This document shows, one piece after another, positions 1 to 49,123 of a DNA stretch of 49,123 bases. Under the pieces are notes generated by a model. The model had not been told where the DNA came from. It ran no database searches and saw only the letters and a list, made by a program, of their open reading frames with translations. Where the stretch lies: contig CAUTMU010000001.1 of the NCBI GenBank assembly GCA_963539535.1, positions 1-49,123 of the forward strand, written 5' to 3'. Position 1 is the first letter of the stretch, and each line of letters begins with the position of its first letter. A program made the translations under genes and the position numbers. The DNA comes from an uncultured Acholeplasmataceae bacterium. Its GTDB lineage: Bacteria > Bacillota_I > Bacilli_A > Acholeplasmatales > Acholeplasmataceae.

Positions 1-2
1 AA

Positions 3-117
3 GAAATCTGGTGGTGATGGCAAAGTGGAAACACCTGTTTACATCCCGAACACAGCAGTTAAGCACTTTTACGCCGACGATAGCACAACAGTGTGAAAAT
101 AGGGAGCTGCCAGTTTC
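3..117 (+). rRNA. rrf: 5S ribosomal RNA (end of an rRNA operon lying upstream of the window)
   Basis: Bacterial 5S consensus stretch CCCGAACACAGCAGTTAAGC. Terminal helix pairs 5' GAAATCTGGTGG with 3' CTGCCAGTTTC. Followed directly by a tRNA cluster, as in Firmicutes rrn operons. Confidence 0.85.
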
Positions 118-125
118 TTTTACGC

Positions 126-201
126 GGAGGTTTAGCTCAGCTGGGAGAGCATCTGCCTTACAAGCAGAGGGTCGGGGGTTCGAGCCCCTCAACCTCCACC
201 A
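126..201 (+). tRNA. tRNA-Val (anticodon UAC)
   Basis: Cloverleaf folds by hand: acceptor GGAGGTT/AACCTCC, anticodon loop CTTACAA, T-loop TTCGAGC, encoded CCA. Confidence 0.9.
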
Positions 202-203
202 GA

Positions 204-279
<76 letters not shown>

Positions 280-285
280 CTATCT

Positions 286-361
286 GTCCCGTTAGCTCAG
301 TCGGTAGAGCACCTGGCTTTTAACCAGGGTGTCAGAAGTTCGAGTCTTCTACGGGATACCA
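286..361 (+). tRNA. tRNA-Lys (anticodon UUU)
   Basis: Anticodon stem CCTGG/CCAGG with loop CTTTTAA, T-loop TTCGAGT, encoded CCA. Confidence 0.9.
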
Positions 362-363
362 TT

Positions 364-450
364 GCCCGGGTGGCGGAATAGGTAGACGCGTGGGACTTAA
401 AATCCCATGGAGGAAACTCTGTACCGGTTCAAGTCCGGTTCCGGGTACCA
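364..450 (+). tRNA. tRNA-Leu (anticodon UAA), class II with long variable arm
   Basis: Acceptor GCCCGGG/CCCGGGT, anticodon stem TGGGA/TCCCA with loop CTTAAAA, long variable arm, encoded CCA. Confidence 0.9.
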
Positions 451-532
451 TCCTTTTTTTAAACCTTAGTTTTAAAAAAAGCGAGTGTTTACCCTTTTTT
501 TATTTCAAATCAACTAAACAAATTTTGTATAC

Positions 533-609
533 GGCGGTGTAGCTCAGCTGGCTAGAGCGTACGGTTCATACCCGTGAGGTCGAGGGTTCGATCCCCCCCG
601 CCGCTACCA
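533..609 (+). tRNA. tRNA-Met elongator (anticodon CAU)
   Basis: Near-identical, from memory, to the Bacillus elongator tRNA-Met (GGCGGTGTAGCTCAGCTGGCTAGAGCGTACGGTTCATACCCGT...). Anticodon loop TTCATAC, encoded CCA. Confidence 0.85.
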
Positions 610-611
610 AA

Positions 612-688
612 GGACCCATAGTTCAGTTGGTTAGAGCAACCGGCTCATAACCGGTTAGTCGTAGGTTCGAGTCCTACTGGGTCCACCA
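612..688 (+). tRNA. tRNA-Ile2 (CAU anticodon, presumably lysidine-modified)
   Basis: GGACCC...GGTTAGAGCA...GGCTCATAACC... resembles the Bacillus tRNA-Ile(CAU). Its position after tRNA-Met matches the conserved Met-Ile-Ser-fMet-Asp-Phe order. Identity versus Met cannot be proven from sequence alone. Confidence 0.7.
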
Positions 689-695
689 ATCACAC

Positions 696-786
696 GGAGG
701 AATACCCAAGCCTGGTTGAAGGGATCGGTCTTGAAAACCGACAGGGTGTAAAAGCCGCGGGGGTTCGAATCCCTCTTCCTCCGCCA
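696..786 (+). tRNA. tRNA-Ser (anticodon UGA), class II
   Basis: Acceptor GGAGGAA/TTCCTCC, anticodon loop CTTGAAA, long variable arm, encoded CCA. Confidence 0.9.
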
Positions 787-803
787 TTTTATTTTTTTCA
801 TAT

Positions 804-881
<78 letters not shown>

Positions 882-885
882 AAAA

Positions 886-962
886 GGTCTCGTGGTGTAG
901 TTGGTTAACATAAATGCCTGTCACGCATTAGATCGCGGGTTCAAGTCCCGTCGAGACCGCCA
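886..962 (+). tRNA. tRNA-Asp (anticodon GUC)
   Basis: Acceptor GGTCTCG/CGAGACC, anticodon loop CTGTCAC, encoded CCA. Confidence 0.9.
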
Positions 963-964
963 CT

Positions 965-1040
965 GGTCCGGTAGCTCAGTCGGTAGAGCAAGGGACTGAA
1001 AATCCCTGTGTCGGCAGTTCGATTCTGCCCTGGACCACCA
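965..1040 (+). tRNA. tRNA-Phe (anticodon GAA)
   Basis: Acceptor GGTCCGG/CTGGACC, anticodon loop CTGAAAA, T-loop TTCGATT, encoded CCA. Confidence 0.9.
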
Positions 1041-1124
1041 TTTCATTTTTTTATCTCCTTTCTAACCTCCTTTCATTCGGAAAAATTTTTAAACCCCTAA
1101 AATATTTCCGAAAATCTAAAAAAA

Positions 1125-1154
1125 AGTCGCTTTACGCACAAAGCGGCTTTTTTA
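1125..1154 (+). terminator. Rho-independent terminator ending the rRNA/tRNA transcription unit
   Basis: Stem AGTCGCTTT/AAAGCGGCT (one G-U pair), 6-nt loop, followed by a T run. Confidence 0.7.
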
Positions 1155-1200
1155 TTTTCTTTAAAACTCTTTAAAAACATTTGAAAAAAGTAACTTTAGC

Positions 1201-1319
1201 ATTTTTTATTGGAAAACACACTATTTTAAGGTAATTTTTTATTAGAAAACAAACAATTTTCACCTATATTTTTATTGGAAAACACACTATTTTAAGGTAA
1301 TTTTTTATTAGAAAACAAA
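1201..1319. repeat. Tandem direct repeat, two copies with a 66-bp period; each copy contains two TTTTATT(G/A)GAAAACA sub-motifs
   Basis: TTTTATTGGAAAACACACTATTTTAAGGTAATTTTTTATTAGAAAACAAA occurs at about 1203-1253 and again at about 1269-1319. ATTGG is at 1208 and 1274. Confidence 0.9.
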
Positions 1320-1336
1320 TAAATATGTTAAAATAA

Positions 1337-2673
1337 ATGCGTAGTAAGGAGATTTTAAATATTTAGCCGAAAAATAGAAAAAATCTTGACAAAAACTCCC
1401 AAGACAAAACCGCTAAAATCTTAATTGTAGAAGGTGCGAGACAAATTGGTAAAAGTTTTATTATAAGAGAAACTGCCCCAAAATACTTTAAAAATTATAT
1501 AGAAATTGACCTAAAGTCAGACTACGAAAACAAACAACGCTTTGTTAACATTAGAGATACTGCATCATTTTATATATACATTAGTAGTATTTTTAATTTA
1601 AAAAAAGCAGACCTTTCAAACACAATCATTTTTCTTGATGAAATTCAATATTACCCGCATTTAATCACTCTCTTAAAAGATTTATATAAAGAACGCAGAT
1701 ATAGATACATAGTTTCTGATTCTCTACTTGGAATTACTTTAAAACACATTTTTATTCCGATGGGCGCAATTGAAGAAGTTGAAATGTTTCCACTAGACTT
1801 TGAAGAATTTCTGTGGGCAAACGGAGTAGGGACTGATGTAATTGACTATCTAAGGTCTGCATTTCTAAATTTAACTCCAATTAACGAGGCCATTCACAAA
1901 CGCATTCTAGGTTTATTTAAAGATTATTTGATTGCAGGCGGCTTTCCAGATGCAGTTATAGAATACGTGTTAAACAAAGATGTTATAGCAACTCGCAGAG
2001 TTCAAAGTTATATTTACGCATATTATCAAGATGATGCTGCCAGATATCAAGAAAATACTAAATTAAGGATCTCAAAAATTTATAAAGATATGGTTTCTAA
2101 TATGACAAACAAGGTAAAAAGAGTTAACTTCAAAGCTATTGAAAATAAAGTTAACTCATCTTTCGAAAAATATCAAGATGAGTTTGAGTATTTAGTTTCT
2201 GCTGGCGTTGCAAGGAAGTAAAAGCAGTTTCTAATCCTAAGTTTCCGCTTTTTGTCGTAACTGCTAAAAACTTAATTAAACTTTACTACAACGATGTTGG
2301 ATTATTAACTAACATACTATTTAAAACTAATATACAGCCAATTTTAAATACCGATAAAAACATCAACTTGGGTTCTGTCTACGAACACGCTTGTGCAACT
2401 GAACTTAAAGCGCACGAACACGATTTATTTTATTTTGATTCAAGAAAAGTTGGTGAAGTTGATTTTTTAATCAATGACTACGACCTGCTTTCCGCTGTTG
2501 CTATTGAAATTAAGTCAGGAAACGACCAAAATAATTTCCGGGCTCTGCCTAAACTAATTGATAAAAACGGGCAATATAAACTAGCCAAAGGCTATGTTTT
2601 TTGCAATAAAAACATAGTTAAACAAGAAGACAATTTAATAACTTTACCGATTTACTTAATTATGTTTGTCTAA
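1337..2673 (+). pseudogene. Disrupted AAA+ ATPase with C-terminal PD-(D/E)xK-like domain (COG1373/DUF4143-type); paralogue of 47581..48939
   Basis: The frame from ATG 1337 reads MRSKEILNI, then an in-frame TAG (1364-1366), then ...ILIVEGARQIGKS (Walker A). The reading frame shifts between 2188 and 2219 (stop at 2219-2221; continuation KAVSNPKFPL... in another frame). The C-terminal part carries VDFLI...AIEIKSG. Colinear with the intact paralogue. Confidence 0.8.
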
Positions 2674-2692
2674 AAAAATTTAGGAGACCAAT

Positions 2693-3316
2693 ATGAAAGA
2701 TGAAGAAATTATTTTGGAACAAATACCATCTGTTCCATATGACCCATCAATTACTTATCAAGATCAGTTAAAAATGTCATATATAGACTTAGTCGCACAC
2801 TTAATTGCTAAGTACGGACAAGCTAACGGAAATTACTTTTTAACCGAAACCTGTAAATCTAAAAACATTAAAATTACTAGAGGAAACGAAGGATTGTTTT
2901 GCCACCACATTGATGAAAATAAAGCAATTAAACTTTCTAAGCCTGAATTTGCTATTAAAAACCCATTTGCTTATCAGAAAGCAGAGAGACTGGTATATTG
3001 TGATATTTTGGAACACTTGATTTTGCACATTAAAATTATTGAGGAACTAAAAGGAAAAATGGTTGGAATTGGCGGCGCTGCTCTTATTTGCACCCAAATT
3101 AATGATTGTTTTAACGGAATGACTTTTACCAAACCTTTTATGATTAAAGTCAGTGAAAAAATACAAGATAAATTCAGCGATTACCTTAAGATTCTTCAAA
3201 GGTTTTTTGATTTAATTAAAAAAGATCCACTTTATCCTATGTTGATTTCTAAAGAGAGTATTTGTAAAACTTACGACGGTAAAATTATTAAAAAAATATA
3301 CGACGCCTTAAAGTAA
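2693..3316 (+). CDS. Hypothetical protein, 207 aa, with a weak HNH-like His/Asn/His pattern
   Basis: SD TAGGAG 8 nt upstream of the ATG. Intact ORF 19 nt after the ATPase pseudogene. Motif GLFCHHIDEN...KNP...CDILEHLILH. No family recognised with confidence. Confidence 0.6.
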   Translation: MKDEEIILEQIPSVPYDPSITYQDQLKMSYIDLVAHLIAKYGQANGNYFLTETCKSKNIKITRGNEGLFCHHIDENKAIKLSKPEFAIKNPFAYQKAERLVYCDILEHLILHIKIIEELKGKMVGIGGAALICTQINDCFNGMTFTKPFMIKVSEKIQDKFSDYLKILQRFFDLIKKDPLYPMLISKESICKTYDGKIIKKIYDALK

Positions 3317-3443
3317 ACAAGAACAAGATTTCTAAACTAAGTCGTAAAGAAACACAATTTTTTTAAAAATTTATTAAACTTACATCAAAAAACAACATTA
3401 TTTTAAGACATTTTTTAAAATGTAAGCGTATACATTTAATATT

Positions 3444-3472
3444 TTGACTTTATTTTTTTCATTCTATATAAT
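3444..3472 (+). promoter_or_regulatory. Sigma-70/SigA-type promoter of the ABC transporter operon
   Basis: TTGACT (3444-3449), exact 17-nt spacer, TATAAT (3467-3472), about 60 nt upstream of the start codon at 3533. Confidence 0.7.
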
Positions 3473-3532
3473 ATAAATATCTCTATATACACACGCCATA
3501 AAATGAAGAAAATGGCACAATAAAGGAGCGGT

Positions 3533-5758
3533 ATGGAAGTTAAATTACAAGGTCTTACAAAAATTTTCGTCGACAAACAAAAACGTGAAACAACAGCAGT
3601 TGATAAATTATCTATCACAGTTGGCGATGGTAAGCTAATTGGTCTACTTGGACCTTCTGGTTGTGGAAAATCAACCACCCTATACATGATTGCTGGACTA
3701 CATGAACCGTCTGGCGGAAAAATTATTTTTGGCGATGAGGATGTTACTCCGCTTTCTGCCGACAAAAGAGGAATTGGTTTAGTTTTCCAAAACTACGCCC
3801 TGTATCCTCACTTAACAATCCGTGAAAACATTATGTTTCCACTACAAAACATGCACGTGCCTGCCAACGAAATTGACGATATGGTAGAAGAAGTTGCACG
3901 TCTTGTTGGTATTGCTAACTTACTTGAACGCAAACCTTCTCAACTTTCTGGTGGTCAACAACAACGCGTGGCCATCGCTCGTGCGTTGGTTAAAAAACCA
4001 AAAGTATTGCTACTTGATGAACCGCTTTCTAACTTAGATGCTCGTCTGCGTCTACAAATGCGTGAAGAGATTAAACGTATTCAAAAAGAGACCGGAATTA
4101 CTGCAGTTTTCGTTACACACGACCAAGAAGAAGCGATGTCAATATGCGACGAAATCGTGTTAATGGAAGCCGGAGTTGAACAACAACGCGGTGTTCCACA
4201 ACAAATTTATGACAACCCTGCTAACTTGTTTGTTGCGAAGTTCTTAGGTACTCCACCAATTAACTTATTTAAAGCACATATTAAAAAAGACCGTGTGTTT
4301 ATTGGAGATGAAGACATTCTTTCTGCCAAAGGCGCAAAGGCTGTAGTTAAATCTTGGGCTGAACTAAAACAAAATCACCCAGTAGTAGACCGAGACAACT
4401 CAGATGTAACTTTGCATATCGCGGGTTGTGGTCAACTCAAAGCAGAAATTGAACCGCTACTTTCTGAGTTTTCTAAAATTGCAGGTGGCTTCCTTTATGA
4501 CTTTACTTTAAACGGTGCAACTGAAGGTTTCACTTTAGTTCAAGGTAACCGTCGTAAGGCTCCGAAAAAAACTAAAGATTTAGCTGTGGCTAAATTAAAT
4601 CAAAAGATAGAATACAAAAATTATCAAATTGACTACTACCAAGCAAAAATCGCCAGAACTGAAACGCAAATCGTGGAAGTTAAAGCAAACAAAGATTTTA
4701 TTGACGAAGTTAAAATCACTAAACTTGAACAAAGAATTCAAAAATTAGAACAAGCAATTGGAACCGCGAAGGGTAAAATCAAACTACTTCAAGAACAAAT
4801 TCAAACTATTGAAGCAGACCGCTCTCCATACATTGACCCTCGTTTCCACCTTGGTTTGGTAAACCGTGAACTTAACCCTAACTTTGAACGCGCAACTAAA
4901 CGCTTTACTCGCCGTTTCACTGCTAAAGCCGTAGTTCCGGTAGTTGCTCCAAACTCACCACTTTCTGAGCTTTCTTCTGCAACCCTTAAAGCAATTTTCC
5001 AAAAGAAATTAACTAAATGGGACAAACTAATTGACACAACCCTTCCTGAAAACATTGATTTCATGAAGAAATCAATCCACACAGTCCTACACCACAAACG
5101 CAGTGGTGTTAGAACTCTTGCTTTCCAAAAACTAGACATTATTCGTCTACCTAAAAAAATCTTTGGAGTAACTTTGCCAACTCTACACGAAACTACTGTT
5201 CAAAACAACGATGAGTTAATTAAAGCAATTTCTGAAAACCCATTGGCAATTGGTTTCATTCAATATGACTTACTTAAAGAATCTGGACTTAAAGAACTTA
5301 AAGTCAACGGCCAAAGCGCAACTGATGAAGGTGTGCGCACAGGCTCTTACTTCTTTGCGTCAGTTTCAACAATCTTGGCATGTCAATATCCAATTGTAAT
5401 TCCTGACAAAATTGCGGCTGCTTTTCTTGACTTTATTAAAACTAAAGAAGGCGAAGCAATTACTGCTAAACACTCAAAAATGTATCCAGACAGAAACTAC
5501 TTAGTTGGTATTCGACCAGAAGCCTACACAGTAGACAAAGAAAATGGTTGTTTGACTTTAAATTATCAATATTTTGAGTCAATTGGCCGAGACCTTACTT
5601 TAATCGCTGCCCATCCTCAAGCTACTAACCGTACATTTAGAGTAATTCTTTCTGATGTTAACGACTCTAAGAAACTAAAAGACGGCAAAGTTAAGATGTC
5701 TTTGGATTACTCAAAAGTATTCGTCTTTGACGAAGAAACTGGCGAAAGGATTATCTAA
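3533..5758 (+). CDS. ABC transporter ATP-binding protein, MalK/UgpC/MsmK type, 741 aa with a roughly 390-aa insertion in the C-terminal regulatory domain
   Basis: Walker A GPSGCGKST, signature LSGGQQQR, Walker B LLLDEPLS, H-loop THDQ. The MalK-type C-terminal end reads GIRPE...VFVFDEETGERI. The insertion is described under findings. Confidence 0.9.
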   Translation: MEVKLQGLTKIFVDKQKRETTAVDKLSITVGDGKLIGLLGPSGCGKSTTLYMIAGLHEPSGGKIIFGDEDVTPLSADKRGIGLVFQNYALYPHLTIRENIMFPLQNMHVPANEIDDMVEEVARLVGIANLLERKPSQLSGGQQQRVAIARALVKKPKVLLLDEPLSNLDARLRLQMREEIKRIQKETGITAVFVTHDQEEAMSICDEIVLMEAGVEQQRGVPQQIYDNPANLFVAKFLGTPPINLFKAHIKKDRVFIGDEDILSAKGAKAVVKSWAELKQNHPVVDRDNSDVTLHIAGCGQLKAEIEPLLSEFSKIAGGFLYDFTLNGATEGFTLVQGNRRKAPKKTKDLAVAKLNQKIEYKNYQIDYYQAKIARTETQIVEVKANKDFIDEVKITKLEQRIQKLEQAIGTAKGKIKLLQEQIQTIEADRSPYIDPRFHLGLVNRELNPNFERATKRFTRRFTAKAVVPVVAPNSPLSELSSATLKAIFQKKLTKWDKLIDTTLPENIDFMKKSIHTVLHHKRSGVRTLAFQKLDIIRLPKKIFGVTLPTLHETTVQNNDELIKAISENPLAIGFIQYDLLKESGLKELKVNGQSATDEGVRTGSYFFASVSTILACQYPIVIPDKIAAAFLDFIKTKEGEAITAKHSKMYPDRNYLVGIRPEAYTVDKENGCLTLNYQYFESIGRDLTLIAAHPQATNRTFRVILSDVNDSKKLKDGKVKMSLDYSKVFVFDEETGERII

Positions 5759-6714
5759 TGCAACTGCGTGTTGATGCACGAAGAAAACTAAAAATCTGGT
5801 TTCAAAACAACAAGGGTTGGGTGTATCTACTTCCAATCTTGACCTTAATGGTAATTTTTACCTTCTACCCCTTAATTAAAACCATTTTGATTTCTTTTGA
5901 CCCAACTTTCCGCCGAGATATCCAAACGCTTAGCCCTGGTTCTTTTAGTTTTGACAACTACCGTGCGCTTTTTGCTGAACACTCAGATTTTGGCCTGGCT
6001 TTAAAAAACACAGCGCTTATAGTGTTCGTAACAGTTCCACTTTCTACAATGATAGCGCTTGGTATTTGCGTGTCTTTAATGTCGGTTAAACGCATTCGTT
6101 CGTTTTTTCAAACTATTTTCTTCTTGCCATATATTACCAACACTATCGCGATTGGTTTAGTGTTTGCTGTACTTTTTGACTATCAATCTGGTCTTGTCAA
6201 CTCATTTTTAGGCCTATTTGGTATTGGTAAAACTAACTGGCTAAATCCAGCTGCGGTTGGACAACACGGCTATCCAGCGGCTACAGATGGTGCAATGCGT
6301 GCAGTTACCTTGTTTTACATCACCTGGTCAGGACTTCCTTTTAAAATCTTGATTTTTATGGGAGCACTTCAAGGAATTAACAAGCAATACTACGATGCTG
6401 CTAAAATCGACGGAACTTCTTCTTGGCGAACTTTTTATAAAATTACAGTTCCACTAATTTCTCCAATGATTCTGTATGTTGTAATTACTTCACTAATCGG
6501 AGCCTTCAAAACATACGCAGCGGTTATCGGTCTATTTAACGACCCCACTCTTCGTGCCCGCATGAACACTGTAGTTGGTTATGTTTACGACAAACTTGCC
6601 GATAGTGGCTCTGGCTACGCCCAAGGTGCGGCCGGCGCTGTGGTGCTTTTCTTAATTATCCTGGCGCTTACTTTCGTAAGTACTTGGGCATCTAAGAAAA
6701 AGGTACACTACTAA
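5758..6714 (+). CDS. ABC transporter permease (MalF/UgpA-like, CUT1 family)
   Basis: Multi-TM protein with EAA loop YYDAAKIDGTSSWRTFYKITVPL. The start overlaps the preceding stop (TAATG). Confidence 0.85.
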   Translation: MQLRVDARRKLKIWFQNNKGWVYLLPILTLMVIFTFYPLIKTILISFDPTFRRDIQTLSPGSFSFDNYRALFAEHSDFGLALKNTALIVFVTVPLSTMIALGICVSLMSVKRIRSFFQTIFFLPYITNTIAIGLVFAVLFDYQSGLVNSFLGLFGIGKTNWLNPAAVGQHGYPAATDGAMRAVTLFYITWSGLPFKILIFMGALQGINKQYYDAAKIDGTSSWRTFYKITVPLISPMILYVVITSLIGAFKTYAAVIGLFNDPTLRARMNTVVGYVYDKLADSGSGYAQGAAGAVVLFLIILALTFVSTWASKKKVHY

Positions 6715-6731
6715 AAAGAGGTTAACTTAAA

Positions 6732-8174
6732 ATGAATGAAAGAATTGATGTTAAGAAAAAACTAGTCTATCAAAAAATTAAGTCAACCTCGCAAAAAACT
6801 GTCGCCATAATCTTTTTGACTATTATGGCTTTAATGATTATCGTACCTTTTTACTGGATGTTAAATACTTCTTTTAAAAACGAATCTGAAGTCCTTGAAG
6901 AACCGCCAACTCTCTATCCTCACGCCTGGACTTGGAAAAACTACTCATACGCTTTTAACGGAACAAGACTGACCAACATTCGTTTACTTCAACAAAAACT
7001 TAAAGAATACGAAGGTCCAAATGGAGTTGTGGCTGTTGCTAAAAAAGAACGCGACAAAATTGCTTTAACTGACTTAGAGAAAACCAAGTTAGCAGCGCTT
7101 TTAAAAGGCGATCCTAAAAACCTATATACAAACGTCTACTACACACAAGCACTTGAACCCTATATTCTTGATAACTCTAAATATGCATATCAGGCATATA
7201 AAGACAAATTAGTTGAAAAAGAAAAATTAAATGCTGAATTTAAAGAGGCTAAAACTAAAGTTCAAAAGGCTAAAATTCAGGTTCAATTAAACAAAATTAG
7301 TAAGTATCTTGATGAGTTTTCTCAAAAATACAACGCTGATTTAGTTAAATTTGCAAGTTGGAAAGATGAACAAATTTTTGCGCCAGACTACTTGAAACTA
7401 AGAAACAAAGACTTAGCCTACCAAGTTGCTGACCGTAAATACCAAAATCTAGCGAGTGAATTAAAGGGTTTACCTGGCAAAATTGAAGGTGAAGAAAACG
7501 CGCCTTCTGACCGTTTCACTAGATACCTGTTAAACACCTTAATTGTAGGTATTTCTTCAACTATTGTTGGTACCTTTATGTCAATCATCGGTGCCTTTGC
7601 GCTATCTCGTTTGGAATTCAAAGGTCGCGACACTATCTTTAAAGTGATGCTGTCTACCATGATGATTCCAGGTGAAATGATGGTAATCACAAACTATGGA
7701 ACAGTTTCTCGCCTTGGCTGGACTGACCAAGCACCTGCTTTCTCAGGGGCTCCATTCCTCGCAATGACGGTGCCGTTCTTAGTCACAGTCTTTCACATTT
7801 ACTTAATTCGCCAAAACTTCCGACAAATTCCAAATGAACTTTATTATGCTGCCAAAGTTGACGGAACTTCTGACTTTAAGTATCTATGGAAAGTCATGGT
7901 CCCACTTGCCAACTCATCAATTATCACCATTACAATTTTGAAACTAATGGGTTCTTGGAACGCCTATATCTGGCCAAACTTAGTAGCCGGACAAAACTTT
8001 AAGCTAATTACTGTATGGTTGCGTTCTGCGTTTGTAGACCAAGAGTCTAACCGAATCGCTGTTGAGCGCCAAATGGCGGCAACTGTTATAGTCTTAATCC
8101 CTCTACTGCTTGTCTTTATCTTCCTTCGTAAATATATCATGCGCGGTGTTGCCCGCGGTGGAACTAAGGGTTAG
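6732..8174 (+). CDS. ABC transporter permease (MalG/UgpE-like) with a roughly 185-aa Lys/Glu-rich insertion after TM1
   Basis: EAA loop YYAAKVDGTSDFKYLWKVMVPL. N-terminal TM, then WTWKNYSYAF, then an insertion before DRFTRYLLNTLIVG. SD AAGAGG upstream. Confidence 0.85.
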   Translation: MNERIDVKKKLVYQKIKSTSQKTVAIIFLTIMALMIIVPFYWMLNTSFKNESEVLEEPPTLYPHAWTWKNYSYAFNGTRLTNIRLLQQKLKEYEGPNGVVAVAKKERDKIALTDLEKTKLAALLKGDPKNLYTNVYYTQALEPYILDNSKYAYQAYKDKLVEKEKLNAEFKEAKTKVQKAKIQVQLNKISKYLDEFSQKYNADLVKFASWKDEQIFAPDYLKLRNKDLAYQVADRKYQNLASELKGLPGKIEGEENAPSDRFTRYLLNTLIVGISSTIVGTFMSIIGAFALSRLEFKGRDTIFKVMLSTMMIPGEMMVITNYGTVSRLGWTDQAPAFSGAPFLAMTVPFLVTVFHIYLIRQNFRQIPNELYYAAKVDGTSDFKYLWKVMVPLANSSIITITILKLMGSWNAYIWPNLVAGQNFKLITVWLRSAFVDQESNRIAVERQMAATVIVLIPLLLVFIFLRKYIMRGVARGGTKG

Positions 8175-8202
8175 AATTTAAATAACTCTGCAAGGAAAAA
8201 TT

Positions 8203-9879
8203 ATGAGAAAATTATTTTTAGCACTTATCGCTATCTTCTCAACACTATTTTTAACTGCATGTGGCAAATACGATGTTACTTTTTGGCATACATTTGGTAA
8301 AAAAGACATCACTGCCATTGAAAAAAGATTAAAAGATTTTACTAAAAAAACTGGAATCACCGTTAAACTTGAACAAAAGGGCGGATACCAAGACATCAAA
8401 GGTGCGATTGACAAAACTCTTTCTACTAAAAATCGCCCTAACTTAGTCATCGCTTATCCAGACCACGTTGCTTCATTTAACGAAAACCGCAAAAATGTTC
8501 TTGACTTAACTAAGTTCATCAATGAAGGAACTCAACTTCAAAAAAAATACATCAGCGACCAAGACTTTAAAAAAGATTGGGATGAACAATTTTACGATTT
8601 CGTAAAAGAGTCTCCTCTTTCTGAAAAGGGAATCTACACTACTCCGTTTGGTCTTTCTACTGAAGTTATTCTTTACAACAAAGAACTTGCTGCAGAAATT
8701 CCTGACTTTACTGAAAAAGTAAAAACTTGGGAAGGTATTTGGGAAATGGCTAAAAAATACCGTGGAGATCACACTGAAAAATTTGACAAATTAGTTGACC
8801 TTCCTGATCCAAAAGAACCTGGCAAAACTAAAAAACAATTTGAACGTACAGCTGTGTTCGGATATGACTCAGACGCTAACATGCTAATCACTATGTCAAA
8901 ACAATACGGTCTTCCTTACACTGATTTTGTGAAAAAGAACGGTGAACTTAAAGGGGATGCTTTTTTCCACGACACTACACAAAATGCACAATTAGTAGAA
9001 ATGTTAGACACTCTAAAAGGTTATGCTGCTCAAAACTTTTTTACTACTGGTGCAACTTGCGGAAACAAATATAACTCAACTGCGTTTAAAAACAAACAAA
9101 TAGTGTTCACTATCTCTTCATCTGGTGGAGTTGGCTATAACATTCCAGATAAAAACAAACCATTTGAAGTAGGTATGCTGCCACTTCCTCAACCTGAACT
9201 TCAACTTACAAAAACTCAATTAAAAGAAGCAAACGATCTACTTAAAGCAGACCCAAATAACGCAGACTTCAAAACTCTTCAACACAACGCACAAGCAGCA
9301 TACACCGCTGCGAAGGCTAAATACCCTAACTTAAATGAAGACAAACTATCTGGCGCTTCTATTTTCCAAGGTCCTTCAATTGCGATGCTAGACCAAGCAA
9401 AAGAAGGTGAAGACTCATATAAAAATGTTTCTAACCAAAAAGCATATGAGGTATTTAAATTCTTATTCAGCAAGGAAAACGTACGCGACTTTTCTTTAGC
9501 AAAAGGCTACGCAGCTCCTCGCAAAGACGTATTTGAAACCGAAGAAATTAAAAACTTTATTCAAGAAAATAAAACTATAAGCAATACACTTGAAGGCTTA
9601 GTTGCTAAATCTTTTGAAACTATCAAAGACACACTTGACAAGAAAAACACTTTCCAATCAATTGCTTACGAAAAATCTTCAAATGCCCGCACAGTTGCGC
9701 TAAACATCATTAAAAACGTATTAACTGACGCAGAAGTTGGCAAAGAAATTGTCACAAAAGAAGAAAGCAAAGACAAAAAACCTTTTGAGGCGTACAACAG
9801 TGTTAAAAAAGAAGACCGTCTAAAAAGAATTCAAGCATTACTTCAGTTTTACTACGATAAACACTGTAAGTACGAATAA
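8203..9879 (+). CDS. Lipoprotein, probable extracellular solute-binding protein of the ABC transporter (558 aa)
   Basis: Signal peptide plus lipobox LTAC (Cys20). Last gene of the operon before a terminator. Loosely resembles family-1 sugar/phosphoester binding proteins (WHTFGKK..., YPDHVA); assignment rests mainly on context. Confidence 0.65.
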   Translation: MRKLFLALIAIFSTLFLTACGKYDVTFWHTFGKKDITAIEKRLKDFTKKTGITVKLEQKGGYQDIKGAIDKTLSTKNRPNLVIAYPDHVASFNENRKNVLDLTKFINEGTQLQKKYISDQDFKKDWDEQFYDFVKESPLSEKGIYTTPFGLSTEVILYNKELAAEIPDFTEKVKTWEGIWEMAKKYRGDHTEKFDKLVDLPDPKEPGKTKKQFERTAVFGYDSDANMLITMSKQYGLPYTDFVKKNGELKGDAFFHDTTQNAQLVEMLDTLKGYAAQNFFTTGATCGNKYNSTAFKNKQIVFTISSSGGVGYNIPDKNKPFEVGMLPLPQPELQLTKTQLKEANDLLKADPNNADFKTLQHNAQAAYTAAKAKYPNLNEDKLSGASIFQGPSIAMLDQAKEGEDSYKNVSNQKAYEVFKFLFSKENVRDFSLAKGYAAPRKDVFETEEIKNFIQENKTISNTLEGLVAKSFETIKDTLDKKNTFQSIAYEKSSNARTVALNIIKNVLTDAEVGKEIVTKEESKDKKPFEAYNSVKKEDRLKRIQALLQFYYDKHCKYE

Positions 9880-9908
9880 ACTCTGCAAAACAAACTTTTT
9901 AAAATAAA

Positions 9909-9941
9909 TAAACAACAGCCAATTACTTGGCTGTTGTTTTA
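9909..9941 (+). terminator. Rho-independent terminator after the binding-protein gene
   Basis: Stem AAACAACAGCCA/TGGCTGTTGTTT, 6-nt loop, T-rich tail. Confidence 0.75.
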
Positions 9942-9988
9942 TATATAAACGAATAACTTCTAATTTTATTTAAAAGAAAGGAGAAAAA

Positions 9989-11254
9989 ATGAAAAAACTA
10001 ATTTTAATGCTAACAACTCTGTTAACTTCTGTTTTTTTAGTAGCCTGCCACAAAGCGTTTTTTATTGCTAAACAAGAGTCAGATATCATAATTCATAAAC
10101 TAATTATGGGCAGAAGTTATGAAAACTCCGTGCTGGAACTGAAAAACATTTCAAACTCCGCGAAAAACCTAAAAAACTACTCAATTAGATATTTTAAAAA
10201 ATCAAGCCAATTTAGTGAACTAACTCTTCCGAACAAGGAACTAAAACCTGGCGAGTTTTTTTCAATTGGCAACACTGGGGCAACTCTTGTAAAAACTAAG
10301 GGCGACACTTCTAGTGGCAACTCAGGTAAAAAGGTTGAAGTTGATTTGCTTCAAAACAAAATAACTTTTGGCTATTCTAAGAGACTTGAATTAAAAAAAG
10401 AAGCCAAAACTATTGATGTATACGGTCAAAAAGACGCTAAAAACACTTTAGCCGAAGAGGCTTCTCTTTATCGTTTTGCTGAGTTTGAAAAAAATTTAGG
10501 TGAAGCTCACCTAAACTTCGTTTGGTGTTTGTTTAAAGTAGAGTACTACAATGCACTTGGCAAAAACTGCCCACTAACCTACGAAGAAGTTCTAAAAGGT
10601 CCAAAACCTGACTTAACTAAGTTAGTTGAAGACAAAGTAAATGCAGGTCAAAACGCCAAAGAAGCTTTAATTCAAAATATCTTAAACAAAACTCCTGGCA
10701 ACGGCGAAATTATTCCGGTTGACCGAGTTAGTCTTTACAAAGACGGAGACACAACTGACTTCGTGGTGTCTTTCACAGAAAGCAAAACTGGCAACAAAAT
10801 TGAACATGTACTTCCAACCAGATACGCATATTGTGATACTCCTGAGAAAGGAAAAGGTGTTACGAGACCTGAGCCTTTTGCAAACCAGGCTACCAACTTA
10901 ACTCATGATCTACACGAAAACGCAAAAACTACATACCTGCAAACTATCCCGCGTGGGCAAATTGACGGTAGTTTTGGTCGCTACTTTTTAGTAGTTTGGG
11001 CAGGCAACGATCTTGTTGCATTTAAATTAACCAAAAATGGACTAAATGAAAAACTGCCATCTAGACTAAATATTTCAGATGCAATACTTTACAACGACAT
11101 CCCACTTGAATACTACATTGAAATGGCTTACTACTTTGCTGAGCAAAAACGCCTAAACCTTGCCTATGAATACAACAAAGACCCTTACTTTAACTACAAC
11201 ACAGGTAAATTTAAAAAAGGTCACGAAAACGCAAGGATAAAAACAGTTGAATAA
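9989..11254 (+). CDS. Lipoprotein nuclease: N-terminal lamin-tail-like (LTD) domain plus C-terminal staphylococcal-nuclease (SNase/thermonuclease) domain
   Basis: Lipobox LVAC (Cys20). LTD-like IIIHKL...NSVLELKNIS...LKNYSIRYF...LKPGEFFSIGN. SNase motifs KDGDTTDF, TRYAYCDTPE and DGSFGRYFLVVW align with S. aureus nuclease DGDT, RLLLVDTPE and DKYGRGLAYIY. Confidence 0.75.
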   Translation: MKKLILMLTTLLTSVFLVACHKAFFIAKQESDIIIHKLIMGRSYENSVLELKNISNSAKNLKNYSIRYFKKSSQFSELTLPNKELKPGEFFSIGNTGATLVKTKGDTSSGNSGKKVEVDLLQNKITFGYSKRLELKKEAKTIDVYGQKDAKNTLAEEASLYRFAEFEKNLGEAHLNFVWCLFKVEYYNALGKNCPLTYEEVLKGPKPDLTKLVEDKVNAGQNAKEALIQNILNKTPGNGEIIPVDRVSLYKDGDTTDFVVSFTESKTGNKIEHVLPTRYAYCDTPEKGKGVTRPEPFANQATNLTHDLHENAKTTYLQTIPRGQIDGSFGRYFLVVWAGNDLVAFKLTKNGLNEKLPSRLNISDAILYNDIPLEYYIEMAYYFAEQKRLNLAYEYNKDPYFNYNTGKFKKGHENARIKTVE

Positions 11255-12242
11255 AAGAACTCTTTTAACTGTCTTGCTTTATCTACTCTTTGTAGTAATT
11301 GTAGGCGTGCCTTTCTTTTTTGCAATTAACGCAGCACTTGGGAAAAGAGACCTTGATTACTTTCAGTCAAATGTCTTGGCACTATACGCTACTCCTTCTA
11401 AACAAAAACAATATCTGCAAACTTACGCAAAACTTTTTGGCTACGAGACTGAAAACACACCAGTTTTTGAGTTTAATACTGAAAATCCAGAACACTCTAG
11501 TATCAAACTCTTAGTGCTAAAGGCGCATAACCGCAAAACTAAGCAAAACACACTGCTAGTATATGTTTCAGAACTACTTGCCTACTCTGGTGCTCCTGAC
11601 AACTACGTTGTAGACGTGGCTAACAAAAACCGCCTGCATCCCCAGAACTACAAATCAGAGGTGCAATACCGCCTTGAGTTTTCGTTTACCAACTCTAACT
11701 TTAAGTTTGTGCAAAAAAATAAGTTCAGTGATTTTTTAAAACCGTTTATCATCAACACTGATTTTGTCACTGCCAACGGTAAGTTTGAAAACTATATAGA
11801 CGGAATCAAAATAACACCAACCTACGCACCTAGCACTTTCCCAAACAAACAAAAACTTAAAAAACCTGAGTTAATAGTTGCAACTAAAGACTCAAAGTTT
11901 GCCAAGGAAGAGACTGCCTATCCTGAGGCTAAACGTATTTTAAGCGTCGACCATAAATTATTTGACCGTAAATATCTAGCCCAACCTTTTAATCTTGCAG
12001 ATCAAGCAGAAATTAAAATTAACTACTCCGGCCTAAACCGCGGACTTGTTTTGGTATCACTTGCTGGTGCTGGTTTGATTTTGGTGATTACTTACTTTAC
12101 TTTCATTAGAAAACCACTTAAAGTTTTCATAAAGGAAAAGCGAAGAGTAGCGCACCGCCGCAAGCAAGAACAAGCGGGAATAGACACAGAAACCAAGTTA
12201 TTTGGCAAAACTGTCGATAAAGTTGAGCAAGACAAAGAATAG
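11247..12242 (+). CDS. Hypothetical membrane protein, 331 aa (N-terminal TM, about 230-aa outside domain, second TM, basic C-terminal tail)
   Basis: TTG start overlapping the nuclease stop by 8 nt. Hydrophobic segments LLTVLLYLLFVVIVGVPFFFAI and LVLVSLAGAGLILVITYFTFI. No recognisable family. Confidence 0.55.
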   Translation: MNKRTLLTVLLYLLFVVIVGVPFFFAINAALGKRDLDYFQSNVLALYATPSKQKQYLQTYAKLFGYETENTPVFEFNTENPEHSSIKLLVLKAHNRKTKQNTLLVYVSELLAYSGAPDNYVVDVANKNRLHPQNYKSEVQYRLEFSFTNSNFKFVQKNKFSDFLKPFIINTDFVTANGKFENYIDGIKITPTYAPSTFPNKQKLKKPELIVATKDSKFAKEETAYPEAKRILSVDHKLFDRKYLAQPFNLADQAEIKINYSGLNRGLVLVSLAGAGLILVITYFTFIRKPLKVFIKEKRRVAHRRKQEQAGIDTETKLFGKTVDKVEQDKE

Positions 12243-12275
12243 ACAACAAAAATGTGTGTTTTTCTTAAAAACACA

Positions 12276-12304
12276 TTTACAAAACCCTTAAACTGGGCTA
12301 TAAT
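12276..12304 (+). promoter_or_regulatory. Sigma-70-type promoter for the OB-fold lipoprotein gene
   Basis: TTTACA (12276-12281), 17-nt spacer, TATAAT (12299-12304), preceded by a hairpin at about 12250-12276. Confidence 0.6.
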
Positions 12305-12329
12305 TTATTTAAAGGAGACATAAAAAAAT

Positions 12330-13256
12330 ATGTTTAAAAAAATATTATTAACATTTCTTACTCTAATCGTTCCATTTGCTTTAGCGTCATGCGAACCAAG
12401 ATATTTTGATGATGTTAAAGTTGCTAAAATCAAAGACATCTACAATATGAACGCAAACGACCCAGTCGCTGCTTCTGGTATTCTTTTCCGTGCGGCTTCA
12501 AAAGCAACTTGGTATTTAACTGACGGTACTTCTACAATCAAGGTATACGACCGCGATGGCAATATTGACCACGACAAAGATTTAAACTACGATTTTCAAA
12601 AAGTTTTAATTAAAGGCAAAGTGTCTGAGTTTGCTGGTTTAAAACAAATTGCAATGCAAGACATTAAGTTAAATGAAAAATCAAGTGCTAAATTACCTGG
12701 TCTTGCAGACATTTCTCAAGTTAAGTTATTTGCAAATAGCGAAAAAGGCAAAGAACAAGTTTCTTCAGACTTTGCTAAACTAGACGGTAAATTAGTTAAA
12801 TTTGGCGCTAAGTTACTCGGCTTTAAAGAAACTTACGTAGGTAAAGTAATTGAACAAAAAGACGGTAAAGATCAACTAATTGCTGGTAAAACTCCAGACT
12901 ACATTGAAGTTCAACTAGAAATTAACGGCGAAAAAACTAATGTTCGCTTTGATGTTCGTGAACCAAAATGGGCAAAATGGTTTCAAAAAAATATAGCTGC
13001 TGTTAAAGCACTTTACAAAGACATTGAGTTTAAAGCAACTGAGAAAAAGAAAACAATAAATAAAGGCAAAAAAGATGAAAAAACTATAGTTGAAAAAACT
13101 TATCTTGAATACAAATTACCTGAAGCAAAACAAGTTACAGTAAGCAACGTAATTGCCTCAGTTTACAAGCCTTACGACAAAGCAAAAAAACAACTAGTTG
13201 GCACATCACTTGCTCAATTTGACATTTCAACTAGATTTACTATTACTTTTAAATAA
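12330..13256 (+). CDS. Lipoprotein with a probable N-terminal OB-fold (nucleic-acid-binding type), 308 aa
   Basis: Lipobox LASC (Cys21). KIKDIY...ASGILFRA...WYLTDGTSTIKVYD...VLIKGKVSEFAGLKQIAMQDIKL matches the OB module found at the N-termini of secreted nucleases (V.G.V.E..G..Q). Strong SD AAAGGAG. Confidence 0.55.
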   Translation: MFKKILLTFLTLIVPFALASCEPRYFDDVKVAKIKDIYNMNANDPVAASGILFRAASKATWYLTDGTSTIKVYDRDGNIDHDKDLNYDFQKVLIKGKVSEFAGLKQIAMQDIKLNEKSSAKLPGLADISQVKLFANSEKGKEQVSSDFAKLDGKLVKFGAKLLGFKETYVGKVIEQKDGKDQLIAGKTPDYIEVQLEINGEKTNVRFDVREPKWAKWFQKNIAAVKALYKDIEFKATEKKKTINKGKKDEKTIVEKTYLEYKLPEAKQVTVSNVIASVYKPYDKAKKQLVGTSLAQFDISTRFTITFK

Positions 13257-13287
13257 GTTTTTCATACTTTTTTAAAAAACTCAACGA

Positions 13288-13311
13288 CCCCGATATTTTA
13301 TCGGGGTTTTT
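13288..13311 (+). terminator. Rho-independent terminator
   Basis: Stem CCCCGATA/TATCGGGG, 3-nt loop, T5 tail. Confidence 0.8.
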
Positions 13312-13439
13312 AAATTAAGTGCAAAAACCCCGTAAATGTGGTATCCTATTTCAGTTAAGTGTACACAACACTTAGTGGTAGTCACTAAAAGCGACGCTAA
13401 CCACATGCTTACATAATTTAGTAAAAGGAGGTTGTGTTT

Positions 13440-13862
13440 ATGGCTAAAAAAATTGTCAAGCAAATCAAACTACAAATTCCGGCTGGCAAAGCGACACCAG
13501 CAGCACCAGTAGGTCCTGCCCTTGGTCAAGCGCAAGTTAACATTCCGCAATTTGTTAAACAATTCAACGATGCTACTCAAGGTCAAATTGGCTTTGTAGT
13601 GCCAGTGGTAATTTCTGTATATGAAGACCGTTCATTTACATTTGTTACTAAAACTCCACCGGCTTCTGATCTTTTAAAGAAAGAAGCAGGTATTGAAAAA
13701 GGGTCTGCAAACCCTCTTAAAAACAAGGTTGCTAAAATCAAACGCGCCCAAGTTGCAAAAATCGCGGAAATCAAAATGCGCGATCTAAACGCCAACGACT
13801 TAGAGGCTGCAACTAAAATTATTGAAGGATCTGCCCGCAACATGGGCATTGAAGTTGAATAA
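13440..13862 (+). CDS. rplK: 50S ribosomal protein L11
   Basis: [30 protein letters not shown]-type N-terminus. SD AAAGGAGG 8 nt upstream of ATG 13440; the ORF-track start at 13434 is an upstream alternative. Confidence 0.95.
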
Positions 13863-13873
13863 GGAGCACCGAC

Positions 13874-14560
13874 ATGCAAAAAGGAAAAAAATACACAGAA
13901 AGTGCTAAACTTATTGACAAAACTGTTCAGTATTCACTGCTAGACGGTGTAGAACTTGTAAAAAAAGCAAAATTCGCAAAATTTGACGAAACCGTTGAAC
14001 TTGCCCTTAAAATGAACCTAGATTCACGCAAAGCCGAACAAAACTTACGTGGTGCACTAGTCCTTCCACACGGTACTGGAAAAACCCAAAAAGTCTGCGT
14101 TATTGCTGAAGGCAAAAAAGCAGAAGAGGCTAAAAAAGCAGGTGCTGATGTAGTTGGCGACAACGAACTAATTCAACAAATCGCGGGTGGCTGGCTGGAG
14201 TTTGACGTCATGGTTGCAACTCCTGACATGATGCCAAAATTGGGTAGACTAGGAAAAGTTTTAGGACCTCGTGGTCTGATGCCAAACCCTAAAACCGGAA
14301 CTGTTACTCTAGACGTTGAAAAAGCAGTTCACGACATTAAAAATGGTAAAGTTGAATACCGAGTTGACAAATTCGGAAACATTCAAGTACCAGTTGGAAA
14401 AGCATCTTTTGCATCTAAAGCACTTGTTGAAAACATCGCAGTTGTACTTGACCAAATTATTAAAATCAAACCAGCAACTGTCAAAGGTACTTACCTTAAA
14501 AATGCCACAATTTCCACAACTCAAGGCCCTGGTGTGAAAATCAACCCAGAAACTCGCTAG
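13874..14560 (+). CDS. rplA: 50S ribosomal protein L1
   Basis: Typical L1 sequence ([40 protein letters not shown]). SD AAGGAG. Confidence 0.95.
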
Positions 14561-14564
14561 TAGT

Positions 14565-14732
14565 TGTATAATAATTAAGTAAAAAATTAATCTCCAAAGA
14601 CAGCAGGCATTATGTAAGCCCTGCCGAGGAAAACAAAAGTAAATTAAAAACCCTTTTTTTGTTTAACTCGCTTTGGCTAAGTTAATTTAAAAAAGGGTTT
14701 TTAATTTATAAATAGATTTAAACGGAGGAAAA
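14565..14732 (+). promoter_or_regulatory. rplJ leader: extended -10 promoter plus candidate L10(L12)4-binding leader with terminator-like attenuator hairpin
   Basis: TGTATAAT at 14565-14572. Helix GACAGCAGGC...GCCCTGCCGAGG. Perfect 14-bp stem AAAAACCCTTTTTT/AAAAAAGGGTTTTT (14646-14702) followed by T residues, about 30 nt before the rplJ start. Confidence 0.5.
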
Positions 14733-15218
14733 ATGAAAGAAAGTTTAGTCTTAAAACAAAAACAAGTAGACGAACTTAGCCAAATTTTTACAGCCGCTAA
14801 AACTATCGTTGTTTTTGAATATGGAGCATTGTCTGTAGAAAGTCTAACTCAACTAAGAAGAGCACTTCGAAAATCTGACTCAAATGCAAAAGTTTATAAA
14901 AACAACATAGCACGTCGCGCTGCTTTAAAATCTGGGCTAGCAGAACTTGCTGACCGCTTAGTTGGACAAGTCGCAATCGCGTACTCTTTAACCGACACTG
15001 TCGCTCCTGCAAAAGCAGTTTACGAGTTTATCACAGCATATCCTGATAAAAAAATTGTGACAGGAGCTGTTGACGGTAAAGTTGTCTCAGTTTCAGAAAT
15101 TGAAACTCTCGCAAAACTTCCCAACAAAGAAGGTATGCTTCAATTATTGGCAGGTGCAATGTACCAGCCTCTTCAACGCCTTGCTATCGGGCTTAATATG
15201 TTAGCAGAATCAAAATAA
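14733..15218 (+). CDS. rplJ: 50S ribosomal protein L10
   Basis: Position between rplA and rplL. Typical L10 length and sequence. SD ACGGAGG. Confidence 0.9.
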
Positions 15219-15240
15219 TTTTGCTAAGGAGGAAATAATA

Positions 15241-15612
15241 ATGGCAAAACTAACTAAACAAGCATTTATTGATGCACTTAAAGAAATGACAATCCTTGAA
15301 ATCAAGGAACTTCTTGATGGACTTAAAGAAGAATTTGGGATCGATCCAACTGCAGTTGCAGTTGCTGGACCTGCTCAAAGCGGACCTGCTCAAGAAGAAA
15401 AAACTGAGTTTACAGTTGTACTTAAATCATTTGGCGAAAACAAAATCGCGGTAATTAAAGTAGTTCGCGAAATTACTGGACTTGGTCTTGCTGAGGCTAA
15501 AAAAGCTGCAGAAACTCCAGACTCAGTACTTAAAGAAAACGTGTCAAAAGAAGAAGCCGAAGCAATTCAAAAGAAACTTGAAGAAGCCGGTGCTAAAGTT
15601 GAACTTAAATAG
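15241..15612 (+). CDS. rplL: 50S ribosomal protein L7/L12
   Basis: Ala/Glu-rich hinge and C-terminal domain [21 protein letters not shown]...[10 protein letters not shown]. Confidence 0.95.
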
Positions 15613-15623
15613 TTTTCACTTTA

Positions 15624-16220
15624 GTGGAACATTACTTTTCTAAAAAACCACAAATTAAAAGTAAGCAAACTAAATACAGCGCCGTTGTTTTTGAAAAACA
15701 TTTTAGTTTTTTTAAAGACAACGGTGTTTTTTCCAAGGACAACTTAGATAAAGGAACTTACCTTTTTTTAAAACATTTTGACCTTAAAAATCTAGACGCT
15801 AAAACTGTTTTAGATGTAGGCGCTGGAACTGGCGAAATTTCAATAGTTTTGGCGAAGCTCTTCCCTGAGATTAATTTCACTGGTATTGAGATTAACGAAA
15901 GAGCAGTCATTTTGGCTAAAAAAAACAGTGAACTTAATCAGTGTGCAAACACCGAGTTTATCCAAGAGGATTTCTTGGAGTTTACCGTAGATAAAAAGTT
16001 TGATTTAATTGTTTCCAACCCACCAATTAAGATAGGTAAGCAAACTATTTTTGAGTTTTACCGCAAAGTAAAAAGTTTACTTTCAGAAGCAGGGCAGTTT
16101 TCACTAGTTGTCAAACACTCACAAGGTGCCGAAAGCCACCTTAAGTTCTTAAAAACTTTATTTAAGTTAGTAGAATTTAAAAAAGACGCAACTTACTATT
16201 TAATTTCGTGTTTTAATTAA
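15624..16220 (+). CDS. Class I SAM-dependent methyltransferase, RsmC/YbxB-like
   Basis: SAM motif VLDVGAGTGEISIVLA and NPPI motif (VSNPPIKIG). Same position after rplL as Bacillus ybxB. GTG start with a weak RBS, so the start is uncertain. Confidence 0.7.
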   Translation: MEHYFSKKPQIKSKQTKYSAVVFEKHFSFFKDNGVFSKDNLDKGTYLFLKHFDLKNLDAKTVLDVGAGTGEISIVLAKLFPEINFTGIEINERAVILAKKNSELNQCANTEFIQEDFLEFTVDKKFDLIVSNPPIKIGKQTIFEFYRKVKSLLSEAGQFSLVVKHSQGAESHLKFLKTLFKLVEFKKDATYYLISCFN

Positions 16221-16232
16221 AACTTTATTCAT

Positions 16233-16254
16233 AAAACCGCTTTTGCGGTTTTTT
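16233..16254 (+). terminator. Rho-independent terminator
   Basis: Stem AAAACCGC/GCGGTTTT, loop TTTT, T tail. Confidence 0.75.
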
Positions 16255-16282
16255 AAAAACTAAAAAAGGAGTTTATATAAAT

Positions 16283-16993
16283 ATGGGACGTGCATTTGAA
16301 GTTAGAAAAGAAGCAAAAGCCAAAACTGCTGCGGCTAAAACCAAAGTTTACTCAAAATATGGTCGCGAAATTTACGTCTTGGCTAAAAACGGATCGCCAG
16401 ATCCTCAAAGCAACCCCGATTTAAAGCGAATTATTGAAAAGGCTAAAAAAGACCAGGTGCCAAACGACATAATTCAGCGCGCCATTGATAAAGCCAAGGG
16501 TGCAGGTGGTGAGAACTTTGTACCAGTAGTCTACGAAGGCTTTGGCCAAGGCGACGCTCAGTTTATAATAGAAACCTTAACTGACAACGTCAACCGCACG
16601 ATTTCGCAAATTCGCGCAATTTTAAACAAAACAGGCGGAAAACTTGGAGTTTCAGGTTCAGTTTCGCACCAATTTGCCCATGAGGCTATTTTTAAACTAC
16701 CTGTTCAAGAAGACGATGTGCTAAACGCACTGCTTGAGGCAGACGCAGACATTAAAGACACCACAGCCCTTGAAAACTCAACCGTGGTCTACGCCGAAAT
16801 TGATAAATACGGCCAAGTTAAATCCGCGCTAACCTCTGCCTTTCCAAACATTGAGTTTGAGATTGACGAAATCACTTACTCAGCACTTAACTTAGTTGAA
16901 CTAAGCACTGAAAACCAAGAGAAGTTTGACAATATGCTTATGCAACTTGAGGAACTTGACGACGTTCAACATATTTATCACAACGTAAAATAA
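16283..16993 (+). CDS. yebC: YebC/PmpR family DNA-binding transcriptional regulator
   Basis: N-terminus MGRAFEVRKEAKAKTAAAKTKVYSKYGREI and IKRAIDKAKG are characteristic of the family. 236 aa. Confidence 0.9.
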   Translation: MGRAFEVRKEAKAKTAAAKTKVYSKYGREIYVLAKNGSPDPQSNPDLKRIIEKAKKDQVPNDIIQRAIDKAKGAGGENFVPVVYEGFGQGDAQFIIETLTDNVNRTISQIRAILNKTGGKLGVSGSVSHQFAHEAIFKLPVQEDDVLNALLEADADIKDTTALENSTVVYAEIDKYGQVKSALTSAFPNIEFEIDEITYSALNLVELSTENQEKFDNMLMQLEELDDVQHIYHNVK

Positions 16994-16995
16994 TT

Positions 16996-17397
16996 ATGGA
17001 AAAAGAAATTTTAGACTTTATTTTAAACAAAGTTGGCTATATTGCCACAGTTTCTAAAGAAGGTGTGCCAAACGTTGGCCCTAAAGTCACAATGCGTCAT
17101 TTTTCTGGAAACATCTTAATTTGGAACGAAACAACTTGCAAGCACACTAAGTTCAATATTGAAAAAACAGGAAAAGCATCTGTTTGCTTTATTGACGAAG
17201 TTGCGCAAACTGGCTTTAGATTTACAGGTCGTGCAACTATTTTAGACAAAACTTCTCAACTTTTTGAACTGTACTCAGAAAACGCAAAAAGCCTTGGCCT
17301 TAAACAACCTGAACATTTTGGACAACTAGTAGTAGAGCAAATTTACCTACTTGACCGTGGCCCAAAAGCCGGAACTTTGCTAAAAAACTTTGCGTAA
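16996..17397 (+). CDS. Pyridoxamine 5'-phosphate oxidase-like (FMN-binding split-barrel) family protein
   Basis: Small 133-aa protein. GYIATVSKEGVPNVGPK pattern typical of PNPOx-like proteins. Family call from motif only. Confidence 0.5.
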   Translation: MEKEILDFILNKVGYIATVSKEGVPNVGPKVTMRHFSGNILIWNETTCKHTKFNIEKTGKASVCFIDEVAQTGFRFTGRATILDKTSQLFELYSENAKSLGLKQPEHFGQLVVEQIYLLDRGPKAGTLLKNFA

Positions 17398-17563
17398 AAC
17401 ACTTTAATTTTTGCAAAAAAACACAAAACTTAAAAGCACTTTGCCCAAAGCATCTATAATACTCTTTCTGTCTTGGCTGTATTGCTTTACTTAGCGTACA
17501 TTATTTAACGGCAATTCTTTTATTTTTCAATATTTTTAACAAATAACTAAATTACACTAATTT

Positions 17564-17587
17564 AACCGAGCACCGCTCGGTTTTTTT
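17564..17587 (+). terminator. Rho-independent terminator
   Basis: Stem AACCGAGC/GCTCGGTT, loop ACC, T7 tail. Confidence 0.8.
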
Positions 17588-17602
17588 ATTCTTTTATATC
17601 AT

Positions 17603-17631
17603 TTGGTTAAAAAAACCAAATAGTATATAAT
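17603..17631 (+). promoter_or_regulatory. Promoter of the S10 ribosomal protein operon
   Basis: TTGGTT (17603-17608), 17-nt spacer, TATAAT (17626-17631). Leaves a leader of about 125 nt before rpsJ. Confidence 0.65.
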
Positions 17632-17764
17632 ATTTAGGTATGTGCACACGCACAAAGGCAATGATATGTAAGGTTATTAAAACACAAATAGCCGTTGCTG
17701 TGTTTTAAACAATTTACATGGAGCAAGCCTAATCTTTAGAATTAGACGAAAGGAGACTTTAAAT

Positions 17765-18082
17765 ATGGCTGAAAAATCAAAAGGAACAGTTAGAATTACT
17801 CTTAAGTCATATGATCACAAACTAATTGATCAAGCCGCACTTAAGATAGTTGACGTTGTAACTAAAACTGGTGCCACTGTCGTAGGACCTGTGCCACTAC
17901 CAACTAAACGCGAAATTTTCACTGTACTTCGTTCACCACACGTTAACAAAACTGCACGTGAACAATTTGAACGAAGAACCCACAAAAGACTGATCGTAAT
18001 TGAAAAAATCGGTCAAAAAACCCTGCCACAATTGTTTCAAACTGACTTACCATCAGGTGTAGATATTGCCCTAAAACAATAA
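17765..18082 (+). CDS. rpsJ: 30S ribosomal protein S10
   Basis: [17 protein letters not shown]...[15 protein letters not shown] signature. SD AAAGGAG. Confidence 0.95.
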
Positions 18083-18140
18083 ATACACACAAAAACAGGC
18101 AAATAAGACAAATTATCGTAGACGATAGAAAGGAAAAATT

Positions 18141-18770
18141 ATGTCTAAAGGAATCTTAGGTAGAAAAATTGGAATGACTCAAATCTTTTCAGAAGACGGC
18201 AAGTTAATTCCAGTTACCGTTCTAGATTGCGCAGACAACGTTGTGCTTCAACAAAAAACTGTTGAAAAAGACGGATATGTTGCTACACAACTTGGTTGCC
18301 AATCAAAACGCGAAAGTCTTGCGAACAAACCAATTTTGGGACATGTTGCAAAAGCAAATACTGCTCCTAAGCGCTTCGTTAAAGAACTTAGGTTCAAACA
18401 CAGCGCCTCAGAGCTAGCCAACCTTACAGTTGGTCAAACTGTAGAACCTACAATTTTTCAAGTAGGAGAATTAGTAGACGTCATTGGAATCACTAAAGGA
18501 AAAGGATTCCAAGGTTCAATTAAGAGACACGGTCAACGCCGTGGACCTGAAGCTCACGGTTCTCGCTACCACCGCGCCCCTGGTTCAATGGGTGCCATCA
18601 AGGGAAATATGAAAGGAAAACCACTTCCTGGTCACATGGGACACGAACAAGTGACTATTCAAAACCTTGAAGTTATCAAAGTAGACAAAGAACAAGCCCT
18701 GCTTTTAGTGAAAGGTGCCGTTCCTGGTCCAAATAAAGGATTTGTTGTGGTTAAATCCGCTGTACGCTAA
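18141..18770 (+). CDS. rplC: 50S ribosomal protein L3
   Basis: [13 protein letters not shown]...GKGFQG signature, in S10 operon order. Confidence 0.95.
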
Positions 18771-18783
18771 AGGAGTTTAAATC

Positions 18784-19407
18784 ATGGAATATAAAGTATT
18801 AAACCAAAGCGGCAAAAAAGTAAAAACAATTGAGTTAAACGATTTTGTTTTTGGAATTGAGCCACACAAACAAGCACTTTACGACGTTGTTCGTGCACAA
18901 CGCTTAGCTATGCAACAAGGTACTCACCTAGTTAAAAACCGTTCAATGGTCTCAGGTGGTGGACGTAAACCTTATAAACAAAAAGGAACTGGTAGAGCCC
19001 GTCAAGGTTCTCGCCGTGCAGTTCAATTTGTCGGAGGTGGTGTAGCATTCGGTCCACAAGTTCGCGAATACGACATTAAAATCAACAAAAAAGTTCGCCA
19101 ACTAGCTCTTCGTTCTGCACTTTCTCAACATGCTCAACGCGGAACTTTAGTTTTAGTTGACAAGGTTTCTTTACCTGAAGTTAAAACTAAACTATTTGCC
19201 CAAATTTTAGAAAGTCTAAAACTAGAGCGCAAAGTTCTATACGTAGACAACGAGTTTGAACCAAATGTTGTCTTAAGCGCACGTAATTTGAGTCAAATTA
19301 CTGTCATGAACGAACCTAGCCACACTTCTGTATATGACTTACTTGACGCAAAATACTTACTACTTACAGTTGGCGCGGCTAAAGAATTTGAGGAGGCTTT
19401 ATGTTAA
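18784..19407 (+). CDS. rplD: 50S ribosomal protein L4
   Basis: GGGRKPYKQKGTGRARQGS motif, in operon order. Confidence 0.95.
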   Translation: MEYKVLNQSGKKVKTIELNDFVFGIEPHKQALYDVVRAQRLAMQQGTHLVKNRSMVSGGGRKPYKQKGTGRARQGSRRAVQFVGGGVAFGPQVREYDIKINKKVRQLALRSALSQHAQRGTLVLVDKVSLPEVKTKLFAQILESLKLERKVLYVDNEFEPNVVLSARNLSQITVMNEPSHTSVYDLLDAKYLLLTVGAAKEFEEALC

Positions 19408-19703
19408 ATTTAACTAAAATTAAACAATTTGATATTTTAGTTGAACCTATTATCACTGAAAAATCAAACAAGTTAATTGAAGCCTCAAACTCATACACTT
19501 TCCGTGTAAAAAAAGACGCAACTAAACCAGAAATCAAAGCAGCCGTTGAATCTATTTTTAAAGTAACTGTCTTGAAAGTAAGAACTGTAATTTCTCCTGC
19601 TAAGAAAAAAACAGTTGGACGCTACCAAGGAATGGTATCTGCTTTCAAAAAAGCCATCGTTACTCTAAAAGAAGGCGACAAGATTGCTGAGTTTACTATT
19701 TAG
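19401..19703 (+). CDS. rplW: 50S ribosomal protein L23
   Basis: ILVEPIITEKS...YTFRV signature. Overlaps the rplD end by 7 nt. Confidence 0.9.
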   Translation: MLNLTKIKQFDILVEPIITEKSNKLIEASNSYTFRVKKDATKPEIKAAVESIFKVTVLKVRTVISPAKKKTVGRYQGMVSAFKKAIVTLKEGDKIAEFTI

Positions 19704-19715
19704 TGAAAGGAGTAA

Positions 19716-20555
19716 ATGATGAAAATTAAGAACTATAAACCTACTACTAACGGACGTCGTAATATGTCTGTGATTGACTACTCTGAACTTTCAAAAGTTG
19801 CTCCAGAAAAATCACTACTTACAACTTTGAAAAAAACAGGTGGCCGCAATAACCAAGGAACGATAACTGTTAGACACATCGGTGGTGGAGTTCGTCGTAA
19901 ATACCGCATTATTGACTTTAAGAGAAACAAAGATGATATAGAAGCAGTAGTTAAGACTATTGAGTACGACCCAAACCGCTCTGCAAACATCGCGCTAGTT
20001 GTCTACAAAGACGGCGAAAAACGCTATATCTTGGCGTGTGAAGACCTAAAAATCGGTCAAGTTATTCAAAGTGGCGAAAACGCCGATATCAAAGTCGGAA
20101 ATGCTCTTCCACTTAGCAAAATCCCTGTAGGTACATTTGTGCACAACGTTGAGTTGAAACCTGGCAAAGGTGGACAAATCGCGCGTTCAGCGGGTACTTC
20201 TGTCCAAATCCTTGGTCGTGAAGAGAAGTACGTGCTACTTCGTCTACAAAGTGGCGAAATGCGCAAAGTCTTGGCAACCTGCCGTGCAACTATTGGTGTA
20301 GTTGGCAACTCTCAACATGAACTAGTTGTTCTTGGTAAAGCCGGTCGTGTTCGTTTAATGGGCGTAAAACCACACGTTCGTGGTACCGCGATGAACCCAG
20401 TTGACCACCCTCACGGTGGTGGTGAAGGCCGCACACCAATCGGCCGTAAACAACCACTTACTAAATGGGGTAAGAAAACTCGTGGAGTTAAGACTCGCGA
20501 TCCTAAAAAAGCATCTAACAAACTTATTGTTAACCGTAGAAAAGGAGGAAAATAA
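19716..20555 (+). CDS. rplB: 50S ribosomal protein L2
   Basis: [12 protein letters not shown]...HPHGGGEGR signature. The second ATG at 19719 has the better SD spacing and may be the true start. Confidence 0.95.
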
Positions 20556-20836
20556 TGTCTCGTTCAATTAAAAAAGGACCTTATTGTGAATACACACTAC
20601 TTGTAAAAATTGAAAAAATGGCAAAAGCAGGCGAAAAGAAAGTTATTCAAACCTGGTCTCGCCGTTCCCCTATTTTCCCAATTTTCGGAGGGTTCACTTT
20701 AGCCGTGCACAACGGAAAAGAACACGTGCCTATCTATATTACTGAAGACATGGTTGGACACAAACTAGGTGAGTTCGTGCCAACTCGTACCTTTAGAGGA
20801 CACACTAAAGCCGACAAACGCGCGGCTGCTAAATAA
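20555..20836 (+). CDS. rpsS: 30S ribosomal protein S19
   Basis: SRSIKKGPY...[23 protein letters not shown] signature. TAATG overlap with rplB. Confidence 0.95.
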
Positions 20837-20850
20837 GGTTGGTGAAATTT

Positions 20851-21192
20851 ATGGAAAAACAAGCAAAAGCAATCGTACACGACGCCAAAGTTACACCACG
20901 TAAAGCCAAATTAGTAATTGACTTAATTCGCGGAGCAAATGTCAAGGAAGCCTTGGCTTACCTTCAATTTACTAACCGCAAAGCATCGCCAATTGTCAAA
21001 GAGTGCTTAAAATCAGCAATCGCGAATGCTGTAAATAACTTAAAATTAGACCAAACTAAGTTGTATGTCAAAGAATGCTTTGCAACTGAAGGTCTAAAAA
21101 TGAAAAGAATGTTGCCACGTGCTAAAGGTTCTGGTGACACAATTGTAAAAAGACGTAGCCACATTACTGTAGTTGTGGCTGAAAGGGGATAA
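20851..21192 (+). CDS. rplV: 50S ribosomal protein L22
   Basis: [24 protein letters not shown] signature. ATG 20851 preferred over the TTG at 20839 in the ORF track. Confidence 0.9.
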
Positions 21193-21194
21193 GA

Positions 21195-21950
21195 ATGGGT
21201 CAAAAAGTTAGTCCAGTCGGTCTGAGAACCGGAATTATTCGTAACTGGGAATCTCGTTGGTATGCAGACAAAAAACTCGTGCCTGCCTACATTAAAGAAG
21301 ACTTCCTGATTCGCAAAACCATTAAAACTTATCCTGAATACAAAGAAGCGCTTATTTCTTCAATTGAAATTGAACGCTACAAAGGCAAAGAAAAAGACAA
21401 AGTCAGAATTCGCCTGTACACCGCAAAACCAGGGCTAGTAATTGGAACTAACGCCGAAACTCGCGCGAAAGTCATCAAAGCCCTTGAAAAAATCACTAAA
21501 AAGGACGTTATTTTAAATGTTGTAGAAGTTAAACGCTCAGAGAGAAGTGCCGAAATCGTGGCGCAGTCTATCGCTACTCAACTTGAAAACCGTGCGTCTT
21601 TCCGCCGTGTGCAAAAAATGGCAATCCAACGTGCACTTAAAGCCGGAGCCTTGGGCTGTAAAACCTTAATCTCTGGTCGTCTAGGTGGCGCTGAAATGGC
21701 GCGCTCAGAAGGATATTCAGAAGGCCGCGTACCACTGCAAACTCTAAAAGCAGACGTAGACTACGCAACTGCTGAGGCCAACACTACTTACGGTATTCTT
21801 GGCGTTAAAGTCTGGATTTACAACGGAGACGTCAACAAAGGCGAAACTCGCGAAGAGAAAATTAAGGCCTACGAAGACGCTGCACCTGAACGCAGACTAA
21901 GATTCAAAAAACCAGGTCAAAGACCTGCTCGCCCAAACGGAGGTAAATAG
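21195..21950 (+). CDS. rpsC: 30S ribosomal protein S3 (with a C-terminal basic/acidic extension)
   Basis: [14 protein letters not shown]...[12 protein letters not shown] signature. Confidence 0.95.
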
Positions 21951-21953
21951 TTT

Positions 21954-22367
21954 ATGTTAATGCCAAAAAGAACTAAATATCGCCGTCCACACCGTGTGTC
22001 TTATGAAGGTGTTGCCAAAGGTAGAAATGAAGTAATTAACGGAGATTTTGCACTGCAAGCCCTTGAAGGTTCATATATTACTTCTCAACAAATAGAAGCG
22101 GCTCGTATCGCGATGACCAGACACATGAAAAGACTTGGTCAAGTTTGGATCAACATTTTCCCACACATGTCTCGCACCAAGAAACCTCTTGAAGTGCGTA
22201 TGGGTTCCGGAAAAGGTGCACCAGACCACTGGGTTGCGGTAGTTAAACAAAACAAAATTATGTTTGAAGTTGCCGGAGTTGCTGAAGAAATCGCTCGCGA
22301 AGCGCTTCGTCTTGCTTCACACAAACTACCAATTAAATCAAAAATCGTGAAAAAGGAGGTTAAATAA
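21954..22367 (+). CDS. rplP: 50S ribosomal protein L16
   Basis: [11 protein letters not shown]...RMGSGKG signature. Confidence 0.95.
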
Positions 22368-22369
22368 GC

Positions 22370-22570
22370 ATGAAAAAGATGCAAGAACTTAGAAAATACA
22401 CAGATACAGAAATAGAAAGCAAAATTTTTGAGTTAAAACAAGAAATATTTAACCTACGTTTCAAACAAGCAACAGGGCAACTTACAGACACCGCGCGCGT
22501 GAAAAAAGCCCGTAAACAAATCGCTCGACTATACACTATCTTAACCGAGCGCAAATCAGTGAAGGAGTAG
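22370..22570 (+). CDS. rpmC: 50S ribosomal protein L29
   Basis: 66 aa. ELKQEIFNLRFKQATGQL signature, in operon order. Confidence 0.9.
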   Translation: MKKMQELRKYTDTEIESKIFELKQEIFNLRFKQATGQLTDTARVKKARKQIARLYTILTERKSVKE

Positions 22571-22576
22571 TCAACA

Positions 22577-22840
22577 ATGGAAAGAGAAACTAAAAGAAAA
22601 GTTTTCCGTGGAAAAGTTGTTTCAGATAAAATGGATAAAACTATAGTTGTCGTTGTTGACACTTATAAAAACGATCCACTTTACAACAAACGCTTTAAGG
22701 TATCTAAGAAATTCCACGTTCACGACGAACAAAATGAATGCAAAATCGGCGATACTGTGGCGTTTGCAGAAACCCGTCCACTTTCTCGCACTAAGTCATT
22801 TAGACTTATTAAAGTGCTGGAAAAAGCCGTGGTAATTTAG
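22577..22840 (+). CDS. rpsQ: 30S ribosomal protein S17
   Basis: [14 protein letters not shown]...KFHVHDE...GD.V...ETRPLSRTK signature. Confidence 0.95.
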
Positions 22841-22858
22841 TTTAAGAGGTAACGAAAG

Positions 22859-23227
22859 ATGATTCAACAAGAAACTAGATTACTTGTGGCAGACAACACA
22901 GGAGCAAAGGAAGTTTTAGTAATTAAAATTCCAGGTGGTACTCGCCACCGTTACGCCAACATTGGCGACCTTGTGATTGTAACTGTAAAGAAAGCAACTC
23001 CTGGGGGAGTTGTTAAAAAAGGTGACGTTTGCAAGGCAGTAGTTGTGAGAACCAAAGACGGCCTTAGAAGAGCAGACGGCTCATATATTAAATTTGGTGA
23101 AAACGCAGTTGTATTGGTCAAAGAAGACAAAACCCCTCGTGGAACTCGTATTTTTGGACCGATTGCTCGCGAGCTTAGAGACAACAATTACACAAAAATC
23201 TTGTCTTTAGCACCAGAAGTTTTATAA
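22859..23227 (+). CDS. rplN: 50S ribosomal protein L14
   Basis: [18 protein letters not shown] signature. Confidence 0.95.
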
Positions 23228-23245
23228 AAAGGAGGAATTTGTTAA

Positions 23246-23581
23246 ATGTATATCAAAACTGGAGACAAAGTTGCCATCATTGCTGGCAAAGACAAGTTCA
23301 CTACCGATAAAAAAGGTGTTAAAACTCGCACAACTGGCCGCGTTATTCAAGTGCTTCGCGACAAAGACATGGTAGTCGTAGAAGGCGTAAATATCGCCAA
23401 AATCGCCAAAAAACCAAATCAAAATAGCGAAAAAGGCCAAATTATTTCTAAACCAATGCCAATCCACGTGTCAAACGTGGCGCTAATTGACCCAAAAACC
23501 CAAAAACCTACCCGTGTTTCTTTTAAACAAGAAAACGGTAAAAAGGTGCGAATCGCCAAATCTGGTGACGCAATTAAATAA
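23246..23581 (+). CDS. rplX: 50S ribosomal protein L24
   Basis: [17 protein letters not shown] motif, in operon order. Confidence 0.9.
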
Positions 23582-23592
23582 GGAGCAGGCAA

Positions 23593-24135
23593 ATGACTTC
23601 AAGATTAAAACAACACTACGTAAAAAAAGCAATTCCTGCTTTAATTAAAGAGTTTAAGTACTCATCTGTGATGCAAGTGCCTAAACTTGAAAAAATCGTA
23701 ATTAACGTCGGAGCAGGGGACGCTGCTCAAAACTCCAAAGTTATCGAAGATATCGTCAAAGAAGTTGGCCAAATCGCGGGACAACGACCAGTTGTAACTC
23801 GCGCGCGTAAATCAATTTCTAACTTCAAACTAAGAGAAAACATGCCAATTGGTGTCAAAGTCACTCTGCGTGGTGAGAAAATGTATTACTTTTTAGATAA
23901 ACTAATTTCAATTTCTCTACCAAGAGTTCGTGACTTTAGAGGAGTTTCTAAAACCGCGTTTGATGGTCGTGGAAACTACACCCTTGGCGTTAAAGAACAG
24001 TTAATTTTCCCAGAAATTAGATTTGACGATATTAAAAAAATCCGTGGGATGGACGTAGTTTTAGTAACTACTGCTAAAACCAACGAAGAGGCATTTAGTT
24101 TACTTAAAAACTTAGGCATGCCTTTTGCTAAATAG
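23593..24135 (+). CDS. rplE: 50S ribosomal protein L5
   Basis: RLKQHY...[11 protein letters not shown]...RDFRG signature. Confidence 0.95.
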
Positions 24136-24147
24136 AGGACTTAGATT

Positions 24148-24417
24148 ATGGCTAAAAAATCAAAAATTAATGCAAATAACAAAAAACTAGAAGTCTATCT
24201 ACGCTATCAAGAACGCGCTCGCGAACTAAAAGCGAACAAAGACTATTTAGCACTACAAAAACTGCCAAGAAACGCATCGCTTTGTCGTTACCGCAACCGT
24301 TGTCAAATTGACGGTCGTCCACACGGTTTCATTCGTAAATTTGGAATTTCACGTAATAACTTTCGCAAAATGGCAGCAGCAGGACTACTGCCTGGCGTAA
24401 AAAAAGCCAGCTGGTAG
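24148..24417 (+). CDS. rpsN: 30S ribosomal protein S14 (long 89-aa form)
   Basis: C-terminal RNRC...[14 protein letters not shown]...[11 protein letters not shown] signature, at the spc operon position. Confidence 0.9.
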
Positions 24418-24429
24418 AAGGAGGCATTT

Positions 24430-24825
24430 ATGGTATCAGATACAATTGCAGATATGTTAACTCGCATTCGTAATGCGAACAGACAACATAAATTAAGCGT
24501 AAATGTTCCACATTCTACTGAAAAAGAACGTATTTTAAAAGTCTTAAAATCAGAAGGTTTTATCGCTTCTTACGCTGTTTTTCAAGAAGGCGTGGCTAAA
24601 AACATGAACGTTGAACTAAAATACTCAGAAGACAAGGAACTAGTTATTCACGGACTTCGCCGTGTCTCTAAACCAGGTCTAAGAGTATACTCAAGCAAAG
24701 AAGAACTACCTCGTGTCTTTAATGGACTTGGAATTGCCATAATTTCAACTTCTAAAGGCATTATGTCTGACAGACAGGCTAGAAAAGCAGGTCTAGGTGG
24801 CGAAGTTCTTTGCTATGTGTGGTAG
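24430..24825 (+). CDS. rpsH: 30S ribosomal protein S8
   Basis: DTIADMLTRIRNA signature. Confidence 0.95.
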   Translation: MVSDTIADMLTRIRNANRQHKLSVNVPHSTEKERILKVLKSEGFIASYAVFQEGVAKNMNVELKYSEDKELVIHGLRRVSKPGLRVYSSKEELPRVFNGLGIAIISTSKGIMSDRQARKAGLGGEVLCYVW

Positions 24826-24840
24826 GAGGAACTAAAATAT

Positions 24841-25380
24841 ATGTCTAGAATTGGAAATAAAACTATCTTAGTTCCGCAAGGCGTGACAGTCTCTGTCTCT
24901 CCTGAAAACTACACAGTGGTAAAAGGTCCACATGGTGAACTTACAAAACAATTTTCACCAATCCTTAAAATCACTCAAACTGAACAAGAAATCCAAATTA
25001 CTCGTCCAAACGACGAGAAAACCACTAAACAACTACACGGAACTACCAGAGCCTTGCTTGCCAATATGGTACAAGGTGTACACCAACCTTTTCAAAAAGA
25101 ACTAGATATCATTGGTGTCGGTTATAAAGCAAACTCAGTTAACGGTAAACTAACCTTAGCCCTTGGGTTTTCTCATCCTGTTGAAGTTGAAGTGCCAAAA
25201 GGCTTAGTGTGCGAAACTCCTAGCCCTGTTAAAATCATTATCAAAGGTATTGACAAGGAACTAGTTGGTGAGTTTGCAGCGCGCGTACGCCTACTTAAAA
25301 AACCAGAACCATATAAAGGAAAAGGTATCCGCTATACAGGTGAACACGTTCGCCAAAAAGCCGGAAAAACCGCTAAATAA
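24841..25380 (+). CDS. rplF: 50S ribosomal protein L6
   Basis: [17 protein letters not shown]...[11 protein letters not shown] signature. Confidence 0.95.
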
Positions 25381-25391
25381 GGAGGACGCCC

Positions 25392-25742
25392 ATGATTTTA
25401 AAAATTTCCAAAAACGAATCTCGCTTGTCAAGACACGAGCGTGTCCGAAAATCTGTTTCAGGCACAAGTGCCCGTCCTCGCCTATCTTTATACCGTTCAA
25501 ATACCCACATCTACGCCCAAATTATTGACGACACAAAAGGCCACACTCTAGTTGCTGCTAACACCAAAGAACTAAAACTTGGCAAAAATCTAGAAGCGGC
25601 CACTGCCCTTGGTACAGCAATTGCCAAAAAAGCACTTAAAGCTAAAATCAAAGCAGTTGTTTTTGACCGCTCAGGTTATCTATACGCAGGTCGTGTTAAA
25701 GCCCTTGCTGAAGCTGCTCGCACTGCCGGACTTGAGTTTTAA
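25392..25742 (+). CDS. rplR: 50S ribosomal protein L18
   Basis: [26 protein letters not shown]...FDR.GY.Y.GRVKALA signature. Confidence 0.95.
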
Positions 25743-25753
25743 AGGAGTATATT

Positions 25754-26251
25754 ATGTACGATAAATTTGAAAAAGAAGAAAAAGAATTTGACGAAAAAGT
25801 CGTTCATATTGGCCGCGTTACTAAAGTCGTAAAAGGTGGTCGTCGTTTCCGCTTTTCTGCACTTGTAGTTGTTGGAAACCACAAAGGCAAAGTAGGTTTT
25901 GGAACAGGTAAAGCCAACGAAGTTCCAGATGCAATTAAAAAAGCGATTGAACAGGCTAAACAAAACCTAATTAACGTACCTATTGTTAACAACACTATTC
26001 CTCACTACATTGAAGGTGTTTATGGATCTGGCCACGTTGTTTTAAGACCAGCCTCAGACGGTACCGGAATTGTTGCTGGTGGTGCTGTTCGTGCGGTTTG
26101 CGAGCTGACAGGTGTGTCTAACATCTTGTCTAAATCCCTTGGTTCTCGCACACCTATTAACATGATTAGAGCAACTTTTGAAGGTTTTAAACTACTTAAA
26201 ACTAAAGAAGAAATCGCTCGTCTACGTGGCGTGGAGGTAAAGAGCCTATGA
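25754..26251 (+). CDS. rpsE: 30S ribosomal protein S5
   Basis: [38 protein letters not shown] signature. TGA stop. Confidence 0.95.
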
Positions 26252-26427
26252 AACTAAAAGTTGTGCTAAGACGTTCTTTAATCGGACGTTTACCACGTCA
26301 AGTTAAAACTGCCGAAACTTTGGGCCTAAAGCGCATCAACGACGAAGTGGTTTTAGAAGACAACGCTGTAAACCAAGGCAAAATTAAAACTATTGCTCAC
26401 TTGGTTGAAGTCAAGGAAGCGAAATAA
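26248..26427 (+). CDS. rpmD: 50S ribosomal protein L30 (59 aa; below the ORF-track size cut-off)
   Basis: Hand translation gives [63 protein letters not shown] overlap with the rpsE stop. Canonical position before rplO. Confidence 0.85.
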
Positions 26428-26441
26428 GGAGGCCTTTGTTT

Positions 26442-26873
26442 ATGCTAAATGAACTTAAAAACTTACGCCCACGTCCAGATAAGAAACGACTAGGCCGTGG
26501 AATTGGCTCAGGCACCGGAAAAACCTCTGGTAAAGGCCACAAAGGTCAAAACGCACGTTCTGGTGGTGGCACTCGCCCTGGTTTTGAAGGTGGACAATTA
26601 CCACTTTTCCAACGTTTGCCAAAACGTGGTTTTCACTCACTTAACCAAACTAAAAACGCAATCGTTTCACTTTCTGCTTTAAACTGCTTTGAGCCAGAGA
26701 CTGTAGTTACAGTTGACCTGCTTTTAGAAAAAGGTCTTATTTCTAAACCTTTTAAAGCAGTTAAAGTCCTAAACGGAGAACTTACTCAAAAACTTACCTT
26801 AAAAGTTCACCAAATCTCTAAATCTGCCTTAACTAAACTCCAAGAACTTGGCGGCAAATTTGAGGCAATTTAA
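26442..26873 (+). CDS. rplO: 50S ribosomal protein L15
   Basis: LNELK...[24 protein letters not shown] signature. ATG 26442 is 9 nt after SD AAGGAGG; the ORF-track TTG at 26436 is less likely. Confidence 0.95.
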
Positions 26874-26875
26874 CA

Positions 26876-28174
26876 ATGAATAGAGTCAAAAGAATTTTAT
26901 CCAATAAACAAATTCTTGAAAGATTTATCTTTACACTTGCTCTACTTTTAGCACTAAGAGTGATGTCTTTCATCCCAATGCCCTTGGTCAACGTAGACGC
27001 AATTCGCAACCTATTTGAAAATGGACTTGGATTCTTTGCGATTTTAAATAACTTTTCAGGAAGATCGCTTGAACGCTTTTCTTTCCTGGCAATGGGAATT
27101 TCTCCCTATATTACCGCGTCTATCGTCACTCAACTTCTGCCAATGGTAGTTCCTACCTTTAAAGAATGGCAAGAACAAGGTGAAGAAGGTCGCTACAAAA
27201 TTAACAAAATCAATCGAGTACTAGCAATCGCGATTGCTTTTGTCCAAGGTATTTCGCTTGTCCTTTCTTTCTCAGCGGGCCGCGGAACTCAGTTTTTCGT
27301 AGGGTTCTCTGGAAACATCGGTATGGCGATGATCTATATAGGTCTAACTATTGCTGCTGGTACCGCGATTTGTATTTGGTTTGCCGACATGATTACCCAA
27401 AAAGGTATCGGAAATGGCTCTTCAATGCTAATTACTGCCGGAATTATTATTTCAATTCCTTCAATGTTTAGCATGATGACCAAAAAATATATCACAGAAG
27501 CGACCAAGTGGACACATTACGTGAACTTCGTGGTAATTACTCTGCTTTATATAGCTATCATTTTAGGGGTAATATTTGTTGAAACCTCTAGCCGTAAAAT
27601 CCCAATTCAACACGCCAACCGCCAAGCGCAATCAGACTCAAACATTCCAATTAAAGTCAACACTGGAAACGTGATGCCCGTGATTTTTGCCTCAACCTTG
27701 CTTGGTATCCCGCAAACAATTACTGGGTTTATCACTCAAAACTACTCATCTGGTGGCGGTTTTTGGGTTAATGAAATCTTTAACTTCCAAAGACCAATTG
27801 GCTACATTATCTATATTCTGTTAATTATTGCTTTTTCGTTTTTCTACACCTTTATGCAGTTTGACCCTGAAAAAATTTCTGACAACTTATCTAAATCAAA
27901 TGCCTACATTCCAGGAATTCGTCCAGGTGAAGACACTAAAGACTTTATTGCCAAAACTTTATTTAAAGTCAATGTAATTGGCACAATTTACCTAGTAATT
28001 ATCTCTTCACTGCCAATCTTAACCGCTGTAATTTTTGGTCTACAAGGCGCGGAAGCTTCAGCAATTACTCTAGGTGGTACATCACTACTTATCGTTGTTG
28101 GTGTGGCAATAGAAACCACTAAACAAATTGAAACTGACGCTGAAAGCAATCAATATAGGGGGATTTTTGGTTAA
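26876..28174 (+). CDS. secY: Preprotein translocase subunit SecY
   Basis: 10-TM protein with LGISPYITASIVTQLL and GNGSS motifs, at the canonical spc operon position. Confidence 0.95.
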   Translation: MNRVKRILSNKQILERFIFTLALLLALRVMSFIPMPLVNVDAIRNLFENGLGFFAILNNFSGRSLERFSFLAMGISPYITASIVTQLLPMVVPTFKEWQEQGEEGRYKINKINRVLAIAIAFVQGISLVLSFSAGRGTQFFVGFSGNIGMAMIYIGLTIAAGTAICIWFADMITQKGIGNGSSMLITAGIIISIPSMFSMMTKKYITEATKWTHYVNFVVITLLYIAIILGVIFVETSSRKIPIQHANRQAQSDSNIPIKVNTGNVMPVIFASTLLGIPQTITGFITQNYSSGGGFWVNEIFNFQRPIGYIIYILLIIAFSFFYTFMQFDPEKISDNLSKSNAYIPGIRPGEDTKDFIAKTLFKVNVIGTIYLVIISSLPILTAVIFGLQGAEASAITLGGTSLLIVVGVAIETTKQIETDAESNQYRGIFG

Positions 28175-28818
28175 TGATAATTATCTTAATGGGGCCTCCT
28201 GGTGGAGGTAAAGGCTCACAGGCCAAGGTTTTAAAAACCCACTACTCAATTCCCCACATTTCAACTGGGGATATGTTTAGAGAAAACATTAAAAACGAAA
28301 CTGTACTTGGCAAGAAAGTCAAAGCAATTCTTGCAGCCGGAGAACTAGTTCCGGATTCTTTGACAGACGAACTAGTTTTGGACCGCTTAAGTCAACCAGA
28401 TGCTAAAGGCGGGTTTATCTTAGACGGATACCCTCGCAATCTTGCTCAAGCCGTTGAACTTGACCGCATCCTTGCTAAACTAGGGTTTACAATTACTAAA
28501 GTTGTAAATATAGATGCGAACGATGAACTAATCGTAGCGCGCCTTGCTGGTCGCCGAGTTTGTCCTAAATGTGGAGAGACTTACCACATTCCAAACATGC
28601 CACCGCAAGTTGAAGGCAAATGCGACAAGTGCTCAGCAGAAATTGTTCAGCGAGCAGATGACCAAGAGTCAACAATTCGCGCAAGACTTTCGCTTTACCA
28701 CGAAAACTCCAAACCAATTGAACAGTTTTATCAAGACAAAGGTCTGTTTTGCACAGTTGATGGCAATGTTTCCATTGAACACACTAAAGCCCAAATTATT
28801 GAGGTTTTAGGTAAATAG
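28174..28818 (+). CDS. adk: Adenylate kinase (4-Cys zinc lid)
   Basis: P-loop GPPGGGKGSQ, lid CPKCGETYH...CDKC, DGYPR motif. Confidence 0.95.
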   Translation: MIIILMGPPGGGKGSQAKVLKTHYSIPHISTGDMFRENIKNETVLGKKVKAILAAGELVPDSLTDELVLDRLSQPDAKGGFILDGYPRNLAQAVELDRILAKLGFTITKVVNIDANDELIVARLAGRRVCPKCGETYHIPNMPPQVEGKCDKCSAEIVQRADDQESTIRARLSLYHENSKPIEQFYQDKGLFCTVDGNVSIEHTKAQIIEVLGK

Positions 28819-28820
28819 TT

Positions 28821-29573
28821 ATGATTACTATTAAAACCCCTGAACAACTTAGTAAAATGAAAGAATCCGGCAGGATTCTTTCAGAACTAAGAAAAGAACT
28901 AGAACAACACTTAAAACCAGGAGTATCCACACTTAAATTAGACGAAGTTGCGGCTAAGTTTTTAGCCGACCGCGGTGTTGTTTCTTCTTTTTTAAACTAC
29001 GAAGGCTACAAGCACTCAATTTGCGCGAGTGTCAATGACTGCGTAGTTCACGGCATTCCTTCTAAAGATGTAGTTTTAAAAGACGGCGATATTATTTCAC
29101 TGGACTTAGGTGTCCTTAAAGACGGTTGGCATGCAGATTCTGCTTGGACTTACGAAATTGGCGAAGTCACACAAGAAGTAAAATACTTAGTGGAAAGAAC
29201 TAAAGAAGCCTTGATGCAAGGACTTTCTGTGGTAAAACCAGGTAACTTTATTACAGATATCGGCAAAGCCATTGAAAACTATTTAAAACCGTTTAAATAC
29301 GGTATAGTTCGTGAGTTTTGTGGCCACGGAATTGGCGAAAAACTACACGAAGATCCATACATTTTTCACTTCAACCAACACATGAAGCACACCGAAATTA
29401 AAGAAGGCATGACAATTTGCGTTGAACCTATGGTAAATCTTGGTTCACACAAAGTAAAAATACAAAAAGACGGTTGGACAACTGTCACTAAAGACCACAA
29501 ACCCGCTGCCCACTTTGAGTATACAGTTTACGTCACAAAAGACGGATATGAGATACTCACTCCCAAAATTTAA
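28821..29573 (+). CDS. map: Methionine aminopeptidase, type I
   Basis: Metal-ligand context DIISLDLG...DSAWTY...GHGIG...EPM. Canonical position after adk. Confidence 0.9.
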   Translation: MITIKTPEQLSKMKESGRILSELRKELEQHLKPGVSTLKLDEVAAKFLADRGVVSSFLNYEGYKHSICASVNDCVVHGIPSKDVVLKDGDIISLDLGVLKDGWHADSAWTYEIGEVTQEVKYLVERTKEALMQGLSVVKPGNFITDIGKAIENYLKPFKYGIVREFCGHGIGEKLHEDPYIFHFNQHMKHTEIKEGMTICVEPMVNLGSHKVKIQKDGWTTVTKDHKPAAHFEYTVYVTKDGYEILTPKI

Positions 29574-29590
29574 ATAAAAGGTACTAAACT

Positions 29591-29806
29591 ATGCGAAAAG
29601 AACAAATTGAAATTGATGCTGTCATTGTTGAAGTACTACCTAGTGCTGTGTTTTTATGCAGACTAGAAAGTGGACACGAGATTAAGGCCCGAGTATCTGG
29701 TAAAATCCGCATGAATAACATACGCATTTTACCTGGCGATAAAGTAACTTTAGAATTATCACCATATGATTTAACTCAAGGCCGCATTATTTATCGCAAA
29801 AAATAA
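29591..29806 (+). CDS. infA: Translation initiation factor IF-1
   Basis: 71-aa S1-like protein, ...[30 protein letters not shown]. Confidence 0.95.
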
Positions 29807-29815
29807 GGAGGACTT

Positions 29816-29929
29816 ATGAAAGTCAGATCATCAGTTAAGCCAATGTGCGATAGCTGCAAAGTTATTAAAAGAAAAGGTTATGTGCGTGTAATTTGCGAAA
29901 ACCCACGCCATAAACAAAGACAAGGATAG
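29816..29929 (+). CDS. rpmJ: 50S ribosomal protein L36 (37 aa, Cys3His zinc type; below the ORF-track cut-off)
   Basis: Hand translation gives [46 protein letters not shown] upstream. Confidence 0.9.
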
Positions 29930-29940
29930 GAGATTAAAAT

Positions 29941-30306
29941 ATGGCCAGAATCGCTGGGGTAGATATCCCTTCAAACAAAAGAGTAGTAATTTCACTTACC
30001 TACATTTACGGTATTGGGGTTAAACTTGCTCAAAAAATTCTTCAAGACGCCGGAATCTCTGAAGACGTGCGTGTTAAAGATTTAAACGACGACGATCTTT
30101 CAAAAATTCGTAAAGAAGTAGCAAAATACACAGTTGAAGGTGACCTTCGTCGTGATGTTAACCTAAACATTAAACGTTTAATGGAAATCGGTTCATATCG
30201 TGGCATTCGCCACCGTAAACAACTGCCAGTGCGTGGACAAAACACTAGAAACAACGCCCGCACTCGCAAAGGCAAAGCAAAAGCGATTGCCAACAAAAAG
30301 AAATAG
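29941..30306 (+). CDS. rpsM: 30S ribosomal protein S13
   Basis: [24 protein letters not shown] signature. Confidence 0.95.
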
Positions 30307-30319
30307 GGAGGAATGAACA

Positions 30320-30706
30320 ATGGCTAAAAAAGTAAGCACACGTCGCAAAGCACGTAAAAACATACCTCTTGGCAAAGCATACATTCACACAACATTTAAC
30401 AACACAATTGTAACAATCACTGACCTTGATGGCAACGCCATCGCTTGGTCTTCAGCCGGAGCACAAGGCTTTAAAGGTACTCGTAAATCAACAGCCTTTG
30501 CTGCTCAAATCACCGCAGAAGCCGCTGCAAAAGCCGCTATGGAAAACGGTATGATCAAAGTAGAGGTTTCTGTAAAAGGACCTGGACCAGGCCGTGAGTC
30601 TGCTATTCGTTCACTGCAAGTTGCTGGTCTTGAAATTGTTTCAATTGAAGACAACACACCAGTTCCACACAACGGTTGCCGCCCACCTAAGCGTCCACGC
30701 GGCTAG
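30320..30706 (+). CDS. rpsK: 30S ribosomal protein S11
   Basis: [15 protein letters not shown]...WSSAG..GFKG.RKST.FAAQ signature. Confidence 0.95.
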
Positions 30707-30714
30707 GAGGAAGT

Positions 30715-31725
30715 ATGCGTAATTTAAAATTTGAAAAACCAAACGCAATTTCCGTAATTTCTGCAGACAAAACAACTGCAAAATTTTCAATTAAACCACT
30801 TGACCGAGGATATGGTATCACAATCGGAAACGCTCTTCGACGCGTTCTGCTTGCCTCAATTCCGGGAGCAGCCTTAATTAACGTAGAAATTAAAGGTGTG
30901 CCACATGAATTTTCAACAATCCCCGGTGTTAAAGAAGGAGTTGTTGAAATCGTTTTAAACTTAAAAGATGCTATCTTTAAACTAGATTCAGTTGAACCTG
31001 GTTTTCGCGCAGAAGTTTCTTTAAACGACGTTGACAAAGAAATCATTACACTTGGTGACTTACAAGTGCCAGCCGGTGTTGAAGTTGTCAATCCAGATCA
31101 CGTAATTTGTCATTTAAATAAGGGAACCAGCATCTCTCTTACCGCAACTCTGGCAACTGGTGCTGGCTACGTTACTCAAAACGACAATAAAGCGTATCTT
31201 GACCACATTGGCCAAATTGCGCTAGACTCAATTTTTACCCCAGTTAAGCGCGTTAACTTTAACGTTGAAAAACTACAAGGTGGGTATGACGAGTTAATTT
31301 TAGAAGTTGAAACTAATGGCGCAATTGACGCTAAAGACGCAGTTTCTGAAGCCGCTTCTATGCTAAGTGAGTTATTTGGTGCAGTTCGCCAAATTTCTGA
31401 AAACGCAGAACAATTCCAAGACTACATTGCAGAGGAAGCCGAAACTACTGCACAAGCAGTTGACAAAAACCTATCAATTGACAGACTAGATTTATCTGTT
31501 CGTCTATATAACGCGCTTTCTCGCGAAGGCATCAAAACAATTGATCAACTACTTGACATGACAGACCAAGAAATTAAAAGCATCCGCAACCTTGGGCAAA
31601 ACTCATTCATTGAACTGCAAAACAAATTGGCTGAGTTTAAAGACAGTACAATTACTAAAAAAACAGTTGATGATGACGATGCTTTAATTAAAGAAATTTT
31701 TGACGATATTGAGGAGGGACTATAA
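30715..31725 (+). CDS. rpoA: DNA-directed RNA polymerase subunit alpha
   Basis: GYGITIGNALRRVLLASIPGAA N-terminal domain and LSVRLYNALSREGIKTI C-terminal domain HhH. No rpsD between rpsK and rpoA, as in Firmicutes. Confidence 0.95.
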   Translation: MRNLKFEKPNAISVISADKTTAKFSIKPLDRGYGITIGNALRRVLLASIPGAALINVEIKGVPHEFSTIPGVKEGVVEIVLNLKDAIFKLDSVEPGFRAEVSLNDVDKEIITLGDLQVPAGVEVVNPDHVICHLNKGTSISLTATLATGAGYVTQNDNKAYLDHIGQIALDSIFTPVKRVNFNVEKLQGGYDELILEVETNGAIDAKDAVSEAASMLSELFGAVRQISENAEQFQDYIAEEAETTAQAVDKNLSIDRLDLSVRLYNALSREGIKTIDQLLDMTDQEIKSIRNLGQNSFIELQNKLAEFKDSTITKKTVDDDDALIKEIFDDIEEGL

Positions 31726-31727
31726 TA

Positions 31728-32084
31728 ATGAGATCAAAACTATCTAGAAACTCAGCTGCCCTAAGAGCAGTACTTAGAGACTTAGCTACAGCACTAATCG
31801 TTAAAGAAAGAATTATTACTACTCACTCTAAGGCCAAAGAAACTCAAAAAATGGTAGAAAAACTAATTACCCTTGGCAAAAAAGGTGATATTAACGCAAG
31901 ACGCCTTGCCCGTACTTACCTTAGAGATGTAGAGACTGACACTAAAGGCGAAACTGTATTAAGTAAATTATTTCAAGCAGTTGCTCCACGTTTTAAAGAC
32001 AGAAACGGCGGATACACAAGAATTATTAAAACAGTTGGCCGCAAAGGCGACAACGCTCCAATGTCAATTCTTGAGTTTGTATAA
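31728..32084 (+). CDS. rplQ: 50S ribosomal protein L17
   Basis: L.R.S..R.A.LR.L...L...E.I.TT..KAKE...GGYTRI signature. Last gene of the alpha operon. Confidence 0.9.
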   Translation: MRSKLSRNSAALRAVLRDLATALIVKERIITTHSKAKETQKMVEKLITLGKKGDINARRLARTYLRDVETDTKGETVLSKLFQAVAPRFKDRNGGYTRIIKTVGRKGDNAPMSILEFV

Positions 32085-32120
32085 TCACTTTATTAAAATA
32101 ATTTAATCGCAAACACAATT

Positions 32121-32157
32121 GAGAACGACACTTTTTAAAAAAGTGTAGTTCTCTTTT
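32121..32157 (+). terminator. Rho-independent terminator of the ribosomal protein super-operon
   Basis: 16-bp stem GAGAACGACACTTTTT/AAAAAGTGTAGTTCTC (one mismatch) followed by TTTT. Confidence 0.8.
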
Positions 32158-32183
32158 GCACTTATTTTAGGAGAAATTTATTT

Positions 32184-33581
32184 ATGAAATTAGTAAAAGA
32201 AACTAAATCAGAAGTTAAAGTTGCTTTAGTTAAAGCCAGCACTAAATGTGTTCTTTTAAAAGAACTTGCAGAAAAAAGAGGATTCAAAGCACAAGCCGGT
32301 GAAATTCTGGATTTACTTAGCTTAGAAAACACAGGCACAGTTTATCTAGGACTAGGTGACAGAACTCATGAAGACCTTCGTTTAGCTGGTTTTAAATTAG
32401 TTAAGTTCCTTGAAGCCAGAAAAATCAATAGCGTTAACTTAGACTTCGCTCACGTAAAAACTCTAGACACAATTTACTTAGTTGAAGGTTTTTATCACGG
32501 AATTTACCTATACAACCGCTATAGAGCCGACAAAACTCAGTTCTTGCCAGAAATCGGGCTTGGTGAGTTTGCAGATGAAAAAGAAGCGCTACTTGAACTT
32601 AAAAACCTAGCAGACTCAATTTTTCTTTGCCGTGATTTAATTAACACTCCAGCAAATGACCTATACCCTGCTAACTACGCTGAGTTAATTAAAGAAACTT
32701 TTAAACCTTTTAAAGATGTGGAAGTTACTGTTTTTGACAAAAAACAAATGCAAGAACACAAACTGTTTGCAGCACTTGCAGTTGGTAGTGGTTCTGACAA
32801 CGACCCAAGATTTGTGGTAATTAAATACCAACCAAACAAAGCAGACGATGAATTCCTTTCTTTTGTTGGAAAAGGTATAACTTACGATAGTGGAGGATAC
32901 GCTTTAAAAATTCCTTACACTAACATGCTGACAATGAAAACAGATATGTCAGGGTCTGCCGCTGTAGTTTCGGCAATTTTAGCTCTTGCTAAAAACAAAG
33001 TTAAACAAAACGTATGCGGCGTAATGTCACTTTGTGAAAACGCAGTGTCTGGACACGCTTATAAAAACGGAGACGTTTTTAAAACTCACAAAGACGGAGT
33101 TACTATTCAAGTTGACAACACAGATGCAGAAGGCCGTGTGTCTATGGCCGACTCTATCCACTGGGCTGCCACTGAAGTTAAGTCAAAATCAATCGTTGAG
33201 TTTTCAACTCTAACTGGTGCTTGCATCGTTTCACTTGGAACTGATATTTCTGGATGTGTTTCTTATCACCCAGAGCTTACTCAAAAAGTAATTGAAGCAG
33301 GTGAAGAGGCAGGTGAAAGAATTTGGCAATTCCCAATTTCTAAAAAACACGAAGAAGCGGTTAAAGGAACATTTGGTACAATTAAAAATGTTTGTTCAGG
33401 TGGAGCCGGTTCAATTACTGCCGGAATTTTCCTAACTTATTTTTCTGAAAAAGTTCCGTATGTTCACGTAGACATCGCCGGAACTGCTTACAACCCACCA
33501 TACCTTTACTACGCAGATGGAGCAAGCGGAGTTGGCGTTAGAACAATTTACAACTTCGTTAAAAACTCACTTAAAAAATAA
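32184..33581 (+). CDS. pepA: Leucyl aminopeptidase (M17 family)
   Basis: NTDAEGR motif (VDNTDAEGRVSMAD), GKGITYDSGGY, and the typical C-terminal catalytic domain. Confidence 0.9.
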   Translation: MKLVKETKSEVKVALVKASTKCVLLKELAEKRGFKAQAGEILDLLSLENTGTVYLGLGDRTHEDLRLAGFKLVKFLEARKINSVNLDFAHVKTLDTIYLVEGFYHGIYLYNRYRADKTQFLPEIGLGEFADEKEALLELKNLADSIFLCRDLINTPANDLYPANYAELIKETFKPFKDVEVTVFDKKQMQEHKLFAALAVGSGSDNDPRFVVIKYQPNKADDEFLSFVGKGITYDSGGYALKIPYTNMLTMKTDMSGSAAVVSAILALAKNKVKQNVCGVMSLCENAVSGHAYKNGDVFKTHKDGVTIQVDNTDAEGRVSMADSIHWAATEVKSKSIVEFSTLTGACIVSLGTDISGCVSYHPELTQKVIEAGEEAGERIWQFPISKKHEEAVKGTFGTIKNVCSGGAGSITAGIFLTYFSEKVPYVHVDIAGTAYNPPYLYYADGASGVGVRTIYNFVKNSLKK

Positions 33582-33640
33582 ACTTTTCATACAAATTAAA
33601 CCCCTTTAAGATGGCTAAAATAAGCCATTTTAAGGGAAAT

Positions 33641-33670
33641 AAAAAAGGAACACTGATGTGTTCCTTTTTT
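33641..33670. terminator. Bidirectional terminator between convergent pepA and rpmB
   Basis: A6-GGAACAC-loop-GTGTTCC-T6. An additional 14-bp hairpin lies at 33603-33636. Confidence 0.75.
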
Positions 33671-33686
33671 GATATGTTTATTTTAA

Positions 33687-33875
33687 TTATCGTTCTTGTT
33701 TTCTCAAAGTGCGAAGAGCTCTTGCTGAAACCATAACTTTGTGAGTGTGACCTGCTTCGTCAGTAAATTTCACTGGTTGCAAGTTTAAGTTCCAGACTCT
33801 GCGAGTCGCACGAAGAGAGTGTGATCGATTATTTCCGGCAAGTTGTTTTCTGCCGCTAATAGCGCATATTCCCAT
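33687..33875 (-). CDS. rpmB: 50S ribosomal protein L28
   Basis: MGICAISGRKQLAGNNRSHS...N.Q signature. Start taken at the ATG preceded by AAGAGGAG rather than the longer ORF-track start at 33908. Confidence 0.9.
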   Translation of the reverse strand: MGICAISGRKQLAGNNRSHSLRATRRVWNLNLQPVKFTDEAGHTHKVMVSARALRTLRKQER

Positions 33876-33958
33876 GTTTATAAATCTCCTCTTAAAATAT
33901 TTTAGCATAATCAGGGTTTTTCCGCAATTTTAAACTTTTTGTATGTTAAACTTTAAGT

Positions 33959-34639
33959 ATGGAAAAGATAAAAGTTTTAATCACTGGAAGTTCAAGCGGA
34001 ATCGGTAAAGCCGCTGCTGAAATTTTTTTAAAGAACGATTTTTTAGTATACGGAATTGACCAAAACGCAGCGACTATTGAAGATAAAAACTACCAACACT
34101 TTAAAGTATCTGTAACTGATTTTAATAAATTACCTGACTTAAAAAATATCTCATATATTTTAAACAACGCAGGGACAATGGATGAGCAAAAATCCTTGGA
34201 AACCAACTTACAAGGCTATATTAACATTATCAATAAATATGAAAGTAAGGATTTGAAAGCCGTTTTAAACATTGCTTCAACCGCTGGCCATCACGGGTAT
34301 GGCAAACCTTTGCACGCTGCAGCTCAAGCCGCTCGCATCAACTACACTAAACATCTTGCCAAAACTCTTGGCGAAAAATACCAGACTTTGGTTAACTCAC
34401 TGAGCCCGGGTCCAGTTCAGACCAATTTAGAACCAGATTTGTACAAAGACAAAGTAGCAATGTCAGCGGTTGCAAACCAAAATATCTTAAAACGTTGGAT
34501 TTCTCCAACTGAAATCGCTGAGTGGGTTTTCTTTATTTTAACTAAAAACACCTGCGCAACAGGGCAAGACATAATTCTGGATTTAGGTGAATGTATTAAC
34601 CTAAATTTTATCTCGCCAACCCCACCTAGCCAAAAATAG
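33959..34639 (+). CDS. Short-chain dehydrogenase/reductase (SDR) family protein with a non-canonical active-site motif
   Basis: Rossmann motif ITGSSSGIGKA and NNAG. The YxxxK position reads HAAAQ (see findings). Confidence 0.75.
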   Translation: MEKIKVLITGSSSGIGKAAAEIFLKNDFLVYGIDQNAATIEDKNYQHFKVSVTDFNKLPDLKNISYILNNAGTMDEQKSLETNLQGYINIINKYESKDLKAVLNIASTAGHHGYGKPLHAAAQAARINYTKHLAKTLGEKYQTLVNSLSPGPVQTNLEPDLYKDKVAMSAVANQNILKRWISPTEIAEWVFFILTKNTCATGQDIILDLGECINLNFISPTPPSQK

Positions 34640-34692
34640 CCCTATATAATATAAAGAGATTTAAGGTATAATAAAGGTACTGAGGTTTATTG

Positions 34693-36348
34693 ATGGAACA
34701 CAAAACAATAACAAGCGAATTTTTTACCAAAATGCTGATAAATGGAGCTGCTAACTTAAGGCTCCACATTGACGAAATTAATAACTTAAATGTCTTTCCA
34801 ATTCCAGACGGCGACACTGGAACTAATATGCACTTAACTATCAACGCTGGTGCTAACAAAATTAAAATCTTAGATTTTCAAACCAAAACTATTGCAGAAA
34901 TCGCAAAAGTTTTCTCACACGAACTAGTAGTTGCAGCGCATGGCAACTCGGGTGTCATTCTTTCTCAGTTTTTCCGTGGATTTGCGAAAGAACTTGGAAA
35001 AGTTGACAGCCAAGAACTCACAGTTGTTCAACTAATTGATGCCTTAATTTCTGGCTACAAGGTAGCCTACAGCGGTGTAGTTCAACCAATTGAAGGAACA
35101 ATTTTAACCGTACTTCGCGAAGCTGGTGAACATTTACGTTTAAAACGCGGCAAACTAATTACTTTTGAAGACGCACTAACCACTTATTTTAATCAGGCTA
35201 AAATTACCTTGCAGAAAACCCCTACTCTTTTGCCTGTCTTAAAAGAAGCCAATGTTGTAGACAGTGGTGGCGCTGGTTTTGTTAAAATCGTTGAAGGCTT
35301 TGTGCACTTTATTAACGGCAAAGTTATAAAGGAAGCAACTAAAACTACAGCTAAGTCATTTGTTTTAAACTCAGAGCAAAGCACGGCTTACGACCACGTA
35401 ATTGGCGAAATTAAGTTTAAGTTTTGTACTGAGTTTGTCTTGATTTTAGATAGACCAGAACAATTTTCAAAAGAAAAATTTATCAAAGAAATTAAAGACT
35501 TTGGCGACTCTATGGTGGTTATTCACGACGAAGAACTCCTAAAAGTTCACATCCACACCAACCAACCACTTAACTTACTTAAAAACGCCGAGCAACTAGG
35601 CGAAACTAGGTCTATTAAAGTAGACAACATGAAACTGCAAAACGAAGAGGCGGTGGCTGCGCAAAAACCAGCAGACAAAACTCCTGAAAAAGAATACGGG
35701 CTAATCGCTGTTGCAAACGGTGACGGAGTTCGCCAATACTTACTTGAACACGGAGTTGACTATATAGTTGCCGGTGGCCAAACAATGAATCCATCTACTC
35801 AAGACTTTATTGAAGCAGTTGATAAAGTCAACGCCAAAAACATTATCATCATTCCAAATAACTCAAATATCATCATGTCGGCAGAACAAACTGCTAACTT
35901 AGTTAAAGATCGCAATATCGCGGTAATTAAGACTAAAAATCTAGGTCAAGGAGTTACTGCACTTTCTGTCTTTGACCATAGTGCTGACTTTAAGACCAAC
36001 ATTGACAACATGCAAGAAATTGCACAAGCCGCTCAAACTGGCGAAATTACTTACGCAATTCGCGACACCAAACAAAACGGTATAGATATCAGAAAAGGAC
36101 ATTATCTTGGAATTTCTGAAGGTGCTATAACTTGTTCTGTTGAAAATATTTTTGATGCAACGCGTTGTCTGCTTTCCCAAATTCTTTCAAAAGAAAACGA
36201 AGTTGTCACCCTATTTTATGGCAAGGCTGTGTCTGACGAAGAGGCTAAAGAAATTGAGGAGTACATCCAAACACTTTGTCCATACGCCGAGGTTAATTTA
36301 GTTAACGGGATGCAAGAAATTTATTTATTTATAGTTTCAGCACTTTGA
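34693..36348 (+). CDS. DAK2 domain-containing protein, YloV-like
   Basis: N-terminal DAK2 motif INNLNVFPIPDGDTGTNM and a C-terminal DegV/YloV-like domain. Divergent neighbourhood with rpmB as in Bacillus. ATG 34693 is 7 nt after GAGG. TGA stop. Confidence 0.8.
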   Translation: MEHKTITSEFFTKMLINGAANLRLHIDEINNLNVFPIPDGDTGTNMHLTINAGANKIKILDFQTKTIAEIAKVFSHELVVAAHGNSGVILSQFFRGFAKELGKVDSQELTVVQLIDALISGYKVAYSGVVQPIEGTILTVLREAGEHLRLKRGKLITFEDALTTYFNQAKITLQKTPTLLPVLKEANVVDSGGAGFVKIVEGFVHFINGKVIKEATKTTAKSFVLNSEQSTAYDHVIGEIKFKFCTEFVLILDRPEQFSKEKFIKEIKDFGDSMVVIHDEELLKVHIHTNQPLNLLKNAEQLGETRSIKVDNMKLQNEEAVAAQKPADKTPEKEYGLIAVANGDGVRQYLLEHGVDYIVAGGQTMNPSTQDFIEAVDKVNAKNIIIIPNNSNIIMSAEQTANLVKDRNIAVIKTKNLGQGVTALSVFDHSADFKTNIDNMQEIAQAAQTGEITYAIRDTKQNGIDIRKGHYLGISEGAITCSVENIFDATRCLLSQILSKENEVVTLFYGKAVSDEEAKEIEEYIQTLCPYAEVNLVNGMQEIYLFIVSAL

Positions 36349-36392
36349 AAAACAGGTTTAAAAAATAGTATAATAATCATTAGAGGTATTGA

Positions 36393-37334
36393 ATGAAGAC
36401 GATTAAAGAACTTTTAAAAAAACACAACCGCATTATTATTCACAGACACTCCAAACCAGATATGGACGCAATTGGCTCACAAATGGGCTTAATGCACATA
36501 ATTAAAGAAAACTTTCCAGAAAAAGAAGTCTACGTAGTAGGTGATCACAACAAATTTGACTACGAAAACGCCATGAACGAAATTCCTGACAGTTTTTACA
36601 AAGACTCGCTAGTTTTTATTACAGACGTCGCAGTTTCTTACATGATTTCAGATAACCGCTATTTGTTTGCCAAAGACGTGGTAATTATTGACCACCACGA
36701 AAACAAATCAGATGTAGCAGGAGCACACGTTTATTCTGACCCAACTTACGAGGCCGCGGCTGCTTACGTTTACGATATTGCCAAAAAACTTAAACTAAAA
36801 ATCCCAGCAATAGCGGCTGACTACTTGCTAAACGGAATAATTACCGACAGCGGGCGCTTTCAGTATTTAACTAACGCACCGCGTTTATTTCAAATCGCTG
36901 CGGAACTTACAGCACTAGGTGCAGACCCGCTTAAGTTCTACAAGTGGTTGTATGTAGAAACTCTAGAAGAGCGTCAAACTAAAGCGAAGTTTGCTACTCG
37001 CATGCAAATTGAGGGCTCAGTTGCTTACTTTTTTAACACCAAAGAGTTTTTAGAGTCACTTGGCACTTACGATTTCTTTTCAATTAGCCGCGGTATGGTT
37101 AACTTACTTGCTGGAATTAAAGAAATTCCAATTTGGGCTAACTTCACGTATTCCGCTGAGCAAGACAAAGTAATTTGCGAATTGCGTAGCCGTGAAATTG
37201 AAGTTGTGCATATTGCCAAGAAATACGGTGGCGGTGGACATGCACTGGCTTGCGGCGCAACCCTTGATAACTTTGAAGTGGCAAAAGCCATGATTAAAGA
37301 TTTAAACGAACTAATTTTACAAAATCAAAAATAA
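36393..37334 (+). CDS. DHH/DHHA1 family phosphoesterase (NrnA-like), copy 1
   Basis: Motifs HSKPDMDAIGS, IIDHHEN and GGGHALACGA. Confidence 0.85.
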   Translation: MKTIKELLKKHNRIIIHRHSKPDMDAIGSQMGLMHIIKENFPEKEVYVVGDHNKFDYENAMNEIPDSFYKDSLVFITDVAVSYMISDNRYLFAKDVVIIDHHENKSDVAGAHVYSDPTYEAAAAYVYDIAKKLKLKIPAIAADYLLNGIITDSGRFQYLTNAPRLFQIAAELTALGADPLKFYKWLYVETLEERQTKAKFATRMQIEGSVAYFFNTKEFLESLGTYDFFSISRGMVNLLAGIKEIPIWANFTYSAEQDKVICELRSREIEVVHIAKKYGGGGHALACGATLDNFEVAKAMIKDLNELILQNQK

Positions 37335-37352
37335 ATAATAAAGGAGCATAAA

Positions 37353-38309
37353 ATGGACATTAGTTTAATTTTAAAAAAAATCAAAGAATACGACATTATT
37401 ACAATCTACTCACATAAAAGACCAGACGGAGACTGCATAGGCTCATCACTTGGTCTTAAAAACATCATTGAGACAACTTTTCCCAAAAAACAAGTATACT
37501 CACTGGGCGACCACACACCATATTTGCGTTTCCTTGGAGAACTTGACACACTTGACGACGAAACTATTAAAAAATCTTTAGCGATAGTTGTAGACACTGC
37601 TACTCAAGAGCGAGTTGCAGACCAACGCTTTAAATTGGCTAAAGAAATTATTAAAATTGACCACCACATTGTAATGGATCAATACGGCGACATTAACTGG
37701 GTGCACGAAGAAGCACCAGCGGCTTGTCAAATGATTACTTATTTTCTGTATAAGTTCAGAGACCAACTACTTATCACTAAACAAGGCGCGCAAGCACTAT
37801 ATGCTGGTTTAGTTACGGATTCTGGAGGATTTAGATACCGCGGAGTTACCGAAACTACTTTTCAAATGGCGGCTTTCTTAGTTTCTAAAGGCGCTGACCT
37901 TGAATACGTAGACCGTGAACTTTCTAAAACTACTTTTGCACAACTTAAATACAAAGGCTATCTGCTTTCTAACATCAAACGCTCAAAAAACGGCGTGGTT
38001 TACTTCCTTGCAACTCGTGACATTCAAAAGAAATTTAACTTAACTCAAGAAGACACAGCAGCGGCCATTAACGCCATGGCTGGCATTGAAGGCTGCCCTG
38101 TTTGGGTGCTATTTATTGAACTTGAAAACTCAGTTCGCGTTAGAGTTCGTTCAAACCAAGTAGAAATTGCTTCAGTTTGCAACAAATTCCCTCCAGGAGG
38201 CGGACACGATTTTGCCGCTGGCTGCCACCTGGATAAAATGAAACAACACACAAAAGTAATTGACGCCCTTGACGCCAGAATTGTGGAAGTTTTAAAGAAA
38301 AATAACTAA
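37353..38309 (+). CDS. DHH/DHHA1 family phosphoesterase (NrnA-like), copy 2
   Basis: Motifs HKRPDGDCIGS, KIDHHIV and GGGHDFAAGC. Confidence 0.85.
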   Translation: MDISLILKKIKEYDIITIYSHKRPDGDCIGSSLGLKNIIETTFPKKQVYSLGDHTPYLRFLGELDTLDDETIKKSLAIVVDTATQERVADQRFKLAKEIIKIDHHIVMDQYGDINWVHEEAPAACQMITYFLYKFRDQLLITKQGAQALYAGLVTDSGGFRYRGVTETTFQMAAFLVSKGADLEYVDRELSKTTFAQLKYKGYLLSNIKRSKNGVVYFLATRDIQKKFNLTQEDTAAAINAMAGIEGCPVWVLFIELENSVRVRVRSNQVEIASVCNKFPPGGGHDFAAGCHLDKMKQHTKVIDALDARIVEVLKKNN

Positions 38310-38311
38310 CA

Positions 38312-38974
38312 ATGCTGGAACTACTTTTAAACATTACAACTAATAAATCAGCAAATCAGAATTCTAAAATATCCGAGGCAATTACTAAAGGTTCACTAGA
38401 CCTTCAAGCCCTTCAAACTGGCCAAGACTGGCTGTTTAAAGTTATCCTGCCGCTTTTAATTATTATGATCTACGCGGTAATCGTTGGACTTGAACGCCGC
38501 AATTTAGGCAAGGCTGTCGGAGTTTCTGCCTACTTTTTAGTAGGAATAGCGAGTTGCTCAATTGCAATTACTCAAAGACTAATGTTTGAACTAAATGCCT
38601 TTCAACCAAATGAAGGCCAAAGAATCATCGCGCAAGTTGTCGCGGGTGTTTCGTTTATTGGAGCCGGTGTCATCATTAAAGACAAGATGTCTATCAAAGG
38701 CTTAACAACGGCTTCCTCTATTTGGGCGTGCGCAATTTTAGGTTTAATTTTAGGTTCAGGTTATCTTTTGATCGGAGTAATAGGTGCAACTGTTATTATC
38801 ATTTACATCTTTATTCGCGACATGGTTTCCAAAGAAAACCCGTTTGTAAGTTGCCGCAATAACTTAATTCACAAAGTTAAACAAGGTGAGATGAAAGCAG
38901 AAGACGCCAACGCTATTTTAAACAAAGAAGACGATTTGCAAACTAGACACGTTGATGAGTTTAAACAACACTGA
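38312..38974 (+). CDS. MgtC/SapB family membrane protein
   Basis: IVGLERRNLGKAVGVSAYFLVG motif and 4-5 hydrophobic helices. TGA stop. Confidence 0.65.
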   Translation: MLELLLNITTNKSANQNSKISEAITKGSLDLQALQTGQDWLFKVILPLLIIMIYAVIVGLERRNLGKAVGVSAYFLVGIASCSIAITQRLMFELNAFQPNEGQRIIAQVVAGVSFIGAGVIIKDKMSIKGLTTASSIWACAILGLILGSGYLLIGVIGATVIIIYIFIRDMVSKENPFVSCRNNLIHKVKQGEMKAEDANAILNKEDDLQTRHVDEFKQH

Positions 38975-40310
38975 TTTTGAAAATATCACTGCAATTGCGA
39001 CCCCTTATGGTAAGGGGTCGATTTCAGTTATAAGAGTTTCGGGAAAAACTTGCATCAAAGAAGTTAACACTATCTTTAAAGGCAAAGACTTAACTCAAGT
39101 TCCTGGAAACACCTTAGTCTACGGCTTTATTTTAGACAAAGACAACGTGCCGATTGACGAAGTTATAGTTGCTGTTTTTAAAAAACCCCATTCTTTTACC
39201 GCTGACGATATGCTAGAAATTTCTTGTCACGGTGGTGTGTTGGTAACTAATTTAGTCTTAGAAAGGCTCCTTAGTCTAAATATCAGAATGGCACATCCTG
39301 GTGAGTTTTCTTACCGTGCTTATTTAAATGGCCGCATAGATTTAGTTAAAGCAGAGGCTGTGATGGACTTAATTGAGGCAGACACTAAAAGCGCTGCCAA
39401 AATTTCTATAAACTCACTACTTAGTAAAACTGGTAAAAAAATTTCTGAGTTTAAAGAACAAGTCTTGGCGTTGATTTCAGATATTGAAGTTAAACTCCAA
39501 TACCCTGAGTTTGACGAAGCAGTGGACCTTGAAACTTCTGAATTAAAATCAAGAATTGGCAAGATTATAGTTGCTCTAACTGAGTTTTTAAAAAATTCAA
39601 AAAACACTACAATGCTAAAAACTGGAGTTTCGGTCGCAATTGTTGGCAGACCCAATGTCGGCAAGTCATCTCTTTTAAACTCACTTTTAAAACAAGACAA
39701 GGCTTTAGTTACTGACATTCAAGGCACAACCCGCGACATAGTTGAAGGCAAAATTGTGCTTAACAACATTGCTCTAAACTTACTTGACACCGCAGGCATT
39801 CGCAAAAGCACAAATCTAGTTGAGAATCTTGGTATTCAAAAAAGTCTAGATACCATTAAAACTGCCGAATTAGTTTTATTTGTTTTTGAGGCTAACCAAA
39901 AGTTAACTAAAGAAGACTTTGAAATTTTAAACAAAATAGATCCCGCTAAACTAATTAAAATTGCAAACAAAAAAGACTTAGGAATTAATCAAAAAGACAA
40001 AGATGCTGTCTACATCTCTACTTTTGATGAAGACTTAAAACCGCTTGAAGACGCTATTTTAACTAAATTAAAGTTAACAGATCTAGACACCAGAGACTTA
40101 GCGTTTTTGTCAAACCAAAGACAAATTACGCTACTTGAAAAAGCAATTTCTGAACTAAAAGAAGCCCACAGTTCTGCTGATTTCTTAACCGCTGACTTAG
40201 TGGTGATAAACATTAAAACCGCTTACAACGCTATAAAGGAGATACTTGGCGAGGTGTATGACGACGATGTAAATAAAAACATCTTTAGTCATTTTTGCCT
40301 TGGCAAATAA
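38955..40310 (+). CDS. mnmE: tRNA uridine-5-carboxymethylaminomethyl modification GTPase MnmE
   Basis: N-terminal IATPYGKGSISVIRVSG, G domain GRPNVGKSSLLN/DTAGIR, C-terminal FCLGK. Overlaps the MgtC gene end by 20 nt. Confidence 0.95.
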   Translation: MSLNNTDFENITAIATPYGKGSISVIRVSGKTCIKEVNTIFKGKDLTQVPGNTLVYGFILDKDNVPIDEVIVAVFKKPHSFTADDMLEISCHGGVLVTNLVLERLLSLNIRMAHPGEFSYRAYLNGRIDLVKAEAVMDLIEADTKSAAKISINSLLSKTGKKISEFKEQVLALISDIEVKLQYPEFDEAVDLETSELKSRIGKIIVALTEFLKNSKNTTMLKTGVSVAIVGRPNVGKSSLLNSLLKQDKALVTDIQGTTRDIVEGKIVLNNIALNLLDTAGIRKSTNLVENLGIQKSLDTIKTAELVLFVFEANQKLTKEDFEILNKIDPAKLIKIANKKDLGINQKDKDAVYISTFDEDLKPLEDAILTKLKLTDLDTRDLAFLSNQRQITLLEKAISELKEAHSSADFLTADLVVINIKTAYNAIKEILGEVYDDDVNKNIFSHFCLGK

Positions 40311-40316
40311 ATAACT

Positions 40317-42017
40317 ATGTATAAAGTTTTATATCGCAAATACCGACCAAGTAAACTAAAAGAAGTTGTTGGTCAAACGGTAATCATTCAAATTCTTAGT
40401 CAAATTCTAAAAAGTGGCAGCATTCCACATTCTTTTATTTTTGCTGGCACCAGAGGTATTGGCAAAACCACGATTGCCAGAATTTTTGCCAAAGCCATTA
40501 ATTGCGAAAAACTAACTTCAGGTGACGCTTGTGGAAAATGCGCAAACTGTCTTGCAATTGAGCAAGAACAAACTGTAGACATTGTAGAAATAGACGGGGC
40601 AAGCAACAACGGAGTTGACGAAATCAGAGACCTTCGCGACAAATGCGTGTTTTTACCACAAAACCTGAAATACAAAGTCTACATAATTGACGAAGTTCAT
40701 ATGCTTACAACCGCGGCTTTCAACGCGCTTTTGAAAACTTTAGAAGAACCACCTAAACACGTTATCTTTATTTTGGCAACCACTGAACCTCACAAAATCC
40801 CGAAAACCATTCAATCTCGCTGTATGAACTTTAGTTTCCTGACTTTAACAGAGACTGAAATTGAAGGACAAATAATTGAAGTTGCCAAAAAAGAAAAAAT
40901 TACTTTAGAAAAAGCAGCAGCAACACTAATTGCTAAAAAAGCAGATGGCGCAATGCGAGACGCTTTGGTCTTGCTGGACAAAGCAGTGGCTTATGCTGGG
41001 CAAGAAATTAACAAAGAAACAGTTTTGAAAATCATTGGTGGAGTTGACGAAAACGAGATTTTAAAAATTATTAACTCACTTGACAATGCAGATTTAGCCA
41101 ATGCTGTTGCTATGCTTGACGCACTACTTAAGACAGGTAAAAGTGAAAACTCAATAATTGACGCCTTTATTGATAACTTCAAACAAATTTTGCTAAAAAT
41201 TTCAACAGGTGAACCCAACCTTTTTAAAAAACTAAACAAAGCAAAAGTTTTAGAAATATTTACTGAATTAAACACTTTAATTAAAGAAATCAGATACACA
41301 ACTTCTAAGCAAAATATGCTGATGGTTACTTTAATCAAAATTTACTCAATCATAAGCAAACAAGAAGCGATTGTATTTAACACAAACCTAGAAACTGCAA
41401 AACCTGCAGTTAAAACATCAGAACAACCACAAGTGAAAACTACACCTGAAACACACGGTGATATTTTTGCAAGTAACCCTGTAGCTTTTTCACCCAGTCC
41501 TGAAAAAATTAGCAAAGATTCAGTTAAAAGTCCTTTCAGTCTAACTGAACAAGACTTTAAAGATCTGCTTGACAACGCCAAAAAGAAGATTAGAGAAGAG
41601 GCAGAAACAAAACTCTATAACTCTGATTTCTTAAAATCTGCAGAAGACCCAGATGTCTTTGGACTTTCTGGCAAGTTTGAAATAGTTTTAGCCAGCCCAA
41701 ATACCCTATTACTCGCTGCAGATGGATTAACTGCATGCACTGAAATCTACAAAACAACCAAATATCCAGTCCTTTTAAAAGAAGTTAATAACTTTTTGCC
41801 AGAAATCACGAGAGTAATTTTGTTAACAAAACAAGACGCAAAGACTGTGTTAATGCAAATTAGCACTTACCTTAGAAATAACCTTGAGTTTATTCCCAAT
41901 GACTTTAGCGCTGTTGTTGAAAAATACGCCGCATATGATAAAATTTTAAAAGAAGTTAAAACTAAAAAATTTGACGCAAGCGCCGTATTTGGTGAACTTG
42001 CAAGCAAGGAGCAATAA
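40317..42017 (+). CDS. dnaX: DNA polymerase III subunit gamma/tau
   Basis: YRKYRP..L.EVVGQ, Walker A GTRGIGKTT, zinc module C..C..C, Walker B IIDEVHMLT, SRC motif (QSRC). Confidence 0.95.
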   Translation: MYKVLYRKYRPSKLKEVVGQTVIIQILSQILKSGSIPHSFIFAGTRGIGKTTIARIFAKAINCEKLTSGDACGKCANCLAIEQEQTVDIVEIDGASNNGVDEIRDLRDKCVFLPQNLKYKVYIIDEVHMLTTAAFNALLKTLEEPPKHVIFILATTEPHKIPKTIQSRCMNFSFLTLTETEIEGQIIEVAKKEKITLEKAAATLIAKKADGAMRDALVLLDKAVAYAGQEINKETVLKIIGGVDENEILKIINSLDNADLANAVAMLDALLKTGKSENSIIDAFIDNFKQILLKISTGEPNLFKKLNKAKVLEIFTELNTLIKEIRYTTSKQNMLMVTLIKIYSIISKQEAIVFNTNLETAKPAVKTSEQPQVKTTPETHGDIFASNPVAFSPSPEKISKDSVKSPFSLTEQDFKDLLDNAKKKIREEAETKLYNSDFLKSAEDPDVFGLSGKFEIVLASPNTLLLAADGLTACTEIYKTTKYPVLLKEVNNFLPEITRVILLTKQDAKTVLMQISTYLRNNLEFIPNDFSAVVEKYAAYDKILKEVKTKKFDASAVFGELASKEQ

Positions 42018-42019
42018 AT

Positions 42020-42307
42020 ATGAATCCGCAAATGTTAAAACAAATTCAAAAACTACAAGCAGAAATGATGGAACGTCAAAAAAGGCTTGAAGAAACTGAG
42101 TTTACAGGTGAGTCTGCTGGGGTTTCAATTACTTTACTTGGTTCAAAAAAAGTCGTAGACTGCAAAATTAGCGCAGACATTATTCAAGATAAAGAAATGC
42201 TTGAAGATGCAATTTGCGTAGCCTTTAACAAAGCCATTGAACAAGTCAACTCAGAACTAGAAGACATTCTTTCTAGCGCTAAAATGCCTAATTTTTTAGG
42301 ACTTTAG
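42020..42307 (+). CDS. ybaB: YbaB/EbfC family nucleoid-associated protein
   Basis: 95 aa, immediately after dnaX, with typical MLKQIQKLQAEMMERQKRLEE...V.G.SAGG-like sequence. Confidence 0.9.
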   Translation: MNPQMLKQIQKLQAEMMERQKRLEETEFTGESAGVSITLLGSKKVVDCKISADIIQDKEMLEDAICVAFNKAIEQVNSELEDILSSAKMPNFLGL

Positions 42308-42354
42308 TTATAGTTTGTAAAATAGGTTTGACTATAATATAATATTTAAGTTAT

Positions 42355-42972
42355 ATGGAGGCTGACTTGAATCATACAGAAGAAAATTCTTTATCAGAAA
42401 TTGCATACTCCTTAATCAAGGAACAGGGTTCTGCTGTTTCACTTAACGAACTTATTGACAAAATTTGCGCAATTCGTAATTTAGGCGAAGTTAACGCAGA
42501 TTTCAAAAATCAACTTTATTTTGACTTAATTTCATCAGGTCGCTTTGTTTATGTTGGCGACGGGCTTTTTGATTTAAAAGACAATAACTTAGAGTATTGG
42601 GACAAAGACGGTACTTTTTTTGCCAATGAAAGCAATGACGAAGACATTGAAATTAATGAAGATGAAGACGACATTGAGTTTTCTGACTTTAATTTAGATG
42701 AGTTTGTGGCATCTGAACCAGATATTGAAGAAGATGAAGACGAGGAAGATGAAAAACTTCAAATGCAAGCAAGCGACAACCCACTTCCTGAACTTGATGA
42801 TGAAGAAGACGAAAGCGCTTTAGTTGAAGAAGACATTGAAGATTACCTGGAAACTGAAAGCGACGAAGACGACGATAAATATGTTGACCCAGATTTGGAC
42901 TTAGACGAATCAGATCAAGACGAAGATGAGTACAACAAATACATGGACGACTACGAAAATCTATACGAATAG
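42355..42972 (+). CDS. rpoE: DNA-directed RNA polymerase delta subunit
   Basis: N-terminal HARE-HTH-like domain (SEIAYSLIKEQG...FYFDLISSGRFVYVGDGLFDLK) plus a long Asp/Glu tail. The ATG at 42355 lacks an SD; the TTG at 42367, 5 nt after GGAGG, is an alternative start. Confidence 0.85.
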   Translation: MEADLNHTEENSLSEIAYSLIKEQGSAVSLNELIDKICAIRNLGEVNADFKNQLYFDLISSGRFVYVGDGLFDLKDNNLEYWDKDGTFFANESNDEDIEINEDEDDIEFSDFNLDEFVASEPDIEEDEDEEDEKLQMQASDNPLPELDDEEDESALVEEDIEDYLETESDEDDDKYVDPDLDLDESDQDEDEYNKYMDDYENLYE

Positions 42973-42999
42973 GGAGGCAATTTTTGCATCCCTTTTTTT
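42972..42999 (+). terminator. Rho-independent terminator after rpoE
   Basis: Stem GGGAGGCA/TGCATCCC (one mismatch), 5-nt loop, T7 tail. Confidence 0.7.
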
Positions 43000-43031
43000 A
43001 TTTTGAAAATCTAAAAGGAGTTTTTAAAAAT

Positions 43032-44513
43032 ATGAGCAATTTTATTTTTATTACAGGTGGAGTAATCTCTGGAATTGGAAAAGGTGTAACTGCGGCGTCT
43101 ATTGCCAGACTACTTAAAAGCACTGGAGTTTCGGTGTTTATGATCAAAATGGATCCCTACATCAATACTTTTCCTGGCATGATTGACCCACTTCAACACG
43201 GAGAGGTTTTTGTGGCCGCAGACGGAACTGAGGCAGACTTAGACCTTGGGCACTACGAACGTTTTACTGGTGTTAACTTAACTGAGCACTCTAGTATCAC
43301 CATGGGCAAAATCTACAGAGAAATCTTGGAAAACGAAATGGCTGGTAAATACAGCGGCAAAACCATTCAAGTAATTCCGCATGTCGTTGATACCATTAAA
43401 AACAGACTAAAGAAGGCTGCTGAGCAAAGCCAGGCTGATGTCATAATTTGCGAAATCGGCGGAACAGTTGGAGATATGGAGTCAGAGGCTTACCTGGAAG
43501 CAATTCGCCAACTTAGGTTTGACTTAGGCTATCGCCGAACCTACTACATCCACACAGCACTAGTTCCTTACCTGGAAGTTTCACAAGAGCTCAAGACCAA
43601 GCCAACTCAACATAGCGTCAAGACTTTGCGTAGTTTTGGAATTGACCCGAACGCACTTATTTTAAGGTCAAAAAGAATGCTGGACCCCGAAACCGTTCAA
43701 AAAATATCTTTCTTTACCGACGTTAAACCAGAGACAGTGCTGGCTTGTCCTGATTTAGATGTAGTCTACAAGGTAGTGCCACTTTTGGCAGAAGGTAAAC
43801 TGCACGAAAGTATCTTAAAACATTTTGAACTCAAGGCAAAACCACTTAACTTAAAAACCTGGAACTCCCTAGTTTCAAAAGTAGAAACTGCGAATATCGT
43901 TTTAAATGTTGGAGTAGTAGGGACTACTGATTTTAAAGAGGCCTATCTTTCGCTAACTGAGGCAATTAAACACTCTGGCTATCAATATTCAGTTAAACCA
44001 AACTTTATTTGGTATAACTCAGATATCAACAATTCAGAATTTCTCAAAAACATAGACCTAGCAGTAGTTTCAGGTCAAGACAACCAAGAGTTTACTTTAA
44101 AACAGAGTGAGTTAATTCACGCACTTAGCGAAAAACAAATCCCAACTCTGCTGATCAATTTAGGTTTTTGGCAAATGCTTAACATTTCAGATAAAACCAC
44201 TAAAGTTGAAACCACTAAACTGGTAGGCGGCCATGAAATTAAAATAAATAAAGTAAACCCAGTAAGTAAGTATTTCAAAGAAAGTAAAATTGTGGAACGT
44301 TTTCGTTCGTTTAAAGTGCCAACTAAAGCAGTTTCTCATCCTAACTTACTCCCACTTGCTACTTTAGATGAAACGCCAGTAGCCTTTGCAAACCCTAGTC
44401 ATCCTTTCTTTGTATCTACTCTTTTTCACCCCGAGTTTAGTTCAAACCCGCTTTTTTCCCATCCTCTGTTTGATGCTATAATTAAAGTAACGCTTGAGCA
44501 AAAAAAGCATTAA
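43032..44513 (+). CDS. pyrG: CTP synthase with a degenerate glutamine amidotransferase domain
   Basis: Synthase-domain motifs are intact (GGVISGIGKG, DPYIN..PG...P.QHGEVFV, DLDLGHYERF, GGTVGDMES, KTKPTQHSVK). ATG 43032 after AAAGGAG is preferred over the TTG at 42984. rpoE-pyrG adjacency as in Bacillus. Confidence 0.9.
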   Translation: MSNFIFITGGVISGIGKGVTAASIARLLKSTGVSVFMIKMDPYINTFPGMIDPLQHGEVFVAADGTEADLDLGHYERFTGVNLTEHSSITMGKIYREILENEMAGKYSGKTIQVIPHVVDTIKNRLKKAAEQSQADVIICEIGGTVGDMESEAYLEAIRQLRFDLGYRRTYYIHTALVPYLEVSQELKTKPTQHSVKTLRSFGIDPNALILRSKRMLDPETVQKISFFTDVKPETVLACPDLDVVYKVVPLLAEGKLHESILKHFELKAKPLNLKTWNSLVSKVETANIVLNVGVVGTTDFKEAYLSLTEAIKHSGYQYSVKPNFIWYNSDINNSEFLKNIDLAVVSGQDNQEFTLKQSELIHALSEKQIPTLLINLGFWQMLNISDKTTKVETTKLVGGHEIKINKVNPVSKYFKESKIVERFRSFKVPTKAVSHPNLLPLATLDETPVAFANPSHPFFVSTLFHPEFSSNPLFSHPLFDAIIKVTLEQKKH

Positions 44514-44547
44514 AATAAATAAATTTCAAAAAAAGGAAAAATTGCCC

Positions 44548-44787
44548 ATGTTTGAAGAAATTAAAAGCATTATTAAAACAAATCTAAATATTGAAGACGA
44601 AAAAATCGTACCAACCGCCAGACTAAAAGAAGACCTGGCAATTGATTCAATTGACGCAGTTGAAATAGTTTTGGCGTTTGAAGAAAAACACGACATCAGA
44701 GTTGATGAAACTAAACTAAGAGAAATTAAAACCATTGGCGACTTAGTTGGCTATTTTGAGACACTAAAAGCCGAGTCTGCAAAATAA
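44548..44787 (+). CDS. acpP: Acyl carrier protein
   Basis: 79 aa. Phosphopantetheine site LAIDSIDAVEIV. ATG 44548 preceded by AAAGGAAAA; the ORF-track start at 44494 overlaps pyrG and is unlikely. Confidence 0.85.
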   Translation: MFEEIKSIIKTNLNIEDEKIVPTARLKEDLAIDSIDAVEIVLAFEEKHDIRVDETKLREIKTIGDLVGYFETLKAESAK

Positions 44788-44843
44788 CCATAAAACCGCT
44801 TACATCTATTTTAATCTAATATTTTTCAGGACTATACTTTACT

Positions 44844-47249
44844 ATGCAAAATAACTTTTTAGAATACGAAAAAAAATGGCAAAAAATTTGGGAACAAGAG
44901 CAAACTTTTGAAACAAAAGAAAGTGCTGTCAAACCCAAATACTTTATCTTAGACATGTTTCCCTATCCAACTGCATTAGGTCTCCATGTTGGACACGTTG
45001 AGGGTTATGTTGCTACCGATATTTTGGCCAGATACAAAAGAGCCAAAGGTTTTTCTGTGCTGCAAACTATGGGTTTTGATGCTTTTGGTCTGCCAACTGA
45101 ACAGTTTGCAATCCAAAACAATGTGCAACCTGAAGAAATTACTAAAATTAGTATCAATAACTTTAAAGCCCAACTTAACCGACTAGGTAAAGCCATTGAC
45201 TGGCAAAAAAGCATATCTACTCATGATCCTGAGTTTTACCACTGGACCCAGTGGATTTTTAAGAAACTATATGAACACGACCTTGCGGAGCTTAAAGACA
45301 TTGAAGTGAATTTCTGTCCAGAACTTGGCACAGTTTTGGCAAACGACGAAATCACTGTCAAAAACGGGCTGATGGTCTCAGAACGCGGTAATTTTCCTGT
45401 CTATAAAAAAACCCTTAAACAATGGGTTTTAAAAATTACTAAATACGCAGATAGGTTAATTAAAGACCTGGATTTAGTTGATTGGCCGGAAGATGTCAAA
45501 GAGGCTCAACGCAACTGGATCGGCAAAAGCGAGGGAACTTTAATTGACTTTGAAGTGCTAGACACTAACGAAAAAATCACTTGCTTTACCACCAGAATTG
45601 ACACAATTTACGGACTTTCTTATTTAGTGCTTGCGCCTGAACACCCACTTGCTTTAAAAATCGCAACTAAAGAAGAAAAGCGAGCAGTTGAAAACTACAT
45701 TAAACTAGCCTCACAAAAGTCAGACTTAGACCGCGAAACTCAACACGAAAAAACAGGAGTTTTCACTGGTGCTTACGCAAAATGTCCAATTTCTGGCCGC
45801 ATTATTCCAGTATGGGTGGCAGATTATGTGTTTTTCAAATACGCAACTGGCGCTGTAATGGCCGTGCCTGCACACGACGAGCGCGATTTTGAGTTTGCTA
45901 ATAAGTTTGGGTTAGACATTTTAAAAATTATAGATGTTCCTGAAAACCAACTTCCTTATACCAAAGACGGGCTTCATATCAACTCACCACTAATTGACGG
46001 TCAAAACATAGAACAAGCAAAAAAAACTCTAAATCAACACTTAAAGAAAATCAAGGCAGGTTCAACTACTGTTAACTATCGTCTTCGCGACTGGGTGTTT
46101 TCACGCCAACGTTATTGGGGTGAACCTTTTCCGCTTTACTTTGACGAACATAAAAACGTCCACTTAGTTGAAGACAAAGACCTACCGCTAGTTTTGCCTA
46201 AACTAAAAGAAATCAGACCGTCTGGGACTGGTGATGGTCCGCTTGCAAACTGCCCTGAGTGGGTAAGTTTTCAAAAAGACGGGCAAGTCTACAGTTATGA
46301 CACCAACACCATGCCGCAAGTTGCCGGTAGTTCTTGGTACTACATTGCCTATATTTTAAAAACAGCCGCTGGTGTTGTTCCACTAAACTCAAAGGAAGCC
46401 AAAAAATTACTTGACAGTTGGCTGCCTGTAGACTTTTATGTTGGTGGCAAAGAACACACTACTGGTCACCTACTCTACGCACGTTTTTGGCATAAGTTTT
46501 TATACGATTTAGGTCTGGTTTCTCAACCCGAGCCTTTTCAAAAACTTTTTAACCAAGGAATGATCTTGATGAACGGTCAAAAAATGTCTAAATCTAGAGG
46601 AAATGTTGTAAATCCTGACGAGATATTTGTGTCACACGGAGCCGATGCTCTTCGTCTATACGTGATGTTTATGGGGCCTCTGCAAATGGATAAAGACTGG
46701 TCTACTACAATGCTAGATGGTGCTAAGCGTTTCCTTGACCGTGTTTGGCGAATGCATGAGTTTATCGCGCCTTCTCACAACGAAGGACTTGACTTTGTGT
46801 TAAACCAAACCATTTTAAAAGTTGAACAAGGATACGAAACAATTTCTTTTAACACCGCAATTTCGCAAATGATGATTTTTGTCAACGAGGTCTACAAGCA
46901 ACAGGCAATTTCTCAAGATCAATTTAGAACTTTCTTAAAGTTATTAAATCCAATTTGTCCGCATATTACTGAAGAGATGAACTTACAATTTTTAAACTCA
47001 AACGCTCAATTGGTTAACGAAGTTTTCCCAGAAGTAGATCACTCTAAACTTGAAAACTCAACATTTGAACTAATTTTTCAAGTCAACGGCAAAATTCGCG
47101 GCAAAGAATTGGTTGCTAAAACTATCACTGAAGTTGAAGCAAAGCAAAAAGCGCTGGCTTGTGAGGGAGTGCAAAGAGCGATAAGTGGTTTAAACGTAAT
47201 CAAAGTTATTTATATTAAAGAGAGATTAGTAAATATAGTTGCAAAATAA
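44844..47249 (+). CDS. leuS: Leucine--tRNA ligase
   Basis: HIGH-type motif (LHVGHVEGY), KMSKS motif (QKMSKSRGN), 801 aa. Confidence 0.95.
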   Translation: MQNNFLEYEKKWQKIWEQEQTFETKESAVKPKYFILDMFPYPTALGLHVGHVEGYVATDILARYKRAKGFSVLQTMGFDAFGLPTEQFAIQNNVQPEEITKISINNFKAQLNRLGKAIDWQKSISTHDPEFYHWTQWIFKKLYEHDLAELKDIEVNFCPELGTVLANDEITVKNGLMVSERGNFPVYKKTLKQWVLKITKYADRLIKDLDLVDWPEDVKEAQRNWIGKSEGTLIDFEVLDTNEKITCFTTRIDTIYGLSYLVLAPEHPLALKIATKEEKRAVENYIKLASQKSDLDRETQHEKTGVFTGAYAKCPISGRIIPVWVADYVFFKYATGAVMAVPAHDERDFEFANKFGLDILKIIDVPENQLPYTKDGLHINSPLIDGQNIEQAKKTLNQHLKKIKAGSTTVNYRLRDWVFSRQRYWGEPFPLYFDEHKNVHLVEDKDLPLVLPKLKEIRPSGTGDGPLANCPEWVSFQKDGQVYSYDTNTMPQVAGSSWYYIAYILKTAAGVVPLNSKEAKKLLDSWLPVDFYVGGKEHTTGHLLYARFWHKFLYDLGLVSQPEPFQKLFNQGMILMNGQKMSKSRGNVVNPDEIFVSHGADALRLYVMFMGPLQMDKDWSTTMLDGAKRFLDRVWRMHEFIAPSHNEGLDFVLNQTILKVEQGYETISFNTAISQMMIFVNEVYKQQAISQDQFRTFLKLLNPICPHITEEMNLQFLNSNAQLVNEVFPEVDHSKLENSTFELIFQVNGKIRGKELVAKTITEVEAKQKALACEGVQRAISGLNVIKVIYIKERLVNIVAK

Positions 47250-47253
47250 CACT

Positions 47254-47285
47254 AAATAGACTGCAAAAGCAGTCTATTTTATTTT
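47254..47285 (+). terminator. Rho-independent terminator after leuS
   Basis: 11-bp stem AAATAGACTGC/GCAGTCTATTT, loop AAAA, T-rich tail. Confidence 0.8.
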
Positions 47286-47295
47286 AATTCAGTTT

Positions 47296-47382
47296 TACTT
47301 TGCGTTTTTTGTATGTTTTGCCCATTTTTTACTCTGCGTTTTTTGTATATTTCACCAATTTATTACTCTGCGTTTTTTGTAA
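47296..47382 (+). repeat. Direct-repeat array A: three head-to-tail copies with a 34-bp period (third copy truncated)
   Basis: Core TACT(C/T)TGCGTTTTTTGTA starts at 47296, 47330 and 47364. Full unit: TACTCTGCGTTTTTTGTATATTTCACCAATTTAT. Confidence 0.9.
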
Positions 47383-47439
47383 ACAGTTAAAAAACTTTTG
47401 TTTGCTTTATAAGGCTATTTTTAGATAAAATAATCAAAA

Positions 47440-47526
47440 CACTCTGCGTTTTTTGTATATTTCACCAATTTATTACTCTGCGTTTTTTGTATATTTCACC
47501 AATATATTACTCTGCGTTTTTTGCAT
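47440..47526 (+). repeat. Direct-repeat array B: three further copies of the same 34-bp unit
   Basis: Core starts at 47440, 47474 and 47508. Copies 4 and 5 are near-identical to copy 2. An AT-rich gap of about 57 bp (47383-47439) separates arrays A and B. Confidence 0.9.
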
Positions 47527-47533
47527 AAGCATT

Positions 47534-47561
47534 TTGTTTTTTAGCGTAAATGTCTTATAAT
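47534..47561 (+). promoter_or_regulatory. Candidate promoter of the intact ATPase gene
   Basis: TTGTTT (47534-47539), 16-nt spacer, TATAAT (47556-47561), immediately after repeat array B and 20 nt before the start codon. Confidence 0.45.
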
Positions 47562-47580
47562 ATACGCAAAGGTGGAAAAG

Positions 47581-48939
47581 ATGATTTTTAAAAGAAAAAT
47601 ACATGATAAATTGCTTAAATGGAAAAACGAAAGCCAAGGTAAAACAGCACTACTAATTGAAGGCGCTCGCAGAATTGGTAAATCAACCGCTGTAGTCGAG
47701 TTTGCCAAGGTCAACTACAAAAGTTATATTTTGATAGACTTTGCCAATGAAGACGAGCAAATCAAAAACCTATTTTTTAACAACTTAAACGATTTAGACA
47801 GTTTTTTTATGTATCTTTCTTTGTATAAAAAAACTAAACTTTATGAAAGAAACACACTAATAATTTTTGATGAAGTTCAAAAATTCCCCAAAGCCCGAGA
47901 AGCCATTAAATATTTAGTTAAAGATGGCAGATATGACTACATAGAAACGGGTTCTTTAATTTCTATTAAAGAAAATGTCAAAGGCATCTTGTTGCCTTCA
48001 GAAGAACGAAAAATTAGCATGCATCCAATGGACTTTGAAGAGTTTACTTGGGCAATTGGAAACGACCAAATAGTGCCTTTTATTAAAAATGCGTTTGTTG
48101 AAATGAAGCCAATTGACAAGCATATACACGAACTTTTAATGGAAACTTTTAGACTTTATTTGGTTTTGGGTGGTATGCCAAAAGTCATCTCTACTTTTTT
48201 AAAGGAAAATAAGCAGTTTAAAAGTTGTTTAGATGATAAAACCGACATTTTAGAAACTTACCGTGGCGACATTTTCAAAATAGAGCGAACTTACAGAGAA
48301 AAAGTGTTAAATGTTTTTGATCAAATTCCTAGTTTTTTGGCACAATACGAAAAACGGATTAAATTCGCTCAGCAAGGCAGTGCTGCTAGAAGCAAAAACT
48401 ATGAAGATGCTTTTGCCTGGTTAAAAGACTCAAAAATTTGCAACATTTGTCCAGCAGTAACAGATCCTAATATTGGACTTACTTTATCTGAATCAAGTAG
48501 TTACTTAAAATGCTACATAGGAGACACAGGTCTACTTTTGGCCAAAACTTTTTCAGATAAAGAAAGTGAAAAAACTCAAATTTACCTTGATTTACTAAAC
48601 GACAAACTATCTATTAACAAGGGCATGTTTTTTGAAAATATAGTCGCCCAGATTTTAACTGCAAACGGACACAAACTTTATTTTTATAGTCATTATTCAA
48701 AAGAAAAAAAGAGAAACGACATTGAAGTTGATTTTATAATCACAAGCAATGAACCTTTTGGCAAAATCACCGCAATTGAAGTCAAATCAGCGAAAAACTA
48801 TAAAACCACATCACTAAATAAGTTTAAAGAAAAGTTTTTGTCAAGAGTTGGCAAGTGTTATATTATTCATCCTAAAAACTTACATGTTCGCGAAGATGGA
48901 GTAATTTGTATACCTGCTTATATGGCGATCTGTCTTTAA
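47581..48939 (+). CDS. AAA+ ATPase with C-terminal PD-(D/E)xK-like nuclease-fold domain (COG1373/DUF4143-type)
   Basis: Walker A GARRIGKST, Walker B LIIFDEVQ, C-terminal DIEVDFII...AIEVKS. ATG 47581 preceded by AAAGGTGG; the ORF-track GTG at 47572 lies inside the SD. Confidence 0.8.
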   Translation: MIFKRKIHDKLLKWKNESQGKTALLIEGARRIGKSTAVVEFAKVNYKSYILIDFANEDEQIKNLFFNNLNDLDSFFMYLSLYKKTKLYERNTLIIFDEVQKFPKAREAIKYLVKDGRYDYIETGSLISIKENVKGILLPSEERKISMHPMDFEEFTWAIGNDQIVPFIKNAFVEMKPIDKHIHELLMETFRLYLVLGGMPKVISTFLKENKQFKSCLDDKTDILETYRGDIFKIERTYREKVLNVFDQIPSFLAQYEKRIKFAQQGSAARSKNYEDAFAWLKDSKICNICPAVTDPNIGLTLSESSSYLKCYIGDTGLLLAKTFSDKESEKTQIYLDLLNDKLSINKGMFFENIVAQILTANGHKLYFYSHYSKEKKRNDIEVDFIITSNEPFGKITAIEVKSAKNYKTTSLNKFKEKFLSRVGKCYIIHPKNLHVREDGVICIPAYMAICL

Positions 48940-49023
48940 GATTAGTTTTGCTAAAATAATCCAATTTAACCTGAACTTTTCACAAAAATATAACTAAATG
49001 TCTAAAAATAGGTCCTAGACTCA

Positions 49024-49060
49024 AAAAACAGCCAAAATGTTTTCATATTGGCTGTTTTTT
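49024..49060 (+). terminator. Rho-independent terminator
   Basis: Stem AAAAAACAGCCAA/TTGGCTGTTTTTT with an 11-nt loop. Confidence 0.8.
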
Positions 49061-49062
49061 AT

Positions 49063-49092
49063 TTGACTTTTTACCTCTATTAGTTATATAAT
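49063..49092 (+). promoter_or_regulatory. Promoter for a gene that starts at the window edge
   Basis: TTGACT (49063-49068), 18-nt spacer, TATAAT (49087-49092). Followed by GAGGT and an ATG at 49117, which is cut off by the end of the window. Confidence 0.5.
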
Positions 49093-49123
49093 ATGACTAA
49101 TAAATTGAGGTACGAAATGGACT

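Follow-up and report, generated by a model that had tools for sequence, protein, structure and literature searches.

In the window (the whole 49,123-nucleotide stretch of DNA that was analysed), the ATPase gene of an ABC importer is followed by genes for two permeases, a substrate-binding lipoprotein and a nuclease-like lipoprotein. A PstS-like domain is nested in the regulatory domain of the ATPase, and a helical hairpin is nested in turn in the PstS-like domain. The features are as follows.

3533..5758, + strand: ABC ATPase gene with the nested domain, 741 aa, stop codon included (open reading frame list; ABC_tran and PBP_like_2 matches)
3533..4261, + strand: nucleotide-binding domain (NBD), residues 1–243, with Walker A, Q-loop, LSGGQ, Walker B and H-loop
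4262..4324, + strand: MalK-type regulatory domain (RD), first part, residues 244–264, three beta strands
4325..4405, + strand: lead-in of the insert, residues 265–291, motif W275..K279..P283..N289-S290
4406..4558, + strand: PstS-like domain, first segment, residues 292–342 (strand 1, helix 1, strand 2, helix 2)
4559..4840, + strand: predicted Lys/Glu/Gln/Ile-rich helical hairpin (antiparallel coiled coil), residues 343–436, in the loop from helix 2 to strand 3
4841..5488, + strand: PstS-like domain, remainder, residues 437–652 (strand 3, the whole second lobe and the C-terminal helices), colinear with 4q8r
5489..5755, + strand: MalK-type RD, second part, residues 653–741, aligned to residues 275–358 of 2yyz
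5758..6714, + strand: permease 1, 318 aa, UgpA/MalF-like (BPD_transp_1, E 1.9e-16)
6732..8174, + strand: permease 2, 480 aa, UgpE/MalG-like (BPD_transp_1 at residues 286–473)
8203..9879, + strand: extracellular substrate-binding lipoprotein, 558 aa (SBP_bac_8, E 1.8e-26; lipobox LTAC)
9989..11254, + strand: lamin-tail and staphylococcal-nuclease-like lipoprotein, 421 aa (LTD, E 1.5e-6; SNase, E 1.7e-3)

The host protein was confirmed as a MalK/UgpC-type (CUT1) ABC importer ATPase. ABC_tran matched residues 24–165 (E 4.8e-37, 128 bits), the Walker A (GPSGCGKST), signature (LSGGQQQR), Walker B (LLLDEP) and H-loop (THDQ) motifs are evident from the letters, and the NBD is 48–52% identical to those of solved sugar-transporter ATPases, the match of the ATPase to 2yyz having an E value of 4e-82. 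Foldseek alignments with ATPases of the MalK/UgpC/MsmX/SugC type (2yyz, 1g29, 1q12) gave 44–52% identity over the NBD, and the composition of the operon, which encodes a binding lipoprotein as well as two BPD_transp_1 permeases, is a further likeness to this class; however, no described member has a folded domain inside its RD. The ATPase lies under the equivalog cut-offs of both UgpC and MalK (for UgpC proper, 347.7 bits for the protein without its insert against an NCBIfam cut-off of 432), and the substrate can therefore not be inferred from the ATPase.

Only the start of the RD is found next to the NBD, where residues 239–262 match positions 1–24 of the 53 of OB_MalK; the scores of OB_MalK, 18.5–21.5 bits, are under the Pfam gathering score of 27. 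Of the profile matches that had been expected from the sequence-only reading, those to ABC_tran and PBP_like_2 were obtained, and the flanking one on the RD side was this sub-threshold match to OB_MalK. When residues 265–652 were spliced out in silico, residues 3–352 of the product matched positions 4–355 of the 357 positions of NF008653, a UgpC-type model, in one stretch (E 7e-104). This end-to-end match bears out the earlier proposal that an insert splits the RD, and the limits given for it, nt 4325–5488, are exactly residues 265–652. Judged by these alignments, the insertion into the RD is clean, and the RD is complete after splicing. In the full-length AlphaFold model (pLDDT 87, pTM 0.77), both parts of the RD have a pLDDT of about 90, with strands at residues 244–251, 254–257 and 260–264 in the first part and within residues 656–733 in the second. 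No transmembrane or signal segment was found in the ATPase, the maximum 19-residue hydropathy being 1.42. Since the embedded domain is flanked on both sides by parts of a cytoplasmic ATPase domain and has no hydrophobic segment, it is firmly predicted to be cytoplasmic; since there is one ATPase gene, the ATPase should act as a homodimer and the embedded domain should be present twice per transporter.

The analysis confirmed that an RD loop holds a PstS-type (PBP_like_2) domain, which is complete and spans residues 265–652. PBP_like_2 (PF12849), with a gathering score of 27, matched at 46.1 bits (E 7e-12), and residues 438–635 aligned to profile positions 59–263 of 267. TIGR02136 also matched (E 4e-14), and the scores of both NCBIfam PstS models were under their cut-offs (52.4 versus 206.6 bits for TIGR02136 and 15.9 versus 205 bits for TIGR00975). 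A profile of the insert family matched 4h1x (E 4e-25) and 4q8r (E 7e-24) in the PDB, 4q8r being colinear with it over positions 29–284 of 288, and the PstS motifs proposed earlier for the insert correspond column by column in the alignments. Foldseek matches of the full-length model were swamped by MalK-type chains, and the insert was seen only with a model of the insert alone (pLDDT 86.8), for which the top 42 PDB matches were all PstS/PhoX proteins (best E 1.7e-13, target-normalised TM 0.65–0.81). Both the profile matches and the confidence of the model thus agree with the suggestion of a type II binding-protein fold of the PstS kind within a MalK/UgpC-type RD; structure prediction gave PstS proteins as nearest neighbours as well as a helical hairpin, and the model indicates strongly that the embedded domain is folded.

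The domain resembles PstS proteins (4q8r/4gd5, PBP-1 of C. perfringens; 4n13, BB0215 of B. burgdorferi; 1twy of V. cholerae; 4h1x, PstS2 of S. pneumoniae) in its fold, the order of its elements and the motifs at helix N-termini. It differs from them in having no signal peptide or lipobox and in being cytoplasmic and basic rather than acidic, with an extra hairpin and an extra 20-aa lead-in; there are no pstC, pstA or pstB partners, as no pst genes occur in the operon or the 49-kb window. The lead-in motif is invariant in the 10-member insert family and is otherwise common only to PstS-like lipoproteins of the Acholeplasma type; the lead-in aligns to SWDSIKASHPVTAQDNS of the lipoprotein P0124 and to SWDDIKADYPIVDEDNS of P0126. 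The first segment was modelled at a pLDDT of 92–98, and its motifs are degenerate, AGCGQL standing for the canonical AGSTSV and NGATEGF for GGGSxAG. Strand 3 bears a G-x-x-x-R motif (GLVNREL), and the second lobe bears KRSGVR (canonical REEGSGTR) and AIGF.

The hairpin is formed in the AlphaFold model by helices at residues 348–389 and 392–428 and is roughly 60 angstrom long. Its second helix has a perfect heptad pattern, with 100% hydrophobic residues at positions a and d, and the hairpin is flanked by a loop rich in Lys and Arg. A coiled coil had been placed at residues 345–455; it does split the domain, and its extent is 343–436, since residues 437–455 (RFHLGLVNRELNPNFERAT) already belong to the PstS fold, as its third core strand and conserved S-R motif. 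Among nine relatives the hairpin is absent in five, short in three and long only in the family member P0007, whose hairpin is only 18% identical to that of the window protein.

To assess the ligand site, we used the phosphate contacts of C. perfringens PBP-1, which are S11, T12, S13, S41, S59, R125, S129, G130 and T131 (PMC5381212). The equivalents in the window protein are C299, G300, Q301, A329, N444, H520, S524, G525 and V526, so that two of the nine contacts are kept (S524 and G525), and the replacements are fixed in 15 genomes. Stand-alone PstS homologues keep all nine, or eight in one case, and the other insert-family members four to six, with the exception of P0007, which keeps two. R125, the only charged contact, is lost in all 10 members of the insert family, whereas 8 of the 10 retain S11, S41, S59 (or T), S129 and G130. 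A weakened anion site, and with it a phosphate-type ligand, is therefore conceivable for most other members of the family. Because the Arg is lost family-wide and seven of nine contacts are replaced in the window protein, the canonical high-affinity site appears to be dismantled, and canonical phosphate binding by the window protein is unlikely on these alignments. The sequence-only reading had envisaged a phosphate or phosphoester sensor: the structural part of this idea holds, and the sensing part is weakened, the Ser/Thr/Arg constellation that would bind the anion being largely absent. Residues that could cradle an anion at helix N-termini (G298, G328, G441, R445, S524 and G525) are conserved across the family and could be structural. 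The charge of the domain differs as well, the insert having a pI of 8.5–9.5 in nine of 10 members (about 9.5 for the window domain) compared with 4.1–7.7 in stand-alone relatives.

The insert was found only in about 10 protein clusters (90% identity; sequences from ENA, Logan and NCBI), all from metagenome-assembled genomes of uncultured Acholeplasmataceae. When the insert was the sole query, a word-indexed search gave only a fragment of 97% identity and a weak match to one PstS; the family was recovered by full-length search and exhaustive HMMER search. The nested architecture is present in 18 GTDB species-level genomes, and the reading frame of the window ATPase is intact in all 14 of the close genomes in which it could be assessed. 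All 10 family members share the insertion site and the lead-in motif, and identities across the family are 76–82% for the NBD and 24–42% for the insert, with congruent ranks. The insert is absent from the orthologous operons of cultured A. hippikon and H. axanthum, so the survey of orthologues gave conservation in the uncultured clusters and insert-free counterparts in cultured Acholeplasma. The shared site and motif, the congruent ranks, the conserved operon and the insert-free orthologous operons all indicate a single origin and vertical descent of the insert. Acholeplasma ATPases of 520–555 aa were considered as members with a shortened insert and rejected, as their extra 180 aa are a coiled coil in the helical subdomain of the NBD.

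The insert is under strong purifying selection. At a dS of about 0.37, the ATPase gene has no indels in 15 genomes, and dN/dS was 0.009 for the NBD, 0.017 over residues 273–342 (part of the lead-in included), 0.038 for the remainder of the PstS-like domain and 0.035 for the second part of the RD; for the hairpin, the length of which is invariant in the 15 genomes, it was 0.131. A low-complexity, unconserved linker was rejected on this selection and on the conservation of the family to 24–42% identity. Purifying selection means that the domain matters; it does not establish that the domain regulates transport.

The insert is closest in sequence to lipoproteins with tandem or circularly permuted PBP_like_2 domains (P0123–P0129), which were also the best matches of the exhaustive search and one of which (P0127) is from an Acholeplasma sp. 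metagenome-assembled genome. They share the W..K..HP...DNS lead-in, which was seen nowhere else, and the insert is colinear with their central unit (residues 178–451 of P0124). The two ends of the insert correspond to contiguous sequence in P0126, and its termini should therefore adjoin in space. Unlike the insert, these lipoproteins are secreted and acidic and have intact GGSTSV, GSG and RDTSSGTR motifs. Longer proteins from the exhaustive search were screened for other fusions to ATPases and were all tandem PBP_like_2 proteins.

The best NCBIfam match of permease 1 is UgpA, at 77 bits against a cut-off of 335, and the UgpE model matches permease 2 only from residue 258, at 104 bits against a cut-off of 297. 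Between its TM1 and TM2, permease 2 has about 200 additional, hydrophilic residues; it is 480–532 aa long in five of five insert operons and 302–312 aa in two insert-free orthologous operons. For the binding lipoprotein, there was no match among NCBIfam models, UgpB included, and no sequence match in the PDB. Substrate assignment by models thus failed, with the lipoprotein unmatched and the permeases and ATPase far under equivalog cut-offs. For the last gene of the operon, the LTD and SNase matches in the window are both under the gathering score; the R-x4-D-T-P-E spacing is visible (TRYAYCDTPE), and the orthologues in two other insert contexts (L023 and L024) have confident SNase matches. This nuclease-like lipoprotein is conserved at the operon end, and the nuclease-linked importer operon is conserved in all five insert contexts. 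The parallel that had been drawn to the Ugp importer of E. coli is weak, with the ATPase under the UgpC cut-off, no match to UgpB and a nuclease-linked operon. By its arrangement, the operon resembles Mycoplasma operons (MPN133–136 of M. pneumoniae, MG186–189 of M. genitalium and the mhp379 region of M. hyopneumoniae), in which a surface SNase-type lipoprotein accompanies a UgpC/A/E-like importer. The ATPases of these operons are presumably also unusually long. Uptake of nucleic-acid precursors has been proposed for the Mycoplasma operons (PMC12115388).

The architecture had not been recognised as a described one in the sequence-only reading, and a literature search, of incomplete coverage, gave nothing relevant on a binding-protein domain nested in a MalK-type RD except CmpC/NrtC, from the bicarbonate and nitrate importers of cyanobacteria. 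The regulatory domain of CmpC is a nitrate-binding one that keeps the two NBDs locked as long as no nitrate is bound, and that of NrtC is a hub for PII (PMC13287603). As in the window ATPase, a binding-protein fold is joined covalently to the cytoplasmic ATPase of an ABC importer. The domain of CmpC/NrtC is, however, appended C-terminally to an ATPase without a MalK-type RD, whereas the window domain is nested inside such an RD. The former is homologous to its own receptor, NrtA/CmpA, while the window domain is of the PstS family and the receptor is SBP_bac_8; the former is present once per transporter, in a CmpC/CmpD heterodimer, and the latter twice, from one ATPase gene. The window domain also differs in being interrupted by a hairpin and in lacking an intact ligand site, and the Foldseek superposition with CmpC (9u9z) was poor (rmsd 20.9). 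The MalK-type RD is itself a docking site for EIIAGlc and MalT; EIIAGlc bridges the RD of MalK and the opposite NBD, with a Lys-rich helix on the membrane (PMC6906923).

We consider it probable, by analogy with the CmpC/NrtC domain, that the insert is a captured and repurposed cytoplasmic regulatory flytrap. A Venus-flytrap domain of the PstS type would have been captured once, in the ancestor of a clade of uncultured Acholeplasmataceae, most likely from a gene of that lineage for a tandem PstS-like lipoprotein, and would have landed in a surface loop of the RD in the single ATPase of a CUT1-family importer. There it may serve as a built-in regulatory module on the RD, around which the NBDs pivot, its state favouring or hindering NBD closure as does the CmpC domain, or EIIAGlc on MalK. 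Its canonical phosphate site would have been dismantled, the domain turned basic and, in the lineage of the window, a hairpin gained. These three changes are the reason why classically bound orthophosphate is a less likely input for the window protein than another anionic ligand or a partner, be it a protein or the membrane. It is also conceivable by analogy that the domain is structural or stabilising and does not signal, because Mollicute orthologues tolerate other large insertions such as the coiled coil in the NBD.

A rival reading is a cytoplasmic sensor of Pi or phosphoesters, in which the flytrap would close on intracellular Pi or on the phosphate of an imported or derived metabolite, such as glycerol-3-phosphate or nucleotides, and trans-inhibit the importer. 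Loss of the Arg would then be a deliberate lowering of affinity to the millimolar cytoplasmic range. In E. coli, internal Pi exerts such trans-inhibition on Ugp. Phosphate is the ligand of nearly all PBP_like_2 proteins with a characterised structure (PMC10443332), main-chain NH groups, which are independent of side chains, supply five of the 14 hydrogen bonds in PBP-1 (PMC5381212), and S-type PstS proteins without the Asp already have lower affinity (PMC13614923). Retention of the five Ser and Gly contacts in most of the family points the same way, as does the operon nuclease, since the precursors proposed as cargo of the Mycoplasma counterparts (PMC12115388) mean that the cargo here may carry phosphate. 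Yet the window protein has only its two contacts, with the replacements fixed, R125 is missing from every member, the TIGR02136 score of 52 bits compares with a cut-off of 206.6, and neither can the ATPase be assigned to UgpC nor is the binding protein UgpB-like. We therefore regard the sensor as rather unlikely, and a flytrap that closes on millimolar Pi, or on the phosphate of cargo-derived nucleotides or phosphoesters, and gates transport via both RDs is correspondingly doubtful. If small-molecule binding was instead lost altogether, the domain could be a ligand-independent platform for protein–protein or protein–membrane contacts, through dimerisation of hairpins, docking of a regulator as with NrtC and PII, contact with acidic lipids or stabilisation of the ATPase dimer. 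The NrtC domain is mainly a PII hub, the window domain is basic with a Lys/Arg-rich loop beside its hairpin, the same ATPase in other Acholeplasma has coiled coils elsewhere, and the two members with long hairpins (the window protein and P0007) also have the most degenerate sites. That correlation, however, amounts to two lineages, no partner is identifiable in the operon, and the conserved anion-cradle residues, though possibly structural, speak for a retained site; this scaffold is an improbable explanation.

An artefact or decay, whether a chimeric assembly, an erroneous gene fusion or a neutral insertion being lost, might be suspected given that every sequence is metagenome-assembled and that Mollicute proteins often have lineage-specific insertions. 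The same architecture, however, recurs in independent assemblies, from the 18 species-level genomes and about 10 clusters, the frame is intact everywhere, the operon is conserved, and dN/dS is 0.02–0.04 with no indels. The independent assemblies and dN/dS effectively refute artefact, pseudogene and neutral-linker readings, leaving them only a minimal chance of being right.

Intracellular binding-protein folds as sensor modules of ABC ATPases are known from one family of systems, NrtC/CmpC, the mechanism of which was solved only recently. The embedded PstS case is independent of it, with another binding-protein family, topology, transporter class (CUT1) and phylum, and suggests that capture of an extracellular receptor as a cytoplasmic regulator is a recurrent evolutionary route. 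Orthologues without the insert, with it, and with insert and hairpin, their sites at graded stages of decay, form a natural series from which one could learn how a receptor of high affinity is retuned or repurposed once it has been moved; to protein engineers, it is a natural example of a flytrap placed in an ATPase RD through adjacent termini. Should the sensor reading be true, the ATPase would join CmpC as another solution, evolved independently and with a different topology, and a minimal-genome bacterium would have a regulator-free feedback from intracellular phosphorus or nucleotide status to nucleic-acid scavenging.

The PstS-like domain interrupts the ATPase shortly after the start of its regulatory domain. 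The features concerned are:

3533..5758, forward strand: ATPase ORF, 741 aa
4325-5488, forward strand: the insert, exactly residues 265-652
Residues 1-243: nucleotide-binding domain (NBD) of standard ABC type (ABC_tran, E 4.8e-37)
Residues 343-436: coiled-coil hairpin, breaking the PstS-like chain between helix 2 and strand 3

The NBD is 48-52% identical to the solved sugar-importer ATPases 2yyz and 2it1 in Foldseek alignments, and phmmer matched the window protein to these structures with E values of 4e-82 and 2e-81, respectively. The regulatory domain starts normally, residues 239-262 corresponding to OB_MalK positions 1-24 (Pfam), and picks up again at residue 653-656, with residues 655-740 aligning with 2yyz 275-358. 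AlphaFold places its strands at 244-264 and then at 656-733. When residues 265-652 were removed in silico, the 353 aa left matched the UgpC-type model NF008653 in one stretch (positions 4-355 of 357, E 7e-104). Thus, this is a clean domain insertion and the ATPase is otherwise complete. ABC ATPases are cytoplasmic, and no hydrophobic segment was found in the window protein (maximum 19-residue Kyte-Doolittle value 1.42), so nothing points away from a soluble, cytoplasmic protein.

The sequence-only reading had expected a PBP_like_2-type match within residues 265-652 and a phosphate-binding-protein fold, and both were found. The insert scored 46.1 bits against PBP_like_2 (gathering score 27, E 7e-12); it also matched the NCBIfam PstS-family model with E 4e-14, yet far under the curated cut-off. 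A profile built from eight family members retrieved stand-alone 'phosphate transport system substrate-binding proteins' (E 1e-18 to 1e-10) and the solved PstS structures 4h1x (E 4e-25), 4q8r (E 7e-24) and 4gd5 (E 8e-24), the 4q8r match being colinear across profile positions 29-284 of 288. The PstS motif correspondences proposed by eye held column by column. AlphaFold models were obtained with pLDDT 87.0 and pTM 0.77 for the full-length protein and pLDDT 86.8 for the insert by itself, and the first 42 PDB neighbours of the insert model in Foldseek were all PstS/PhoX phosphate-binding proteins (best E 1.7e-13, best target-normalised TM 0.81).

The interruption of this domain by a coiled coil is also real, although not over the extent first assigned to it (345-455): the actual segment is 343-436, and residues 437-455 are already part of the PstS core. 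AlphaFold predicts two long helices, 348-389 and 392-428, and the a/d positions of the second are 100% hydrophobic, compared with 15% elsewhere. Since a short loop joins the flanking elements in canonical PstS, the topology implies that the two helices form an antiparallel pair. The hairpin is lineage-specific: among the insert-bearing relatives, P0008-P0012 lack it, P0004-P0006 have a reduced form of ∼20 residues, and P0007 has a long one that is only 18% identical.

Selection on the insert was assessed by dN/dS. Pooled over non-independent pairs among 15 closely related genomes, dN/dS was 0.009 for the NBD, 0.017 and 0.038 for PstS-like segments a and b, 0.035 for the C-terminal regulatory part and 0.131 for the hairpin. 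No indels were seen across the 15 genomes at dS ∼0.37. The low dN/dS and lack of indels show that the insert is neither decaying nor a free linker, and an artefact is effectively excluded. The insert is a folded, selected, cytoplasmic PstS-fold domain within the regulatory domain of the importer's only ATPase, and a single ATPase means two such domains per complex.

The window stems from an uncultured lineage of Acholeplasmataceae. The insert was found at 93-96% identity in 18 GTDB species-level MAGs. Among the ATPase's relatives in 5.8 billion protein clusters, a census bounded by what has been assembled, the ABC_tran plus PBP_like_2 architecture occurs in ∼10 clusters of 633-748 aa, with identities to the window protein of 76-82% for the NBD, 44-55% for the C-terminal regulatory part and 24-54% for the PstS-like parts. 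When 1.84 billion representatives were scanned exhaustively with the insert (HMMER), only 58 proteins reached E <= 1e-3; apart from the insert-bearing ATPase P0011, all those inspected (18, by Pfam scan or sequence reading) were PstS-type, single-domain or tandem. The common insertion site, common lead-in motif and congruent divergence lead us to infer a single, clade-specific acquisition.

Among stand-alone proteins, the insert is closest to lipoproteins that carry PBP_like_2 units in tandem or in circularly permuted form, one of these lipoproteins being annotated as from an Acholeplasma sp. MAG. The 20-residue lead-in before strand 1 (W..K..HP...DNS) was found outside the insert only in such tandem or permuted PstS-like lipoproteins. 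The S. pneumoniae PstS2 structure (4h1x) and the single-unit Acholeplasma-type lipoproteins P0126 and P0127 match the insert in permuted order, C-terminal half first, whereas in the tandem lipoproteins P0123-P0125 and P0129 an unpermuted unit sits mid-protein; in P0124, residues 178-451 run colinear with the insert. In P0126, the equivalent of the insert's C-terminal helix continues straight into that of the N-terminal lead-in, an indication that the two ends of the insert are adjacent. Insertion into a loop requires adjacent domain ends. As judged from these alignments, excision of one unpermuted unit with adjacent termini from a tandem lipoprotein could have been a simple route.

The operon context was compared across loci. 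The features of the window outside the ATPase are:

6732-8174, forward strand: permease 2, UgpE/MalG-like, 480 aa
9989-11254, forward strand: lipoprotein with lamin-tail-like and staphylococcal-nuclease-like domains, 421 aa
126-1040, forward strand: tight ten-tRNA cluster (Val, Thr, Lys, Leu, Met, Met, Ser, Met, Asp, Phe), three with anticodon CAT
36393-37334 and 37353-38309, forward strand: adjacent paralogous DHH/DHHA1 phosphoesterases, 313 and 318 aa

Gene order was the same in each of the five insert-bearing operons examined: the ATPase comes first, then a permease, a long permease and the binding lipoprotein. Contig permitting, an LTD protein follows, sometimes with one extra gene between. 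In Acholeplasma hippikon and Haploplasma axanthum, both cultured, the orthologous operon keeps this order, with an ATPase lacking this insert. Permease 2 is 480-532 aa in all five PstS-insert operons and 302-312 aa in two insert-free orthologous operons, so that its lengthening tracks with the insert and the two elaborations occur together, one on each side of the membrane. In the window the extra ∼200 aa (residues ∼60-260), hydrophilic and Lys/Glu-rich, lie between TM helices 1 and 2 and should form an extracellular loop.

Other insertions were seen in orthologous ATPases. Those of ∼540 aa from cultured Acholeplasma (P0020, P0026, P0097 of A. hippikon at L021 8001-9614, and P0117 of A. equirhinis) carry a ∼180-aa coiled-coil-like insertion at a different place, in the NBD helical subdomain right after FPLENM; the H. 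axanthum ATPase (419 aa) has a shorter form of this, and in P0038 (415 aa) a small insert occupies the site used by the PstS-like domain. Within this order, the same ATPase has thus acquired elaborations of at least three kinds.

An SNase domain was detected on the operon-end LTD protein for the window and for loci L023 and L024. Both Pfam matches of the 421-aa lipoprotein are under gathering score, the SNase assignment being confident for the L023 and L024 orthologues; the active-site spacing R-x4-D-T-P-E is visible (TRYAYCDTPE). In Mycoplasma, nuclease genes lie in operons with ABC transporters, for which nucleotide-precursor uptake was proposed (PMC12115388), and the window operon resembles these in arrangement. 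The DHH/DHHA1 pair, of the NrnA / c-di-AMP or pAp phosphodiesterase type and with an MgtC-family gene after it, may have a bearing on how this organism turns over nucleotides or oligonucleotides. Right upstream of the operon, two adjacent short forward-strand ORFs (1760-2221 and 2368-2673; 153 and 101 aa) resemble AAA_14/DUF4143 ATPase fragments by eye, and would be a disrupted pseudogene if the resemblance is real; a Pfam scan of the 153-aa ORF gave no match. An intact AAA_14/DUF4143 gene lies at 47572-48939, and another upstream of the operon in locus L019.

A cytoplasmic phosphate or phosphoester sensor had been proposed from the sequence. Phosphate in C. perfringens PBP-1 is held by nine residues: S11, T12, S13, S41, S59, R125, S129, G130 and T131 (PMC5381212). 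The stand-alone homologues retrieved keep all nine, or in one case eight. In the ten ATPase-embedded members, R125, the sole charged contact, is always lost (to H, Q, A, L or T) and T12 always changed; S11, S41, S129 and G130 are retained in nine and the S59 position is S or T in eight. The window protein and P0007 are the most degenerate: the former has C299, G300, Q301, A329, N444, H520, S524, G525 and V526, keeping two of nine, and all of these are invariant across the 15 close genomes. The insert has a pI of 8.5-9.5 in nine of the ten members, compared with 4.1-7.7 in stand-alone relatives; without its hairpin, that of the window protein has a net charge of +12, its own NBD and regulatory domain being near neutral. 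Because the contacts are lost and the insert is basic, classical high-affinity phosphate binding by the window protein is unlikely. Main-chain NH groups supply 5 of the 14 hydrogen bonds to phosphate in PBP-1 (PMC5381212), so a weakened anion site is conceivable in the less degenerate members, and to this extent the sensor proposal survives. An assignment to Ugp found no support: neither the ATPase nor the permeases nor the binding protein reached the Ugp equivalog cut-offs. At C299 (codon 4427-4429) and H520-H521 (5090-5095), Cys and His-His replace S11 and R125-E126 of PBP-1 at cleft positions and are invariant in the 15 genomes; a metal or redox site formed by these residues, predicted to lie on opposite lobes, is speculation.

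MalK regulatory domains are the pivot of NBD rotation, and EIIAGlc inhibits transport by forming a bridge from a regulatory domain to the opposite NBD (PMC6906923). CmpC has a binding-protein-derived domain that holds both NBDs locked until nitrate binds; the equivalent domain of NrtC serves mainly in PII recruitment (PMC13287603). By analogy, the insert is probably a regulatory module of broadly this kind that would modulate closing of the NBDs. We doubt that its input signal is a phosphate-type ligand. A ligand-independent role in partner binding or scaffolding is favoured by the joint occurrence of hairpin and site decay, though this is seen in two lineages only, and we regard such a role as quite improbable.

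CmpC/NrtC is the nearest known system, but differs in the binding-protein family (NrtA rather than PstS), in topology (appended rather than nested inside a MalK-type regulatory domain) and in copy number (one rather than two); moreover, the domain here is unrelated to the transporter's own receptor and its ligand site is degenerate, unlike in CmpC/NrtC. Transcription factors, LysR-type regulators among them, commonly use type II binding-protein folds as cytoplasmic sensors, so there is nothing new in the principle. No published description of a PstS domain within a MalK regulatory domain was found in the literature searched, whose coverage was incomplete. The PstS-insert ATPase is real, unusual and evolutionarily instructive, and is confined to uncultured organisms.
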